Shown here: piece after piece, positions 1 through 64,000 of the stretch
Numbering within the stretch: position 1 is the stretch's first letter
How the letters are laid out: every line of letters starts with the position of its first letter
NCBI GenBank assembly: GCA_964016885.1
Contig: OZ024747.1
Span: forward strand, 88,660,001 to 88,724,000
Length of the DNA: 64,000 nucleotides
Reading direction: 5' to 3'
Origin: Eledone cirrhosa
Taxonomy: Eukaryota
Notes under the pieces: generated by a model
Databases searched by the model: none
The model's input: only the letters and a program-made list of their open reading frames with translations
Told to the model about the DNA's origin: nothing
Program-made: the position numbers and the translations under genes

Positions 1-861
1 TGCTTTTTGACTGCCTCTCTCACTAATAACAATAACTTCATGTTTCCAGTAGAGGGTGAAGATGAAGGTAAATCTATTTGTATCTATGCCGTTGTTGAGG
101 CATTAATGATCAGCGGTCAGTTGACCAATTTATTGAACTTAGCTGCAATGGCTCTTGATCATTACATTGCTATTAATATTCCTCTGAAGCATTCTTACTT
201 AATGGACAAACGTCATGTTGAAATATTAATTGCTGGGGTGTGGGTGCTTGGTGCATTGTGTGGTTTCTCTGATTTTCTATTACCCTTCACGCCTTTGTAC
301 AAGAACTGCAGGAATCAGAAATTTTTGAACTATTGTGATACGATTAAGTGTACTATGTTTGAACCAAATTTTCTTTTATTTGCTGTTGTTATTCTGTGTC
401 TATTTGAAATGGTTTTCCTTTATAGTCAAGTTTTCATAACTATTTATAAGTATCCTCAACTGCAAACACGCCATGCACCAAATATACGCCGTAACAACAA
501 AGGTCTCGTTACCACAATCATTATACTTATATCATATATAATATGTTGGTTACCGTATTGTTTAATGGAGTTGACTATGACTATTGTCAGTGCTACTAAC
601 CTACCAAATATGATAAGTTACTATCAGATATCACAGAAAGCTCAGTATTACTTATATAATCTGATCGCACTCAACTCTATATTTGACCCGCTCATTTACG
701 CGATACGTATGCCTGATATACAAAATAGCTATCGTCGCTTGTTACGTATGTGTAAATGCAAAACGCGAAAACCTGGCATGCATCATATTTCTATGATGGA
801 CAGGAAATCGACGACATCAGGTACTGTAATCGTAGACAATGCCACAGAAACGGGTGTTTGA
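1..861 (+). CDS. Class A (rhodopsin-like) GPCR, 5'-truncated by the window edge; TM3-TM7 and C-tail; melanocortin/adenosine/S1P (MECA)-like motif pattern
   Basis: Frame is open from base 1 to TGA at 859-861. It has the DRY-equivalent 'ALDHYIAI', TM4 Trp (GVWVLG), TM6 'ICWLPY', TM7 'NSIFDPLIY' and helix 8 with Cys (RMCKCK). No intron is visible in this part. Confidence 0.92.
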   Translation, partial: CFLTASLTNNNNFMFPVEGEDEGKSICIYAVVEALMISGQLTNLLNLAAMALDHYIAINIPLKHSYLMDKRHVEILIAGVWVLGALCGFSDFLLPFTPLYKNCRNQKFLNYCDTIKCTMFEPNFLLFAVVILCLFEMVFLYSQVFITIYKYPQLQTRHAPNIRRNNKGLVTTIIILISYIICWLPYCLMELTMTIVSATNLPNMISYYQISQKAQYYLYNLIALNSIFDPLIYAIRMPDIQNSYRRLLRMCKCKTRKPGMHHISMMDRKSTTSGTVIVDNATETGV

Positions 862-2159
862 TGTATATTATTTTGATTTCCAGACTTCATAGTCTGATTT
901 AATATAATTTGAATCCAAACCGTGGGAATTTGTTTTCTGACAGTAAAAATTATATCTTGAGTATGTATGATATGTAATCTATATCCGTGCATTTGTACAG
1001 CACTTAAAGACAAGAAAAAGTAGCTACGGAAATTAACAAACCAGAATACAATTTCATCAATCTGGGCGGGTGTTAATAAGATTAAATTATCAAAAGAAAA
1101 CGAATGAAATTGGATGAAAATTACTTCAATTAAAATAATTAAAATGTATTTTACTAACATAGAATATGGAGCCCAATGGCAGAAATGTCTTGATTGAACA
1201 AAGGAAATTTTGTATTTGATACAAATAATTCCTGTATTTCTATAATGAATTCTGGGCCGGTGTAAACTTGTACAGTAATGATTGTCTAGGAAATACCTCG
1301 CGGCTTGCAGCAGTTTTCAATGTTTGCAAATTCCCCGATAGAGTGAGATGTTGCTGAGAAAATTAGGCGGCAATAACATGAATTCGAGAAGATACTGGAA
1401 ATCTTCCATATGGAAGATAGCCATAAAGTTTTTCGAACAATTTAATTAAATATTTGCACTGTAATTTAAGACAATACTTTCTATATTTGATACTGGATTT
1501 CTGTTTCAGTCGAGGATACTTATATTTGAAACAACCTGCAACTGAACCGAAGATCATAGCCAAGCTCGAATTTGCATTAAATTATAAGTGCGTATGATAT
1601 GTATATAAATGTTATGTAAATAGATTTATACAAAGAGTAGTTCCTACAATTTATATAACGAACTGAATTCAAAATCAGTTCTATATCCACTGGGTCAAGT
1701 GACCGAAATATGTTTTCTACAAATTTTGTGGTTCATGCTGTTGATATAATTGCTGTTACATGTTAAACTTGATATTGTTGTTGTTGTCGTTGCTATTTAT
1801 TCGAAATGCTCATCATCTAATTGTGACTATTGAATTTGCATCTTCATCATTTTTATTCGAACGATGGTGCAAAACAAATTCAATTTTTTTTCCGTTGTGG
1901 TATTTTTGTAATTACACAATACAAATGGGTGATATAATCGGAAAAGTAAAACAAACCACAACACATATATTCGAAGAAAAAAACACATTTAAAAAAACAA
2001 AATGTCTTTTCTATTAACATTACAATTTACTTATTATCGACGAGCATTTTATATTACATATTTTCTATTTAGTGTAAAGAACCACAGATAGAAACATATA
2101 AAATTAGGGAATATAATGCACACACTCACATATATATTCAACGAACATAATATACATAC

Positions 2160-2852
<693 letters not shown>

Positions 2853-3072
2853 TCTTTTTCTTAACATTTTCGATCCTTGGTTCTTTCAAACAGAATTCTG
2901 AGCATATTTAGTGACGTCGCAGTGGTTCACTAAACTTGAGGCTTTGAAGAAATTACCATATATAGTCTCTCTTCAAATGTTCACATTTCACGGACTCAGT
3001 TCACAAGTTCCCTAATTCGTCTTATCACTCATCTCTCCGGAACTTTCTCTTAACATACCAAACAATCCGTAC

Positions 3073-3117
<45 letters not shown>

Positions 3118-4288
3118 AAAATCCTTCGTACTCACACACTGTACTAATACACACGCACACATCAATAAACCCGGGATATACATACCCTCAAAGAACAATA
3201 TAACTGACATGCACTTATTTTCAGATACGCACATTACACATACAAGACATTCACAGACTCCCCACACACACACACATACATACATGACCCCCCCCTCCCC
3301 ATAAACATAACTTCACCACACGCACACATCCGGTCTAAGAAATAAACACGTAAATATATAGTGTGACAAGCATAGATCTCCACATGCCTACACATCCACA
3401 CATACAAGAACAGCTAGCTAATCCAACACACACTCCATCAATATCATACCAACACTATCAACAATACGAAAGACACAGACACACAGACACAGACATAGAC
3501 ACATTGATATATCCACACAATGGGGTCTTGCCATTTGCTCTCTGGTTACAAAAAAAAGAGTTATCTATCCCACTACATCCAGTTACTTCGCCACCGTTTA
3601 ACCGTATGTGCGCACGCAACAATTTGCTTCATTGTACATGTGCGCTTATCGTACAGGCAGCAACTCACATGTACGGTTAGGTCCATTCATATACATGCGT
3701 TCAACCTTTTCCTATTTCTTAATGGAGTTTTCTTAAATCAAAATATCTCTGAATTTAAGTATTTTGTTAATCTTACCTCTTGAAATTACCTAAGATAATT
3801 TTCTAAACATAGAATTGGTAATACGTAAGGAACTTCTAAAATTATATCCTAAGAAGAGCAAACGTGAAATATTAAATATAATCTTGGAAACTAAATAACT
3901 TATCTTAGGATTTCGATACAGAATAATTATATAGATATAGAGACATCGAGCTGAAGAGATAGTTAAGGGGTTAAAAAGTTTGCTTCGCAATCATACATTT
4001 CTCGGTTCAGTCTCACTATGCACCATAGTCCTGAGTTGGCGTAAGCTTTTTAAGGGAAATACTGTTTGGGAACCCGTCGGATGGACAGTGTCCTAAGTCG
4101 ACAAACTTGTCACGCATTGTGTTACATGGAATCTCCCTGAAAATAAATATATTTAAGGGTACGCGTGTCTATGGAATGCGCAGTCGCTAACAAATTAACT
4201 TAACCAAAAGGCCGTTCCATTCACCGAGCGACTGGAGTACTCACCAACGGAGATCCATTTATCTATAGAGTAATGGTAACTATTCAAA

Positions 4289-4800
<512 letters not shown>

Positions 4801-5704
4801 CATATATTTAGCAACTGTATTTTGTTATGTATTTTATTGTGAAATGAAATTATATAGATATATTATATCGTACATCTACGACAGGTCAATGACTGTTTAT
4901 TGTGTAATGAAATTATATACTTTTATACTATACAAATACTATATCGAACATCAACGACAGCTCAATGACTGTCAATGATCAAAGACTCTCAAGTGGGAAC
5001 AATTACTGCTTTTATTTATTTATTGATGTAAATTTCACACAGTGTCTCTTAGACAGTATTATTCAATATGCTCATTCCATTTTGAAGCTGGTAGACTGTG
5101 ATTTGAGTAAGATTCGGGTGCTATTTCTAGCATGTCATGCGAAAACTTAGAGGCATCCCCTCAGTGTCGTGACCAGGTCGTAGCAAAACGATGAAAATAA
5201 AAACATCAATTAAACAATATATGTATGTCTTTTAAAATCTAACTTGCTTCTATCAGAATGTTAAAGTTAACATTTCATTACAAGATCTCATAATGAAATC
5301 ATTTGCTTGATTGGTTCAGAAACGAAATTTTAATGGGAATATTTATGGTCGGTTTGAATCAAGATATACTTTTATTAAGACTAAAGTCTAAAATTAAACA
5401 ATAATTAGGGTGGGAGATTGGCAGAATCAGTATTTAGTAAGGCTGTGTACATCCTCAAAGACTGCCGGGAGCAATATTCTTCATCATTACAGAGTTAATA
5501 ATAAAAGAACCAATTAAGTAGTAGTACCTTCCGACAAAACCTCTACCATTCGACGTATATTAAAAGTAAATAGTAATACAATATTTTTCTGCGCATGAGA
5601 CACAAATTTATCCAAAATTTTGAAGTTATGAATATAATAATTGTTTCTTTTTTGGCACAAGGCCAGCAATGGTGTCTGACCCTCTACCAATACTGATGAA
5701 TATA

Positions 5705-5888
5705 ATAATTGTTTCGACTTTTGGCACAAGGCCAGCAATTATCCTAGTGTATTACTGGTACTTTATTTTATCGACCCCGTAAGGATGAAAGGCAAAGTTA
5801 ACCTCGGCGGGATTTGAACTCAGATCATAAATGGCCGTAACTCTTTGCTGCAAAGCATGGCGTTCGACCCTCTACCGATACTGCATGA
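5705..5888 (-). mobile_element. tRNA-derived SINE family A copy
   Basis: Reverse complement of the family A sequence seen at 35417-35599; part of a chain of copies and fragments at 5640-6149. Confidence 0.85.
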
Positions 5889-6149
5889 TGGTTTCTAGGC
5901 AAAAAGGATGGTTTCTAGGCATTTTAGGGAGAGAGGGAAGTCATTTACATCGACCCAGTACTTTAACACTAATTTATTATGTTGAACTCGGAAGAATGAA
6001 CGTCAAACTTAACTTCGACAGGATATGAACGCAGAATGTAAAACTCGGATCAAATGACGCTAGTCAATTTATACAACGTTCTAATAATCCTGATAATCTA
6101 CAACAATAACAATGTTTTCTGATTTAGGCACGAGGCCAATAATTTTGGA

Positions 6150-6878
6150 TGCCGAGTGCTGCGTGGTTGGAATGGAAATCAGTGCTGCGAAAACTGAGAC
6201 ACTCCTCCTCTAAAGGAAGCCAGCGCAATGCACTCTATATGTGAATGGAGTTCTACTGAAGCAGGTGGAGAAGTTCAAGTATCTTGGGGTCGTGCTCACG
6301 TGTTATGGAAGGCAGGAAGCTGAAATAAGTGCAAGAAATGTAGGAGTTCACCACTATCAGCATTCAGTAATCAGAAGAAGGGAAGATAGGTGTAAAAGTC
6401 AAACTCGCTATCTTCAATTCAGTATTCGTGCCAACCCTTAGCTATGGTCATGAATCTTGGGTAATGACCGAAATAATACGATCGCGAATACAAGCGGCCG
6501 AAATGGGATTTCTCCGAAGGGTTTTTGGAGTAACGTTACTCGATAGAGAGCGCAGCTCGGAGATCAGAGAGTCACTCTAGATAAAGCTACTACTTCTCCG
6601 AATTGAGATATCACAGTTCTGATACTATGGACATGTGGTTAGATTGTCTCAGGAAAGAATCGCTTGGCAAAACAAACTGGCAGGGAAACCAGGGGTAGAC
6701 CCCGAGCAAGATGGTTGGATAACATCCATGAGCTTGTCTGGTCACGCTTGGAGATCCAGTCGGAGACGGTTGCTTCTGACAGGTGACAGGACACGCTGGA
6801 ATAAGTGGACGAAGAAAAAGAAGAAGAAGAAGAAGAAGAAGAAGAAGAAGAAGAAGAAGAAGAAGAAGAAGAAGAAGA
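6150..6878 (+). mobile_element. 5'-truncated RTE-clade (Rex3/Expander-like) LINE with (GAA)n tail, nested in a SINE A copy
   Basis: Degenerate translation 'VNGVLLKQVEKFKYLGV...VFVPTLSYGHESWVMTEIIRSRIQAAEMGFLRRVFGVTLLDRERSSEIRESL...YYGHVVRLSQERI' is typical of the RTE ORF C-terminus. (GAA)n tail at 6811-6878. SINE A sequence lies on both sides (6115-6149 and 6880-7042). Confidence 0.88.
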
Positions 6879-7333
6879 TCAAAACGAACCCAGTGCATTA
6901 CTGGTACTTTAGTTTACCGACCCAATAAGGATGAAAGGTACAGTTGACCTTGGTGAGATTGGAATTCGGAACGTAAAGAGCCTTAACTCTATGCTGCAAA
7001 GCATGTTTCTCGCGCTCTACGATACTGACAATCCACCGTCCTAACAACAACAATAATTATAACATATGTATATACGCATAATATACAGAACCCATGTATG
7101 TGTATAACTATTTGTTTAAACTGCTATGCATTTGTATAGTTAGTATAATCACTAATTAATACCAACATCCGTATTTTTCCTTTAAACAGGGATGCGACAT
7201 ACACAGTGGCGTATCTTATAATCCCCAAAATACGATAATGAAATAGAAAAGCTTTATACAAAATGAATCAATTACGTTTACTATCATTTGATATATATTT
7301 CAATAAACCATCTATTTATAACTGTTTAAATGT

Positions 7334-7562
7334 TTAACCCTTTAGCATTTACATTACTCTATATTTACTATTGTATTTTCATGGTAGAGGCTTTACCTAA
7401 CATAATTATCTCACATAATATCGAATCATTAAGATTTCGATATTAATTATTTTGAGAACAATAGCTTAACATCTGTATGAGCAGCCGGTTACAGCTGGTT
7501 TGAACAGAAAGAGATGAGAGGATTCTGGCCGGATATGGCCAGTTGAAATGTTAAATGTTTAA
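7334..7562. mobile_element. piggyBac-like MITE
   Basis: Starts TTAA|CCCTTTAGCATT and ends in a degenerate AATGTTAAATGTTTAA. An inverted sister copy lies at 8438-8665. Confidence 0.7.
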
Positions 7563-8203
7563 ATATGTCTTATATATCTATGTACACATAGGTGTACAGG
7601 AATTAACACATATCGGATATTCCCGCTTTCACCTTATGCACACATACACACATGTATATTTTAGATAGAACTAGTGAATTGATGCCCTCAATAATGATGG
7701 CAACAGTGTTGAATGTATTTAATTTTTGGAGTCTAAAATCAATATTCCATATATACCAGAATTATTGAATACATGGACAATCATACGAACTGTGAAATTT
7801 GCGTCTTGATAAGTTTATATTGATTACTGACACGTCAAGTGATTTATGATTAAAAGGATATTTTAATTTATTTATGGGATTTAATTACATAAATGTTTAG
7901 CATGTATGTACAAGTTACAGGCGAAGATATATACATATAAATATACAGACATCCATGAGGCATCATTAAGGTTGATTACATATGGCATTCGCTATGCAAT
8001 GAAGATAGTTTTAATATTCGACTACACTGTGCAGCATCTTGGGAAATTGTCTTTCACCATAACATGTCGACCTAAAGATTGTGAGTAAAACTAGATAGGC
8101 GGGTACTGTGCTTAAGCACATCAAATAAAATGAACCTGTAATTCAAAAGAAAGACTTTGTTACAGATTGTCACGTTGATCATATCTGAAAACCTGAAGAT
8201 TAG

Positions 8204-8665
8204 GTTAACTCTTTGGATACCAAACAGCCCGAAATCGCCCTTAGTTATCTGATGGAAAACTATTTAACTAAGGATCCTCCATCATAATTTTAGAAACTTT
8301 AAGCTATGATTTAAATGCCAACTTAATCATGAGAGTATTGATTATATTACTAAATCCCTCGAAATTCGTGATTATTTTCAAAATTATTTGAAACATAATT
8401 ACAGTGTCTTTCATTAGAAATAGGGTGAGGAAAAGGTTTAACCCTTTAGCATTTAAACTGGCCATATCCGGCCAGAATTCTCTCACTTCTTTCAGTTCAA
8501 ACTGGCTGCAACCGGGCGCTCATACTTACGTTAAGGTTTGTTTTCAAAATAAATACTATCAAAATTTCATAGATTCGATATTATGTGAGATAATTCTGTG
8601 AGGTAAAGCCTTTACTATGAAAATATAATAGTGAATATAGAGTAATGTAAGTGCTAAATGTTTAG
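8204..8665. mobile_element. Two adjacent piggyBac-like MITEs sharing one TTAA (8204-8441 and 8438-8665)
   Basis: TTAACTCTTTGGATACC...GAAAAGGTTTAA is followed directly by TTAACCCTTTAGCATTTAAACTGGCC.... The second element is the reverse complement of 7334-7562. Confidence 0.65.
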
Positions 8666-10094
8666 AGTGTAAGTGTTTGTGAAATATTCAACTGTGTACA
8701 CGATAATATATAACAGCATACCCAGATGTTTGACAACACTCAGCAACTGTCAATAAAAGAGGATAACAAACAAAACCAAAAATAATTTTCCAACGATGCT
8801 GTATTTGAAGAGTTTACTGATTTGGGGATGAAAATATATAATAAATATACGAAAGAAATCAGTAAGTGGAATGGACCTCCATCGGTTTCTACGATGAACG
8901 TTCCAGTTGTTCGATCAACGGAATAGCCTACTTATGAAATGAACGTGTAAGTGGTAGAACATTCCATAGACACGTTAACCTATAGAGTAATTCTCTGAGA
9001 GATCCAGCCTGACATAATATGTGACAAGACTGGTCCTTTGAATTATAGATAGTTTATCTGACATGCTCCGAAACAGTTCCTGTCTACCCAGTTTCACTCA
9101 CAAGGCATAATTCGACCCGAGGCTAGGGTAAATGTTACTTGCTCAAGATACGACTCAGTGGCATTGAACACGGTACCTAATGATTGTGATGCAAACTTAA
9201 ATAATTAGCCATGATGTGTCCATAAATCATTACGTATGCTGTAATGTCGGTAACTAAAAGTACTAAAAATAAAACAGACCTACATACGTCTCAACATACG
9301 AAATCACCTGAAATACATTATAACGAGGGTGGGGCGCTGGGCGGTGGAACTTCGTCATTTACGATGAACAGCATGCTTTGGGATTTAGCGTACAACTAGC
9401 TGGGTATTCTACAATCATATGTAAGCTTAAGGTAATTCTAAGAGAGGTTCAGTGAGACTTGGTGGGCCCTGTGTATTACAAATGCAACTAATTTATACTG
9501 GGTGAATGAGCTTGAACAACGGGAAATGTAGTGTCTTGTTCAAAGACACAACATAACACCGGAAATCTAACTCACAACCTTAAGATCGTCAAGAATACAC
9601 TCTAACCATTAAGCCACGCATCGACACACACATAACGCTAAAATCATGCCTAGGGGCGGAAAGATATAAATGTGAACAAAATTTCTCGTTTCTTATCATT
9701 GGATCTTATATGATTTTAGAGACCATTAAACCACACACAAGTCTTATGATTAAATAAATGATAGCATATTTGGTATGTGATCGTCATTTATCTTTCTTTG
9801 TATTATTTAGCAATACTCTAATTCAACGTACATCTACTCTCAGCAAAAGACTCATTTTTACTCGTCGTTACTTTTATAATATTAAGTCTTGAATTTCTTA
9901 CTTTGGACATAGCGGTACAAAATAGACCATGTGGAAAGCATGTGTGTGTGTGGGTGGGTGTGTCTGTGTGTGTGTGGGGGGGGGGGGGGGTGTATGTGTG
10001 TGTGTGTACTTTTTGTTCTTTATATTTTTCTCCATTTTTAGCGCTAATAAAACGAATGCCGATGTTCGTAAGAAACCGATAGCGCTTCTCTCTT

Positions 10095-10168
<74 letters not shown>

Positions 10169-10169
10169 T

Positions 10170-10830
10170 AATTAATTAAACAAAATACCATTAAAATATC
10201 CTCTCCACGCCACCAAATTTGACTGGCTATATGACTTTTAGTAACCAGCGTAAAATCTCATAAACCAGTCTACACTAAAATATTACCTTGAAAACTTCTA
10301 CCAGAAATATGAATAATAACAAATAACAATTGGAACTACATACCACATATTAACACACCTAACTTCTCCTCTAGCAAAAGTACTTAATCTAATTCGTAAT
10401 GTAACTATAGTATTCATTGTAGTTGTCTCCTAAATGGTCATTGCCTTAAGAAAAATATAGTTTATAAATGCACTGTCTATGTTCCTAATTCAACTAATTT
10501 CTATATAGGCGTTACTGCTAATTCCTTTAAAACTCGTTACAATTCCCATTTACATTTTTTTTTTTAATAAAGAGAATCTAAATGTCTTCACCTCCTGAAC
10601 TCAATTTATTTCTACTTTAAATAAATCTAACACCTCTTGTCATCTAGAATGGCCTATAATTCATTCCGTGAAGGCTTATGATGGAGGTGGTAATTCTTGT
10701 GCTCTTTGTATTTCGGAAGCTTGTGAGATCATTCTGTCCCCACGTACTTTTAAATCACTGAAATAAACTGATTATAGTATGCCCACATCACCTAGCGTAC
10801 TCTTTTTGTAATAGAAGATATGAACCAACT
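10170..10830 (+). pseudogene. Penelope-like element (PLE) C-terminal GIY-YIG endonuclease remnant
   Basis: From 10400: 'CNYSIHCSCLLNGHCLKKNIVYKCTVYVPNSTNFYIGVTANSFKTRYNSH', and downstream 'LEWPIIHSVKAYDGGGNSCALCISEACEII'. This matches the Cys-rich linker, the IVY..YIG.T..FK.RY..H motif and the W.I...Y....C.LC..E motif of PLE endonucleases. It is frameshifted and begins right after a (TA)n tract. Confidence 0.8.
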
Positions 10831-11179
10831 TAATTTATTTTATTTATTTCTTAGACTACTATATATGGAAATTTCGGCCGCTTTGCCATCCTACCTCTTA
10901 GTCAATAGCATGTTTATCCTGCATATTTATTTCCTACTCCCCTTAGTTATTTCTAGACCATATGAGTATTAATATGTTAATCTTTTAAATAATATATGTA
11001 TTTATCAATTATAACCATATCTTTACTTGAATGTATACTCATATATGCATATGATGGCATCAATATGTTCATGTTCATACCTGCGATTAAGTAGCTGTAT
11101 ATTTATCTCTATATTATGTGTATGTATGCATGTATGTATATGTATTTATCTATGTCTATGTTTATATGTAGCTATATAT

Positions 11180-11848
<669 letters not shown>

Positions 11849-12189
11849 TAAATTTAAGTTATTACGTATTATATATAACTACATACATATATTTATTAGT
11901 TTATATATATGAAAGTCGATTTAATAACTCAATATGTGGTTCGATATTCCCTTTCATCCTAACTACTGACCATATTTTAATAAATGTATTTTTAAAGTAT
12001 TCTTTTTTAAATAGAACACCCTCACTCGGTCCTCAAAATAAAATTTAATTTTTATGGTTTGTAATATAACTTGTTGATACAAGTCCTTTATTGTATTTAT
12101 GCTTTCATGCGTCAGTGAATGTGTATATTCATATATATATATAGGTAATGCATGTGGTTCTCCTCTCTCTATCTGCCTGTGTGAGTGTT

Positions 12190-12360
12190 CATAGTTCAAT
12201 TACCGATGTAACTGCGTCTTTGCCCAGGAACAGTGTCTATCGAGGTTGTATATCAAGGCATCTATGCGGTGAGGGCTGGACGCCAAGTGAAAATTTGCAC
12301 ATAGCAAGCCCGAGGACCGCTGAGAGGAAAATGGAAAAGTTTTCTGTGGTTATTGGCATC
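12190..12360 (-). mobile_element. Possible degenerate RTE (BovB-like) RT fragment
   Basis: Minus-strand translation 'FSIFLSAVLGLA...GV...YNLDR...KDAVTSVIEL' resembles the RTE RT segment upstream of YADD. It is short and frameshifted. Confidence 0.35.
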
Positions 12361-13436
12361 CCTGTCTGGGGAAGGGCTAGGGCCTAGGGCGAGGCGGTGT
12401 TGGCGCTGCGCCCGCGGACAAGACCGCAAAAGTTATAATAATTTAGGCACAAGGCTAGCAATTTTGTTTTTCGGAGGAGGGGGTTAAACGTCGATTAAAT
12501 TGACCCTGACTCTAATACGTTATTGGTACTTTACTTTATCGACTCCGTATGGATGAAAGTCAAAAGTAACTTCAGCGGGATTTGAACTGAGAACGTAAAG
12601 GACCGTAATTATATGCCTCAAAGTATGTTATCCGACGCTTAAGTTATAATAATAATAATAAAGGAGGTTATGAGATACACTTAGCAGATAAGGAAATAGC
12701 TTAATAGGTTAATGCAATAGGTTATATGTAATTAAATCTAATAGATAGGTCAGATAAACAAAAGGAAATAAAATAGCGACGGTCATTTTAGAAAGGAATA
12801 CTTTCAAATGCTAAAAGTTAGTGCTTAAATCTAATGTATATTAGATTATAGCCATTAAGACGTGGGGGATATCTCTTTCAGTTTGATGTATAAGGAAGAA
12901 CTCTAAAATAAAATATTGAAGAATAGGTTCGTTTGGTTTCGTGAAGATGCGTAGCTTTGTGGTTAAGGTGTTCAGTCCGTGATCGTAAGGTGACGCGTTG
13001 TATCATTGAGCAAAACAATTTATTTCATGTTATTTCAGTTCACTTTCTTGGCAAAATTTAATTGCATCAGTAAATAAAAAGGCCAGCCTTATCACATACT
13101 GTGTCACACTGAACAGCCATGTGAACTGCGTTAAGGGTAGACAACTCTGTGAAATGATCAACCACGTGCTTGTTAATTTCATGATTGTTCCGTTGGTCAA
13201 ACAACCAAAACAATCGACGCCGAACCGACAGAGAAAACAGTTTGCTTCTGAACCCCCAAAATATGACCATATATGAATATTTAAGACAAAACAAAAATGC
13301 TGGTAGATTGCTGGTATAAACGTGTATGTAAGATGCTCACTTCACAACTATATGGTACTAGGTTCAATTCCACTGTGTCGAACATTAGGCAAGTGTCTCA
13401 TACCACAGCCTCAAAAAACAAATAACTTTTCGGATG

Positions 13437-13629
13437 ATATATATATATATATATATATAATATATATATATAATATATATATATATATAATATATATATA
13501 TATATAATATATATATATAATATATATATATATATATAATATATATATATAATATATATATATATATAATATATATGTATAATATATATATATAATATAT
13601 ATATATAATATATAATATATATATATAAA

Positions 13630-13660
<31 letters not shown>

Positions 13661-13673
13661 TATATATATATAT

Positions 13674-13722
<49 letters not shown>

Positions 13723-14211
13723 TAATATATATGTATAATATATATATATAATATATATATATAATATATAATATATATATATATAATATATATATATATA
13801 TTATATATATATATATTATATATATATATTATATATATACATATATATATATAATATATATATATAATATATATATATAATATATATATATAATATATAT
13901 ATATATAATATATATATATAATATATATATATAATATATATATATAATATATATATATATAATATATATATATAATATATAATATATATATATATAATAT
14001 ATATATATATATTATATATATATATATTATATATATATATTATATATATACATATATATATATAATATATATATATAATATATATATATAATATATATAT
14101 ATAATATATATATATATAATATATATATATAATATATATATATAATATATATATATAATATATATATATAATATATATATATAATATATATATATAATAT
14201 ATATATATAAT

Positions 14212-14283
<72 letters not shown>
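13437..14283. repeat. ~850-bp interrupted (TA)n tract with recurring TATATATATAA units
   Basis: Visible. Confidence 0.95.
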
Positions 14284-14287
<4 letters not shown>

Positions 14288-14503
14288 AACCAGTAAGACC
14301 CCGACAGCTGAGCTCAAGCCGTTTCGACGGCTAATTCTGGACTCACTAATTCTGGACGGCTAATTCTGGACTGAATTAGCCGTCGAAACGGCTTGAGCTC
14401 AGCTGTCGGGGTCTTACTGGTTCCTATTACCCACTCTACTACCTCAAGTATTGAGTACTTTGGTGCGTTATGGTCCACCTGGTTCCTTACCACATTTCCT
14501 TCG

Positions 14504-14507
<4 letters not shown>
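14284..14507 (+). mobile_element. Penelope-type short element family D with an inverted partial copy; carries only the 3' half of the hammerhead
   Basis: 14284-14340 is the reverse complement of ~14373-14426. It is embedded in (TA)n. Same family at 21042-21240, 21363-21607 and 57902-58106. Confidence 0.75.
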
Positions 14508-14581
<74 letters not shown>

Positions 14582-14591
14582 TATATAATAT

Positions 14592-14692
<101 letters not shown>

Positions 14693-14925
14693 TCCGAAAA
14701 GTTATTTGTTTTTTGCAGCCATTCTGGTTGGAATCTCCAAGAGAGATTCCAACCAGAATGGTTGCATTTTTTAAGGGTATGTCAATATTTATTTATAAAA
14801 CTAACCTATATTATATTTTATCTGCTGAAAGCGCACCATAGTTTGCTTTGGTGGCCCTTGAAATATGTATAATGAAATAAATATGGTTTTATAAATATAG
14901 TTTCCATTTGTTAATATATTGTATA

Positions 14926-14983
<58 letters not shown>

Positions 14984-15083
14984 ACGACTTATTGTAAAGA
15001 TTTGAATCAACCACCAGTGAAGTCATTCTTCCCTTTTTTCAAATTTATCTTACTGTACCAAGGAATTTCCTTCATTTTCTACT

Positions 15084-15645
<562 letters not shown>

Positions 15646-16049
15646 AGGTATGTAAAAAATCCAGAAAATATATGAATTGAGTTATAGAATGATTGATGAT
15701 TTTATGAATGTGAATAGACCATGTTCATCGATAATAATATAAAACATAAAGCTTGAAACAAGACCCCTTATCTTTGCAACAGGCGGTGAGACCTGGTGAA
15801 CAAATATTACCAAATTCTTTTTAGATCTCAAATGTTCCACTATCTGGGGAATGGGTAGTCTGAAACGTTGAAAGTGTTTAGATTAGCCGAGAAGAAATAC
15901 AAGAAAATGTGTGTGTGTGATAATATAACATAGATTGCTTCTAGGGAATTATCTCGAATATACAGAGAAATATATAAAACAGAGAAACCAATCAGTACTG
16001 CTATAATCTTTGAAGACAGAAAATTATTTTTGAAATTCACCATACAATG

Positions 16050-16290
16050 ACAGCAACGTGATTAGCAACCAAACTTCCCTCAAAACATACCCTGCCGATT
16101 TAAAAGGAATGGGATACATTTAATATTATTGTTCTTAATATTAACCAAACCTCTTCTTGAATCATATCCGCACCTCTGCCGTCTTAAAAAGAAAGAGAGG
16201 CATTGATAAAAAATAGTCTTAAATACACTGCATGAAATAAACGTGGAATGGTCACGACTGGAATGCTTTTGGACGTAGATCTGCTTCTTC
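16050..16290 (+). mobile_element. Interspersed repeat family C (SINE-like) copy
   Basis: Shares the motifs 'TAGCAGCCAAATCTCCCTCAAATCACACCCT' and 'GGATGGTCACRGCTGGAATGCCTTTG' with copies at ~40905-41280, 47195-47390, 50745-51115(-) and 42040-42230. Confidence 0.6.
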
Positions 16291-17804
16291 AAAGTTCATA
16301 TGAGCGAGAAGAAGAAGAAGAAGAAGAAGAAGAAGAAGAAGAAGAAGAAGAAGAAGAAGAAGAAGAAGAAGAAGAAGAAGAAGAAGAAGAAGAAGAAGGC
16401 GGAGGAGGAGATATGGTAACTTTATAGTCAACACAAAAATAAGGAATATCAAAAACAAATATTTAGATGGAGGATTGTCAAGGATGAGATTTCAAATATA
16501 AGATAATGAAAGAAAGATGGCAGAACTAAGAACGTAAAGTAATAGGATTAGATACAACAAAGGTTGTTTTTCCATCGTCTCTATCGATTTTGTCAATAAA
16601 AGTATATTGATGTTTTGTTTCACAGGATCTGAGCAACATTTTTTCCTTTACATTTTATCAAAAGTATCTTTTGTCAAAAAGCATATATAGACATTTATAT
16701 ATATATGTATGTGTGTAGTAGATTATCATACACAAATTTGCTCACATGTATGTGTGCCGTTTAATGTGCATACACATGCAAGTTGGCACTAATTCTGATG
16801 TCTGACATACAGTGTTGTCCATACGTTCTCAGAAAGACATACATACACACACAGAGAGAGAATTGTAGATATGATATATACACATAACTTAATAACCTCG
16901 AGTCCAAATTCACATATAATAAGTATTGATTAATCTACTTACGATATGTTAATCAATTTTATGCATTGATATGAGATGTCGAAGCGAAACAATTTTGTAG
17001 CAATAAATAGAACGGGCAGTTCGTAATTAGGAGTTGCTTTAAGATAGTTTGGAAGATTCTACTTGTGGAAAACAGTAGCAATGGAAATAACAAAACGAAA
17101 ACAACCTTCAAATCTCATTTTAGATACAATTGTTTCCAGGATCTATGATGTGCAACTGTGATTACGAACATACTTAAATAATTGTTTCTACTTTTGGCAC
17201 AAGGCCCCCAATTATCCCAGTACATGCCAAACATAATATAGTGTTAAGATCTAACGAAAGGAAAATATAAAGAAAGTCTAGAACAGAAACAATCAACAAA
17301 GTAAATTATATATTTTGCATTCGAGGATGTTTATATATTAGCAGCGCTTGATATTATGACAACGTTCTGTGTACAAACGGTATTAATGCAAACTATTAAA
17401 TTTGATTAGTTGGCTTACTTTGTTATTTGCCAGCACACACACATATATCATATATATGTGTGTATGTGTGTGTGTGTGTTATGAAATAATATCGTACAGT
17501 TGTATTTACCTGCACACACGCATACACATATCATGTGTGTGTGTGTGTATGTGTGTGTGTGTTATAAAATAATATCATACAGCTGTAAACATAATCTTGT
17601 AGAACATTAATAATATCAGTTTCTAATTTAGATACAAGTCCAACACAAATGTTAGGGAAGGGCACAGTTGATTAAATCAACCCCAGTTCTTGACTTACTT
17701 TATTTTATCGATCCGGAGGGATGAAATGCAAAGTTCACAAGACGTAATAGAGTGCCACAATATATTTTGTCCGTCTCTCATGATTTTACCAATCCAATAA
17801 TAAA

Positions 17805-18022
17805 TGTTTTTACTTTAGACACAAGGCCAGCAATTTGAAGGGGAGGAGAAAGTCGATTAAATCGACCTCAGTGCATTACTGATACTTGATTTTATCGACC
17901 CCGTAAGGATGAAAGCAAGCTAACCTCTGCAGGATCTGTACTCAGATTGTAAAGGGATGTAACTCTATGCTGCAAAGCATAGTGTCTGACGCTCTGACAA
18001 TGCTACTAATCCACTGCCCTAA
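17805..18022 (-). mobile_element. SINE family A (long variant) whose 5' end seeds the adjacent minisatellite
   Basis: Family A body in reverse orientation, ending ...CTAATCCACTGCCCTAA. Confidence 0.85.
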
Positions 18023-19782
18023 GGCTAATCCACCGCCCTAAGGCTAATCCACCACCCTAAGGCCAACCCACCGCCTAAGGCTAATCCACCGCCCTAAGGC
18101 TAATCCACCACTCTAAGGCCAACCCACCGCCTAAGGCTAATCCACCGCCCTAAGGCTAATCCACCGCCCTACGACTAATCCACCATCCTAAGACTAATCC
18201 ACCATCCTAAGACTAATCCACCATCCTAAGACTAATCCACCATCCTAAGACTAATCCACCATCCTAAGGCTAATCCACCGCCCTAAAACTAATCCATCGC
18301 CCTAAAACTAATCCACCGCCCTAAGACTAATCCACCATCCTAAGGCTAATCCACCGCCCTAAAACTAATCCATCGCCCTAAAACTAATCCATCGCCCTAA
18401 TACTAATCCACCATCCTAAGACTAATCCACCATCCTAAGGCTAATCCACCGCCCTAAAACTAATCCATCGCCCTAATACTAATCCACCATCCTAAAACTA
18501 ATCCACCATCCTAAGGCTAATCCACCGCCCTAAAACTAATCCATCGCCCTAATACTAATCCACCGCCCTAATACTAATCCACCATCCTAAGACTAATCCA
18601 CCATCCTAAGACTAATCCACCGCCCTAAAACTAATCCATCGCCCTAAAACTAATCCATCGCCCTAAAACTAATCCATCGCCCTAATACTAATCCACCATC
18701 CTAAGACTAATCCACCATCCTAAGACTAATCCACCATCCTAAGACTAATCCACCGCCCTAAGACTAATCCACCATCCTAAGGCTAATCCACCGCCCTAAA
18801 ACTAATCCACCGCCCTAAAACTAATCCACCGCCCTAATACTAATCCACCATCCTAAGGCTAATCCACCGCCCTAAGGCTAATCCACCGCCCTAAAACTAA
18901 TCCACCGCCCTAAGACTAATCCACCGCCCTAAGACTAATCCACCGCCCTAAGACTAATCCACCGCCCTAAGACTAATCCACCATCCTAAGGCTAATCCAC
19001 CATCCTAAGGCTAATCCACCATCCTAAGGCTAATCCACCGCCCTAAGGCTAATCCACCGCCCTAAAACTAATCCACCGCCCTAAGACTAATCCACCGCCC
19101 TAAGACTAATCCACCGCCCTAAGACTAATCCACCATCCTAAGACTAATCCCCGCCCTAAGGCTAATCCACCATCCTAAGGGTAATCCACCACCCTAAGGC
19201 TAATCCACCGCCCTAAAACTAATCCACCGCCCTAAGACTAATCCACCGCCCTAAAACTAATCCACCGCCCTAAGACTAATCCACCGCCCTAAAACTAATC
19301 CACCGCCCTAAGACTAATCCACCGCCCTAAAACTAATCCACCGCCCTAAGACTAATCCACCGCCCTAAAACTAATCCACCGCCCTAGGACTAATCCACCA
19401 TCCTAAAACTAATCCACCGCCCTAAGACTAATCCACCGCCCTAAGGCTAATCCACCGCCCTAAGACTAATCCACCGCCCTAAGACTAATCCACCGCCCTA
19501 AGACTTATCCACCGCCCTAAGACTTATCCACCATCCTAAGACTAATCCACCGCCCTAAGACTAATTCACCGCCCTAAGACTAATCCACCGCCCTAAGACT
19601 AATCCACCGCCCTAAGACTAATCCACCGCCCTAAGACTAATCCACCGCCCTAAGACTTATCCACCGCCCTAAGACTAATCCACCGCCCTAAGACTAATCC
19701 ACCGCCCTAAGACTTATCCACCGCCCTAAGACTAATCCACCGCCCTAAGACTTATCCACCATCCTAAGACTAATCCACCGCT
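18006..19782. repeat. 19-bp minisatellite (GACTAATCCACCGCCCTAA)n, ~93 units, with variant units
   Basis: Period of 19 is visible. Variants GG/GA/AA/TA-CTAAT and CGC/CAT are interspersed. Confidence 0.97.
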
Positions 19783-19794
19783 CTTAACATTCCA

Positions 19795-20575
19795 GTAATA
19801 ATAATTTCTTTTATTCGTCACGTAGGTCCACGAAATACAAAAGAAGACAAGAAAAGAAGCAATGGTGAAATGATGCCAAGTAAAAGGCTGAAATCAGCAA
19901 TAACACTAAAGATACATAACTAAACTGATAACAACATATAGCAATGATAATTCAGAACAACAAAAACAATAACCATAAAGAATCTCTAAAACTGGACAGA
20001 GGAACACATCATATATGTTACTTGGTGGCATCTTAGACACAATCAAGGTTACCTTGACACATTAAAGGTTGCTTCACTCAATCTTTCCCCCATTCTACAC
20101 CTGCATAATAAGAGTAGGATAATTTAGCCACCACCACACACACGTCATATAAAATTTACTGGAAGGCCTCACTCCTGCGCAACCCTTACGTTCGTATTCA
20201 AGTGGTATTTCAACAAGTTGATGAGGTTTGGGCTTCAGAGGAAAGGTTTTGCCCACAAACCTCCTACCTACGGTCACCACCCAAATTTTATCGTCGCAGC
20301 TTCTATGTAGAAGAGGATTATTAACGCGGCCATGTTTGTAGAATTTATCCCCGTACAGGCAAAACTCCACCCTGTAATACTGAGATGCTAACGACCTTTG
20401 GAAATTGTCTATAAATGCCAATCCGAAAACTCTTTAAAAGGGCCTACTCGAATTTCTTTGAGGACGCCTAAAATTCCTTCAAAGTCATCGTTTTGCATAA
20501 CCTCTGTAACTCACTATAAAATACAAGATTTGATGTTTTCCACCACTGCATTGTCCATTTGATAGAGGCAACATT
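19795..20575 (-). mobile_element. L1/Tx1-like LINE 3' remnant
   Basis: Minus-strand 'LFKRVFG...IDNFQRSLASQYYR...DKFYKHGRV' resembles the region preceding the C-terminal zinc finger of L1/Tx1 ORF2. It ends in AATAAAGAAATTATTATT, as does the plus-strand copy at 23460-23800. Confidence 0.6.
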
Positions 20576-21136
20576 AGAAACACTAATAATAATTGTTTCT
20601 ACTTATGGCACAAGGCCAGCAATTACCCAGTGTATTACTGGTACTTTATTTTATCGACCCCGTAAAGATGAAAGGCAAAGTTAACCTCGGCGGGATTAGA
20701 AACACTAATAATAATATATTCTTTATTGGTTCACAGTTTCCAATACAAAACCTACTATGTAAAAAGAATGACGAAGCACACATGTAGATTACATATGGAT
20801 AAATGCTGCAGTGGAAGTGGATGTGTCTGGTTTCTGCTGCGCATACGCCCTCAAAGATTTTGCATCATCAGGTGGGGCGATCCAGGGTAAGTGATTTCCA
20901 GCTACTGTTGACGATTTTGAGGGACACATTTAATCTTGAAATAGGACATATGAATAAATTAAGGTTAAAAAAAATCGCTCCTCGTTTTATACGCATAGCT
21001 GTGGCTTACAAACTTCGAATGATATATATATATATATATATATAACGAAGGAAATGTGGTAAGGAACCAGGTGGACCATAACGCACCAAAGTACTCAATA
21101 CTTAGAGTAGTAGAGTGGGCAATAGGAACAAGTAAG

Positions 21137-21230
21137 ACCCCGACGGCTGAGCTCAAGCCGTTTCGACGGCTAATTCTGGACTGAATGAAAATTTATTCTG
21201 GTATTTAAATAGCCGAGCTTATCAAGGGGT
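21137..21230 (-). ncRNA. Type I hammerhead ribozyme, U3-A8 core variant (family D element 21042-21240)
   Basis: Minus strand: ACCCC-UUGAUAA-G..CGGCUA[long loop]UAGCCG.C-GAAA-CGGCU[UGAGCUC]AGCCG-UC|GGGGU. All three stems pair and the cleavage triplet is GUC. Confidence 0.8.
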
Positions 21231-21362
21231 AATTCCATATCTATATATATATATATATATATATATTCCATATATATATATATATAAAAAATGGAAAGGT
21301 ATATTTTCAAATATACCTAACTGTACCAAAGATCTCACACATTTTCCAATATATATATATAT

Positions 21363-21743
<381 letters not shown>

Positions 21744-21908
21744 GTGGATCACAAAGAGAGAGAAGTGATTCCAATGAGAGTAATATGATAGTTAATCATG
21801 CAAATTCATTCAATTTGTCGAGTATACATCAATGTATGCATTCAAATATCAGGACAACATTACTTATTCTCCTATGTAAATATTTCCATATGCATATGTT
21901 TAGCTTTA

Positions 21909-22060
<152 letters not shown>

Positions 22061-22144
22061 GTTTATTTATAGAAATATATTAATCTTTAAATATACGTAT
22101 ATATACAAATGTATACAGATGTATATAAATAAATATACAAACAT

Positions 22145-22207
<63 letters not shown>

Positions 22208-22374
22208 AATGTGTAAGTGTTCTTGTATGTGTGTATGTGTATGAGTGCTAAAATCGGTAATTACGGTGTAGATCCATTGGGACATTTGCTGTTATTTTCT
22301 AGGTAAATTTTCAGTTCCAGTAAACTATTCAAACGGTGTTCGTTTAAACACGTATATATATAGATATATACAAA

Positions 22375-22477
22375 TACAGGGTGTTCCCCAAAAATGTATA
22401 CACACTTTGATTACCTGTACAGCCAATATTTATTAGAGTGCACAACCTTTGTGTATACACTTTTGGAGACATCCTAT
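22375..22477. mobile_element. Tc1/mariner-type MITE
   Basis: TA|CAGGGTGTTCCCCAAAAATGTATACACA...TGTGTATACACTTTTGGAGACATCCTA|TA. Sister copy at 31578-31660 and a left end at 41956-41982. Confidence 0.7.
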
Positions 22478-22551
22478 AGATATAAATATATGTGTGCATA
22501 TACATACATATGTGCATAAATATATATAAACACACATATATACATATATAT

Positions 22552-22640
<89 letters not shown>

Positions 22641-22769
22641 TATACATATATATATAAAAGGTGATGCCTCAGCATCATCGCACTCACATGACTGAAATCA
22701 GTAAAAATAATATTATACATACATATACACACATTTATTTCAGTATATATTCTGCATATATATATATAT

Positions 22770-22939
22770 AGTAATAATAATAAATTTGAAGACTAGAATC
22801 CAAAGAGGACTCGGTAAGGATAAATATATATCAAATATATAAGAACCGTAGAGCAAATATTTATTAAAATAACAGATTAAAGTTTAAGCAAAGGGTGATA
22901 GCAGCGATTCTTTGCTTAAACTTTAATCTGTTATTTTAT

Positions 22940-22945
<6 letters not shown>
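22770..22945 (-). mobile_element. (TA)n-embedded element family F with terminal inverted partial copy
   Basis: 22858-22893 is inverted at 22910-22945. The body is the reverse complement of 53718-53826, which has its own foldback at 53696-53740. Confidence 0.65.
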
Positions 22946-23013
<68 letters not shown>

Positions 23014-23237
23014 AAAGACACTTACAATTTGTTTGCTTATTTATTAAAGAAATGTGTGCTTCAAGAATTTTGTATTTTTTCTGCTGATCTGGTTGGTTTC
23101 TTTACAATTGTGAAAGTATTATTAAATATTTTGCTATTTATAATGGTGAATGTATTATTATATATTTCATGTTAAATGCTTCTTGTTTTTATTGCCAATC
23201 AAATACTGAATATATAATTCGGACAGTTGTAAATGTA

Positions 23238-23277
<40 letters not shown>

Positions 23278-23356
23278 TGGCGCATGCTTCTGATATTCTC
23301 AGACATGGCAACTTTAATCTAATTTTGGTAGTATACACTCACACATACACACACAC

Positions 23357-23390
<34 letters not shown>

Positions 23391-23459
23391 CAAACAATTC
23401 GATTGGTATCTGCTATATTACGGCTACAACTTTGATTTATACCCATTGTTATTATTTAT

Positions 23460-23800
23460 TGAAAGATGGGTGAGAGAGGCAAGAATGGCCCGAGTGAATG
23501 TGTCTGTAAATTAAAGGTGGAAAACTGGGAGAGGGCCCTAGTGGTCAGGGTCACTGTGTCTTTTTAATGGGCTTTCTCCACGAATGTCCCTCGGAAGTCT
23601 CCCTCGTATTGGGGAATTTTTCATTGTTATTTTTTGTTACATCCTCTGTTTTTGTTTTTTACACGCAAAAATGCCCATTTGTACCGTCCTGTATTGTCCT
23701 GTACTGTCCTTAATGTCTATTTTGTGTAAACCCTTATGGTTAATAAAGAAATCATTATTAGGCCAATAAATGAAATCATTATTATTATAACAATTATTAT
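23460..23800 (+). mobile_element. L1/Tx1-like LINE 3' end and UTR
   Basis: 'ERWVREARMARVN' ORF end, T-rich UTR, AATAAAGAAATCATTATT terminus duplicated at 23766-23785. Confidence 0.55.
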
Positions 23801-23820
23801 TATTATTATATATATATAAA

Positions 23821-23890
<70 letters not shown>

Positions 23891-24250
23891 TAATCACTTA
23901 CTGGTGAATGGTGTTCCTTGGTTTTAATGATGCTTATTACTAATATCGATAACTTGTGATTGAGCCCAATTAGTAAATCGGTTATAAGCATCATATTTTG
24001 GAATTCTTCATGAAACGGCTGTTTAAGACCACTTTAGGCAATTTTGGCTTGATTTTTTTCTTTAAGTGAGTACATTTATTATTTGTCGTTCTGTATGTAT
24101 GTACACAATACTAGTTGTTTTTCAAATAGATATATGGAAAAAATGTATGTATATATATATATATATATACATTGTTTATGTATGGTGGTGCCCCAGCATG
24201 GCCTCAGCCGGATGGCTGAAACAGGTAAAAGAGTAAAAGAGTAATATATA

Positions 24251-24403
<153 letters not shown>

Positions 24404-24583
24404 ATTGCCCCCTAGCCATGCTGGAGGTGCTGATTTGAAGAATATTAGCCATTCATAACGACCTCCGTTTGTTAATCTGGTACTTAATTTATCGATCCAT
24501 ACTCATTGCTTGTATTGATAACATAACATCAGTTTTAACTGATGACATTTTGTCAAACACATACACACACACACACCCACACT

Positions 24584-24660
<77 letters not shown>

Positions 24661-24789
24661 GGGCAGGGGACATATATAAATTTATTTTCGAACAGAAGTA
24701 TACAAAAAGACATTGAATAAACAGGAAGGGAGAAAGAGAGAAAATGATGTGAAAAATTAAATAATGGAAGAAAAGAGGAAGGTGGAGAC

Positions 24790-26010
24790 GTCAAACTCTA
24801 CAACTTTTACTAGGCGGTACATCACATCTCCGTCCCGCAAACAAGATGGCGAAGGCATTGGAGTGGAAAATAGCCACTGACACACACTGCTTCAGCCATT
24901 TCACCCTCCAAAGCTCTTTCCTCAATCGGGATTCAATTGTTCCTATTTTGCAAAGGAAAATAACAGTCGGCACACCGGAGATACCAGAGGTCTCGATGAC
25001 AACTGAACTTAAAAATAAGTGGTTGGCCAAAGACCAGTATTTGGTTAACTTCAGCTCACAAAATAAATAATTGTAAAATAAATAATATTCGCCGAAAGTC
25101 ATCAACAAAGTAGGTGACCAAGGAAAACTCCAAACCGATCTCCACGCTGTAAACAAAACAACACAATATGCTGTTAAACGATGGAAAATTCAAATTTTTA
25201 AAAAAGATGATATACTTAAACAAAGATATTCTCTTCCTTATATAGAAGCACACGAGACATCAACAGAAGCAACAAGTAACTGTTGACAACATCCTCAGAT
25301 GTAGTAATCACATCCAGAATAAAGTTGGTGTGGCTCACACAATGAAATCCAGGATCTTCAGAACTATGCTGTCTAGGGGTCATTATCCTTCCTTTCTCTA
25401 CTGATCGCCATAACAAAATATTCCTAGGATCAAAGCACATCAGAGGACAATTACAAAAAGATAATAAATGCCATGACACGCCTTCATTATTGGGATCTCA
25501 AGGGCGATGGAGTGGGAGTATCGGTAGAGCGTCGAACACCTTTCATCGTGGCATAGAGTTACGGCCCTTTACATTCTAAATTCAAATCCCGCCGAGGTCA
25601 ACTTTGCCTTTCATCTTTGCGGGGTCGATAAAATAAAGTACTATTTAATCGATTTTCCCCTCCCCTTCAAATTGCCGGCTTTGTGAAACAATTATTGGAA
25701 TCTCATAAAAACGCTCAAAGTCGCTGCGACTGCTACTTTATATGAACAATATGGAGAATATTCCATCAACAATACCCTTCGGCATCACATTTTTATTCAC
25801 TCAAGGATTATCTCCTATAAATTTGAACTCTCAGCAAGTAACCACATAACGGCTTGATTGATTATTGTCTCACAACATATCAATGAAAAAAATGCATAAC
25901 CTTCAAATTTTATCTGAACAAAATCCTCCAAGAAATACCAGACATACCGCCAACACCTGGATATGTTTCGGCAAGCAACTCCTTATTTGAAGGAGCTATG
26001 GCTTTCCAAA
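24790..26010 (+). mobile_element. Degenerate CR1-clade LINE ORF2 C-terminus, interrupted by SINE A (~25501-25697)
   Basis: Fragments 'DQGKLQTDLHAV...NMLLNDGKF...QRYSLP', 'HQRTITK...MTRLHYWDL' and the terminal 'ILQEIPDIPPTPGYVSASNSL' are typical of CR1 ORF2 ends. Confidence 0.7.
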
Positions 26011-26196
26011 GTATACGTTAAAAACCCCCACTGAAATGACTTTATCTGATGATATTTAACTTTGCTTTTCATCCTTACGGGGTCGATAAAATAAAGTACC
26101 AGTAATGCACTGGGATAATTGCTAGCCTTGTGCCAAAAGTAGAAACAATTATTAAGTTAGACAAAGTAAATGCATTATGTGTGTGTGTGTGTGTGT

Positions 26197-26250
<54 letters not shown>

Positions 26251-27247
26251 TATCAACACAACTTTCCTAAAGTCAAAAGTACTAACTTAAATAGCAGCCT
26301 TGCTGGTCTTAACTCATAACATATCATATATATAAATTACATACATGTATACATACGGTGGTTATCCGTATACGAAATTCCACTCACAAGGTATTAGTAA
26401 CAATATTTATTGTTGTAGTTTTTTTTTGTTTTTTTTCCTCTTTTCAATCTTTATTCATTAATTAAATTGAAAATATCATTAACGTTGCCTTTACGATTCC
26501 TGTCTATCCATCACTACCAGCTGCACCGTGTAGCTGAAACGGTAGACCGATGGCTTAAATTTGTAACAACCTTTCAACGTTGGTAACGTTCTGCGTTCAA
26601 ATGACTTATATGTCGATATTGCCATTCGTTCTTAAGGGGTCGATAGAATAAGTACCAGGCACATAAAAAGGGGTCAATTTAATTGACTATACTCACACAT
26701 GAATTTTTTTTTTTTTTTTCCCCGTAATTTTGTGGATTTGTTTGTGCTCATGTCAGACACGACTATATTTAACTATATAATCCCTTGCATTATGGTTCGT
26801 AAAGAAGAAATTAAGAAATGTTATGTGAAGTGGTAAATCTCCAAGTATTTTTAATTCACAGTTCAAACCGATTTGTTTCACATTCGATCCTAATCTTCTT
26901 TACAAAATCATCAATGTTACACCCCCCCCCATTTTCCATCCCACAACCCCAAGAAAGTTTGTCGTTTTGTGCCTCAGTAAAAAATCAATCTTGTAACAAT
27001 GAGACAATATTATATTATGTTATATATTTTATATATATACTTATACATATATATATATATATTATACATACGTATACATATATATATTATATATACGTAT
27101 ACATATATATGTATATATATTATATATATATATACGCATACATATATATATTATATATATGCGTTTACATATATTATATGTAGAAAGAGAGATATTATAT
27201 ATGTATATATGTTTACATATTCATTTACATTAGGGATAAAAGGTGAG

Positions 27248-27297
27248 TCTTGTTACTCTGGAGTTTCGCCTGTTTATCACAGGGTCATCAGACAAGA
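27248..27297 (-). ncRNA. Type I hammerhead ribozyme (family G, inverted copy)
   Basis: Minus strand: UCUUGU-CUGAUGA-C-CCUG[UGAUAAA]CAGG-C-GAAA-CUC[CA]GAG-UA|ACAAGA. Confidence 0.8.
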
Positions 27298-27514
27298 ACT
27301 AACGTTTCAATGGCAGACAGTATAAATAAGGAAGGCTTTGTGTGGGAGAAGGAGGATTTAATTGAGAAGGGGTAAGCAGCATATAATAAAGTTAAGTTGT
27401 ATATTAATTAGAAGAGACAGTGCAAAACAGATTTTAGTAATACAAATTTCTAAATCGTAAACAATTCTATTTCAAATAACAACAACACCTCAGATATTGT
27501 TGTCTTCCTGTTTC

Positions 27515-27600
27515 TTCTACAACAACTACAAGGGTACGCGATGGGGCCCAGCCACAGCCCCGGCGGACAGAACGGAGAAGGTGTTTCCCCAGGGTGGTGG
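27515..27600 (-). mobile_element. 3' end of CRE-like non-LTR element
   Basis: 'GNTFSVLSAGAVAGPHRVPL*' plus a (TTG/TAG) tail, homologous to 58498-58570. Confidence 0.7.
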
Positions 27601-27802
27601 CAGCAGTGGGGTGGAAGAAGAAGACAATAAAGGGTAGTAGTGGGTGTAGCCATAGAAATTTAACTGGTCAGTGGAAGGCAGGTGGTGAATATGGAGGTGG
27701 TGTATAGTGGTTAATGAAAAATGTTGGTGGGATTGGCAGGATAAAGTACTGGATGGAATACACATATGTATACAATTATATGCCAACATATCTACATATA
27801 CA

Positions 27803-27976
27803 CACCACATCTTCCGGCGTTGAAGACGCTACTTTTTCCCTAAAATAAGTCTCAAAAATCTACCATGCGTCCTGGACACCGAAGGTTATTGTTTTTTTTT
27901 TTTTCAAATTTTTGGTTGTCAAACTTAAGGTGCGTCCTCGAGGACGCAGCGTCTTCGGCGCCGGGAAATAGGGTAC
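27803..27976. mobile_element. Tc2/Tigger-like (Tc1/mariner) MITE
   Basis: Degenerate TIRs CACCACATCTTCCGGCGTTGAAGACGC / GCGTCTTCGGCGCCGGGAAATAGGG|TA. Confidence 0.6.
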
Positions 27977-27983
27977 TTCTAAC

Positions 27984-28600
27984 ATATACATGTGCTACAT
28001 GTAAATAAATAAATATATATACATGTGCTATATGTAAATAAATAAATATATATACATGTGCTATATGTAAATAAATAAATATATATACATGTGCTATATG
28101 TAAATAAATAAATATATATATACATGTGCTATATGTAAATAAATAAATATATATATACATGTGCTATATGTAAATAAATAAATATATATACATGTGCTAT
28201 ATGTAAATAAATAAATATATATATACATGTGCTATATGTAAATAAATAAATATATATATACATGTGCTATATGTAAATAAATAAATATATATATACATGT
28301 GCTATATGTAAATAAATAAATATATATACATGTGCTATATGTAAATAAATAAATATATATACATGTGCTATATGTAAATAAATAAATATATATACATGTG
28401 CTATATGTAAATAAATAAATATATATACATGTGCTATATGTAAATAAATAAATATATATATACATGTGCTATATGTAAATAAATAAATATATATATACAT
28501 GTGCTATATGTAAATAAATAAATATATATATACATGTGCTATATGTAAATAAATAAATATATATACATGTGCTATATGTAAATAAATAAATATATATACA
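27984..28600. repeat. 33/35-bp minisatellite (ACATGTGCTATATGTAAATAAATAAATATATAT[AT])n, ~18 units
   Basis: Visible; units differ mainly by one AT dinucleotide. Confidence 0.95.
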
Positions 28601-28815
28601 CACAAGCACAGCTATACTTATAAAGAACCTTCAATGAAGTATATAAAAAAGTGTTTAAAAATTTATTAAAAAATTACAAAAGTTTTTAAAGATACGCATA
28701 TGAGATACATGAACGCGCAGGTAAACCTAAAAACATAAACATATAAATATATACACATACACACGCACACCCAAGTCTTCCTTATTTATACTGTATCTGC
28801 TATTGAAACGTTAGT

Positions 28816-28865
28816 TCTTGTCTGATGACCCTGTAATAAACAGGCGAAACTCCAGAGTAACAAGA
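28816..28865 (+). ncRNA. Type I hammerhead ribozyme (family G; element ~28770-28950)
   Basis: TCTTGT-CTGATGA-C-CCTG[TAATAAA]CAGG-C-GAAA-CTC[CA]GAG-TA|ACAAGA: 6-bp stem I and GUA triplet; predicted cut after 28859. Confidence 0.82.
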
Positions 28866-30727
28866 CTCGCTTTTTAGCCTTAATATAAATAAATATTAAA
28901 ACACTACTACGGTATTGAGTACTCCTTTCTCTCAACCGTTAACCACATACGGATATATATATATACATGTACACATTCTTCGTTGTCCAAATATTTAATA
29001 AAGTTATTATTTATGTTACAGAATTTGTTGAGTTTATTATTTATCTTCGTGGTTCTGTTGTTTTATGTCAGTTCACACTTGAATGTAATTTCCTGCCAGT
29101 AATGATGTTATATTTTTTATACGTTTTTGTTTTTTTTTAAGTTTTTTGTGGCTGAATTATCTCTTTTTCGTAGTAGATAAAATTAATATCTAATATTAAA
29201 TCTAAGATGAAAAGTGAAAATTAAATGTGATATAAAAATAAATGTTAAAAGACCTTTCTTAAAAATATAGCATATCACATAATTCTAAACAAAATTATAA
29301 TTTGCTTTCACTAAGATAAACATGTATATAATGTATATAATTCTAGCATTGTTTTGATATATACAGTTGTCAAGATTATAGAAGAATCTAACGTTTCGGG
29401 TCCTTGTCCTTCGCCTAAAAGTGATCGATGAGAAAGCCCAGAACATTGGATTCTTCAATGCTCACAGCAACTGAAAATATAAAATTCTTATCCTTGCCGA
29501 CACAGGCCATCAATAGCTTCCTCGGAATCTGGATTTTAAACAAATGCATACTTTTCTCATTTCCGTCTACGCACAAGCACACACTATATCTACACATAAC
29601 ATATACACCTACACTCATGTTTTAAAGCTAAGAACTGCCATATATACCCCGCATTATACCCTAACATCTTACGAAATGAAGGTCACATTTGACAATTTAT
29701 TTTCGGATATACACAATCAGAATATGATCCCAATTGGAACGCCTTTTACCCTAAATCTGCCCAAACAGGGCTGAGCTAAGCAATAGCAATATTTATGTAG
29801 TAGATGTCCAGAATCCTTGTGGTGTTAACTTATATCCTTTTATTCTCTGATCCACTTCGCCTTTTATTCTCCCAAATTGGACACACCTTTTATTCTCCCA
29901 AATTGGGCACAATAAGTATCCGTTACACAAAAAAGTAAAATACTGAGGTCGTTGTAATCAAATATATCTTAGAATATTGTGCACTAGCTTGGTCACACTC
30001 GATTACCGAAGCCAACTGGGAACATGATAAATGAACTCCTCCAGCTATCACTCGCAATCAAGTAAGCATTGACAGTATGTGCCATGCTTTCGGTAAGGGT
30101 TTTCAGCGCCAATGCAGTCGCAGCGAACAGACACAGATGCTCTTCTGGCCCAACTTCATTTGATACAGCCGAACATCAAGATGTGACAACTGGAAGGAAT
30201 GAGAGCTTCACCAGCACTGGGTTGGTACTTTCTTTATCGACGTCGAAAAGCTGAAAAGCAAAGTGGACTTCGGCAGGATTTGAACTTAGAACACAGAGAC
30301 CTAAACAAACATCCAGTACTCCAACGAGTCTGCTAAATCGATCGCCTTAACATATTGACTGGTAACATAATAAATGAGCATGATTTTCTAATAAAATATC
30401 AGGTATCTAATAAAATATCAGATTTTCTAATAAAATATCTGCTATACTTTATTTGAGTTGATGATAAACTTCTCTTTTACTGCCAAGTATGAGAGGACAG
30501 AAAAGTTATATATCATGAATACTTTCGGGGCTATGTTACCAACACACGCACAAATTCAGTTTTTCTTCAGCTTTATTATTAGTTAGGTAACTAATAATAG
30601 TTTAGAAACTGGATGGTTAGTTAATTGCCATATCTAATCGTCAAGGACTCTTCGTGCTCTTCTGTAATTTCTATTTGTTTTGATCTTGTTCTTGATCTTG
30701 AATTATATACACAAAAGAACATGAATA

Positions 30728-30772
30728 GTAATTGAGAAGGTCACAGAATGTGTGTGACGAAAGAACTTTGAC
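30728..30772 (+). ncRNA. Minimal type I hammerhead (family E), TTGAGAA (U3-A8) core
   Basis: GTAA-TTGAGAA-G-GTCAC[AGAATGTGT]GTGAC-GAAA-GAAC-TT|TGAC. A degenerate inverted partial copy of the element lies upstream at ~30535-30630. Confidence 0.55.
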
Positions 30773-31540
30773 ACTTAAATAACCACCCGGCTACTAAACT
30801 AACCAAGGAATTGATTAGTTACTTAACTAATAATAAAACTGGAGTGAAAACCAGCTGATGTGTGTGTGTGTTTTAATTGACAACGTGATTCTCCCAATAT
30901 TTTTTTCAACACAGAATTTCACATCAAGAATCTTGAAAAACAAATATAAAAACGAAATTAGATATATATATTTATCCTATTATCTCAACAAAGATAGGAG
31001 ATGTGTGAAAAGTAACAATAAACGTGGACGTTTATCATGTATAACTGTTATTGTGTGTTATCATTTGTTCTGTAGTCACGTATTTCGAGTGAATATGATT
31101 AATGTTTCGTAAATGTTTACTATAACTATAACGTATAATTTAAAAGTCTGAAGATATTGTTGCCAAGAAACAACCAAGAATTATATACAAGATGTGATAA
31201 ATACATGGAAATCCGTAAGTATTATATTTAGTCACGCGGCAAATGATCTCTACATTTCAGACGATAACTCACGAGTGCACACGAAGCGGATTAAATAACC
31301 ATACATCGGACTAATGCTCAATACGTAGATTAATATACGAAACGCAAAATTATATATGCATGGTAAGTAAATTTATATATGACAAAATCTAAGAATAGGA
31401 ATAGCATCGGATGAATTGCCTTATGCTATTTAGCTGCAAGCCTTTACGTTAGGAGTTAGAATTTCAGTAAAGTCGACTCTGGTTTTCCCCATCCTACCTA
31501 TGATTACATATACATAACGTTTACATATATATATGTAAAC

Positions 31541-31768
<228 letters not shown>

Positions 31769-32204
31769 CAGGATGGTGAATAAAAATGAAGAATTAATGA
31801 ATTTTGAATGAAGAAATGAAAGAAAAAGAGTAAAAGAAAAAGAAGAAAAGGAAGGAGGAAGTGGATATGATCAACAATAGCAACAATGATAAATGAAAAC
31901 AAAGATAAACAGAAGTACAAGAGTCGACTGAAAAGTTCCTAGGCTGACCAAGGAAGAAAATAGGATGAGGAAAAAGTAAAAGAAGAAAAAGAAAAGAAGA
32001 GGCAGAAAAAGAAAAAGTAGACGAAGAAAAAAAGAAGAGAAAAAACAATCATTAAATTCTTTAAGTGGAAATATTTGGGAAATGGTGGAGCGCATTAGAG
32101 AGTGTTTTGGTAGGTTATAAATAGGTATTTATAAGGAAATATGTGCAAATAAAGAGAAATCGAAAGGATAAAATGTATTAAAACTAACAAAACGGAAACA
32201 AGTT

Positions 32205-32570
32205 TCATTGCAGAGTTACGGCCCTTGCTATTCTGAGTTCAAATCCTGCCGAGGTTAACTTTGTCTTTCATCCTTACGGGGTCGATAAAATAAAGTACCA
32301 GTAATGCACCGGGTAATTGGTTGGCCTTGTGCCAAAAAGTAGAAACAATTATTTCTAGCTAAACTAGGGTGGTGGATTGACAGAATAGGTAGGGTGCCGG
32401 TCAACATGCTGTGTAGCATAGAGTTACGGCCCTTTATGTTCTAAGTTCAAATTGCACCGAGGTTAGCTTTGCTTTTCATCCTTACGGGGTCGATAAATAA
32501 AGTACCAGTAATGCACTGGGGTCGAATAAATCGATTTTTCTCTCCCCTTCCTGGAGTAGAAATAATTATC
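32205..32570 (+). mobile_element. Two tandem SINE A copies
   Basis: B boxes GAGTTCAAATCC and AAGTTCAAATTG with the family A body; the short-variant copy is followed by a long-variant copy. Confidence 0.85.
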
Positions 32571-32602
32571 TGTTGATAAACATACTCGCGTACTACACAC
32601 AC

Positions 32603-32670
<68 letters not shown>

Positions 32671-35416
32671 TAAAAGAAAAAAAATGATTTCCTTAAAGCT
32701 TCAACTGCCCTTCATAATTTGATAAAGGTAAACACTAGGATGTGTAGCAAACTGTGTAAGAATCGGACAATGACGATGAAATTTCATTTGTACTCTACTG
32801 CAATGATTCTATCTATAACAGAATAATTATGCATTTGCAGACGTTTGACGGCATTATAAGCCTACTGTATTCACAAACCCTCAACAGCAACGCCTGACAC
32901 ATTGTTTATCTCATTTTCCTTGTGGCACGTATCGTATAGTAAAGAACTTTGCGTCACAACTAATGGAGACCGGGTTCGATCCGACTGCTCGGCAACTTGA
33001 GAAACTTTGTTTTGCCATTGCCTCGAGTCGATTTCAGCTGTGGAAGAATAATTGTTTAGACGAGAAAATGCAGAATCTGAAGTGTTTCTGGTGTGGATAT
33101 GTTAATCTGACGTCCACTTTAACAACTATCACCCCTTTTAACATCACATTGTGGTTATTTAGCAGTGTCCTCTGGGTTTTAGTCGAGGAGAGAAGGTCGA
33201 TGCCTATTGCCCTTTCAAGTGCACTTTCGAGACAAGTGAAAGTGAGCGAGAAAGATGTCGTTAAACCTGAGGCCGTCTCCGAATACTTTCGTATAAGCAA
33301 TGAAACAAGGATGTTTGAGACCTGTGGTGACACATGTATGTATGGTATCGTAACTCCTCATGGAGTCGTATGGGCGCCATATTAATACGACCTTTCTTGG
33401 GCATTTTAAACCTGGTGGAGACCATCTCCTCTCTGGATTTGAACACAGCGAGATTTCTTCCAGATAAGAATAGATGTGAGAGAAAGGAAATGAGAAAGAG
33501 ATATAGAGGAATAATTGAGCCCCAATACTAGACTGGCACTTTTTATCGACGTCAAAAAGATGAAAGGCAAAGTTGACCATGTCGAGATTTGTACTCAGAG
33601 AGCCGGAACGAATGCCTCAAAGCATTTTATCCGACGTTCTAACGACTGCCAATTTATCGCACTATACAGGCATAGATGACGTGAGGCCAAATTGATTCCT
33701 ACGTGAATCGTCAAGGGCTTCGTATACACAATGTCATAAGCGTGTATAATGCAAATAAATTAAGGGATCACTGTCGGATTCGACGATGAGTATTCCAGTT
33801 GTTCGATCAACTGAGCAACCTATTCAGTGTTTTACTGTGACTGAATATTCCACAAACACATATAGGCTTAACGTAATTCTTAAATATAATCTGCTTGACA
33901 TCGTGTTGACGTGGCTTGAAATTTGAATTATAGGTACACGCAATTATAGGTACACTCAATCCAACAGGTCTCCGTTCAGTTTCCATCTCACTAATTTTAT
34001 TCAAAAGGTTCAACGTGACCTTGGCTGAAGATTATTGGACCAGGTAAATCATCACTGTGACGTGAATTCCCTAACTACTCAGTGGCGTGAACTTATTTCC
34101 TACGGCATTGAACTTCTTACGTTCGGCCTGTCATAATTCGAAACATGTTCTAGTCGAACGAATCACGAAATTGCCTTATCTCTTTCCTCCAAGGCGATAT
34201 TCATAACACTTTTCTTACTACGAACATTATTCAGTTGACTATAAAGAAGTAAATACTTTTGAACGTGTTCGACTATACCTTATTCAATTGACTTTGTAAA
34301 TACGAAATTATCTATATAGATTCACAAACTCATATACGTAAACCTTTCCTTAACATTCAGTGGTGACTTTCATTTGATTGGTGATAGTAACTTACCTAGA
34401 TTGACTGAATATTTGTCTCAATGGGATCCCATACTTAAATGCTGTACCAAGAAGATCAAAGAAAGCCATGAAAGGGGAGAATACTTTGACGTACACACTT
34501 TATCACTTGAATTACTAAAATGGATTTATTTTATTTTGCTTCAATCTCGTTTACAGACTCACTTATCAGATCAGAGGCAATATTCAATAATAATTGATAC
34601 CACACGTGTCAATCACTCATTACCTTAAAAGTATGGATTGTAAGTTTAAGCATAAAGAGAAATTTCGACCTTTTGAAGACAATTATTTGAAAACATAGCC
34701 TCGCTCATAAAGAAAACATTAAGTAAAAATATTATCCTCTGAGAAGATTGCAAATCTTAAGAGTATAGGAGTATGGCTGGTAATAAAAGGATCGATTGAT
34801 CGACTTTCGTCAAATCGGACCGAGGAAACAATATTTTCGTCGGTCTTTCCAGTTGCTAGTACAATCTATCGGACGCAACTCCAGGTAGAAGGAGCAACGT
34901 GAAATAAAGTGTCTTGCTCAAGGTCATAACGCATCAAGAAAGCACAACCAATATAACTTAATAAAAATCCTCTCCTAATGGTTGCCACACACTAAATTAT
35001 TGCATCGTATGTCAATCCGTTGGTTGGTCATAATTAATAGTATGAAATTGACCCTGTCGTTGATCTGCATCTTAATCTAGTGCAAAGTGTCAAACGTGAG
35101 ATGACAGGTGATATTAAATACATGTATTCTGTCAGATCTATAGAAACGTCATCCATCTGATTTAGCAATGTTGCATTCATTAATAACTGCTGTATATTAT
35201 GAGCAACTGATATCAATCTTGATACTACATTTGGCAACATAGAAAATGCTTATCAAAACTCCGCCGAACCTGAGAGACCATTCTTCTGATAGTGTAATTA
35301 TTGTATCGACAGATTATGTTTAATTTAGAGCAATAATGTTTCCAAATTCATGTATGTATTAAAGGTTCGCGGCCACATCGTCAGAAACAAAATGATCATC
35401 ATTATTGTAGTAGTCA

Positions 35417-35599
35417 ATGGTGGATTGGCAGTATCGGTAGAGAGTCGGACGCTATGCTTTCCAGCATAGTTACGTCCCTTTACGGTCTGAGTTCAAATCC
35501 CGCCGAGGTTGACTTTGCCTTTCATCCTTACGGGGTCGATAAAATAAAGTACCAGTAATGCACTGGGTAATTGATGGCCTTGTGCCAAAAGTAGAAACA
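35417..35599 (+). mobile_element. Full-length tRNA-derived SINE family A with 16-bp TSD
   Basis: A box TGGCAGTATCGG, B box GAGTTCAAATCC, body GACTTTGCCTTTCATCCTTACGGGGTCGATAAAATAAAGTACCAG. TSD ATTATTGTAGTAGTCA at 35401-35416 and 35600-35615. There are more than 20 copies or fragments in the window. Confidence 0.92.
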
Positions 35600-36479
35600 A
35601 TTATTGTAGTAGTCATTGAAATGGTCAGAAATCATAAACGTCAAATTTAATTTCTCAACGGTTGAAGCATGGCAGTTATTATCATTGGATAATACTGTAA
35701 CCAATCCTAATCCCCTGAAAAATGTGTCGCTCTGTGTATGGGTATCAGGGGTCTACTGGGGGTAGAGAGAATTAGAGAAAAATAAAACAAGAAGGCTGTT
35801 GAAAATAAAGACCAGCATTATACTGAAATTATATTACCTACATTACACCCTGGAAGCACTATGTTTCCGACTGCTAAGTTCTAAAAATCTTTGATGAGTT
35901 TCTATGCCATCATCGTCGGAAGTGCAAAGAATCGTTTAAGTTGTGTGAACTTGTTTAAATATACCATAACACGGATAACGATGGTATTTAGCAACAGCCA
36001 CAGTATGAAGATCAAAGATATGAAGAAATTGCTGCGCAAAATAAAAGAAGAGAAACTTTACGACATAGCTCAATTTCGATGAAATTAACATCAAAAATAG
36101 AATTCAGAATCAATTTACGGGAAAGAAGTATTATAGTAATTACGTGAATAAATATTTTGCAATCATACTGAGAATACTTTTTACGTGCAAAGTAAATTAG
36201 CGAAACATTTTAATAGAAGAGAAAAAAGCATGCTATACACAACGGTATACAGATGCAGCTAAAACGAAAATGCACTCGAAAATTAAGTCATTAAATATAA
36301 CATACCTACAATATACCCAATCTCCGAACAGAATATGTTTATAGCAGTTAAGCACACGGCATTCTGTAATAACTTAATGCTAAAACGAACTTCAGAAATA
36401 GAAATTAAAACCAATAAGTTATTGTAATTATCAAATTGTTCGTAACTGTCTTCGTTATATTCCGGCTGTTTCCGCGTAT

Positions 36480-36640
36480 CAATCAGCATCAACACCAGTA
36501 TCAGTAGCAGCAACGGCAGCAGCAGCATCAATTGCAACACTAATAGCAACAACAGCAGTAGCAGCAGCAGCAACGGCAACAACAACTACATTAACAACGG
36601 CAACAACAACATAAGCAACATAAGCAACAGCATCAGCAGA
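36480..36640. repeat. Imperfect (CAG/CAA)n trinucleotide tract
   Basis: Visible. Confidence 0.85.
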
Positions 36641-37534
36641 GCTGACGAGCCCTCAAATCAGGCAGGAACCGCCCAAGCGCCCATATCCTTCACGAGGGCG
36701 GTTAAACACGTAGAAAGATGCGCGCAGAACGACAAAACCGTTCTGCACCCACTTGACAAGTGTCCATGCATTACTGACTAGTGTAGCTATGTTGAACAGC
36801 TCTTATAGCATGTGGGACGGATCGACCAAGTGAAGATCGCCCGGCCGCCTTCTTTTGGCCGAGAAGCTATGTAATTAGCCTTTAATACTCCAACGTATCA
36901 AACTTATCCCTTTTTGATAGTTGGCCTGAATTCCATGTTAAACACTTGAAGTTTCTATAAGTGTCGTTTATTATTATGTTTAACATTTTAATGAAGATTT
37001 CATGCATGGATTTACCTTTTCCCAATTAACAATGTTTCTGTATTATCAGCTGTTACATTATATATCAGCTGTAACATTATATAATTATGTTCTATGTTAC
37101 TAAAAGGATTGCAAAATACTTCCCTAATATTTTTCTTTTTGTGAGAAAGGCCTGGTATTTGTCAGTTTGTAAATCGCCGATCTATTCAGTCTCCTCATTA
37201 TATTTTCCTCTCATCATACTTCAACATTGGACATTTTTGGTGTGTCACAATTTTATATTTTTTTTATATGTTTTCTCATATAGTTTTGTATAAAACTTTC
37301 ACTATCTTCATTAAACATGTTTTCATGCATTAATTGTGAATGTCGTTTGTTGTTTTTACAATAAATCGTTTGATCTATTGAGTTTTAATGACAAATGTCA
37401 ATTTTCGTTGCTCTCATTTTATTTTTAAGCTTTACGTTTCAATCTCTGTTTCTGATATACCTTCTATCATATACGTTCACTTTTCAAATTTCGTTATGGC
37501 GGTTTCGCATTTATTTTAATATTGGTTTCTGATT

Positions 37535-37752
37535 AGTTTCTGATTTAGGCACAAGGCCAACAATTTAGGTGGAAGGGAAAGTTGATTAAATCGACCCCAG
37601 TGCGTGACTGGTACTTTATTTTATCGACTTCATAAGTATGAAAGGCAGAGCTAACCTCGACGGAATTTGAACTCAGATCGTAAAGGAACGTAACCCTATG
37701 TCGTAAAGCATGTTGTCCGATGTTCTACCGATTCTGCCAATCCAACACCTTA
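37535..37752 (-). mobile_element. Full-length SINE A (long variant) with TSD
   Basis: Flanked by CATTTATTTTAATATTG on both sides (~37508-37524 and ~37754-37770). Confidence 0.85.
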
Positions 37753-38055
37753 GCATTTATTTTAATATTGACAATGGGCACTGCATGGCCAAACTGTTAA
37801 GTAGTTCGCGTTACACTCTTCAGATTTCAGGTTCGGTCTGTTGTGGGACATTTTGGAGAAATAAGTTTTACTATAGCTTCGTATCAACCCAAGCCTTGTG
37901 AATGAAATTTGGTAGACGGAAACAGTTTCGGAGCACGTCAGATGCACTGTACCTGTAAATCACAGGGCCAGCTTTTTCGCACACTTTGTAATGCTGAATC
38001 TTCTTGTGTTAAAGGTATACGTGTGCGAAACCGAGGTAGATCTATTTAGAAAAGA

Positions 38056-38475
38056 TATCTTCTTCGTCTTCTTCTTCTTCGCCCACTTATTTCTGAGAGG
38101 TCGTGGGGGGCAGAGTCCTCAAACACTCCTTCCAGCAAGCCCTGTCAGAAGCAACCATCTCCAATTGATCCAACTGATCCCCAAGTGAGACCAGTCAAGC
38201 TCGCAGATGTTATCCAACCATCTTGCACAGGGTCTACTCCTGGGTCTCCTGCCGGTTGGTTTTTCCCTTAAAATCTGTCCAGCGATTCTTTCCTGAGACA
38301 TTGTAACCACATGTCCATAGTATCGGAGCTGTAATCTCTCAATTCGGAAAAGTAGCGGCTCTACCTGGAGTGACTCTCCGAGCTACGCACTTTATCGAGT
38401 AACGTTACTCCAAAGACCCTTTGGAGGAACCCATTTAGGCCGCTTGTATTCGCAATCGTATTCTTTCGGTCATTA
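38056..38475 (-). mobile_element. Second 5'-truncated RTE (Rex3/Expander-like) copy with (GAA)n tail
   Basis: Reverse complement of ~6460-6820; encodes 'QERIAGQILREKPTGRRPRSRPCARWLDNI' (RTE R..GRP..RW.D motif). Confidence 0.88.
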
Positions 38476-38514
38476 AGCCTGTACAGGAATATGGGATTGA
38501 TTTTCAGATTCTTG

Positions 38515-38604
<90 letters not shown>

Positions 38605-38781
38605 CTGCCCAGATGGCACGTCTCTAGTATCTGTATATGTAAGACAGACTTTCCGTCTATTGAATTCTACCGACATGCGACATGGTAGTCCTGAGACTAT
38701 AGTAGAAGACATTAGTCTCGAGGTGACACAAGGTGGGATCGAAACTGGAACCACGTCATTGCAATGCAAACTTCTCCATCA

Positions 38782-38979
38782 CAGACCTGTCAACTCTCCC
38801 CGTCCGACGGGGAGATCTCCCACCTACTTTGGGGTGGGTGAGAGATGATGTCTTCTCTTGTGAAAATGGGTATAGTTTTCATTATGTAAAATCTCCCCAT
38901 TTTGCCTTAATTCTCCCCGTTTTGAGGCTTTTTTTTTCATGGTACTCCCCGTTTGGGTTTTTAGAGGTTGCCGGGTCTG
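38782..38979 (+). mobile_element. ~195-bp MITE with CAGACCTGYCAAC TIRs (copy 1)
   Basis: TIRs CAGACCTGTCAAC/GTTGCCGGGTCTG; flanks CCATCA/CAATCA; interrupts a SINE B copy. Confidence 0.8.
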
Positions 38980-39922
38980 CAATCACATAGCCGCCGGCAT
39001 TCATTTTGTTTAAAATTCATTTGCTGTTTACTAGTTGCGATGATTGTAACCTAGTAGACGTGATTTACACTGGTTATAGATATTAGATTGGTTACGTGTG
39101 GAGAATTTGTTGTATTAAGTTATAAGAATTAAAACATATCTCCTTTTGTTTGTCAGTGCTATTTTAGGTTTAGGTTTTCTTCCGTCAATCATAAAACAAT
39201 TTACTTTTTCAATTTGAATTCTGAGTTCCTCTATTACTTTTCTGAACTTTTTATAATGTTTTTTAGTATTTGTATTATTTGGCAACTCTTTGTGGCTCAT
39301 TTGTGTGGAATAGATTGCAAATGTGACAAGAAGAAAATTTGTTTACTTTTATCTTGTGTGTGTACGTGTGTATGTGTGTTAGTGTGTCTGTATGTGTGAG
39401 TTTGTATATGTGTGTGTGTGTAAGTGTGTGTGTGTGTATGTTTGTTTGTCTCTGTGTATGTATGTGTGTCTGTATGTGTATGTGTATGAGTATGTGTGTG
39501 TGAATGTGTGTGTATGCTTGTTTGCCTGTGTGTGTGTGTGTGTGCATGTGTGTGCCTATATGTGTATGTGTGTTTATGTGTATGTGTGTTTATGTGTATG
39601 TGTGTTTATGTGTATGTGTGTTTATGTGTGTGTGTGTGTCTGTTCATGTGTATGTGTGTGTCTATTTTTATTATCTTTTTTCCTGCTTTTCTTTCCTTTA
39701 TCTAATTCTCTTTATTTCCTTTGTCCCTTCTTTTCCTCACTTGGCTATCTCTCTCTATATTTCTTTTATTTTCCTTCTCCATTATGTTCTCTTACTATCC
39801 ACATCTTCCTACCCCCCCCCCCCTACACACATATTCCATTTCATCCAAAACACACATCCACCCCAGTCCTCCCATCACCCTAGTTTTTTACCTAATTATA
39901 ATGTGCGTGTGTGTGTATCTGT

Positions 39923-39981
<59 letters not shown>

Positions 39982-40995
39982 CATGTGTGTGGTTCAGACA
40001 GACTATACATGCTTCGGCCAACATGTCATCACTACACCCGCGGTCAGGTCAAGGTGCGTGGGTTCTGGGAAAGTTTACGAATAGAATAACCAGAATTAGA
40101 CTACAGACAGCTATATCTGAAAGGTCAGACCAGCACGAAGACGCTTACATTATCTCAGGAATTTATTACTTTATAATCACGACTTGGCATAAAGTGCATC
40201 TCTGCAGACTTCTGAATATTTTGCTGAATATATGCAATAGACGAGTTTGGCTGCTGAAAAGTATATATCTGCCACTAAAACCCTCTGTAAATAAAAGCTC
40301 GGGATTCTGTGACCAGTGATATCCAGCGTAGTTAAGTACCTATGATGCAGCATCTAATGCCATTCTTAGTCTCTATGCAGTATTGTTGCATTGTGTGAAA
40401 CACATATTTTCACAGTCCGTTTCTGTGGTGAAGCTACACTTTTAGCCGAGATTAATTTTGTATTCCATAAAAAGAGTACCGATAAAAAAAGTACCAATCT
40501 AGTACCGGGGTCCATTCTCTCTGTATATCTTTTTCTCACTTTCTCTCTCCTTCTCTGAAAGAAATCGGCTGTGTTCAGACGTGGCTAGTAAATGGGCCCT
40601 GTCAGTTTTTAAATACCCAAGTCATGTCGTATGTCATTACAACACCCCAATGACTCCACCAGAAGTTACAGTTATATACATACAATGATATACTTACTGA
40701 ATGTGGTAGGCAAATCGTTCTTGATTGATCAAAATGTTCTTCTGGGTTGGACAATCTCGTCAGCAAAGACGCAAATTTCAGTTACGTAAGAATCTTTTGG
40801 GCATGGCATTCTGTACATCATCCCTTAACTTAGTGGTGAAGCTGCTTCGCATCAATAAACACTATACCAAGATGATCCAATAAAAGGAGCGTTTATATGC
40901 TCGCTCACTGGACATGTTAGAAATAGTAACCAAATCATCCTCAAATCACACCCTATCATTTGTAGGCAAGGAAGAATACATGTAAGGATAGATAT

Positions 40996-41191
40996 CAGAC
41001 CTGTCAACTCTCTCTGTCCGACGGGGGAGATCTGCCATCCACTTTGGGGTGGGTGAGAGATGTCTTCTCTTATGAAAATAGGTATAACTTTCATTATGTA
41101 AAATCTCCCCATTTTGTCTCATTTTTCCCGTTTGGGGGCACTTTTTTTTCATGGTACTCCCCGTTTGGGTTTTTAGGGGTTGGCAGGTCTG
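40996..41191 (+). mobile_element. Same MITE (copy 2)
   Basis: TIRs CAGACCTGTCAAC/GTTGGCAGGTCTG; flanks ...AGATAT / GATAT...; lies inside a family C repeat. Confidence 0.82.
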
Positions 41192-42453
41192 GATATATAA
41201 AATAATGGCATTGTCACTGCTTAAACACCTTTGATAATAGATTTGATCGATCAAGACTGACTTGCAATAAACAGCAACAAAAACCCCAATTATAACAAAA
41301 CAACTGAAGCAAGATGACTGTTAAAATACAATTACAAAGAGAAATATTTACAGTATTCGAATAAAAATCACTGCCAATGTATCAATGTGTAAATGTTAAA
41401 CTATAGAGTTGGATGGTACGTGTGAAAGTAAATATTTCCACTGAAATGTGTTTAAAACTAATTTATCTTTCATTTTCTGGCGAACAAATATAACTAAAGA
41501 CCACAATTCCCTGAACATAGCAAGCTAACGTATTTGGCAATGGATAAATAACACATATTTGGCTTTTATCAGAGCTCCAAATATTGTGGTCGGAGATACA
41601 AAATTATGGGTATCAACACAGAGAAGTGTTAACTACAGAAAGTGAGAGGAGGAGGAAATGAATACACAATATCCTACGTTTACATTCAATATATTAAATA
41701 TATATTACATACATATTGATTTCTAAATTAAACACAACGCCAGCAAATTTGGTGGATGTGGGGGTTAAAGTGGATTAGAGCAACCTCGTTATTTGACTGT
41801 TGCTTTATTTTAACGGCCACAGGAGCATGAAAAACGAAGTTGATCTTGGTGGGATTTAAAACTCAGAATGTAAAAAGCCGGAAGAAACAAATACCGCAAT
41901 GACATTTTATCCGACGCTCTACCAATTCTGCCAAATCACCACCCTCATATTACATATACAGTGTGTCCCCAAAAATGTATATGTAATATGAGGGTGATTG
42001 TTGTTTTCTGCTACTTCCCTAATGTAGAGCCCTAAAAAACGTCACCTCTCCAACAGCCCATCAATCCACTATAGATATAACATCAACCTACATCTCAAAA
42101 ATGGAACACTTGGAAGATTACGTAAAGGATATACGTATTTGTGGTGTAGTCAGCCAGTTACACTTTAATTCAATGTGTAGGCAATTTAGATTGTCGTACA
42201 GGTGGAATGTTTATCATGGATGAGACATTTGCTTATATACACAACAAACGTTTTAACATTGTAGTACAACATTAATGGCTTTAAAATACCTTTATGGAAA
42301 ATAATAGATTTTACTGTCACACACAACTTTCACAATACTTCAGAAAACGTAAGAGATAGTACTCAAAATTAATCTCAAACGAGACAGGCACTTTCGAAAA
42401 AGGTCTAGTCTCAAAATATAAATAAAAGGTTAGTATTCAATGTATGTATGTAC

Positions 42454-42486
<33 letters not shown>

Positions 42487-42570
42487 AAAAGTAAACAGAA
42501 ATAACAAAGCAAACGGCACAGTTCATTGAAGAAATATATTAGTTTAACCCTTGAAATAGCAGGAAAAGAG

Positions 42571-42606
42571 TCTTAACGTTTCGGACACTAGTCATTCATC
42601 AGAAGA
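42571..42606 (-). ncRNA. Minimal type I hammerhead (family H; element ~42487-42618 continuing at 43400-43480)
   Basis: Minus strand: UCUU-CUGAUGA-A-UGAC[UAGU]GUCC-GAAA-CG-UU|AAGA, with one stem II mismatch. Confidence 0.65.
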
Positions 42607-42618
42607 TAGAGTTAGAAA

Positions 42619-43399
42619 TCTATATATATAAAACTGTGGTTGTCTGTCTGTCTATCGATTTTTGGCACACATCTCCTCTTAGAATCTCTCACGGAATTGC
42701 ACCGAAATTGCTGTACTTGTACATTGAGCCCTAGCGAAGACATCGGAAAAAAAAAATTTCAAATTGACCCACCCTATGTGACGAAATCGAATATAATGTA
42801 TCGATTTTTGAGCGTAAGTTATCAGTTATTTCCCTTTGTTCTGTTTACATTGAGCGTCTTACGTAAAAAATTACGCTGGCTTTCTCAGCGTTCGAGCCAG
42901 CAAAATATTGACCTGCAAAATTCATCAGTTCGAACACTAAGCTTCCGTTTTGCTTCATTTCCATTTAAAAGCATTTTAAAACAATATTTTTACTTGAAAA
43001 CAAGTCTATTTAAAGACTACGTAAAACAAGCACATATTTCAGGCGTGCAGACAGACAGTCGTGCAGAGAGGTGATATAGGCGTGCAGACAGACATAACTG
43101 ATAATTTGGTTACGCTAATGTTTTTCTCTGCGTTGCAGTGTTTACATTTTCGATCTTTGTTAATAAATAACCAGTGCAGTTTCTATCCCCAGCATCCTCT
43201 TTTGTTATAACATTCGGGTTATCGTTATGTTTTCTTAACTTCATAAGGCACATTGTTGGTTGAGGGAATATTAATCAAAAACACCACATGCAAGTCTGCA
43301 CAGTAGACACTACAGTTTTTAAGCCAAGAAAGAAACTTAACATTGTAACTTTAACACAGCTACTGAGCGACCCCGAGCAACGCCGGGCTTTACTGCTAG
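42619..43399 (+). mobile_element. Non-autonomous Helitron
   Basis: 5' TCTATATATATAAAACTG, 3' hairpin CCCGAGCAACGCCGGG then CTAG. It is inserted between A and T with no TSD, and the empty site GAGTTAGAAA^TAGAAGATAAAA is present at 53344-53365. Confidence 0.9.
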
Positions 43400-45579
43400 T
43401 AGAAGATAAAATAGAAAGATAAAACGTAAGCGGAAGGAACGCGGAAAAAATGATTTAAAAAAAAGAGGGAACAACACGTACGTATTCAATCACCTATATA
43501 CATATATCACAAATGACATTTTATATTTGTTCTACTTTTGGGCACAAGGCCAGCAATTACTCAGTACATTACTGGTACTTTATTTTATCGACCCCTTATT
43601 TTTTGTGCATGCATGTGTTATTTCTCCTACAAATACATGCAACTATACACATCTATGCATGTGGTATACACACACACACACGCGCGCGCGCGCGCGCGCT
43701 GGCATTTTTCAACTACACCTCACACAAGAAATTCGGCCTTAGGGAGACAACTCCATCAGTTAGAGCTGCTACTGAATGATAAGGGAGGTAACACTAACGA
43801 TAAAATAGGGATAGGAAATATTTTAAGGAAAATGTTTTAGGAGAAATCTATTCTTCCACCTGTTCTTGGGGCAATCCTCTACCAACAACTATAGTTTATT
43901 TTATAATACAGGATCACATATATTCTGTACGAACAATAGGTCTTTGGATTTAAATATATCCCTATCCTGCAAACAATACTAATTAGTTTCCTTCTACTCT
44001 TCCTTCAACGGCAATGAATCCCCGAAATGTAAAGAAAAAAGGAACTCACAAGATAATTTAATATGCTAGAACACAACGAGAGCATTACGAATGACAACTG
44101 AGACATCATCATCCATATATTAAATTTGTTGTACCCGTCATGTAAAAAATGTGTCACGTTAAGGAAAGGGGGTGGTAAGCGTGTGTACGAGAAAGAGAGC
44201 GGTGGTGAGACGATGATAGCAGAAACGACGGTTTTTAAATCCCGTGCTGTAATAAGTCTTTATGGAAAGAAGTGATTAGAGTATGTATGCGATATTTAAA
44301 AATATCAGATGATTATATTATTGTGTGTGTGTGTGTATGTGTGTGAGTGTGAGTGTGCGTGTGCGTGTGCGTGTGCGTGTGTGTGTGTGTGTTTGACTTA
44401 TAAATAAAACATTCAAAATGTCATATTGATCTCGGTGGCTGTTTTTAATTAAACCATGAAATTTCCATGGATTCATTCAATTTAAATAATAATGCTCACA
44501 AGATTTGGCTCGACCTGGGCCCATGGTGAAAGACACTCGCCCAATATTTTATGCAGTTGGAACGAACCAGTGTTCTCGTAATTTCTAAGGAAATCTTTTA
44601 ACTATTCCGCCATGGCTGTGTCAACACTTATATGTATAAAGTACATGATATAATGGAATGTCTATTATATAATGAATATATATAATACACATGATATAAT
44701 GGCTACAAAATATCGATTAAATATAATCACCTCATGAAAAGAAGCCTAAATACTGAGTGAAGAAATAATGATGCAAGAAACATAATACTTCTCATAATTA
44801 TATATTTTTCACCTCCCTCTTGTAAAATACAAACATTGGAATGTCCTTGTGTTATCATTTTTGGATATTTTAATGTTTTTACATACTTAGGGATTAAATG
44901 TTTCCTCTGAAATGTTTGCACAAAGCCTGCACATAATTGTTCTAGCTAATAAATTAGAATTTCAAGAAACTATGTACAAGGGCAAATAAAATAAAAAGCA
45001 AATATTTTCACATACCAGATTTTATTATAGTTAAAGATTACAGCATTTTCTTTATTCAGGCCATATAGCCATGTTGTATACACATATCAATTCTGTTCGT
45101 ATTTCAATTAAATTCTAGTACCAATGATTGAAATGAAAAACCATTTTTATAACGTCTTAGGTAAATGTTGCAGGAATCGTAATTTGACATGTCTTATCTA
45201 AACATTGATGTGCTTCAAAGTAAATACATTACATACACCATTAAGTAATAACATTGAGTAACCTCTAACAGTTGCTCGATCTGCAATCAATCCTTCTGCT
45301 CCCTTACCAACAGGATCTTAACCAATGATGGTTCTGTGAGCAGTACCCCAGCCGAGAAAGTCTCCACTTTCGCTACTCACGTTGCATCCAACTCCACACT
45401 ATAGATGCAACGTAAATCTCCTCTAAATCTTACTAGGTAGGCTCCCTACTTTCTATACATATATGCTAAGTACAAAAGTACCTCAGGTGTTTTCAAAACA
45501 GTCGAAATTCGAACTTTTCAGTTCACACCTTTCACCAGATCTGAACTTTGCAGACAAGAACGAGAGGAAGTAAGAAAGA

Positions 45580-45762
45580 GTGAGTGAATGGGTGAGTGGG
45601 TGAGTGGGTGAGTGGGTGAGTGAGTGAATAGTTGAGTGGGTGAGTGGGTGAGTGAGTGGGGGAGTGGGGGAGTGAGTCAGTGGGTGAGTAGGTGAGTGGG
45701 TGAGTGGGCGAGTGAGTATGTGGGTGAGTGGGTGAGTGAGCGAGTTAGTGAGTGGGTGAGTG
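45580..45762. repeat. (GTGA/GTGG)n tetranucleotide tract
   Basis: Visible. Confidence 0.9.
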
Positions 45763-45954
45763 GAGTATAGATTAAGCCCCATGATGTTGACTTCATTGAT
45801 ATGTAAACTATTTAATTGGTTATTGAACTAAGTCACATCAATTTTGTTTTTAGGCGATTTTTAAAATAGATCATTTTACCACACAAACTTTGAAACCTTA
45901 GTAAAATTACGTTTATTCTTTAAACTGCTGCATTAAATATACGATATTAGCTCT

Positions 45955-46472
45955 CGTAGTGCACTGGGGTCGATTTAATAAACTTTCCCTTGCCCCAAAA
46001 TTGTTGTCCTTGTGCCAAAATTAGAAACCATTATTAAAGCCTTTAGAAAGGTGGCAGATTGGCGATAACGTTAAAGTGTTGAAGTTGTTTCGCTGTGTTT
46101 ATTTCGAGACGTTTCATTCTGATTTCAAATTTCGTTGTAGTTAACTGTGCCTATTACCCTTCAGGGGGGGGGGGGGGGGGGGGGTCAATAAAATAAAATA
46201 CCAATCGAATACTGGGATCGGTGTGATCTACTTTCACCAACCCCTTCCTAAATTGCGTTTTCTCTGAATTAGAAGCCATTATTAAAATCTTTGGGCGGCG
46301 GATTGGCAATATTGGCCATGCTTTGCAGCATTGAGTTACGGCTCTTTACGGTCTGAGTTCAAATCCCGCCGAGATTAACTTTGCCTTTCATCCTTACGAG
46401 GCCGATAAAATAAAGTACCAGTAATACACTGAGATAATTACTGGCCTTGTGCCAAAAGTAGAAACAATTATT
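45955..46472 (+). mobile_element. Chain of three SINE A copies
   Basis: A 3' fragment, a long copy and a short copy, separated by ATTATTAAAGCCTTT / ATTATTAAAATCTTT / ATTATTAAAACCTTT duplications. Confidence 0.82.
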
Positions 46473-48694
46473 AAAACCTTTGGAAACGAAAGACTTTCCT
46501 AGTCACAATTCAATTCTACCAATGATTATTTATTTAAAAAAATATTTGTCAGATAAATCTCCTACTTAATAATATAAAAAAGAAAATGAGATAGAAATAT
46601 GACTGAAAGTATATATCTGATTACCAGCCCCTATATTTTGGAGCGATATTTATTTACTGTAATTGGATATATCTTTAGACAGAACACTTAACTCTAACAA
46701 CCTCATTTCATTCAACTGTTGGGATTTAGAAATCAGATTTTCTATGAATATTAACGAACTGATGTTCAGTCTAGTCATCTATCACTTAACGCCGTGAAAA
46801 ATCCTTGTGAGCCACAAAAAACTATAAGCGGTCTGCGAGTCAATACACAAGTAAACAACCAATGACCATGGCTGAATTAAAGAAAAAGTATTCGTCAATG
46901 CAGTTTCTATATCTTTCCATCAAAAATATCCATCAAAAAGCCTCAATATATTAATCGCTTTACAATTGTGTGCTTTTGTATCTATGTAAGACATCAATAA
47001 TATAGATTCATGAGTTTAAACCGTCGAAAAAGTGTTAAATTTTCTTATCAAGTACAGTCAGAAGAGATGTTTCAAATTATATCTTATTTGAAAACGTATA
47101 CTGAATATAAAAACGATTTTACATGGCCACGTCCCGCAGTCTGATAGAATGTTACCCACTAAATCTTATTCAAACACTTGGGAAACTCTACATGTTTACC
47201 TGGCCTGTTAGAAATAGTAACTAAATGTTACTGAAATCACACGGAACCATCTTACAAAAATGAAAACACAATAGATAATATAATCCAAATAACCCACCAC
47301 CCAACAAAACGAAAACGGGAGGTGTTCAGCTATAAAGCACATCATGGTCATAGGCATACTCGACTAGAGCTGGCCTTGGGTTAAACAACAATTATATACA
47401 GTATCCACGCAATTTTATTGATTGATAGCACCATCCCATGCTAAGTGTTGCGACGAAATTATTTTGACGTATATTTATCATTTAATATGTAACACAGACA
47501 GACGCATAAGTGTGTTACCAGCTGTTTTTTCAGACACTCTCTACTGGAAATCTATCAGTTTGGTCATCTGAAACAAACATTAACTTCCTATTCACTTTTG
47601 AAATTAACTTAACTAGATTGATCGACCATATAAATCATCGTTACATTAACTCAACCAAATTTCTGGTAATGAGGTTTTATTTGAATAATGTTTATGTTTA
47701 ACTGAGATGAAAGTTTTAAAATATCTCTTGCCCTTTTACTCACTCATGAGTCAGAATCTTTCCTACTTTTCTGTTGCCATTCCAAATGACCACCCATTGA
47801 TCGTTAATATGCAGTATATTCATAAACAAGACAATTATAGTTACCCTCCTCTAAAAGTATTTATACTTTGTTAAAATATTACATAGAAACTTCTTTTACT
47901 ATTGTAAATCATTAGCTTAACTTGACATAAGTCGTAAGGTACAAGTTTCCTTTAGCTAAAATATTTCTGTATCAAGTAAGACTTGTCGTCATTTTGGTGA
48001 CGCAAAATTATATCAAGCTTGTTGTAAGATAATGACAAATATACATGCTAAAATTCCATTGAATATTTCCATTGTTAATATTACCGAGATGGATATTTCT
48101 ATTTCTATTTAAAAACATGGAAATTAGCTGCTTAGTGCATACACAACTGTCTCTGGTATCATAATCTATAAAGCTCAGTGTGTGGTCATGCTCCTTTCTT
48201 ATAGAAATCTACGATATAGAATTTCTTCAATTGAAATTTACAATTCAGTATTCGAAATAGTTTCGATTGCGTCTTGGCACATCTCATTTTTTCAATTTCA
48301 CCCACAATTACGCAAAAAATAGATAAAACTCAATATTTTACGATTTTTCTCTGTCATTTAAACTGCTAAACTCTTTCCACTACTATTCAAAATCTATACA
48401 ACTTCATACTTTCTGCTACTTTCTCTTTCCAAGCTTGATGGTAATACTGTCCGTTTTACTCTCTCATATCATCTGCTTACCTCTATCTACGACTCACACA
48501 TTTTGCTACTTTCTCTTTTATACTTCAAATTATTACATTTCATACGAAACGACAATTATTCAAAAGCAACAGATACATTTATTCAACAACAAGCGATAAA
48601 TCTTTTTTAAAACCTCTTTTCCAAACGCATACAAACACACACTCACTTCAACAACAACAACAATCTGCCTTTTATAGATAATGATAAACAATAA

Positions 48695-49155
48695 TATCCT
48701 CTATGAGGTCACTAAACCTGCTAGAAACAGCAGCTAACTCTCCCCCATACCACACCCCTCCCTACTGTTTTAAATTTAGAAAACATATCTTCTATGAGGT
48801 CACTAAACCTGCTAGAAACAGCAGCTAACTCTCCCCCATATCACACCAGTCCCTACTGTCTTAAATTTAGAAAACACATATCCTCTATGAGGTTACTAAA
48901 CCTGCTAGAAACAGCAGCTAACTCTCCCCCATATCACACCCATCCCTACTGTCTTAAATTTAGAAAACATATCTTCTATGAGGTCACTAAACCTGCTAGA
49001 AACAGCAGCTAACTCTCCTTCATATCACACCACTCCCTACTGTCTTAAATTTAGAAAACACATATCCTCTATGAGGTCACTAAACCTGCTAGAAACAACA
49101 GCTAACTCTCCCTCATATCATAACCCTCCCTACTGTCTTAAATTTAGAAAACACA
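48695..49155 (+). repeat. Five tandem 92-bp units derived from the 5' part of repeat family C
   Basis: Unit ATCYTCTATGAGGTCACTAAACCTGCTAGAAACAGCAGCTAACTCTCCCCCATATCACACC...CCCTACTGTCTTAAATTTAGAAAACAY. Confidence 0.92.
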
Positions 49156-49159
49156 CAGA

Positions 49160-49442
49160 CAACCATGCAGAACAACTCCATCGCAGCTCTGTTGTTCGGC
49201 TGGCATCGTCTACGCGCGTGTTGCGCAAGTACTGTGAAACAATAAATTTCAACACTTTTTTTGCACAGAGATAATATCCATAGGCGAAACTACAACTGTC
49301 ACTGCTGGCGCAGCTCCTGCTTCCAGGTCTGCAATTCCTTCACCCAGTGCCTGGCAGACAAAAAAGTGCTGCCATAAAATGGGTGGTGCAACCTAACTTT
49401 GGTAACTTAATGACCCCGAGCAACGCCGGGCTTTAATGCTAG
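49160..49442 (+). mobile_element. Helitron 3' end (5' boundary uncertain)
   Basis: GACCCCGAGCAACGCCGGGCTTTAATGCTAG|T is almost identical to the 3' end at 43369-43400. Confidence 0.7.
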
Positions 49443-49815
49443 TATTATTATATTTTCTAGTCGATTTTGCTTGGCTGAGTCATTACAACATCAAATAGAA
49501 TACGTCACGGTATTAGTTGGCTCTCTGCTCTCCGAGTTCAAATCCCGCCTAGGTAAAAAAAAAAAAGTGGGGAAAGGGGAAAAAGGAAAAAGAGTGGAGA
49601 TAAGAGAAAAAAAAAGAATGGGGGAAAGGAGGAAAGAAAAAAGGGAAGAGAAAGTAGGGAGGGGGTATTAAGGTGATGTTACACTTGTAATAGTGCAAAC
49701 TGGCATTACAAGTGTAATAGCGTCTTAATGCGCGAAAATACACGCCATCAAGGTGGCCGACGAGGTAAAGATGCAGCTGTCTGTTCACCTTATGCCACTG
49801 TGCATTATTCATTTT

Positions 49816-49860
49816 CTAATGATCCTCTGAGTGCATAGGTGAAACTCCAGAGTAACAAGA
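49816..49860 (+). ncRNA. Degenerate family G hammerhead
   Basis: CTAATGA-T-CCT..AGG-T-GAAACTCCAGAGTA|ACAAGA. G5 is mutated and the 5' strand of stem I is degraded, so it is probably inactive. Confidence 0.5.
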
Positions 49861-49874
49861 CTCATCACTTAGCC

Positions 49875-49929
<55 letters not shown>

Positions 49930-50827
49930 GAAAGAGTTTCAGTTCCTTCATTGGAAGGTGAATTCTTTCTTAGGAGGAATAAGGGGACAAGTTGAAAATA
50001 TATCATACATACCATTTCGTGGCTAGACCGCATGGTCAACATGTTGCATCGCTGAATTATTGTATGAATATTTCCCAGTTAATGTATTAAAACAATACGA
50101 TGGACTTATATTGACGCTGGAAATAGCAGCCAATATCCTCTAAATCAACTCAACAATGATGAAGCAGTCAATATTAATTTATAACTCTATAAATTTAATT
50201 GTAAACATCTCAATGAAAGGATAAGATCTATTAATAAATTATTTACTCAGAGAAGTATTAAAATATATTAAACTTAAACCAAAATCTCATTTTGGAGGGA
50301 TATAAGCTAAATCGGCTAAAAAAGGTCGGTTTTTACTCATATAATACCTCGACCATCAATATGATCGAACCCCAAAGAGTATAGTTGTGAACCAAACTTC
50401 TTACTGAATAAATCTAATCAATATGATCATCGTCATCATTATCTTCTTCACCATAGTCATCAATACCCTCACCATCCTTATCATCCTCAGTTCAACAATG
50501 ACTTAAATTACAAATAGCAAACATCAGATATTACTTTCCAGTAATGCAACTTTGATTAATTAAAATCAATTAGAATTCAGACAATAGTTTTGTGCCGTAT
50601 TAATGATATTCGCATTCTAACTTAGATCTCAACATCAATGAAAATGGCGTCAACAGATCAGTTAGATATCTCATGCAATATATTATATATCAATTATCAT
50701 TCAAGGTATTACAAATGAACGAATAATTGAAGAAGGGAATTGTTAATACACATCACCTCTAATTGAGAAAATCTATAATCAAAGGCATTCCAGCTGTGAC
50801 CATCTTGTCTGTTTTTGAAGCATATTA

Positions 50828-51021
50828 CAGATCTGCCAACCTCTAAAAACCCAAATGAGGAGTACCATGAAAAAAGATGCTCCAAAACGGGGAGAAATGA
50901 GGCAAAATCGAGAGATTTTACATAATGAAAACTATACCCCTTTTCATGAGAGAAGACATCTCTTACCCACTCGAAAGTGGGTGGGAGATCTTCCCGTCGG
51001 TCGGGAGAGTTGACAGGTCTG
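50828..51021 (-). mobile_element. CAGACCTGYCAAC MITE (copy 3) with 6-bp TSD ATATTA
   Basis: ATATTA|CAGATCTGCCAAC...GTTGACAGGTCTG|ATATTA; lies inside a minus-strand family C repeat. Confidence 0.85.
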
Positions 51022-51693
51022 ATATTATATCCAGGACTAAATTTATTTAGTGTGTCCTTTTTGAAGACGTTAAACTGTGGTTTGAGGGAGATTTGGCTGC
51101 AATTTCTAGCAGGTAACGATCTCCCTAGAAATTTCCTTGCTGGCTTGTGCATTCACTAAAGTGCCTAGTGGATATAAGTGGTGCAGCATGTTCGAATGGT
51201 TAAAGAGTTCGATAAGCACTCGTTAGGTCCCGAGTTGATCTCACTATGTGGAATGCTGGACAAATGTCATTTGCTATTGATTCGAATCGACTCATGCCCT
51301 GTGAGTAAAATTATATTGACGAAACCTGTTTGGGAGCCCGTCGGGTGGGCTCTACCTGCAATTCAAACAACCAGCCGTATCACATAATGAAGGGCTGAAT
51401 CTTCCTGAGAATTACGTTAAAAGTACTCATGTCTGTGGAATGAATGTTCAACGCGTTAATTTCATGAGCAGGGTGTTCCGTTGATCGAACAACTGGAACA
51501 CGTATCGTCGAAATCGACGGAGGTCCATTGAATGGTTATGGGTGTTATTTCCCTTACTATAGAACTATAATAGTTTATCTTTCGAATCTATCATGGTGCT
51601 GCGTAGTCATCCTGGAATAAGACACGTCTTGAAAGAAGGAATATATAGAATTGGAGAAAGTTTTAACACAAGGATTGTTTTCAACACACTGAC

Positions 51694-51756
<63 letters not shown>

Positions 51757-52606
51757 TGTGTATATGTGCATATGCATACATTTATATGTATGAGTATATA
51801 AATATAAACTAGCAAACACAGACACACTTACAAAATACGCACTCACAGACATACATTCACTCAAATACACGCATAAATTCACGCAAACACACACACACAT
51901 ACATTTACACAAACACACACATACACATACGCTCACACAGCGTAATAAATAGAACGCTAGCGGCTGTTTTGTTAAAGCTTTTTCACTATCCCCTCCCTTC
52001 CTTTTACACACACATACATTCACACAAACACACACGCACGCATACATTGTGTGGCGGAAGGACGGACGGAAGTCGCTCAAACTTATATACAGATTAAATT
52101 GAAAGGCAGAAACACTGGACAAAGTTGAAGAAACAGGAAATCTTAGTCTAAAGTTTAATACATAATTGTGATAATGTAATTGATTATCGATGTTAGAATG
52201 GAAGTTATTAACCAACGTTTCCTTTTGCATTTCTGTTCAATCGAAATACAGAGCTGAAGGTCAACTTGACAGTCATTCATGCAGTTAATATGTGAATAAG
52301 AGATAGGCCTATCATCATAATCACTGCTGATGGAAATTGATGACATATCAAGGCTAAATGTTATAAACAGCAAGGGAATCAGTATCTTAAAGGCATTTAT
52401 AATTACTTAGTGAGGTTATAGATAAAGCTTTCTATTAAATATTGATCCAGGTAAATTTCCACATCCTTAATTGATACACTTGTATGGCTGACATTAAAAG
52501 AAATAGCTGCATCACAAAGACATTGGGATTTGGGGATTGTTGATATGCTGGTGCATCTCCAATACCAACCCGCCCATCCCCTCAATCTATCTTATTTCTC
52601 ATTCTT

Positions 52607-52642
52607 TCTTCTGATGAAGGACTAGCGTCCGAAACGTTAAGA
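52607..52642 (+). ncRNA. Minimal type I hammerhead (family H; element ~52586-52728)
   Basis: TCTT-CTGATGA-A-GGAC[TAGC]GTCC-GAAA-CG-TT|AAGA with the palindromic stem III ACGT typical of PLE minimal hammerheads. Confidence 0.78.
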
Positions 52643-52746
52643 CACTCTTCCTGCTATATCAAGCGTTAACCTAATATATCCCTTCCATATACTGTACCGA
52701 TTGTGTTGTTATTTCTGTTTACCTTTTACACACACGCACACACACG

Positions 52747-52857
<111 letters not shown>

Positions 52858-53305
52858 AAGAATATTTTCGAAACAGCGAGTGGGTTTGAAATTATTATAA
52901 ATGTAAGCTATCGCCGTATTTTGACTAAAGAAATTAAAGAAATTATTTAGCCTGATAGTGGGGTTAAGAAACCTCGGAGAAATGGAAAAAGATGAGTATT
53001 GACGTACATATATATACTTTGATAGTGATCGAACCCATATATTATGTCTGATAGTATACAGTTATCTATCTGCTATAGATCAGTCAATATATCAATATGA
53101 TCAACTCTCCGAAACGATCGTAAAACCATGAATGAAATATGTAAAATAACTTGCCTTTGTTATTATCATTGTTAAACTTATATCTAATATGTATGCGTGT
53201 GTGTGTGTGTGTGTGTGTGTAAACAGAAATAACAAAAATAACAAAACAAACGGCACAGTACATGGAAGAAATATATTATTTTAAAGTTTGAAATACACAC
53301 TAAAG

Positions 53306-53341
53306 TTTTAACGTTTCGAACACTAGTCCTTCATCAGAAGA
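53306..53341 (-). ncRNA. Minimal type I hammerhead (family H, inverted copy ~53221-53400)
   Basis: Minus strand: UCUU-CUGAUGA-A-GGAC[UAGU]GUUC-GAAA-CG-UU|AAAA. Confidence 0.65.
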
Positions 53342-53441
53342 CAGAGTTAGAAATAGAAGATAAAAAAAGTAAAGAGTGATAAAAGAAAGGAACGGGGAAA
53401 ATAAGAAAAAAAAATTGGAGAGAAGAAATCCCACACGCGCG

Positions 53442-53513
<72 letters not shown>

Positions 53514-53547
53514 ATATATATATATGTATATAATATATATATATATG

Positions 53548-53670
<123 letters not shown>

Positions 53671-53824
53671 CACACACACATATATATATATATATATTTA
53701 TTAAAATAACAGATTAAAATCTGTTATTTTAATAAATATTTGCTCTACGGTTCTTATATATTTGATATATATTTTCCTTATCGAGCCCTCTTTGGATTTT
53801 AGTCTTCAATTTTATTATTATTAC

Positions 53825-53896
<72 letters not shown>

Positions 53897-54535
53897 CTAG
53901 CCGAATTACTCGCAGTCCTTGCTGCGGTTCACACATCACCAATAAAACGCTGTTGTCTTTCTTCTTCAGAGTCATGCAACTATATGGCGAGATCTATCTT
54001 GTTCCTGTTTTTCTTGATGCTCAACAAAGGTTTCATTTTGTCGAGACTCTGTTTACTTCTGTCTTTGGCTAGAAAGTCGTTCTTTCCTTGCATCATAGCT
54101 TTCAGATTGACGACGAAGCCTCATCCTTTTTGCATGTGGATTATCTGCATAACTGGATTTTCTTTTCCGTGGCATAAGGGATGTCTGACAAAAATGTTTA
54201 CATTAGCTAAATTTTACTATAAAAGAGGGTTGCTTTTTTTGTTCATTTACGTTTAATTAATAGAAAAACTCCGTGATAATGGAGGTTCCAATACTCAAGT
54301 TATGGGCTTCCAAAATTTGCACTATAGGGGGTTTAACCCCCATTAGGGTGTCTTAATATTATTGAAATTTGCTGAAATTTTGTGAATAGGCATAATATCT
54401 TGTCATTTACCTATGGTTTAAATTTCATATAAATCAGTTTCAGAATATATATGGTTAAGGGGGGTCTATCTCCAAAACCATAGGAGGGGTTCGTGAACAA
54501 ACAAACAGACAGGAACTACAACTTTATATATATAT
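53897..54535 (-). mobile_element. Non-autonomous Helitron (second family)
   Basis: Minus strand begins TATATATATAAAGTTGTAGTTCCTGTCTGTTTG and ends with the hairpin CGCAG-CAAGGA-CTGCG and CTAG|T. Confidence 0.75.
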
Positions 54536-54580
54536 GTTTATCGTTAATTCGTGAGCTGATTTTCCGATACTCGATTATTC

Positions 54581-54622
<42 letters not shown>

Positions 54623-54639
54623 TTATATATATATATGTA

Positions 54640-54727
<88 letters not shown>

Positions 54728-55164
54728 AACATATATAAATATGTACACACATACACACGCACACACACACACACACACACATACGCGCGCGCGCGCGCTT
54801 ACACACCTAGATTCATACGTCATATCTAACTTACATGAAGAGATATATGTTACAATTGTTCGTGTTCTGTGTACTTCCTGTTTCACTTAAAGCCGCGATT
54901 AACTTCGTCTAAGCTTTCCTTGTCGAATCTTTCGTAAATATTAAATTTTGCATATAAAATCAAAATACATCATGAAATCTCCCAGAAAATATATTCCCGA
55001 CATTCTACTCATGTGACTTCAAAATAGATTATAATAGAAATAAAACTAAAAAAAAAAAAAATCGTAACATATGACTCGTAAACTTCTAAGATATAAATCA
55101 AAATGTTTCTATAATCCAGCCCAGATCTACACTCACATACTTCACAAACATACACACACAGATA

Positions 55165-55258
<94 letters not shown>

Positions 55259-55308
55259 TATTGTGAGCGTGAAGCCAACAGTATTTCATAAATATATATA
55301 TATATGTA

Positions 55309-55484
<176 letters not shown>

Positions 55485-55803
55485 TACATATATATATATA
55501 TATATATTTCGTTTCTGAATTTATTTAGCAAGATTCTTTATCTGAAAACGTGTGTTGAAACCGATATTGTTATACTTTGGGAGGGTCATGTTGCCAATAA
55601 GAAACACACGCACCAGTTGCTTTCACTTCAATTTATTATAATAAATTTATAAATTTAGGAATTTATAAATTTCTGGTTCGTTGGTTGGTTCCACAGCCAG
55701 ATGCCTCTCCTTTGTTCTGTCCTACGCCATTTTGTTTCTCGAGAAACAAAATGGCGTAGGACAGAACAAAGGAAAGGCACAAAAACAAAGAAAAGAATCC
55801 CCA

Positions 55804-55846
55804 GTCACTGATGAGGTCACAGAATGTGTGACGAAAGAACTTTGAC
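55804..55846 (+). ncRNA. Minimal type I hammerhead (family E)
   Basis: GTCA-CTGATGA-G-GTCAC[AGAATGT]GTGAC-GAAA-GAAC-TT|TGAC; lies in the centre of the 55257-56125 foldback. Confidence 0.72.
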
Positions 55847-56006
55847 AATATATAAACAACTATCTGGTTGTGGAACCAACCAACCAACCAGAAATTTATA
55901 GATTTATAAATTCCTAAATTTATAAATTTATTATAATAAATTGAAGTGAAAGCAACTGGTGCGTGTGTTTCTTATTGGCAACATGACCCTCCCAAAGTAT
56001 AACAAT

Positions 56007-56094
<88 letters not shown>

Positions 56095-56137
56095 GAAATA
56101 CTGTTGGCTTCACGCTCACAATAATTTCTATACTTTC

Positions 56138-56197
<60 letters not shown>

Positions 56198-56346
56198 ATA
56201 TTAAATAAATGGAAACTATCTTTATAAAACCATATTTATTATTTTTTATATATTTCAAGGGTACCAAAAATGTTGGTACGCTATCATCAGATAAAATACG
56301 AAGTGTGTTTTATAAATTTTGACATAACCAAGGAGAATATACCTTA

Positions 56347-57262
56347 TGTATATATATAAAACTGAGGATGTCTGTCTGTGTGTGTGTGAGTTTGAATCCC
56401 TAAAACTCGAGAATCACCCAACTGACTGTTTTCAAACTTTACACATGTAATACTTATGTTACAGAAAGTGCTCTGAACAAAAATATTTCAAATTTTCAAT
56501 ACCCTAGGGACCACATTAGGCGATTTAGCGATCTCTGTCTATAATTCTTAGTCTTTCTCTTTTTAGATAGATACATACATATAACCTCGCGCCTTTATAA
56601 TATATGTCTGTATGTCTGGCTGTCTGCATTACGTCACTTTCCTGAGGGTGTCTGTCTCTGTGTGTGTCTGTGAGTTTGAATCCCTAAAACTCGAGAAGTA
56701 CCCAACCGATTTATTTCAAACTTTATATGTGTATTACTTATGTTTCAGGGAGTGTTATGCACATAAAAAATTCAACTTTTTGATCTCGCATTAGGTGAAA
56801 AACTGCGTTTTTAAAGTTGTTTATGGGGTTTTTGAGGCGTTACGTCAGACCGATTTCCTTGAAATTGTAACCATGTATTAGTCCGTCTCTTCTTCATACC
56901 TTGAGCGAAGAAAAACCAACTTTTTTATGGCCTAGGGCCCGAATTAGGTGAAAAACTTCATTTTTTTTCAGCTTTTTAGGGCTTTTTGGAGGCATTACGT
57001 CTAGTCGATTTTCCCGAAATTTCAAGGCATATTATGCACATAAAAAAAATTCATTTTCTTGATCCCCTAGGGCCCGCGTTAGGTGAAAACCTGCATTTTT
57101 CCTGCTTCAGCGAGGAAAATCTTAAAGATTATCCAGCCATCAGAGTATTCGGTTTATTTTCTTTACATATTGTCCAGGCATGCAGTTTTTCCACGATTAG
57201 GTCTGTTGGCGGCCCGCCTTCCAAAATACCTTATTCCGTGCAACGCCGGGTACCACTGCTAG
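56347..57262 (+). mobile_element. Non-autonomous Helitron with internal duplication of its 5' region
   Basis: 5' TATATATATAAAACTGAGGATGTCTGTCTG resembles 42619; 3' end is CCGTGCAACGCCGGG...CTGCTAG|T. 56362-56460 is repeated at ~56642-56745. Confidence 0.8.
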
Positions 57263-57689
57263 TGTAAAATAAAAATAATTTTAAAAGCCATACAATGCAT
57301 TAGAAAATTAAAGGTGCCAAGATAACGATAGAAGTTTACCTTAGCAAATTTAATAATCCCAAATATTTAAAAACCCATTATCAAAGAAGTATCCCTGTGG
57401 AAGTCTTAAAGAACTGCTCGGAGATGGGTTGATGTTAGGAAGGCAGATTTAATTTGAATGTAAGGAAACGACGGTAAAATTTCGAGCGTGCGCCTTGTGA
57501 AATATGTATGAGAAAAAGTGTTTGATATATGCATGTGTGTGAGTGAATGGTAGTATGCTTAGTGGTAGACGTATGTGTATGACGTATGTATGTGTGTGCA
57601 TGAGTGTAAGTTTACGTAGTGAAAGGCGTGTGTGAATATGTATGCGATATAAAGGCAGGTGGAATTCCCGACTGGGTTTTGTATCTCTC

Positions 57690-57892
57690 TGTAGGACAGA
57701 ACAAAGGAGAGACACAAAATAAAAACTTAGTCACGGAGGAGGTCACAGAATGTGTGACGAAAGAGCTTTGACAATATGTAAACAACCTTCCGGTTATTGA
57801 ACCAACCAACCAATCGGAAATTTATAATAAATTGAAGTGAAAACCAACAGGTGCATTGGTTTTTATTAGCAGCATGACCCTCCCAAAGTATA
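57690..57892 (+). mobile_element. Family E element with a mutated hammerhead core (57730-57772)
   Basis: Homologous to 55756-56005; core reads CGGAGGA instead of CTGATGA; ends in (TA)n. Confidence 0.72.
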
Positions 57893-57901
57893 TATATATA
57901 T

Positions 57902-58103
57902 ATAGGAACAAGTATGACCCCGACGGCAGAGCTCAAGCCGTTTCGACGGGTATTTCTGGACTACATAAACTAGAAATAGCCTTCAAAACGGCTTGAGTTC
58001 TGCCGTCGGGGTCATACTTTTTCCTATTATCCACTCTACTACTCTAAGTATTGAGTACTCTGGTACATTACGGTCCATCTGGTTCCGTACCACAATTCCT
58101 TCG

Positions 58104-58106
<3 letters not shown>
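57902..58106 (+). mobile_element. Family D element with inverted partial copy in (TA)n
   Basis: Same architecture as 14284-14507. Confidence 0.75.
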
Positions 58107-58154
<48 letters not shown>

Positions 58155-58157
<3 letters not shown>

Positions 58158-58322
58158 TCTGTCCGCTTTTTATGCGAACTTGAAGTACGCGATATTCGCT
58201 TTAACGCGACTGCTTTTTACTTTTTTTTCGTTATCAGAAAATTAGACTTGAATTACGTGAATTTGCTTTACGCGCCGCATTTACGAACGCATCTTCGCGT
58301 AGCGTAAAACACGAACAGACTG
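58155..58322. mobile_element. Tigger/pogo-like MITE
   Basis: TA|CAGTCTGTCCGCTTTTTATGC...GCGTAAAACACGAACAGACTG. Confidence 0.65.
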
Positions 58323-58494
58323 CATATATATTACGTTAATACAGGTATATATAAATTGTCTTATTTACAAAAATATTTTTCTAATATTACTGTTTTCTCT
58401 CGCACAATAATCTCTAGGTGAGAAAGCAAACTATATTGTAGCAACATGATTAAATATTATGCATTAGGACAATGGGATTGATGAGTTAATATCT

Positions 58495-59121
58495 GTATAC
58501 AACAACTACAACGGTACGCGATGGGGCCCACCCAGAGTCCCGGCGGACAGAATGGAGAAGGCGTTTCCCCGGAGGACGGCAAGGGAGACGCGCTGGAAAA
58601 GCCACTCCAACTCGCGGGGCTCACACCTGCGGCTGGCCAGCTCAGCACCTATGGTGGTGAGTAAGGAGGTAGCCCTGGGGGCCGAGGACACCAGAAGTCT
58701 CCACTGCCAGGGGTACAACCGCAAACCTGTCAGAGAGCGACCGGTATTTCAGGAGTTTGGCCCCCTCAGCCTGACGTTCAGCAGAACCTGGGTCAGTCGC
58801 AGACTACTCCAGGTTGCGCTGCAGAAAGTATCGGTGCAAGTGGCATCCCAGACGAGGGGTTTGCCACCGTGGAACGGGAAGATGGTCATGACATCTGGCC
58901 TTTTGCCATCCCCTCGATCCAGCCCCACCGGCTCGAGCTGGGAAGGGAAGCCTGCAGCGTCCAAGCCATGCTTAATGACCTCGTTGAGGGCAGCATGGCG
59001 CGGAATGCGGACGGCACTGTGGCGACAGGAAAGCGGGTGGAGGCCGAAAGAGTCCACGGTGGAACCGCAGCGACATTGGTGTGGCTGGCAGATCCGGAGG
59101 CTGAGCCTCAGGGAAACGCCG
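58495..59121 (-). mobile_element. 5'-truncated CRE-clade non-LTR retrotransposon (CCHC plus restriction-like endonuclease region), frameshifted
   Basis: 'CRCG...GLHPLSC...[12 protein letters not shown]...[31 protein letters not shown]' and 'E.R...LFQRVSLAVLRGNA' are characteristic of CRE-type RLE domains. The segment is GC-rich and is truncated at a TA run. Confidence 0.85.
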
Positions 59122-59233
59122 ATATATATATATATGTAAGTGTGTGTGTAGTTATGGGTACATATATGTGTATAAATGTTATATTTTAGGATGGTCATGT
59201 TGCTAATAAAATGCATATCTACAAATGATAAAT

Positions 59234-59283
<50 letters not shown>

Positions 59284-59336
59284 TATATATATATATATAT
59301 ACCTACATATATATATACATATACATATACATATAC

Positions 59337-59413
<77 letters not shown>

Positions 59414-59681
59414 TATATATATATATATACATATGCATATATACATATACATATATATATATATATATATACATATATATATACATTTACATATATATAT
59501 ATATACATATATATATATACATATGCATATATATATATATATACATATATATATACATGTACATATACATATACATGTATATATATATATATATACGTAT
59601 ATGTATATATATATGTATATATATATATGTAGGTATATATATATATAATTATATATATATATATAATTATATATATATATA

Positions 59682-59729
<48 letters not shown>

Positions 59730-59849
59730 TATAGACATAGAATATTCGAAAATATTCTGTATGTTTATAATAAACATTTTGAAGACCTAATCGCTATAGA
59801 ATAGAATACGTCACGTATTACAATTAGATTCTCGATAAAAGCAAGGGAA

Positions 59850-59892
59850 GTAATCTACGCGTTTCATTCTCGTTAGAAATCATCAGGACTAC
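59850..59892 (-). ncRNA. Type I hammerhead ribozyme (also at 60160-60202 and 60470-60512)
   Basis: Reverse complement of the 60588-60630 motif. Confidence 0.88.
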
Positions 59893-60587
59893 ATATCCAG
59901 TGCTTTTATCGAGAATGACACAGCTAGAGACTTATAGAATACTTAGCTGTGTACAGGAACTGGTTTGAAAGAGCGGTTGCCGGTCCGGCAGAAATTAGAA
60001 ATTGGAATAAATGCTCTGAAATAGCGATATATATGTGAATATAGACATAGAATATTCGAAAATATTCTGTATGTTTATAATAAACATTTTGAAGACCTAA
60101 TCGCTATAGAATAGAATACGTCACGTATTACAATTAGATTCTCGATAAAAGCAAGGGAAGTAATCTACGCGTTTCATTCTCGTTAGAAATCATCAGGACT
60201 ACATATCCAGTGCTTTTATCGAGAATGACACAGCTAGAGACTTATAGAATACTTAGCTGTGTACAGGAACTGGTTTGAAAGAGCGGTTGCCGGTCCGGCA
60301 GAAATTAGAAATTGGAATAAATGCTCTGAAATAGCGATATATATGTGAATATAGACATAGAATATTCGAAAATATTCTGTATGTTTATAATAAACATTTT
60401 GAAGACCTAATCGCTATAGAATAGAATACGTCACGTATTACAATTAGATTCTCGATAAAAGCAAGGGAAGTAATCTACGCGTTTCATTCTCGTTAGAAAT
60501 CATCAGGACTACATATCCAGTGCTTTTATCGAGAATGACACAGCTAGAGACTTTAGCTGTGTCATTCTCGATAAAAGCACTGGATAT

Positions 60588-60630
60588 GTAGTCCTGATGA
60601 TTTCTAACGAGAATGAAACGCGTAGATTAC
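60588..60630 (+). ncRNA. Type I hammerhead ribozyme (also at 60898-60940, 61208-61250, 61518-61560, 61828-61870, 62138-62180)
   Basis: GTAGTC-CTGATGA-T-TTCT[AACG]AGAA-T-GAAA-CGCG-TA|GATTAC. Stem I is extended by a 16-bp stem ATTCTCGATAAAAGCA/TGCTTTTATCGAGAAT. Predicted cut after 60624. Confidence 0.9.
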
Positions 60631-62337
60631 TTCCCTTGCTTTTATCGAGAATCTAATTGTAATACGTGACGTATTCTATTCTATAGCGATTAGGTCTTCA
60701 AAATGTTTATTATAAACATACAGAATATTTTCGAATATTCTATGTCTATATTCACATATATATCGCTATTTCAGAGCATTTATTCCAATTTCTAATTTCT
60801 GCCGGACCGGCAACCGCTCTTTCAAACCAGTTCCTGTACACAGCTAAGTATTCTATAAGTCTCTAGCTGTGTCATTCTCGATAAAAGCACTGGATATGTA
60901 GTCCTGATGATTTCTAACGAGAATGAAACGCGTAGATTACTTCCCTTGCTTTTATCGAGAATCTAATTGTAATACGTGACGTATTCTATTCTATAGCGAT
61001 TAGGTCTTCAAAATGTTTATTATAAACATACAGAATATTTTCGAATATTCTATGTCTATATTCACATATATATCGCTATTTCAGAGCATTTATTCCAATT
61101 TCTAATTTCTGCCGGACCGGCAACCGCTCTTTCAAACCAGTTCCTGTACACAGCTAAGTATTCTATAAGTCTCTAGCTGTGTCATTCTCGATAAAAGCAC
61201 TGGATATGTAGTCCTGATGATTTCTAACGAGAATGAAACGCGTAGATTACTTCCCTTGCTTTTATCGAGAATCTAATTGTAATACGTGACGTATTCTATT
61301 CTATAGCGATTAGGTCTTCAAAATGTTTATTATAAACATACAGAATATTTTCGAATATTCTATGTCTATATTCACATATATATCGCTATTTCAGAGCATT
61401 TATTCCAATTTCTAATTTCTGCCGGACCGGCAACCGCTCTTTCAAACCAGTTCCTGTACACAGCTAAGTATTCTATAAGTCTCTAGCTGTGTCATTCTCG
61501 ATAAAAGCACTGGATATGTAGTCCTGATGATTTCTAACGAGAATGAAACGCGTAGATTACTTCCCTTGCTTTTATCGAGAATCTAATTGTAATACGTGAC
61601 GTATTCTATTCTATAGCGATTAGGTCTTCAAAATGTTTATTATAAACATACAGAATATTTTCGAATATTCTATGTCTATATTCACATATATATCGCTATT
61701 TCAGAGCATTTATTCCAATTTCTAATTTCTGCCGGACCGGCAACCGCTCTTTCAAACCAGTTCCTGTACACAGCTAAGTATTCTATAAGTCTCTAGCTGT
61801 GTCATTCTCGATAAAAGCACTGGATATGTAGTCCTGATGATTTCTAACGAGAATGAAACGCGTAGATTACTTCCCTTGCTTTTATCGAGAATCTAATTGT
61901 AATACGTGACGTATTCTATTCTATAGCGATTAGGTCTTCAAAATGTTTATTATAAACATACAGAATATTTTCGAATATTCTATGTCTATATTCACATATA
62001 TATCGCTATTTCAGAGCATTTATTCCAATTTCTAATTTCTGCCGGACCGGCAACCGCTCTTTCAAACCAGTTCCTGTACACAGCTAAGTATTCTATAAGT
62101 CTCTAGCTGTGTCATTCTCGATAAAAGCACTGGATATGTAGTCCTGATGATTTCTAACGAGAATGAAACGCGTAGATTACTTCCCTTGCTTTTATCGAGA
62201 ATCTAATTGTAATACGTGACGTATTCTATTCTATAGCGATTAGGTCTTCAAAATGTTTATTATAAACATACAGAATATTTTCGAATATTCTATGTCTATA
62301 TTCACATATATATCGCTATTTCAGAGCATTTATTCCA

Positions 62338-62376
<39 letters not shown>

Positions 62377-62555
62377 GAAAAATTGAACAGGGACAGAACA
62401 GAGAGGCAGTACAATAAATGTTTATTAAATTCACGCTCAGGAGAGTGGGGGGTATATGCAATTTATCATTTGTAGATATGCATTTTATTAGCAACATGAC
62501 CATCCTAAAATATAACATTTATACACATATATGTACCCATAACTACACACACACT

Positions 62556-62633
<78 letters not shown>

Positions 62634-62944
62634 TAAATATGTGCGTGTGTGTGAGAGAGAGAGTGAGAGTGAGTGTGTGTATACAATTTATTCTACATAA
62701 AATATACGTGGAGATGTATGTGATATGAATTTATACAAATTATAATTCAGAGGTGTATTCACACATTCTACGTTATTATTGAAATTTGAGATATTGTTCC
62801 TCTGGTCGATTGGTGACACAATACATTCTTAGAAGAAGAAGAAGAAGAAGAAGAAGAAGAAGAAATCAAGACATATCAATTACGTTTTTTTAACACAGAT
62901 GTTGCTGTATATATGGAGGAAAAAGTACATACGTTATGTATATG

Positions 62945-63037
<93 letters not shown>

Positions 63038-63040
<3 letters not shown>

Positions 63041-63180
63041 GGCGCATGGCTTAGTGGTTAAAGCATTGGGCTTGCAATCGAAAGGTTGTGAGTTCAATTC
63101 TCGGACCGGGTGATGTGTTATTTCCTTGAGCAAGACACTTTATTTCACGTTGCTCCAGTTTACTCAGCTGTAGAAATGAG
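63038..63180 (+). mobile_element. SINE family B 5' part
   Basis: A box TGGCTTAGTGG, B box GAGTTCAATTC, then TCCTTGAGCAAGACACTTTATTTCACGTTGCTCCAG. Confidence 0.85.
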
Positions 63181-63323
63181 TACCGGCCTGCCAGCCCAGC
63201 CAGTGGGATGGCGTTATCTTATGGCTAAAACAGCACAACGTGCTGTGACCAGCGGAGCCAATTGACGCCCGACAGGCTGGTCGGTCAAGGTGATATATAT
63301 ATATATATATATATATCACCTTG

Positions 63324-63364
<41 letters not shown>

Positions 63365-63368
63365 CTTG

Positions 63369-63432
<64 letters not shown>

Positions 63433-63627
63433 AGATCAAAAGATGGTTAAAGGAGTTCCATGTATTTTATTATGCGCATTTCAAAAACAAACATCATCAT
63501 GCAATAATATTTGTGTTTTCATCAGATAAAACAGGAGAACATGATATGAAGGCTAAAAAACACTTGTGGATAGTGCAGTTTTAAATCAACATATGAAAAG
63601 TGGTTTTAGATTGATGTGTGATATTGG

Positions 63628-64000
63628 GAAAAATATTTTATTTAGAGAGGGGGGGGTGGAAAGGATGAAAAAGGGGAGGAGATGAGAGGGAGAGATGGGT
63701 GATAGAGAGAAAGAGATAGTTTTTATAACTGAGAGAAGATATATTGTTTTACATAGAGAGGTTGAAAACCGTTGGAAGATAATGTATAAATTAAAAGAAT
63801 TTGAAAATTAACGAAGGGAAGATATGTACGAGGAAAAAATATTTTATTTAGGGAGGGGGGGGGTGAAAAAAGGGGGAGGAGATGAGAGTGAAGGTGGAGA
63901 GGGAGAGATGGGTGATAGAGAGAAAGAGATAGTTTTTATAACTGAGAAAAGATATATTGTTTTACATAGAGAGGTTTAGAACCGTTGGAAGATAATGTAT
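63628..64000. repeat. ~210-bp purine-rich tandem duplication running off the window end
   Basis: 63628-63787 is repeated at 63835-64000 (GGGAGAGATGGGTGATAGAGAGAAAGAGATAGTTTTTATAACTGAG...ACCGTTGGAAGATAATGTAT). Confidence 0.85.

What the first reader, a model, noticed from the sequence alone, without database searches (positions are those of the whole stretch)
59722..62341. Young tandem array of 310-bp units each carrying a hammerhead ribozyme: candidate retrozyme / circRNA-producing element
Seen: an exact 310-bp period with no differences visible between units. Each unit holds a complete type I hammerhead (stem I GTAGTC/GATTAC, CUGAUGA, stem II TTCT/AGAA, GAAA, palindromic stem III ACGCGT, GUA cut site). 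There are six copies on + and three on -, and the unit has no ORF. The unit is also highly self-complementary: a 16-bp stem closes the ribozyme, plus ACACAGCTA/TAGCTGTGT, ATAGCGAT/ATCGCTAT, GAATATT/AATATTC and AATACG/CGTATT. Known: tandem HHR repeats of similar size (newt satellite 2, Schistosoma Sm-alpha, Dolichopoda pDo500, metazoan non-LTR retrozymes) are cut to monomers, several of which circularise, and palindromic stem III favours dimeric cleavage between neighbouring units. Inference: transcription would release 310-nt monomers (five from +, two from -), and the array is a rolling-circle reverse transcript of such a circle. I cannot tell whether this family is already described.
Basis: partly seen in the sequence, partly recalled or inferred. 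Interest (0 to 1): 0.95.

Follow-up and report, generated by a model that had tools for sequence, protein, structure and literature searches.

The report
Active hammerhead retrozyme with Penelope-type insertions
A 310-base non-coding repeat carrying a self-cutting RNA motif has recently been pasted into this animal genome at well over a thousand places, and each insertion looks as if a Penelope-type retrotransposon enzyme copied one small RNA circle round and round, which would be direct genomic support for a copying mechanism so far only proposed.

Summary
The array is real: nine type I hammerheads in identical 310-bp units. It is one insertion of a young dispersed family: 18,393 intact cores, roughly 1,400-1,600 loci. 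79 of 94 insertions are two inverted arms with 3' ends outward. All 71 complete ones have one end near unit position 130 and the other near 165, not at the ribozyme cut, inside (TA)n. That is the Penelope-like-element (PLE) signature: inverted arm, 30-40-bp tail, two internal priming sites. Both arms carry the same monomer haplotype in 61 of 64 insertions, although 33 haplotypes exist, so each array was copied from one monomer, best explained as rolling-circle reverse transcription of an RNA circle. Ribozyme pairing is conserved across older sister families. Not shown: cleavage, expression, circles, the partner PLE. Rfam gives no hit, and the window's ribozyme is predicted to fold weakly. Verdict: new member of animal non-LTR retrozymes, with unusually direct mechanistic evidence. 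The scan noted PLE-type tandem units (tRNA-bearing, no ribozyme) in two other genomes.

The parts
59726..60553 (-). Left arm: 2.67 units, element 3' end pointing outward (left); outer end at unit position 130 (to 139 counting TA microhomology) = short end; inner end at position 233
60554..62341 (+). Right arm: 5.77 units, 3' end pointing outward (right); inner end at position 240; outer end at position 167 = long end
60548..60554 (.). Central head-to-head junction of the two arms (blunt by exact match, up to 6 nt shared by BLAST); lies in the loop of the 214-248 hairpin
62305..62341 (+). 37-nt 'tail' present at the long end only (positions 131-167), matching the 30-40-bp PLE tail
   Evidence: left arm matches right arm only up to 62304; PMC8557442 passages; PMC11167929
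60588..60630 (+). First of six + strand type I hammerheads (stem I, core, stem II with basal U.U, palindromic stem III, cut after 60624); repeats every 310 bp to 62180
60470..60512 (-). First of three - strand hammerheads (cores start 60506, 60196, 59886)
60874..60962 (+). 16-bp stem closing the second + ribozyme (60874-60889 with 60947-60962); covaries in sister families
60693..60789 (+). Unit positions 69-165: block most conserved with older sister families and containing both end positions; inferred recognition and priming region for the PLE reverse transcriptase
59237..59725 (.). (TA)n-rich microsatellite target, left flank
62342..62374 (.). (TA)17 target, right flank

Best explanation
A currently or very recently active non-autonomous retroelement of the animal non-LTR retrozyme kind. 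Inferred cycle: transcripts through an arm are cut by the hammerheads (probably as dimers through the palindromic stem III) into 310-nt monomers, which are closed into circles. A Penelope-like RT-GIY-YIG protein binds the block at positions ~69-165, nicks both strands of a (TA)n target and primes two cDNAs at internal sites ~130 and ~165. Each cDNA runs round the same monomer template 0.2 to >20 times; the two cDNA 3' ends are then joined by microhomology. Result: one insertion of two inverted tandem arms, 3' ends outward, a 35-nt tail at one end, one haplotype throughout. Shown in sequence: architecture, ends, target, clonality, structural conservation. Inferred: cleavage, circularisation, PLE enzyme, same RNA molecule for both arms.
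For: Family size 18,393 intact cores; 1,353 short-end/(TA)n junctions, 777 forward long-end junctions. 79 of 94 insertions two-armed; 30 of 33 among stretches chosen without regard to the far end (L166-L198). 71 of 71 complete ones have exactly one short and one long end; exact ends cluster at 130 and 165. Inverted 5'-truncated copy, 30-40-bp tail at one end and (TA)n bias are described PLE features (PMC8557442 passages); a purified PLE extends both strands and starts at two internal sites that bound the tail (PMC11167929). Both arms share the majority haplotype in 61 of 64, against 0.125 expected per pair for independent draws from 33 haplotypes, 24 of them seen once. Only 97 single-unit variants in 240,001 bp. 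490 of 491 joins across the cut site unchanged. Inner junctions show no pile-up at the cut site (chi2 p=0.30, n=158). All 7 propagated substitutions in the ribozyme of the first 53 insertions fall at positions I classed as tolerated (39 of 129 possible; p~2e-4). Sister ribozymes: 7 C3-G8, 11 U3-A8, 0 mixed of 18; 19 of 66 consensus pairs compensate. Intact PLE ORF and young PLE families exist in the genome.
Against: No RNA evidence at all. No autonomous PLE sharing the conserved block was found. Rfam does not recognise the ribozyme; the window haplotype is predicted to misfold; only 1 of 9 Xenopus retrozyme dimers cleaved in vitro (10.64898/2026.07.22.740005); the PLE tested in vitro did not need its hammerhead and used uncleaved RNA. 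12 of 94 insertions carry variants in some but not all units; two (L061, L172) have a variant at the same unit number in both arms, as a multimeric template would give, and L072, L187 switch haplotype inside an arm. Arm agreement could also come from a cell expressing one source locus. All sampled loci are from contig C1 plus the window.
Confidence: 0.72

Rival explanations
1. Same PLE-driven priming, but the template is a cleaved linear monomer whose ends are held together by stem I and the 16-bp stem; the RT jumps from the 5' end to the 3' end of the same molecule (a nicked circle).
For: Predicts the same clonality and ends; haplotype switches inside arms (L072, L187) show that template changes happen.
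Against: 490 of 491 cut-site joins are unchanged and inner ends do not pile up at the cut; jumps would be expected to leave scars and stops there (inference). Related retrozymes accumulate largely as circles (PMC7229834).
Confidence: 0.12
2. PLE-driven copying of long uncleaved read-through transcripts of existing arrays; the ribozyme is mostly silent and arrays are clonal because their sources are.
For: Mirrored single-unit variants in L172 and L061, mosaics in L166 and L049; predicted misfolding of the commonest haplotypes; hammerhead dispensable for the anole PLE in vitro.
Against: A new mutation arises in one unit, so it can fill arrays of 10-20 units only through a one-unit bottleneck followed by re-expansion; nearly all inherited variation is fixed across units (33 haplotypes) while mirrored unit-specific variants are rare (6 of 54 testable entries, from L072 and L172). 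No 3' flank carried along was seen at the outer ends printed.
Confidence: 0.09
3. DNA-level amplification: a satellite or extrachromosomal DNA circle expanded by rolling-circle replication or unequal crossover and inserted at fragile (TA)n sites; the hammerhead is a relic.
For: Tandem form; clonality fits any monomer circle.
Against: Fixed asymmetric ends 35 nt apart in 71 of 71 and divergent arms match PLE priming; post-insertion variants are mostly single-unit (97 singletons), unlike stepwise local duplication; ribozyme pairing is conserved with compensatory changes; A>G strand bias among propagated variants.
Confidence: 0.05
4. Assembly artefact (fold-back reads or collapsed units).
For: Units are identical and arms are inverted; raw reads of this assembly were not seen.
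Against: Arms differ in length and end (short arm longer in 32, long arm longer in 39 of 71); private haplotypes per locus; another run shows TA-joined loose ends at positions 139 and 170 (X5).
Confidence: 0.02

Closest known systems
Animal non-LTR retrozymes (coral, mussel, axolotl; Cervera & de la Pena 2020, PMC7229834, parts 2-4 of 6 read; Li, Clavereau & Pollet 2026, 10.64898/2026.07.22.740005, parts 1-3 of 5 read)
   Same: 150-450-bp tandem non-coding units, one type I hammerhead each, low GC, self-paired monomer, co-occurring PLEs; axolotl HHR_Amex2 also has a U.U at the base of stem II and works better as a dimer.
   Different: In the parts read, PLE mobilisation and rolling-circle RT are proposed from co-occurrence and pLTR similarity; two-armed inverted insertions, fixed internal ends with a tail, and one haplotype per insertion are not described. 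Here expression and cleavage are untested and no pLTR similarity was found.
EN+ Penelope-like elements (Craig et al. 2021, PMC8557442, passages; Frangieh et al. 2024, PMC11167929, parts 1-2 of 4)
   Same: Inverted 5'-truncated arm, 30-40-bp tail at one end, (TA)n targets, ends at two internal sites downstream of the hammerhead cut.
   Different: No ORF; unit is 310 bp and arms reach >20 units; hammerhead has a full stem II.
Non-autonomous Chlamys PLEs such as MRC1 (PMC8557442 passage)
   Same: Non-autonomous, multicopy head-to-tail insertions driven by a PLE.
   Different: Those resemble their autonomous family at the 3' end and the clade mostly lacks hammerheads; here a hammerhead is in every unit and no partner was found.
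Newt satellite 2, Schistosoma Sm-alpha, Dolichopoda pDo500
   Same: Tandem hammerhead repeats of similar size.
   Different: No sequence comparison was made.

Membership tests
Animal non-LTR retrozyme | Tandem units of 150-450 bp, GC below 50% | tested here: met
   310 bp, 107 G+C of 310
Animal non-LTR retrozyme | Type I hammerhead in every unit | tested here: met
   Core and stems in all 9 window units; 18,393 intact cores; covariation. Rfam models do not hit
Animal non-LTR retrozyme | No protein coding capacity | tested here: met
   Longest stop-free frame 59 codons
Animal non-LTR retrozyme | Dispersed at many loci | tested here: met
   1,353 short-end junctions; 94 insertions examined
Animal non-LTR retrozyme | Stable self-paired monomer | tested here: met
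   z=-3.9; circular MFE -67.8 kcal/mol
Animal non-LTR retrozyme | Self-cleavage of the transcript | not testable with these tools
   Needs in vitro transcription; folding predicts a weak monomer, dimer duplex -9.5 kcal/mol
Animal non-LTR retrozyme | Expressed as a circular RNA | not testable with these tools
   No holder on record as RNA
Animal non-LTR retrozyme | Absence of PBS and polypurine tract | not tested
   No LTR-like structure in 94 insertions; PBS/PPT not searched
Animal non-LTR retrozyme | Target-site duplication where visible | tested here: inconclusive
   Targets are microsatellites
PLE-mobilised element | 30-40-bp tail at one end only | tested here: met
   Ends at 130 and 165; one of each in 71 of 71
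PLE-mobilised element | Inverted 5'-truncated copy next to the 5' end | tested here: met
   79 of 94; inner ends spread over the unit
PLE-mobilised element | Insertion bias for (TA)n | tested here: met
   TA-type microsatellite at the outer ends of the 11 arrays chosen by core alone; later sets were chosen on one TA junction and show TA at the other end too
PLE-mobilised element | Sequence similarity to the pLTR of an autonomous PLE | tested here: inconclusive
   None in 47 stretches by nhmmer or among other hammerhead families in held loci; a small part of 10,596 GIY-YIG candidates
Autonomous PLE | RT plus GIY-YIG ORF | tested here: not met
Classical satellite DNA | Long single-orientation arrays at few loci | tested here: not met
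   Mean 8.5 units per complete insertion, two orientations, >1,300 loci

The most novel reading that the evidence does not exclude
Both arms of each insertion are copied from one and the same covalently closed 310-nt RNA by a dimeric PLE reverse transcriptase starting at two sites 35 nt apart, which would explain the PLE tail and inverted arm in one step; and A-to-I edits made on that circle (hot spots at positions 276 and 20) are written back into the genome and drive the family's evolution.
Probability: 0.3. Interest if true: 0.82.

Novelty: new member of a known kind. Interest (0 to 1): 0.62.

Why it matters
Retrozyme spread by PLE-driven rolling-circle reverse transcription has been a proposal since 2020, and how PLEs make inverted arms and tails is still open. 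This family is so young (0.04% post-insertion change) and so numerous that each insertion records its template and both priming sites. It gives a 310-nt minimal substrate with natural haplotype barcodes, so the circle, same-template and two-start-site questions can be tested directly in vitro and in genomes. It also predicts that described retrozyme arrays in other animals have the same overlooked two-armed anatomy.

Tried and rejected
Rfam: no hammerhead hit at gathering score or E<=10. DNA search of the genome with the unit was blank because common words are skipped; patterns were used instead. Partner hunt: canonical-core pattern gave 5 unrelated places; 30 GIY-YIG loci, 12 long-ORF stretches and those 5 gave only sister-retrozyme insertions and weak hits; other hammerhead families scored at or near shuffle level; single-arm insertions end in microsatellite, not in a second element. 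Pfam scan of flank ORFs: 1 RVT_1 hit in 9. Fold-back of one cDNA rejected: either arm can be the longer (32 vs 39 of 71). L1-type twin priming on one linear RNA rejected: inner ends do not cluster at the second start (the expectation is recalled). The 120-bp inverted flank pair in the window is not a general feature (a non-simple inverted flank match in 6 of 53 insertions) and seems to belong to other elements. Sequencing runs: no RNA holder listed; 20 holders under 18 organism codes, but of the 4 laid, 3 hold one low-depth contig of the unit (depth 3-365) and one of these has flanks like restriction-ligation joins, so cross-contamination is not excluded and no horizontal-transfer claim is made. 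Host taxon not established: the PLE protein's named relatives are mollusc-associated; 'octopus-like' is my recalled impression from microsatellites and a tRNA-derived repeat. The active-fold energy and two pairing rows used a wrong register and were discarded (16-bp stem redone). No paper could be read for the U3-A8 core variant; its activity is recalled. Supplement of PMC7229834 could not be read and bioRxiv supplements are closed; either could show insertion anatomy or cephalopod families. No earlier finding by sequence.

Full report
Observation. The repeat is as described: 2.67 units on - (59726-60553) and 5.77 on + (60554-62341), period 310, no mismatch, nine hammerhead cores. Positions below count from the predicted cut (position 1 = window 60625). 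Stem I is 274-279/1-6, core 280-286 and 301-304, stem II 288-291/296-299 over a U.U at 287/300, stem III a palindromic hexamer, closing stem 250-265/13-28. The monomer folds better than shuffles (z=-3.9) and has no frame over 59 codons. Against: Rfam finds no hammerhead, and in the window haplotype stem II has probability 0.13-0.15 because its 5' side pairs with the catalytic GAAA (0.72-0.82); the natural 287A haplotype folds correctly (0.9). An axolotl retrozyme with the same U.U cleaves 22% as a monomer and better as a dimer (PMC7229834), and the palindrome forms a -9.5 kcal/mol duplex, so weak monomer and dimer-assisted cleavage is the likely behaviour (inference).

Family. The window lies in a 3.0-Gb genome. 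The exact 37-nt core occurs 4,055 times, the core allowing observed variants 18,393 times, an internal 32-mer 15,046 times; reversed controls 0. Unit-to-(TA)n junctions number 1,353 for the short end and 777 forward for the long end (its reverse count is inflated by the variable gap), i.e. roughly 1,400-1,600 insertions (inference).

Insertion anatomy. I examined the window and 90 stretches of contig C1: 10 chosen by the core alone, 40 by a long end, 40 by a short end. They hold 94 insertions; 79 are a - arm followed by a + arm, 3' ends outward. Of the 15 others, 3 are cut by a stretch edge or N gap, and 7 came from left-over short ends lacking a long-end hit and so are biased to single arms; among the 33 stretches without that bias, 30 are two-armed. 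In all 71 with both outer ends visible one end is at 125-150 and the other at 157-175, never two of a kind; exact ends peak at 130 and 165 in the first 53. None ends at the ribozyme cut. Central junctions: 44 share 1-7 nt, 8 blunt, 17 with extra bases, 10 with longer overlap, of 79; their positions are spread over the unit (p=0.30); either arm can be longer (32 vs 39), arm lengths correlate weakly (rho 0.31); one arm exceeds 22 units. An inverted 5'-truncated copy, a 30-40-bp tail at one end and (TA)n bias are PLE features (PMC8557442 passages). A purified anole PLE nicks and extends both strands, is modelled as a dimer and starts at two internal sites that bound the tail (PMC11167929). The match is the basis for naming a PLE as the enzyme; the genome has 10,596 GIY-YIG candidates and intact young PLEs, but no partner sharing sequence was found.

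One template per insertion. Over 240,001 aligned bases there are 97 single-unit variants (0.040%), while 33 haplotypes are fixed among 82 insertions of 700 nt or more, 24 seen once. Where both arms exceed 345 nt they share the majority haplotype in 61 of 64; independent draws would agree with probability 0.125. Dropped before counting: 12-25 nt at arm ends, units with deletions of 3 nt or more (junction misalignment), three junction variants of L174; three variants present in all units but one were counted as fixed. Joins across the cut are unchanged in 490 of 491 (first 53 insertions). A mutation arises in one unit, so fixation through long arrays needs a monomer bottleneck with re-expansion, and the scarcity of shared partial variants argues against stepwise DNA duplication (inference). 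Rolling-circle RT of a monomer explains this. Exceptions: 12 insertions have partial variants; L172 and L061 show the same variant at the same unit number in both arms (multimeric template or conversion), L072 and L187 switch haplotype within an arm, L166 and L049 are mosaic. Same haplotype does not prove same molecule if one source locus dominates a cell.

Selection on the RNA. In the first 53 insertions all 7 propagated substitutions in the ribozyme lie at N7, loop II, or keep or gain a pair (39 of 129 possible changes classed as tolerated by my own rules; p~2e-4). No propagated change hits the 12 core bases among 30 sites, which alone is not significant, while 5 singletons do. Older sister families (5,263 motif hits) align over the whole unit, keep the same ends, show compensatory changes in 19 of 66 consensus pairs (10 related rows, no phylogenetic control) and covary C3-G8/U3-A8 (7, 11, 0 mixed). 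Positions 69-165, which hold both ends, are the best conserved block, so I infer it is the RT recognition element. Propagated changes are enriched for sense-strand A>G (8 of 30 vs 5 of 81, p=0.006; vs T>C p=0.05), recurrent at 276 and 20; editing of the RNA or selection for wobble pairs could cause this.

Comparison. It meets every sequence-level feature of animal non-LTR retrozymes that I tested; cleavage and circular RNA could not be tested. The 2020 paper proposes circRNA templates and names PLEs as strong candidates; a 2020 review says the repeats show no motif pointing to the helper (PMC7761336 passages); the 2026 preprint adds co-occurrence and pLTR phylogeny in vertebrates and found 1 of 9 dimers active. 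In these texts I saw no account of two-armed clonal insertions or of this family. Searches: (0 papers); subscription papers and the supplements were not seen. Two earlier scan notes describe ribozyme-free, tRNA-bearing tandem units with PLE-type ends in other genomes (seen after my reading was formed, unchecked).

Verdict. A new, very young member of a known kind, whose insertions give direct sequence evidence for PLE-primed copying from a single monomer template. Confidence 0.72 for the circle model, about 0.93 for PLE-type RNA-mediated insertion in some form. Interest 0.62.

Noticed in passing
L033:5875-6218, L087-L116, L118: Older sister retrozyme families (~317-320-bp units; 5,263 hits of a tail motif) alignable over the whole unit (72% column identity), same two ends and two-armed form, but different hammerheads, 11 of 18 with a U3-A8 core and longer palindromic stem III.
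   Followed up: partly
L199, L200: Intermediate 312-bp subfamily about 94-95% identical to the window unit, same ribozyme and ends; it polarises positions 277 and 295 as A>G changes in the young lineage.
   Followed up: partly
94 insertions, unit positions 2, 20, 92, 158, 218, 259, 262, 276: A>G on the ribozyme strand is 8 of 30 propagated substitution sites against 5 of 81 single-unit ones (Fisher p=0.006; against T>C p=0.05); 276 recurs on 4 backgrounds, 20 on 3. Fits A-to-I editing of the RNA, but 7 of 8 sit in A-U pairs where G.U is tolerated, so selection is a confound.
   Followed up: partly
window 59122-59241 and 62453-62572: Perfect 120-bp inverted pair bracketing the array; probably a short two-armed insertion of another family in which the retrozyme is nested. 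62375-62454 matches the end of a PLE seen after an RT-GIY-YIG ORF in L065.
   Followed up: partly
window 27291(-), 28822(+), 42602(-), 52611(+), 55808(+), 56290(-), 63525(-): Seven further type I hammerhead motifs of other families in the window; 63525(-) pairs with L041:2589(+) and the same motif brackets a PLE ORF in L062.
   Followed up: partly
L043:1217-4174: Tandem array of ~490-bp units with another hammerhead, six on - and one on +: a second two-armed retrozyme-like family.
   Followed up: no
L147:2809-5622 (-): Intact 938-codon frame for an RT + GIY-YIG PLE with a U3-A8 hammerhead on each side; family copies ~98% identical. Candidate active PLE, no sequence link to the retrozyme.
   Followed up: partly
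window 58749-59100 (-): Frame resembling the C-terminal restriction-like endonuclease of a non-LTR element (recalled motif); the + frame there had no Pfam hit.
   Followed up: no
window 63047-63104: tRNA-like head (Rfam 29.8 bits) after a (TG)n run; probably a tRNA-derived SINE.
   Followed up: no
window 18005-19781: 19-bp minisatellite, 94 copies, strong strand skew.
   Followed up: no
runs X1-X20: Near-identical unit words in 20 runs under 18 organism codes; X1 and X3 hold one exact 340-nt unit contig at low depth, X5 hundreds of variants at very high depth. Contamination or spread between species not resolved.
   Followed up: partly
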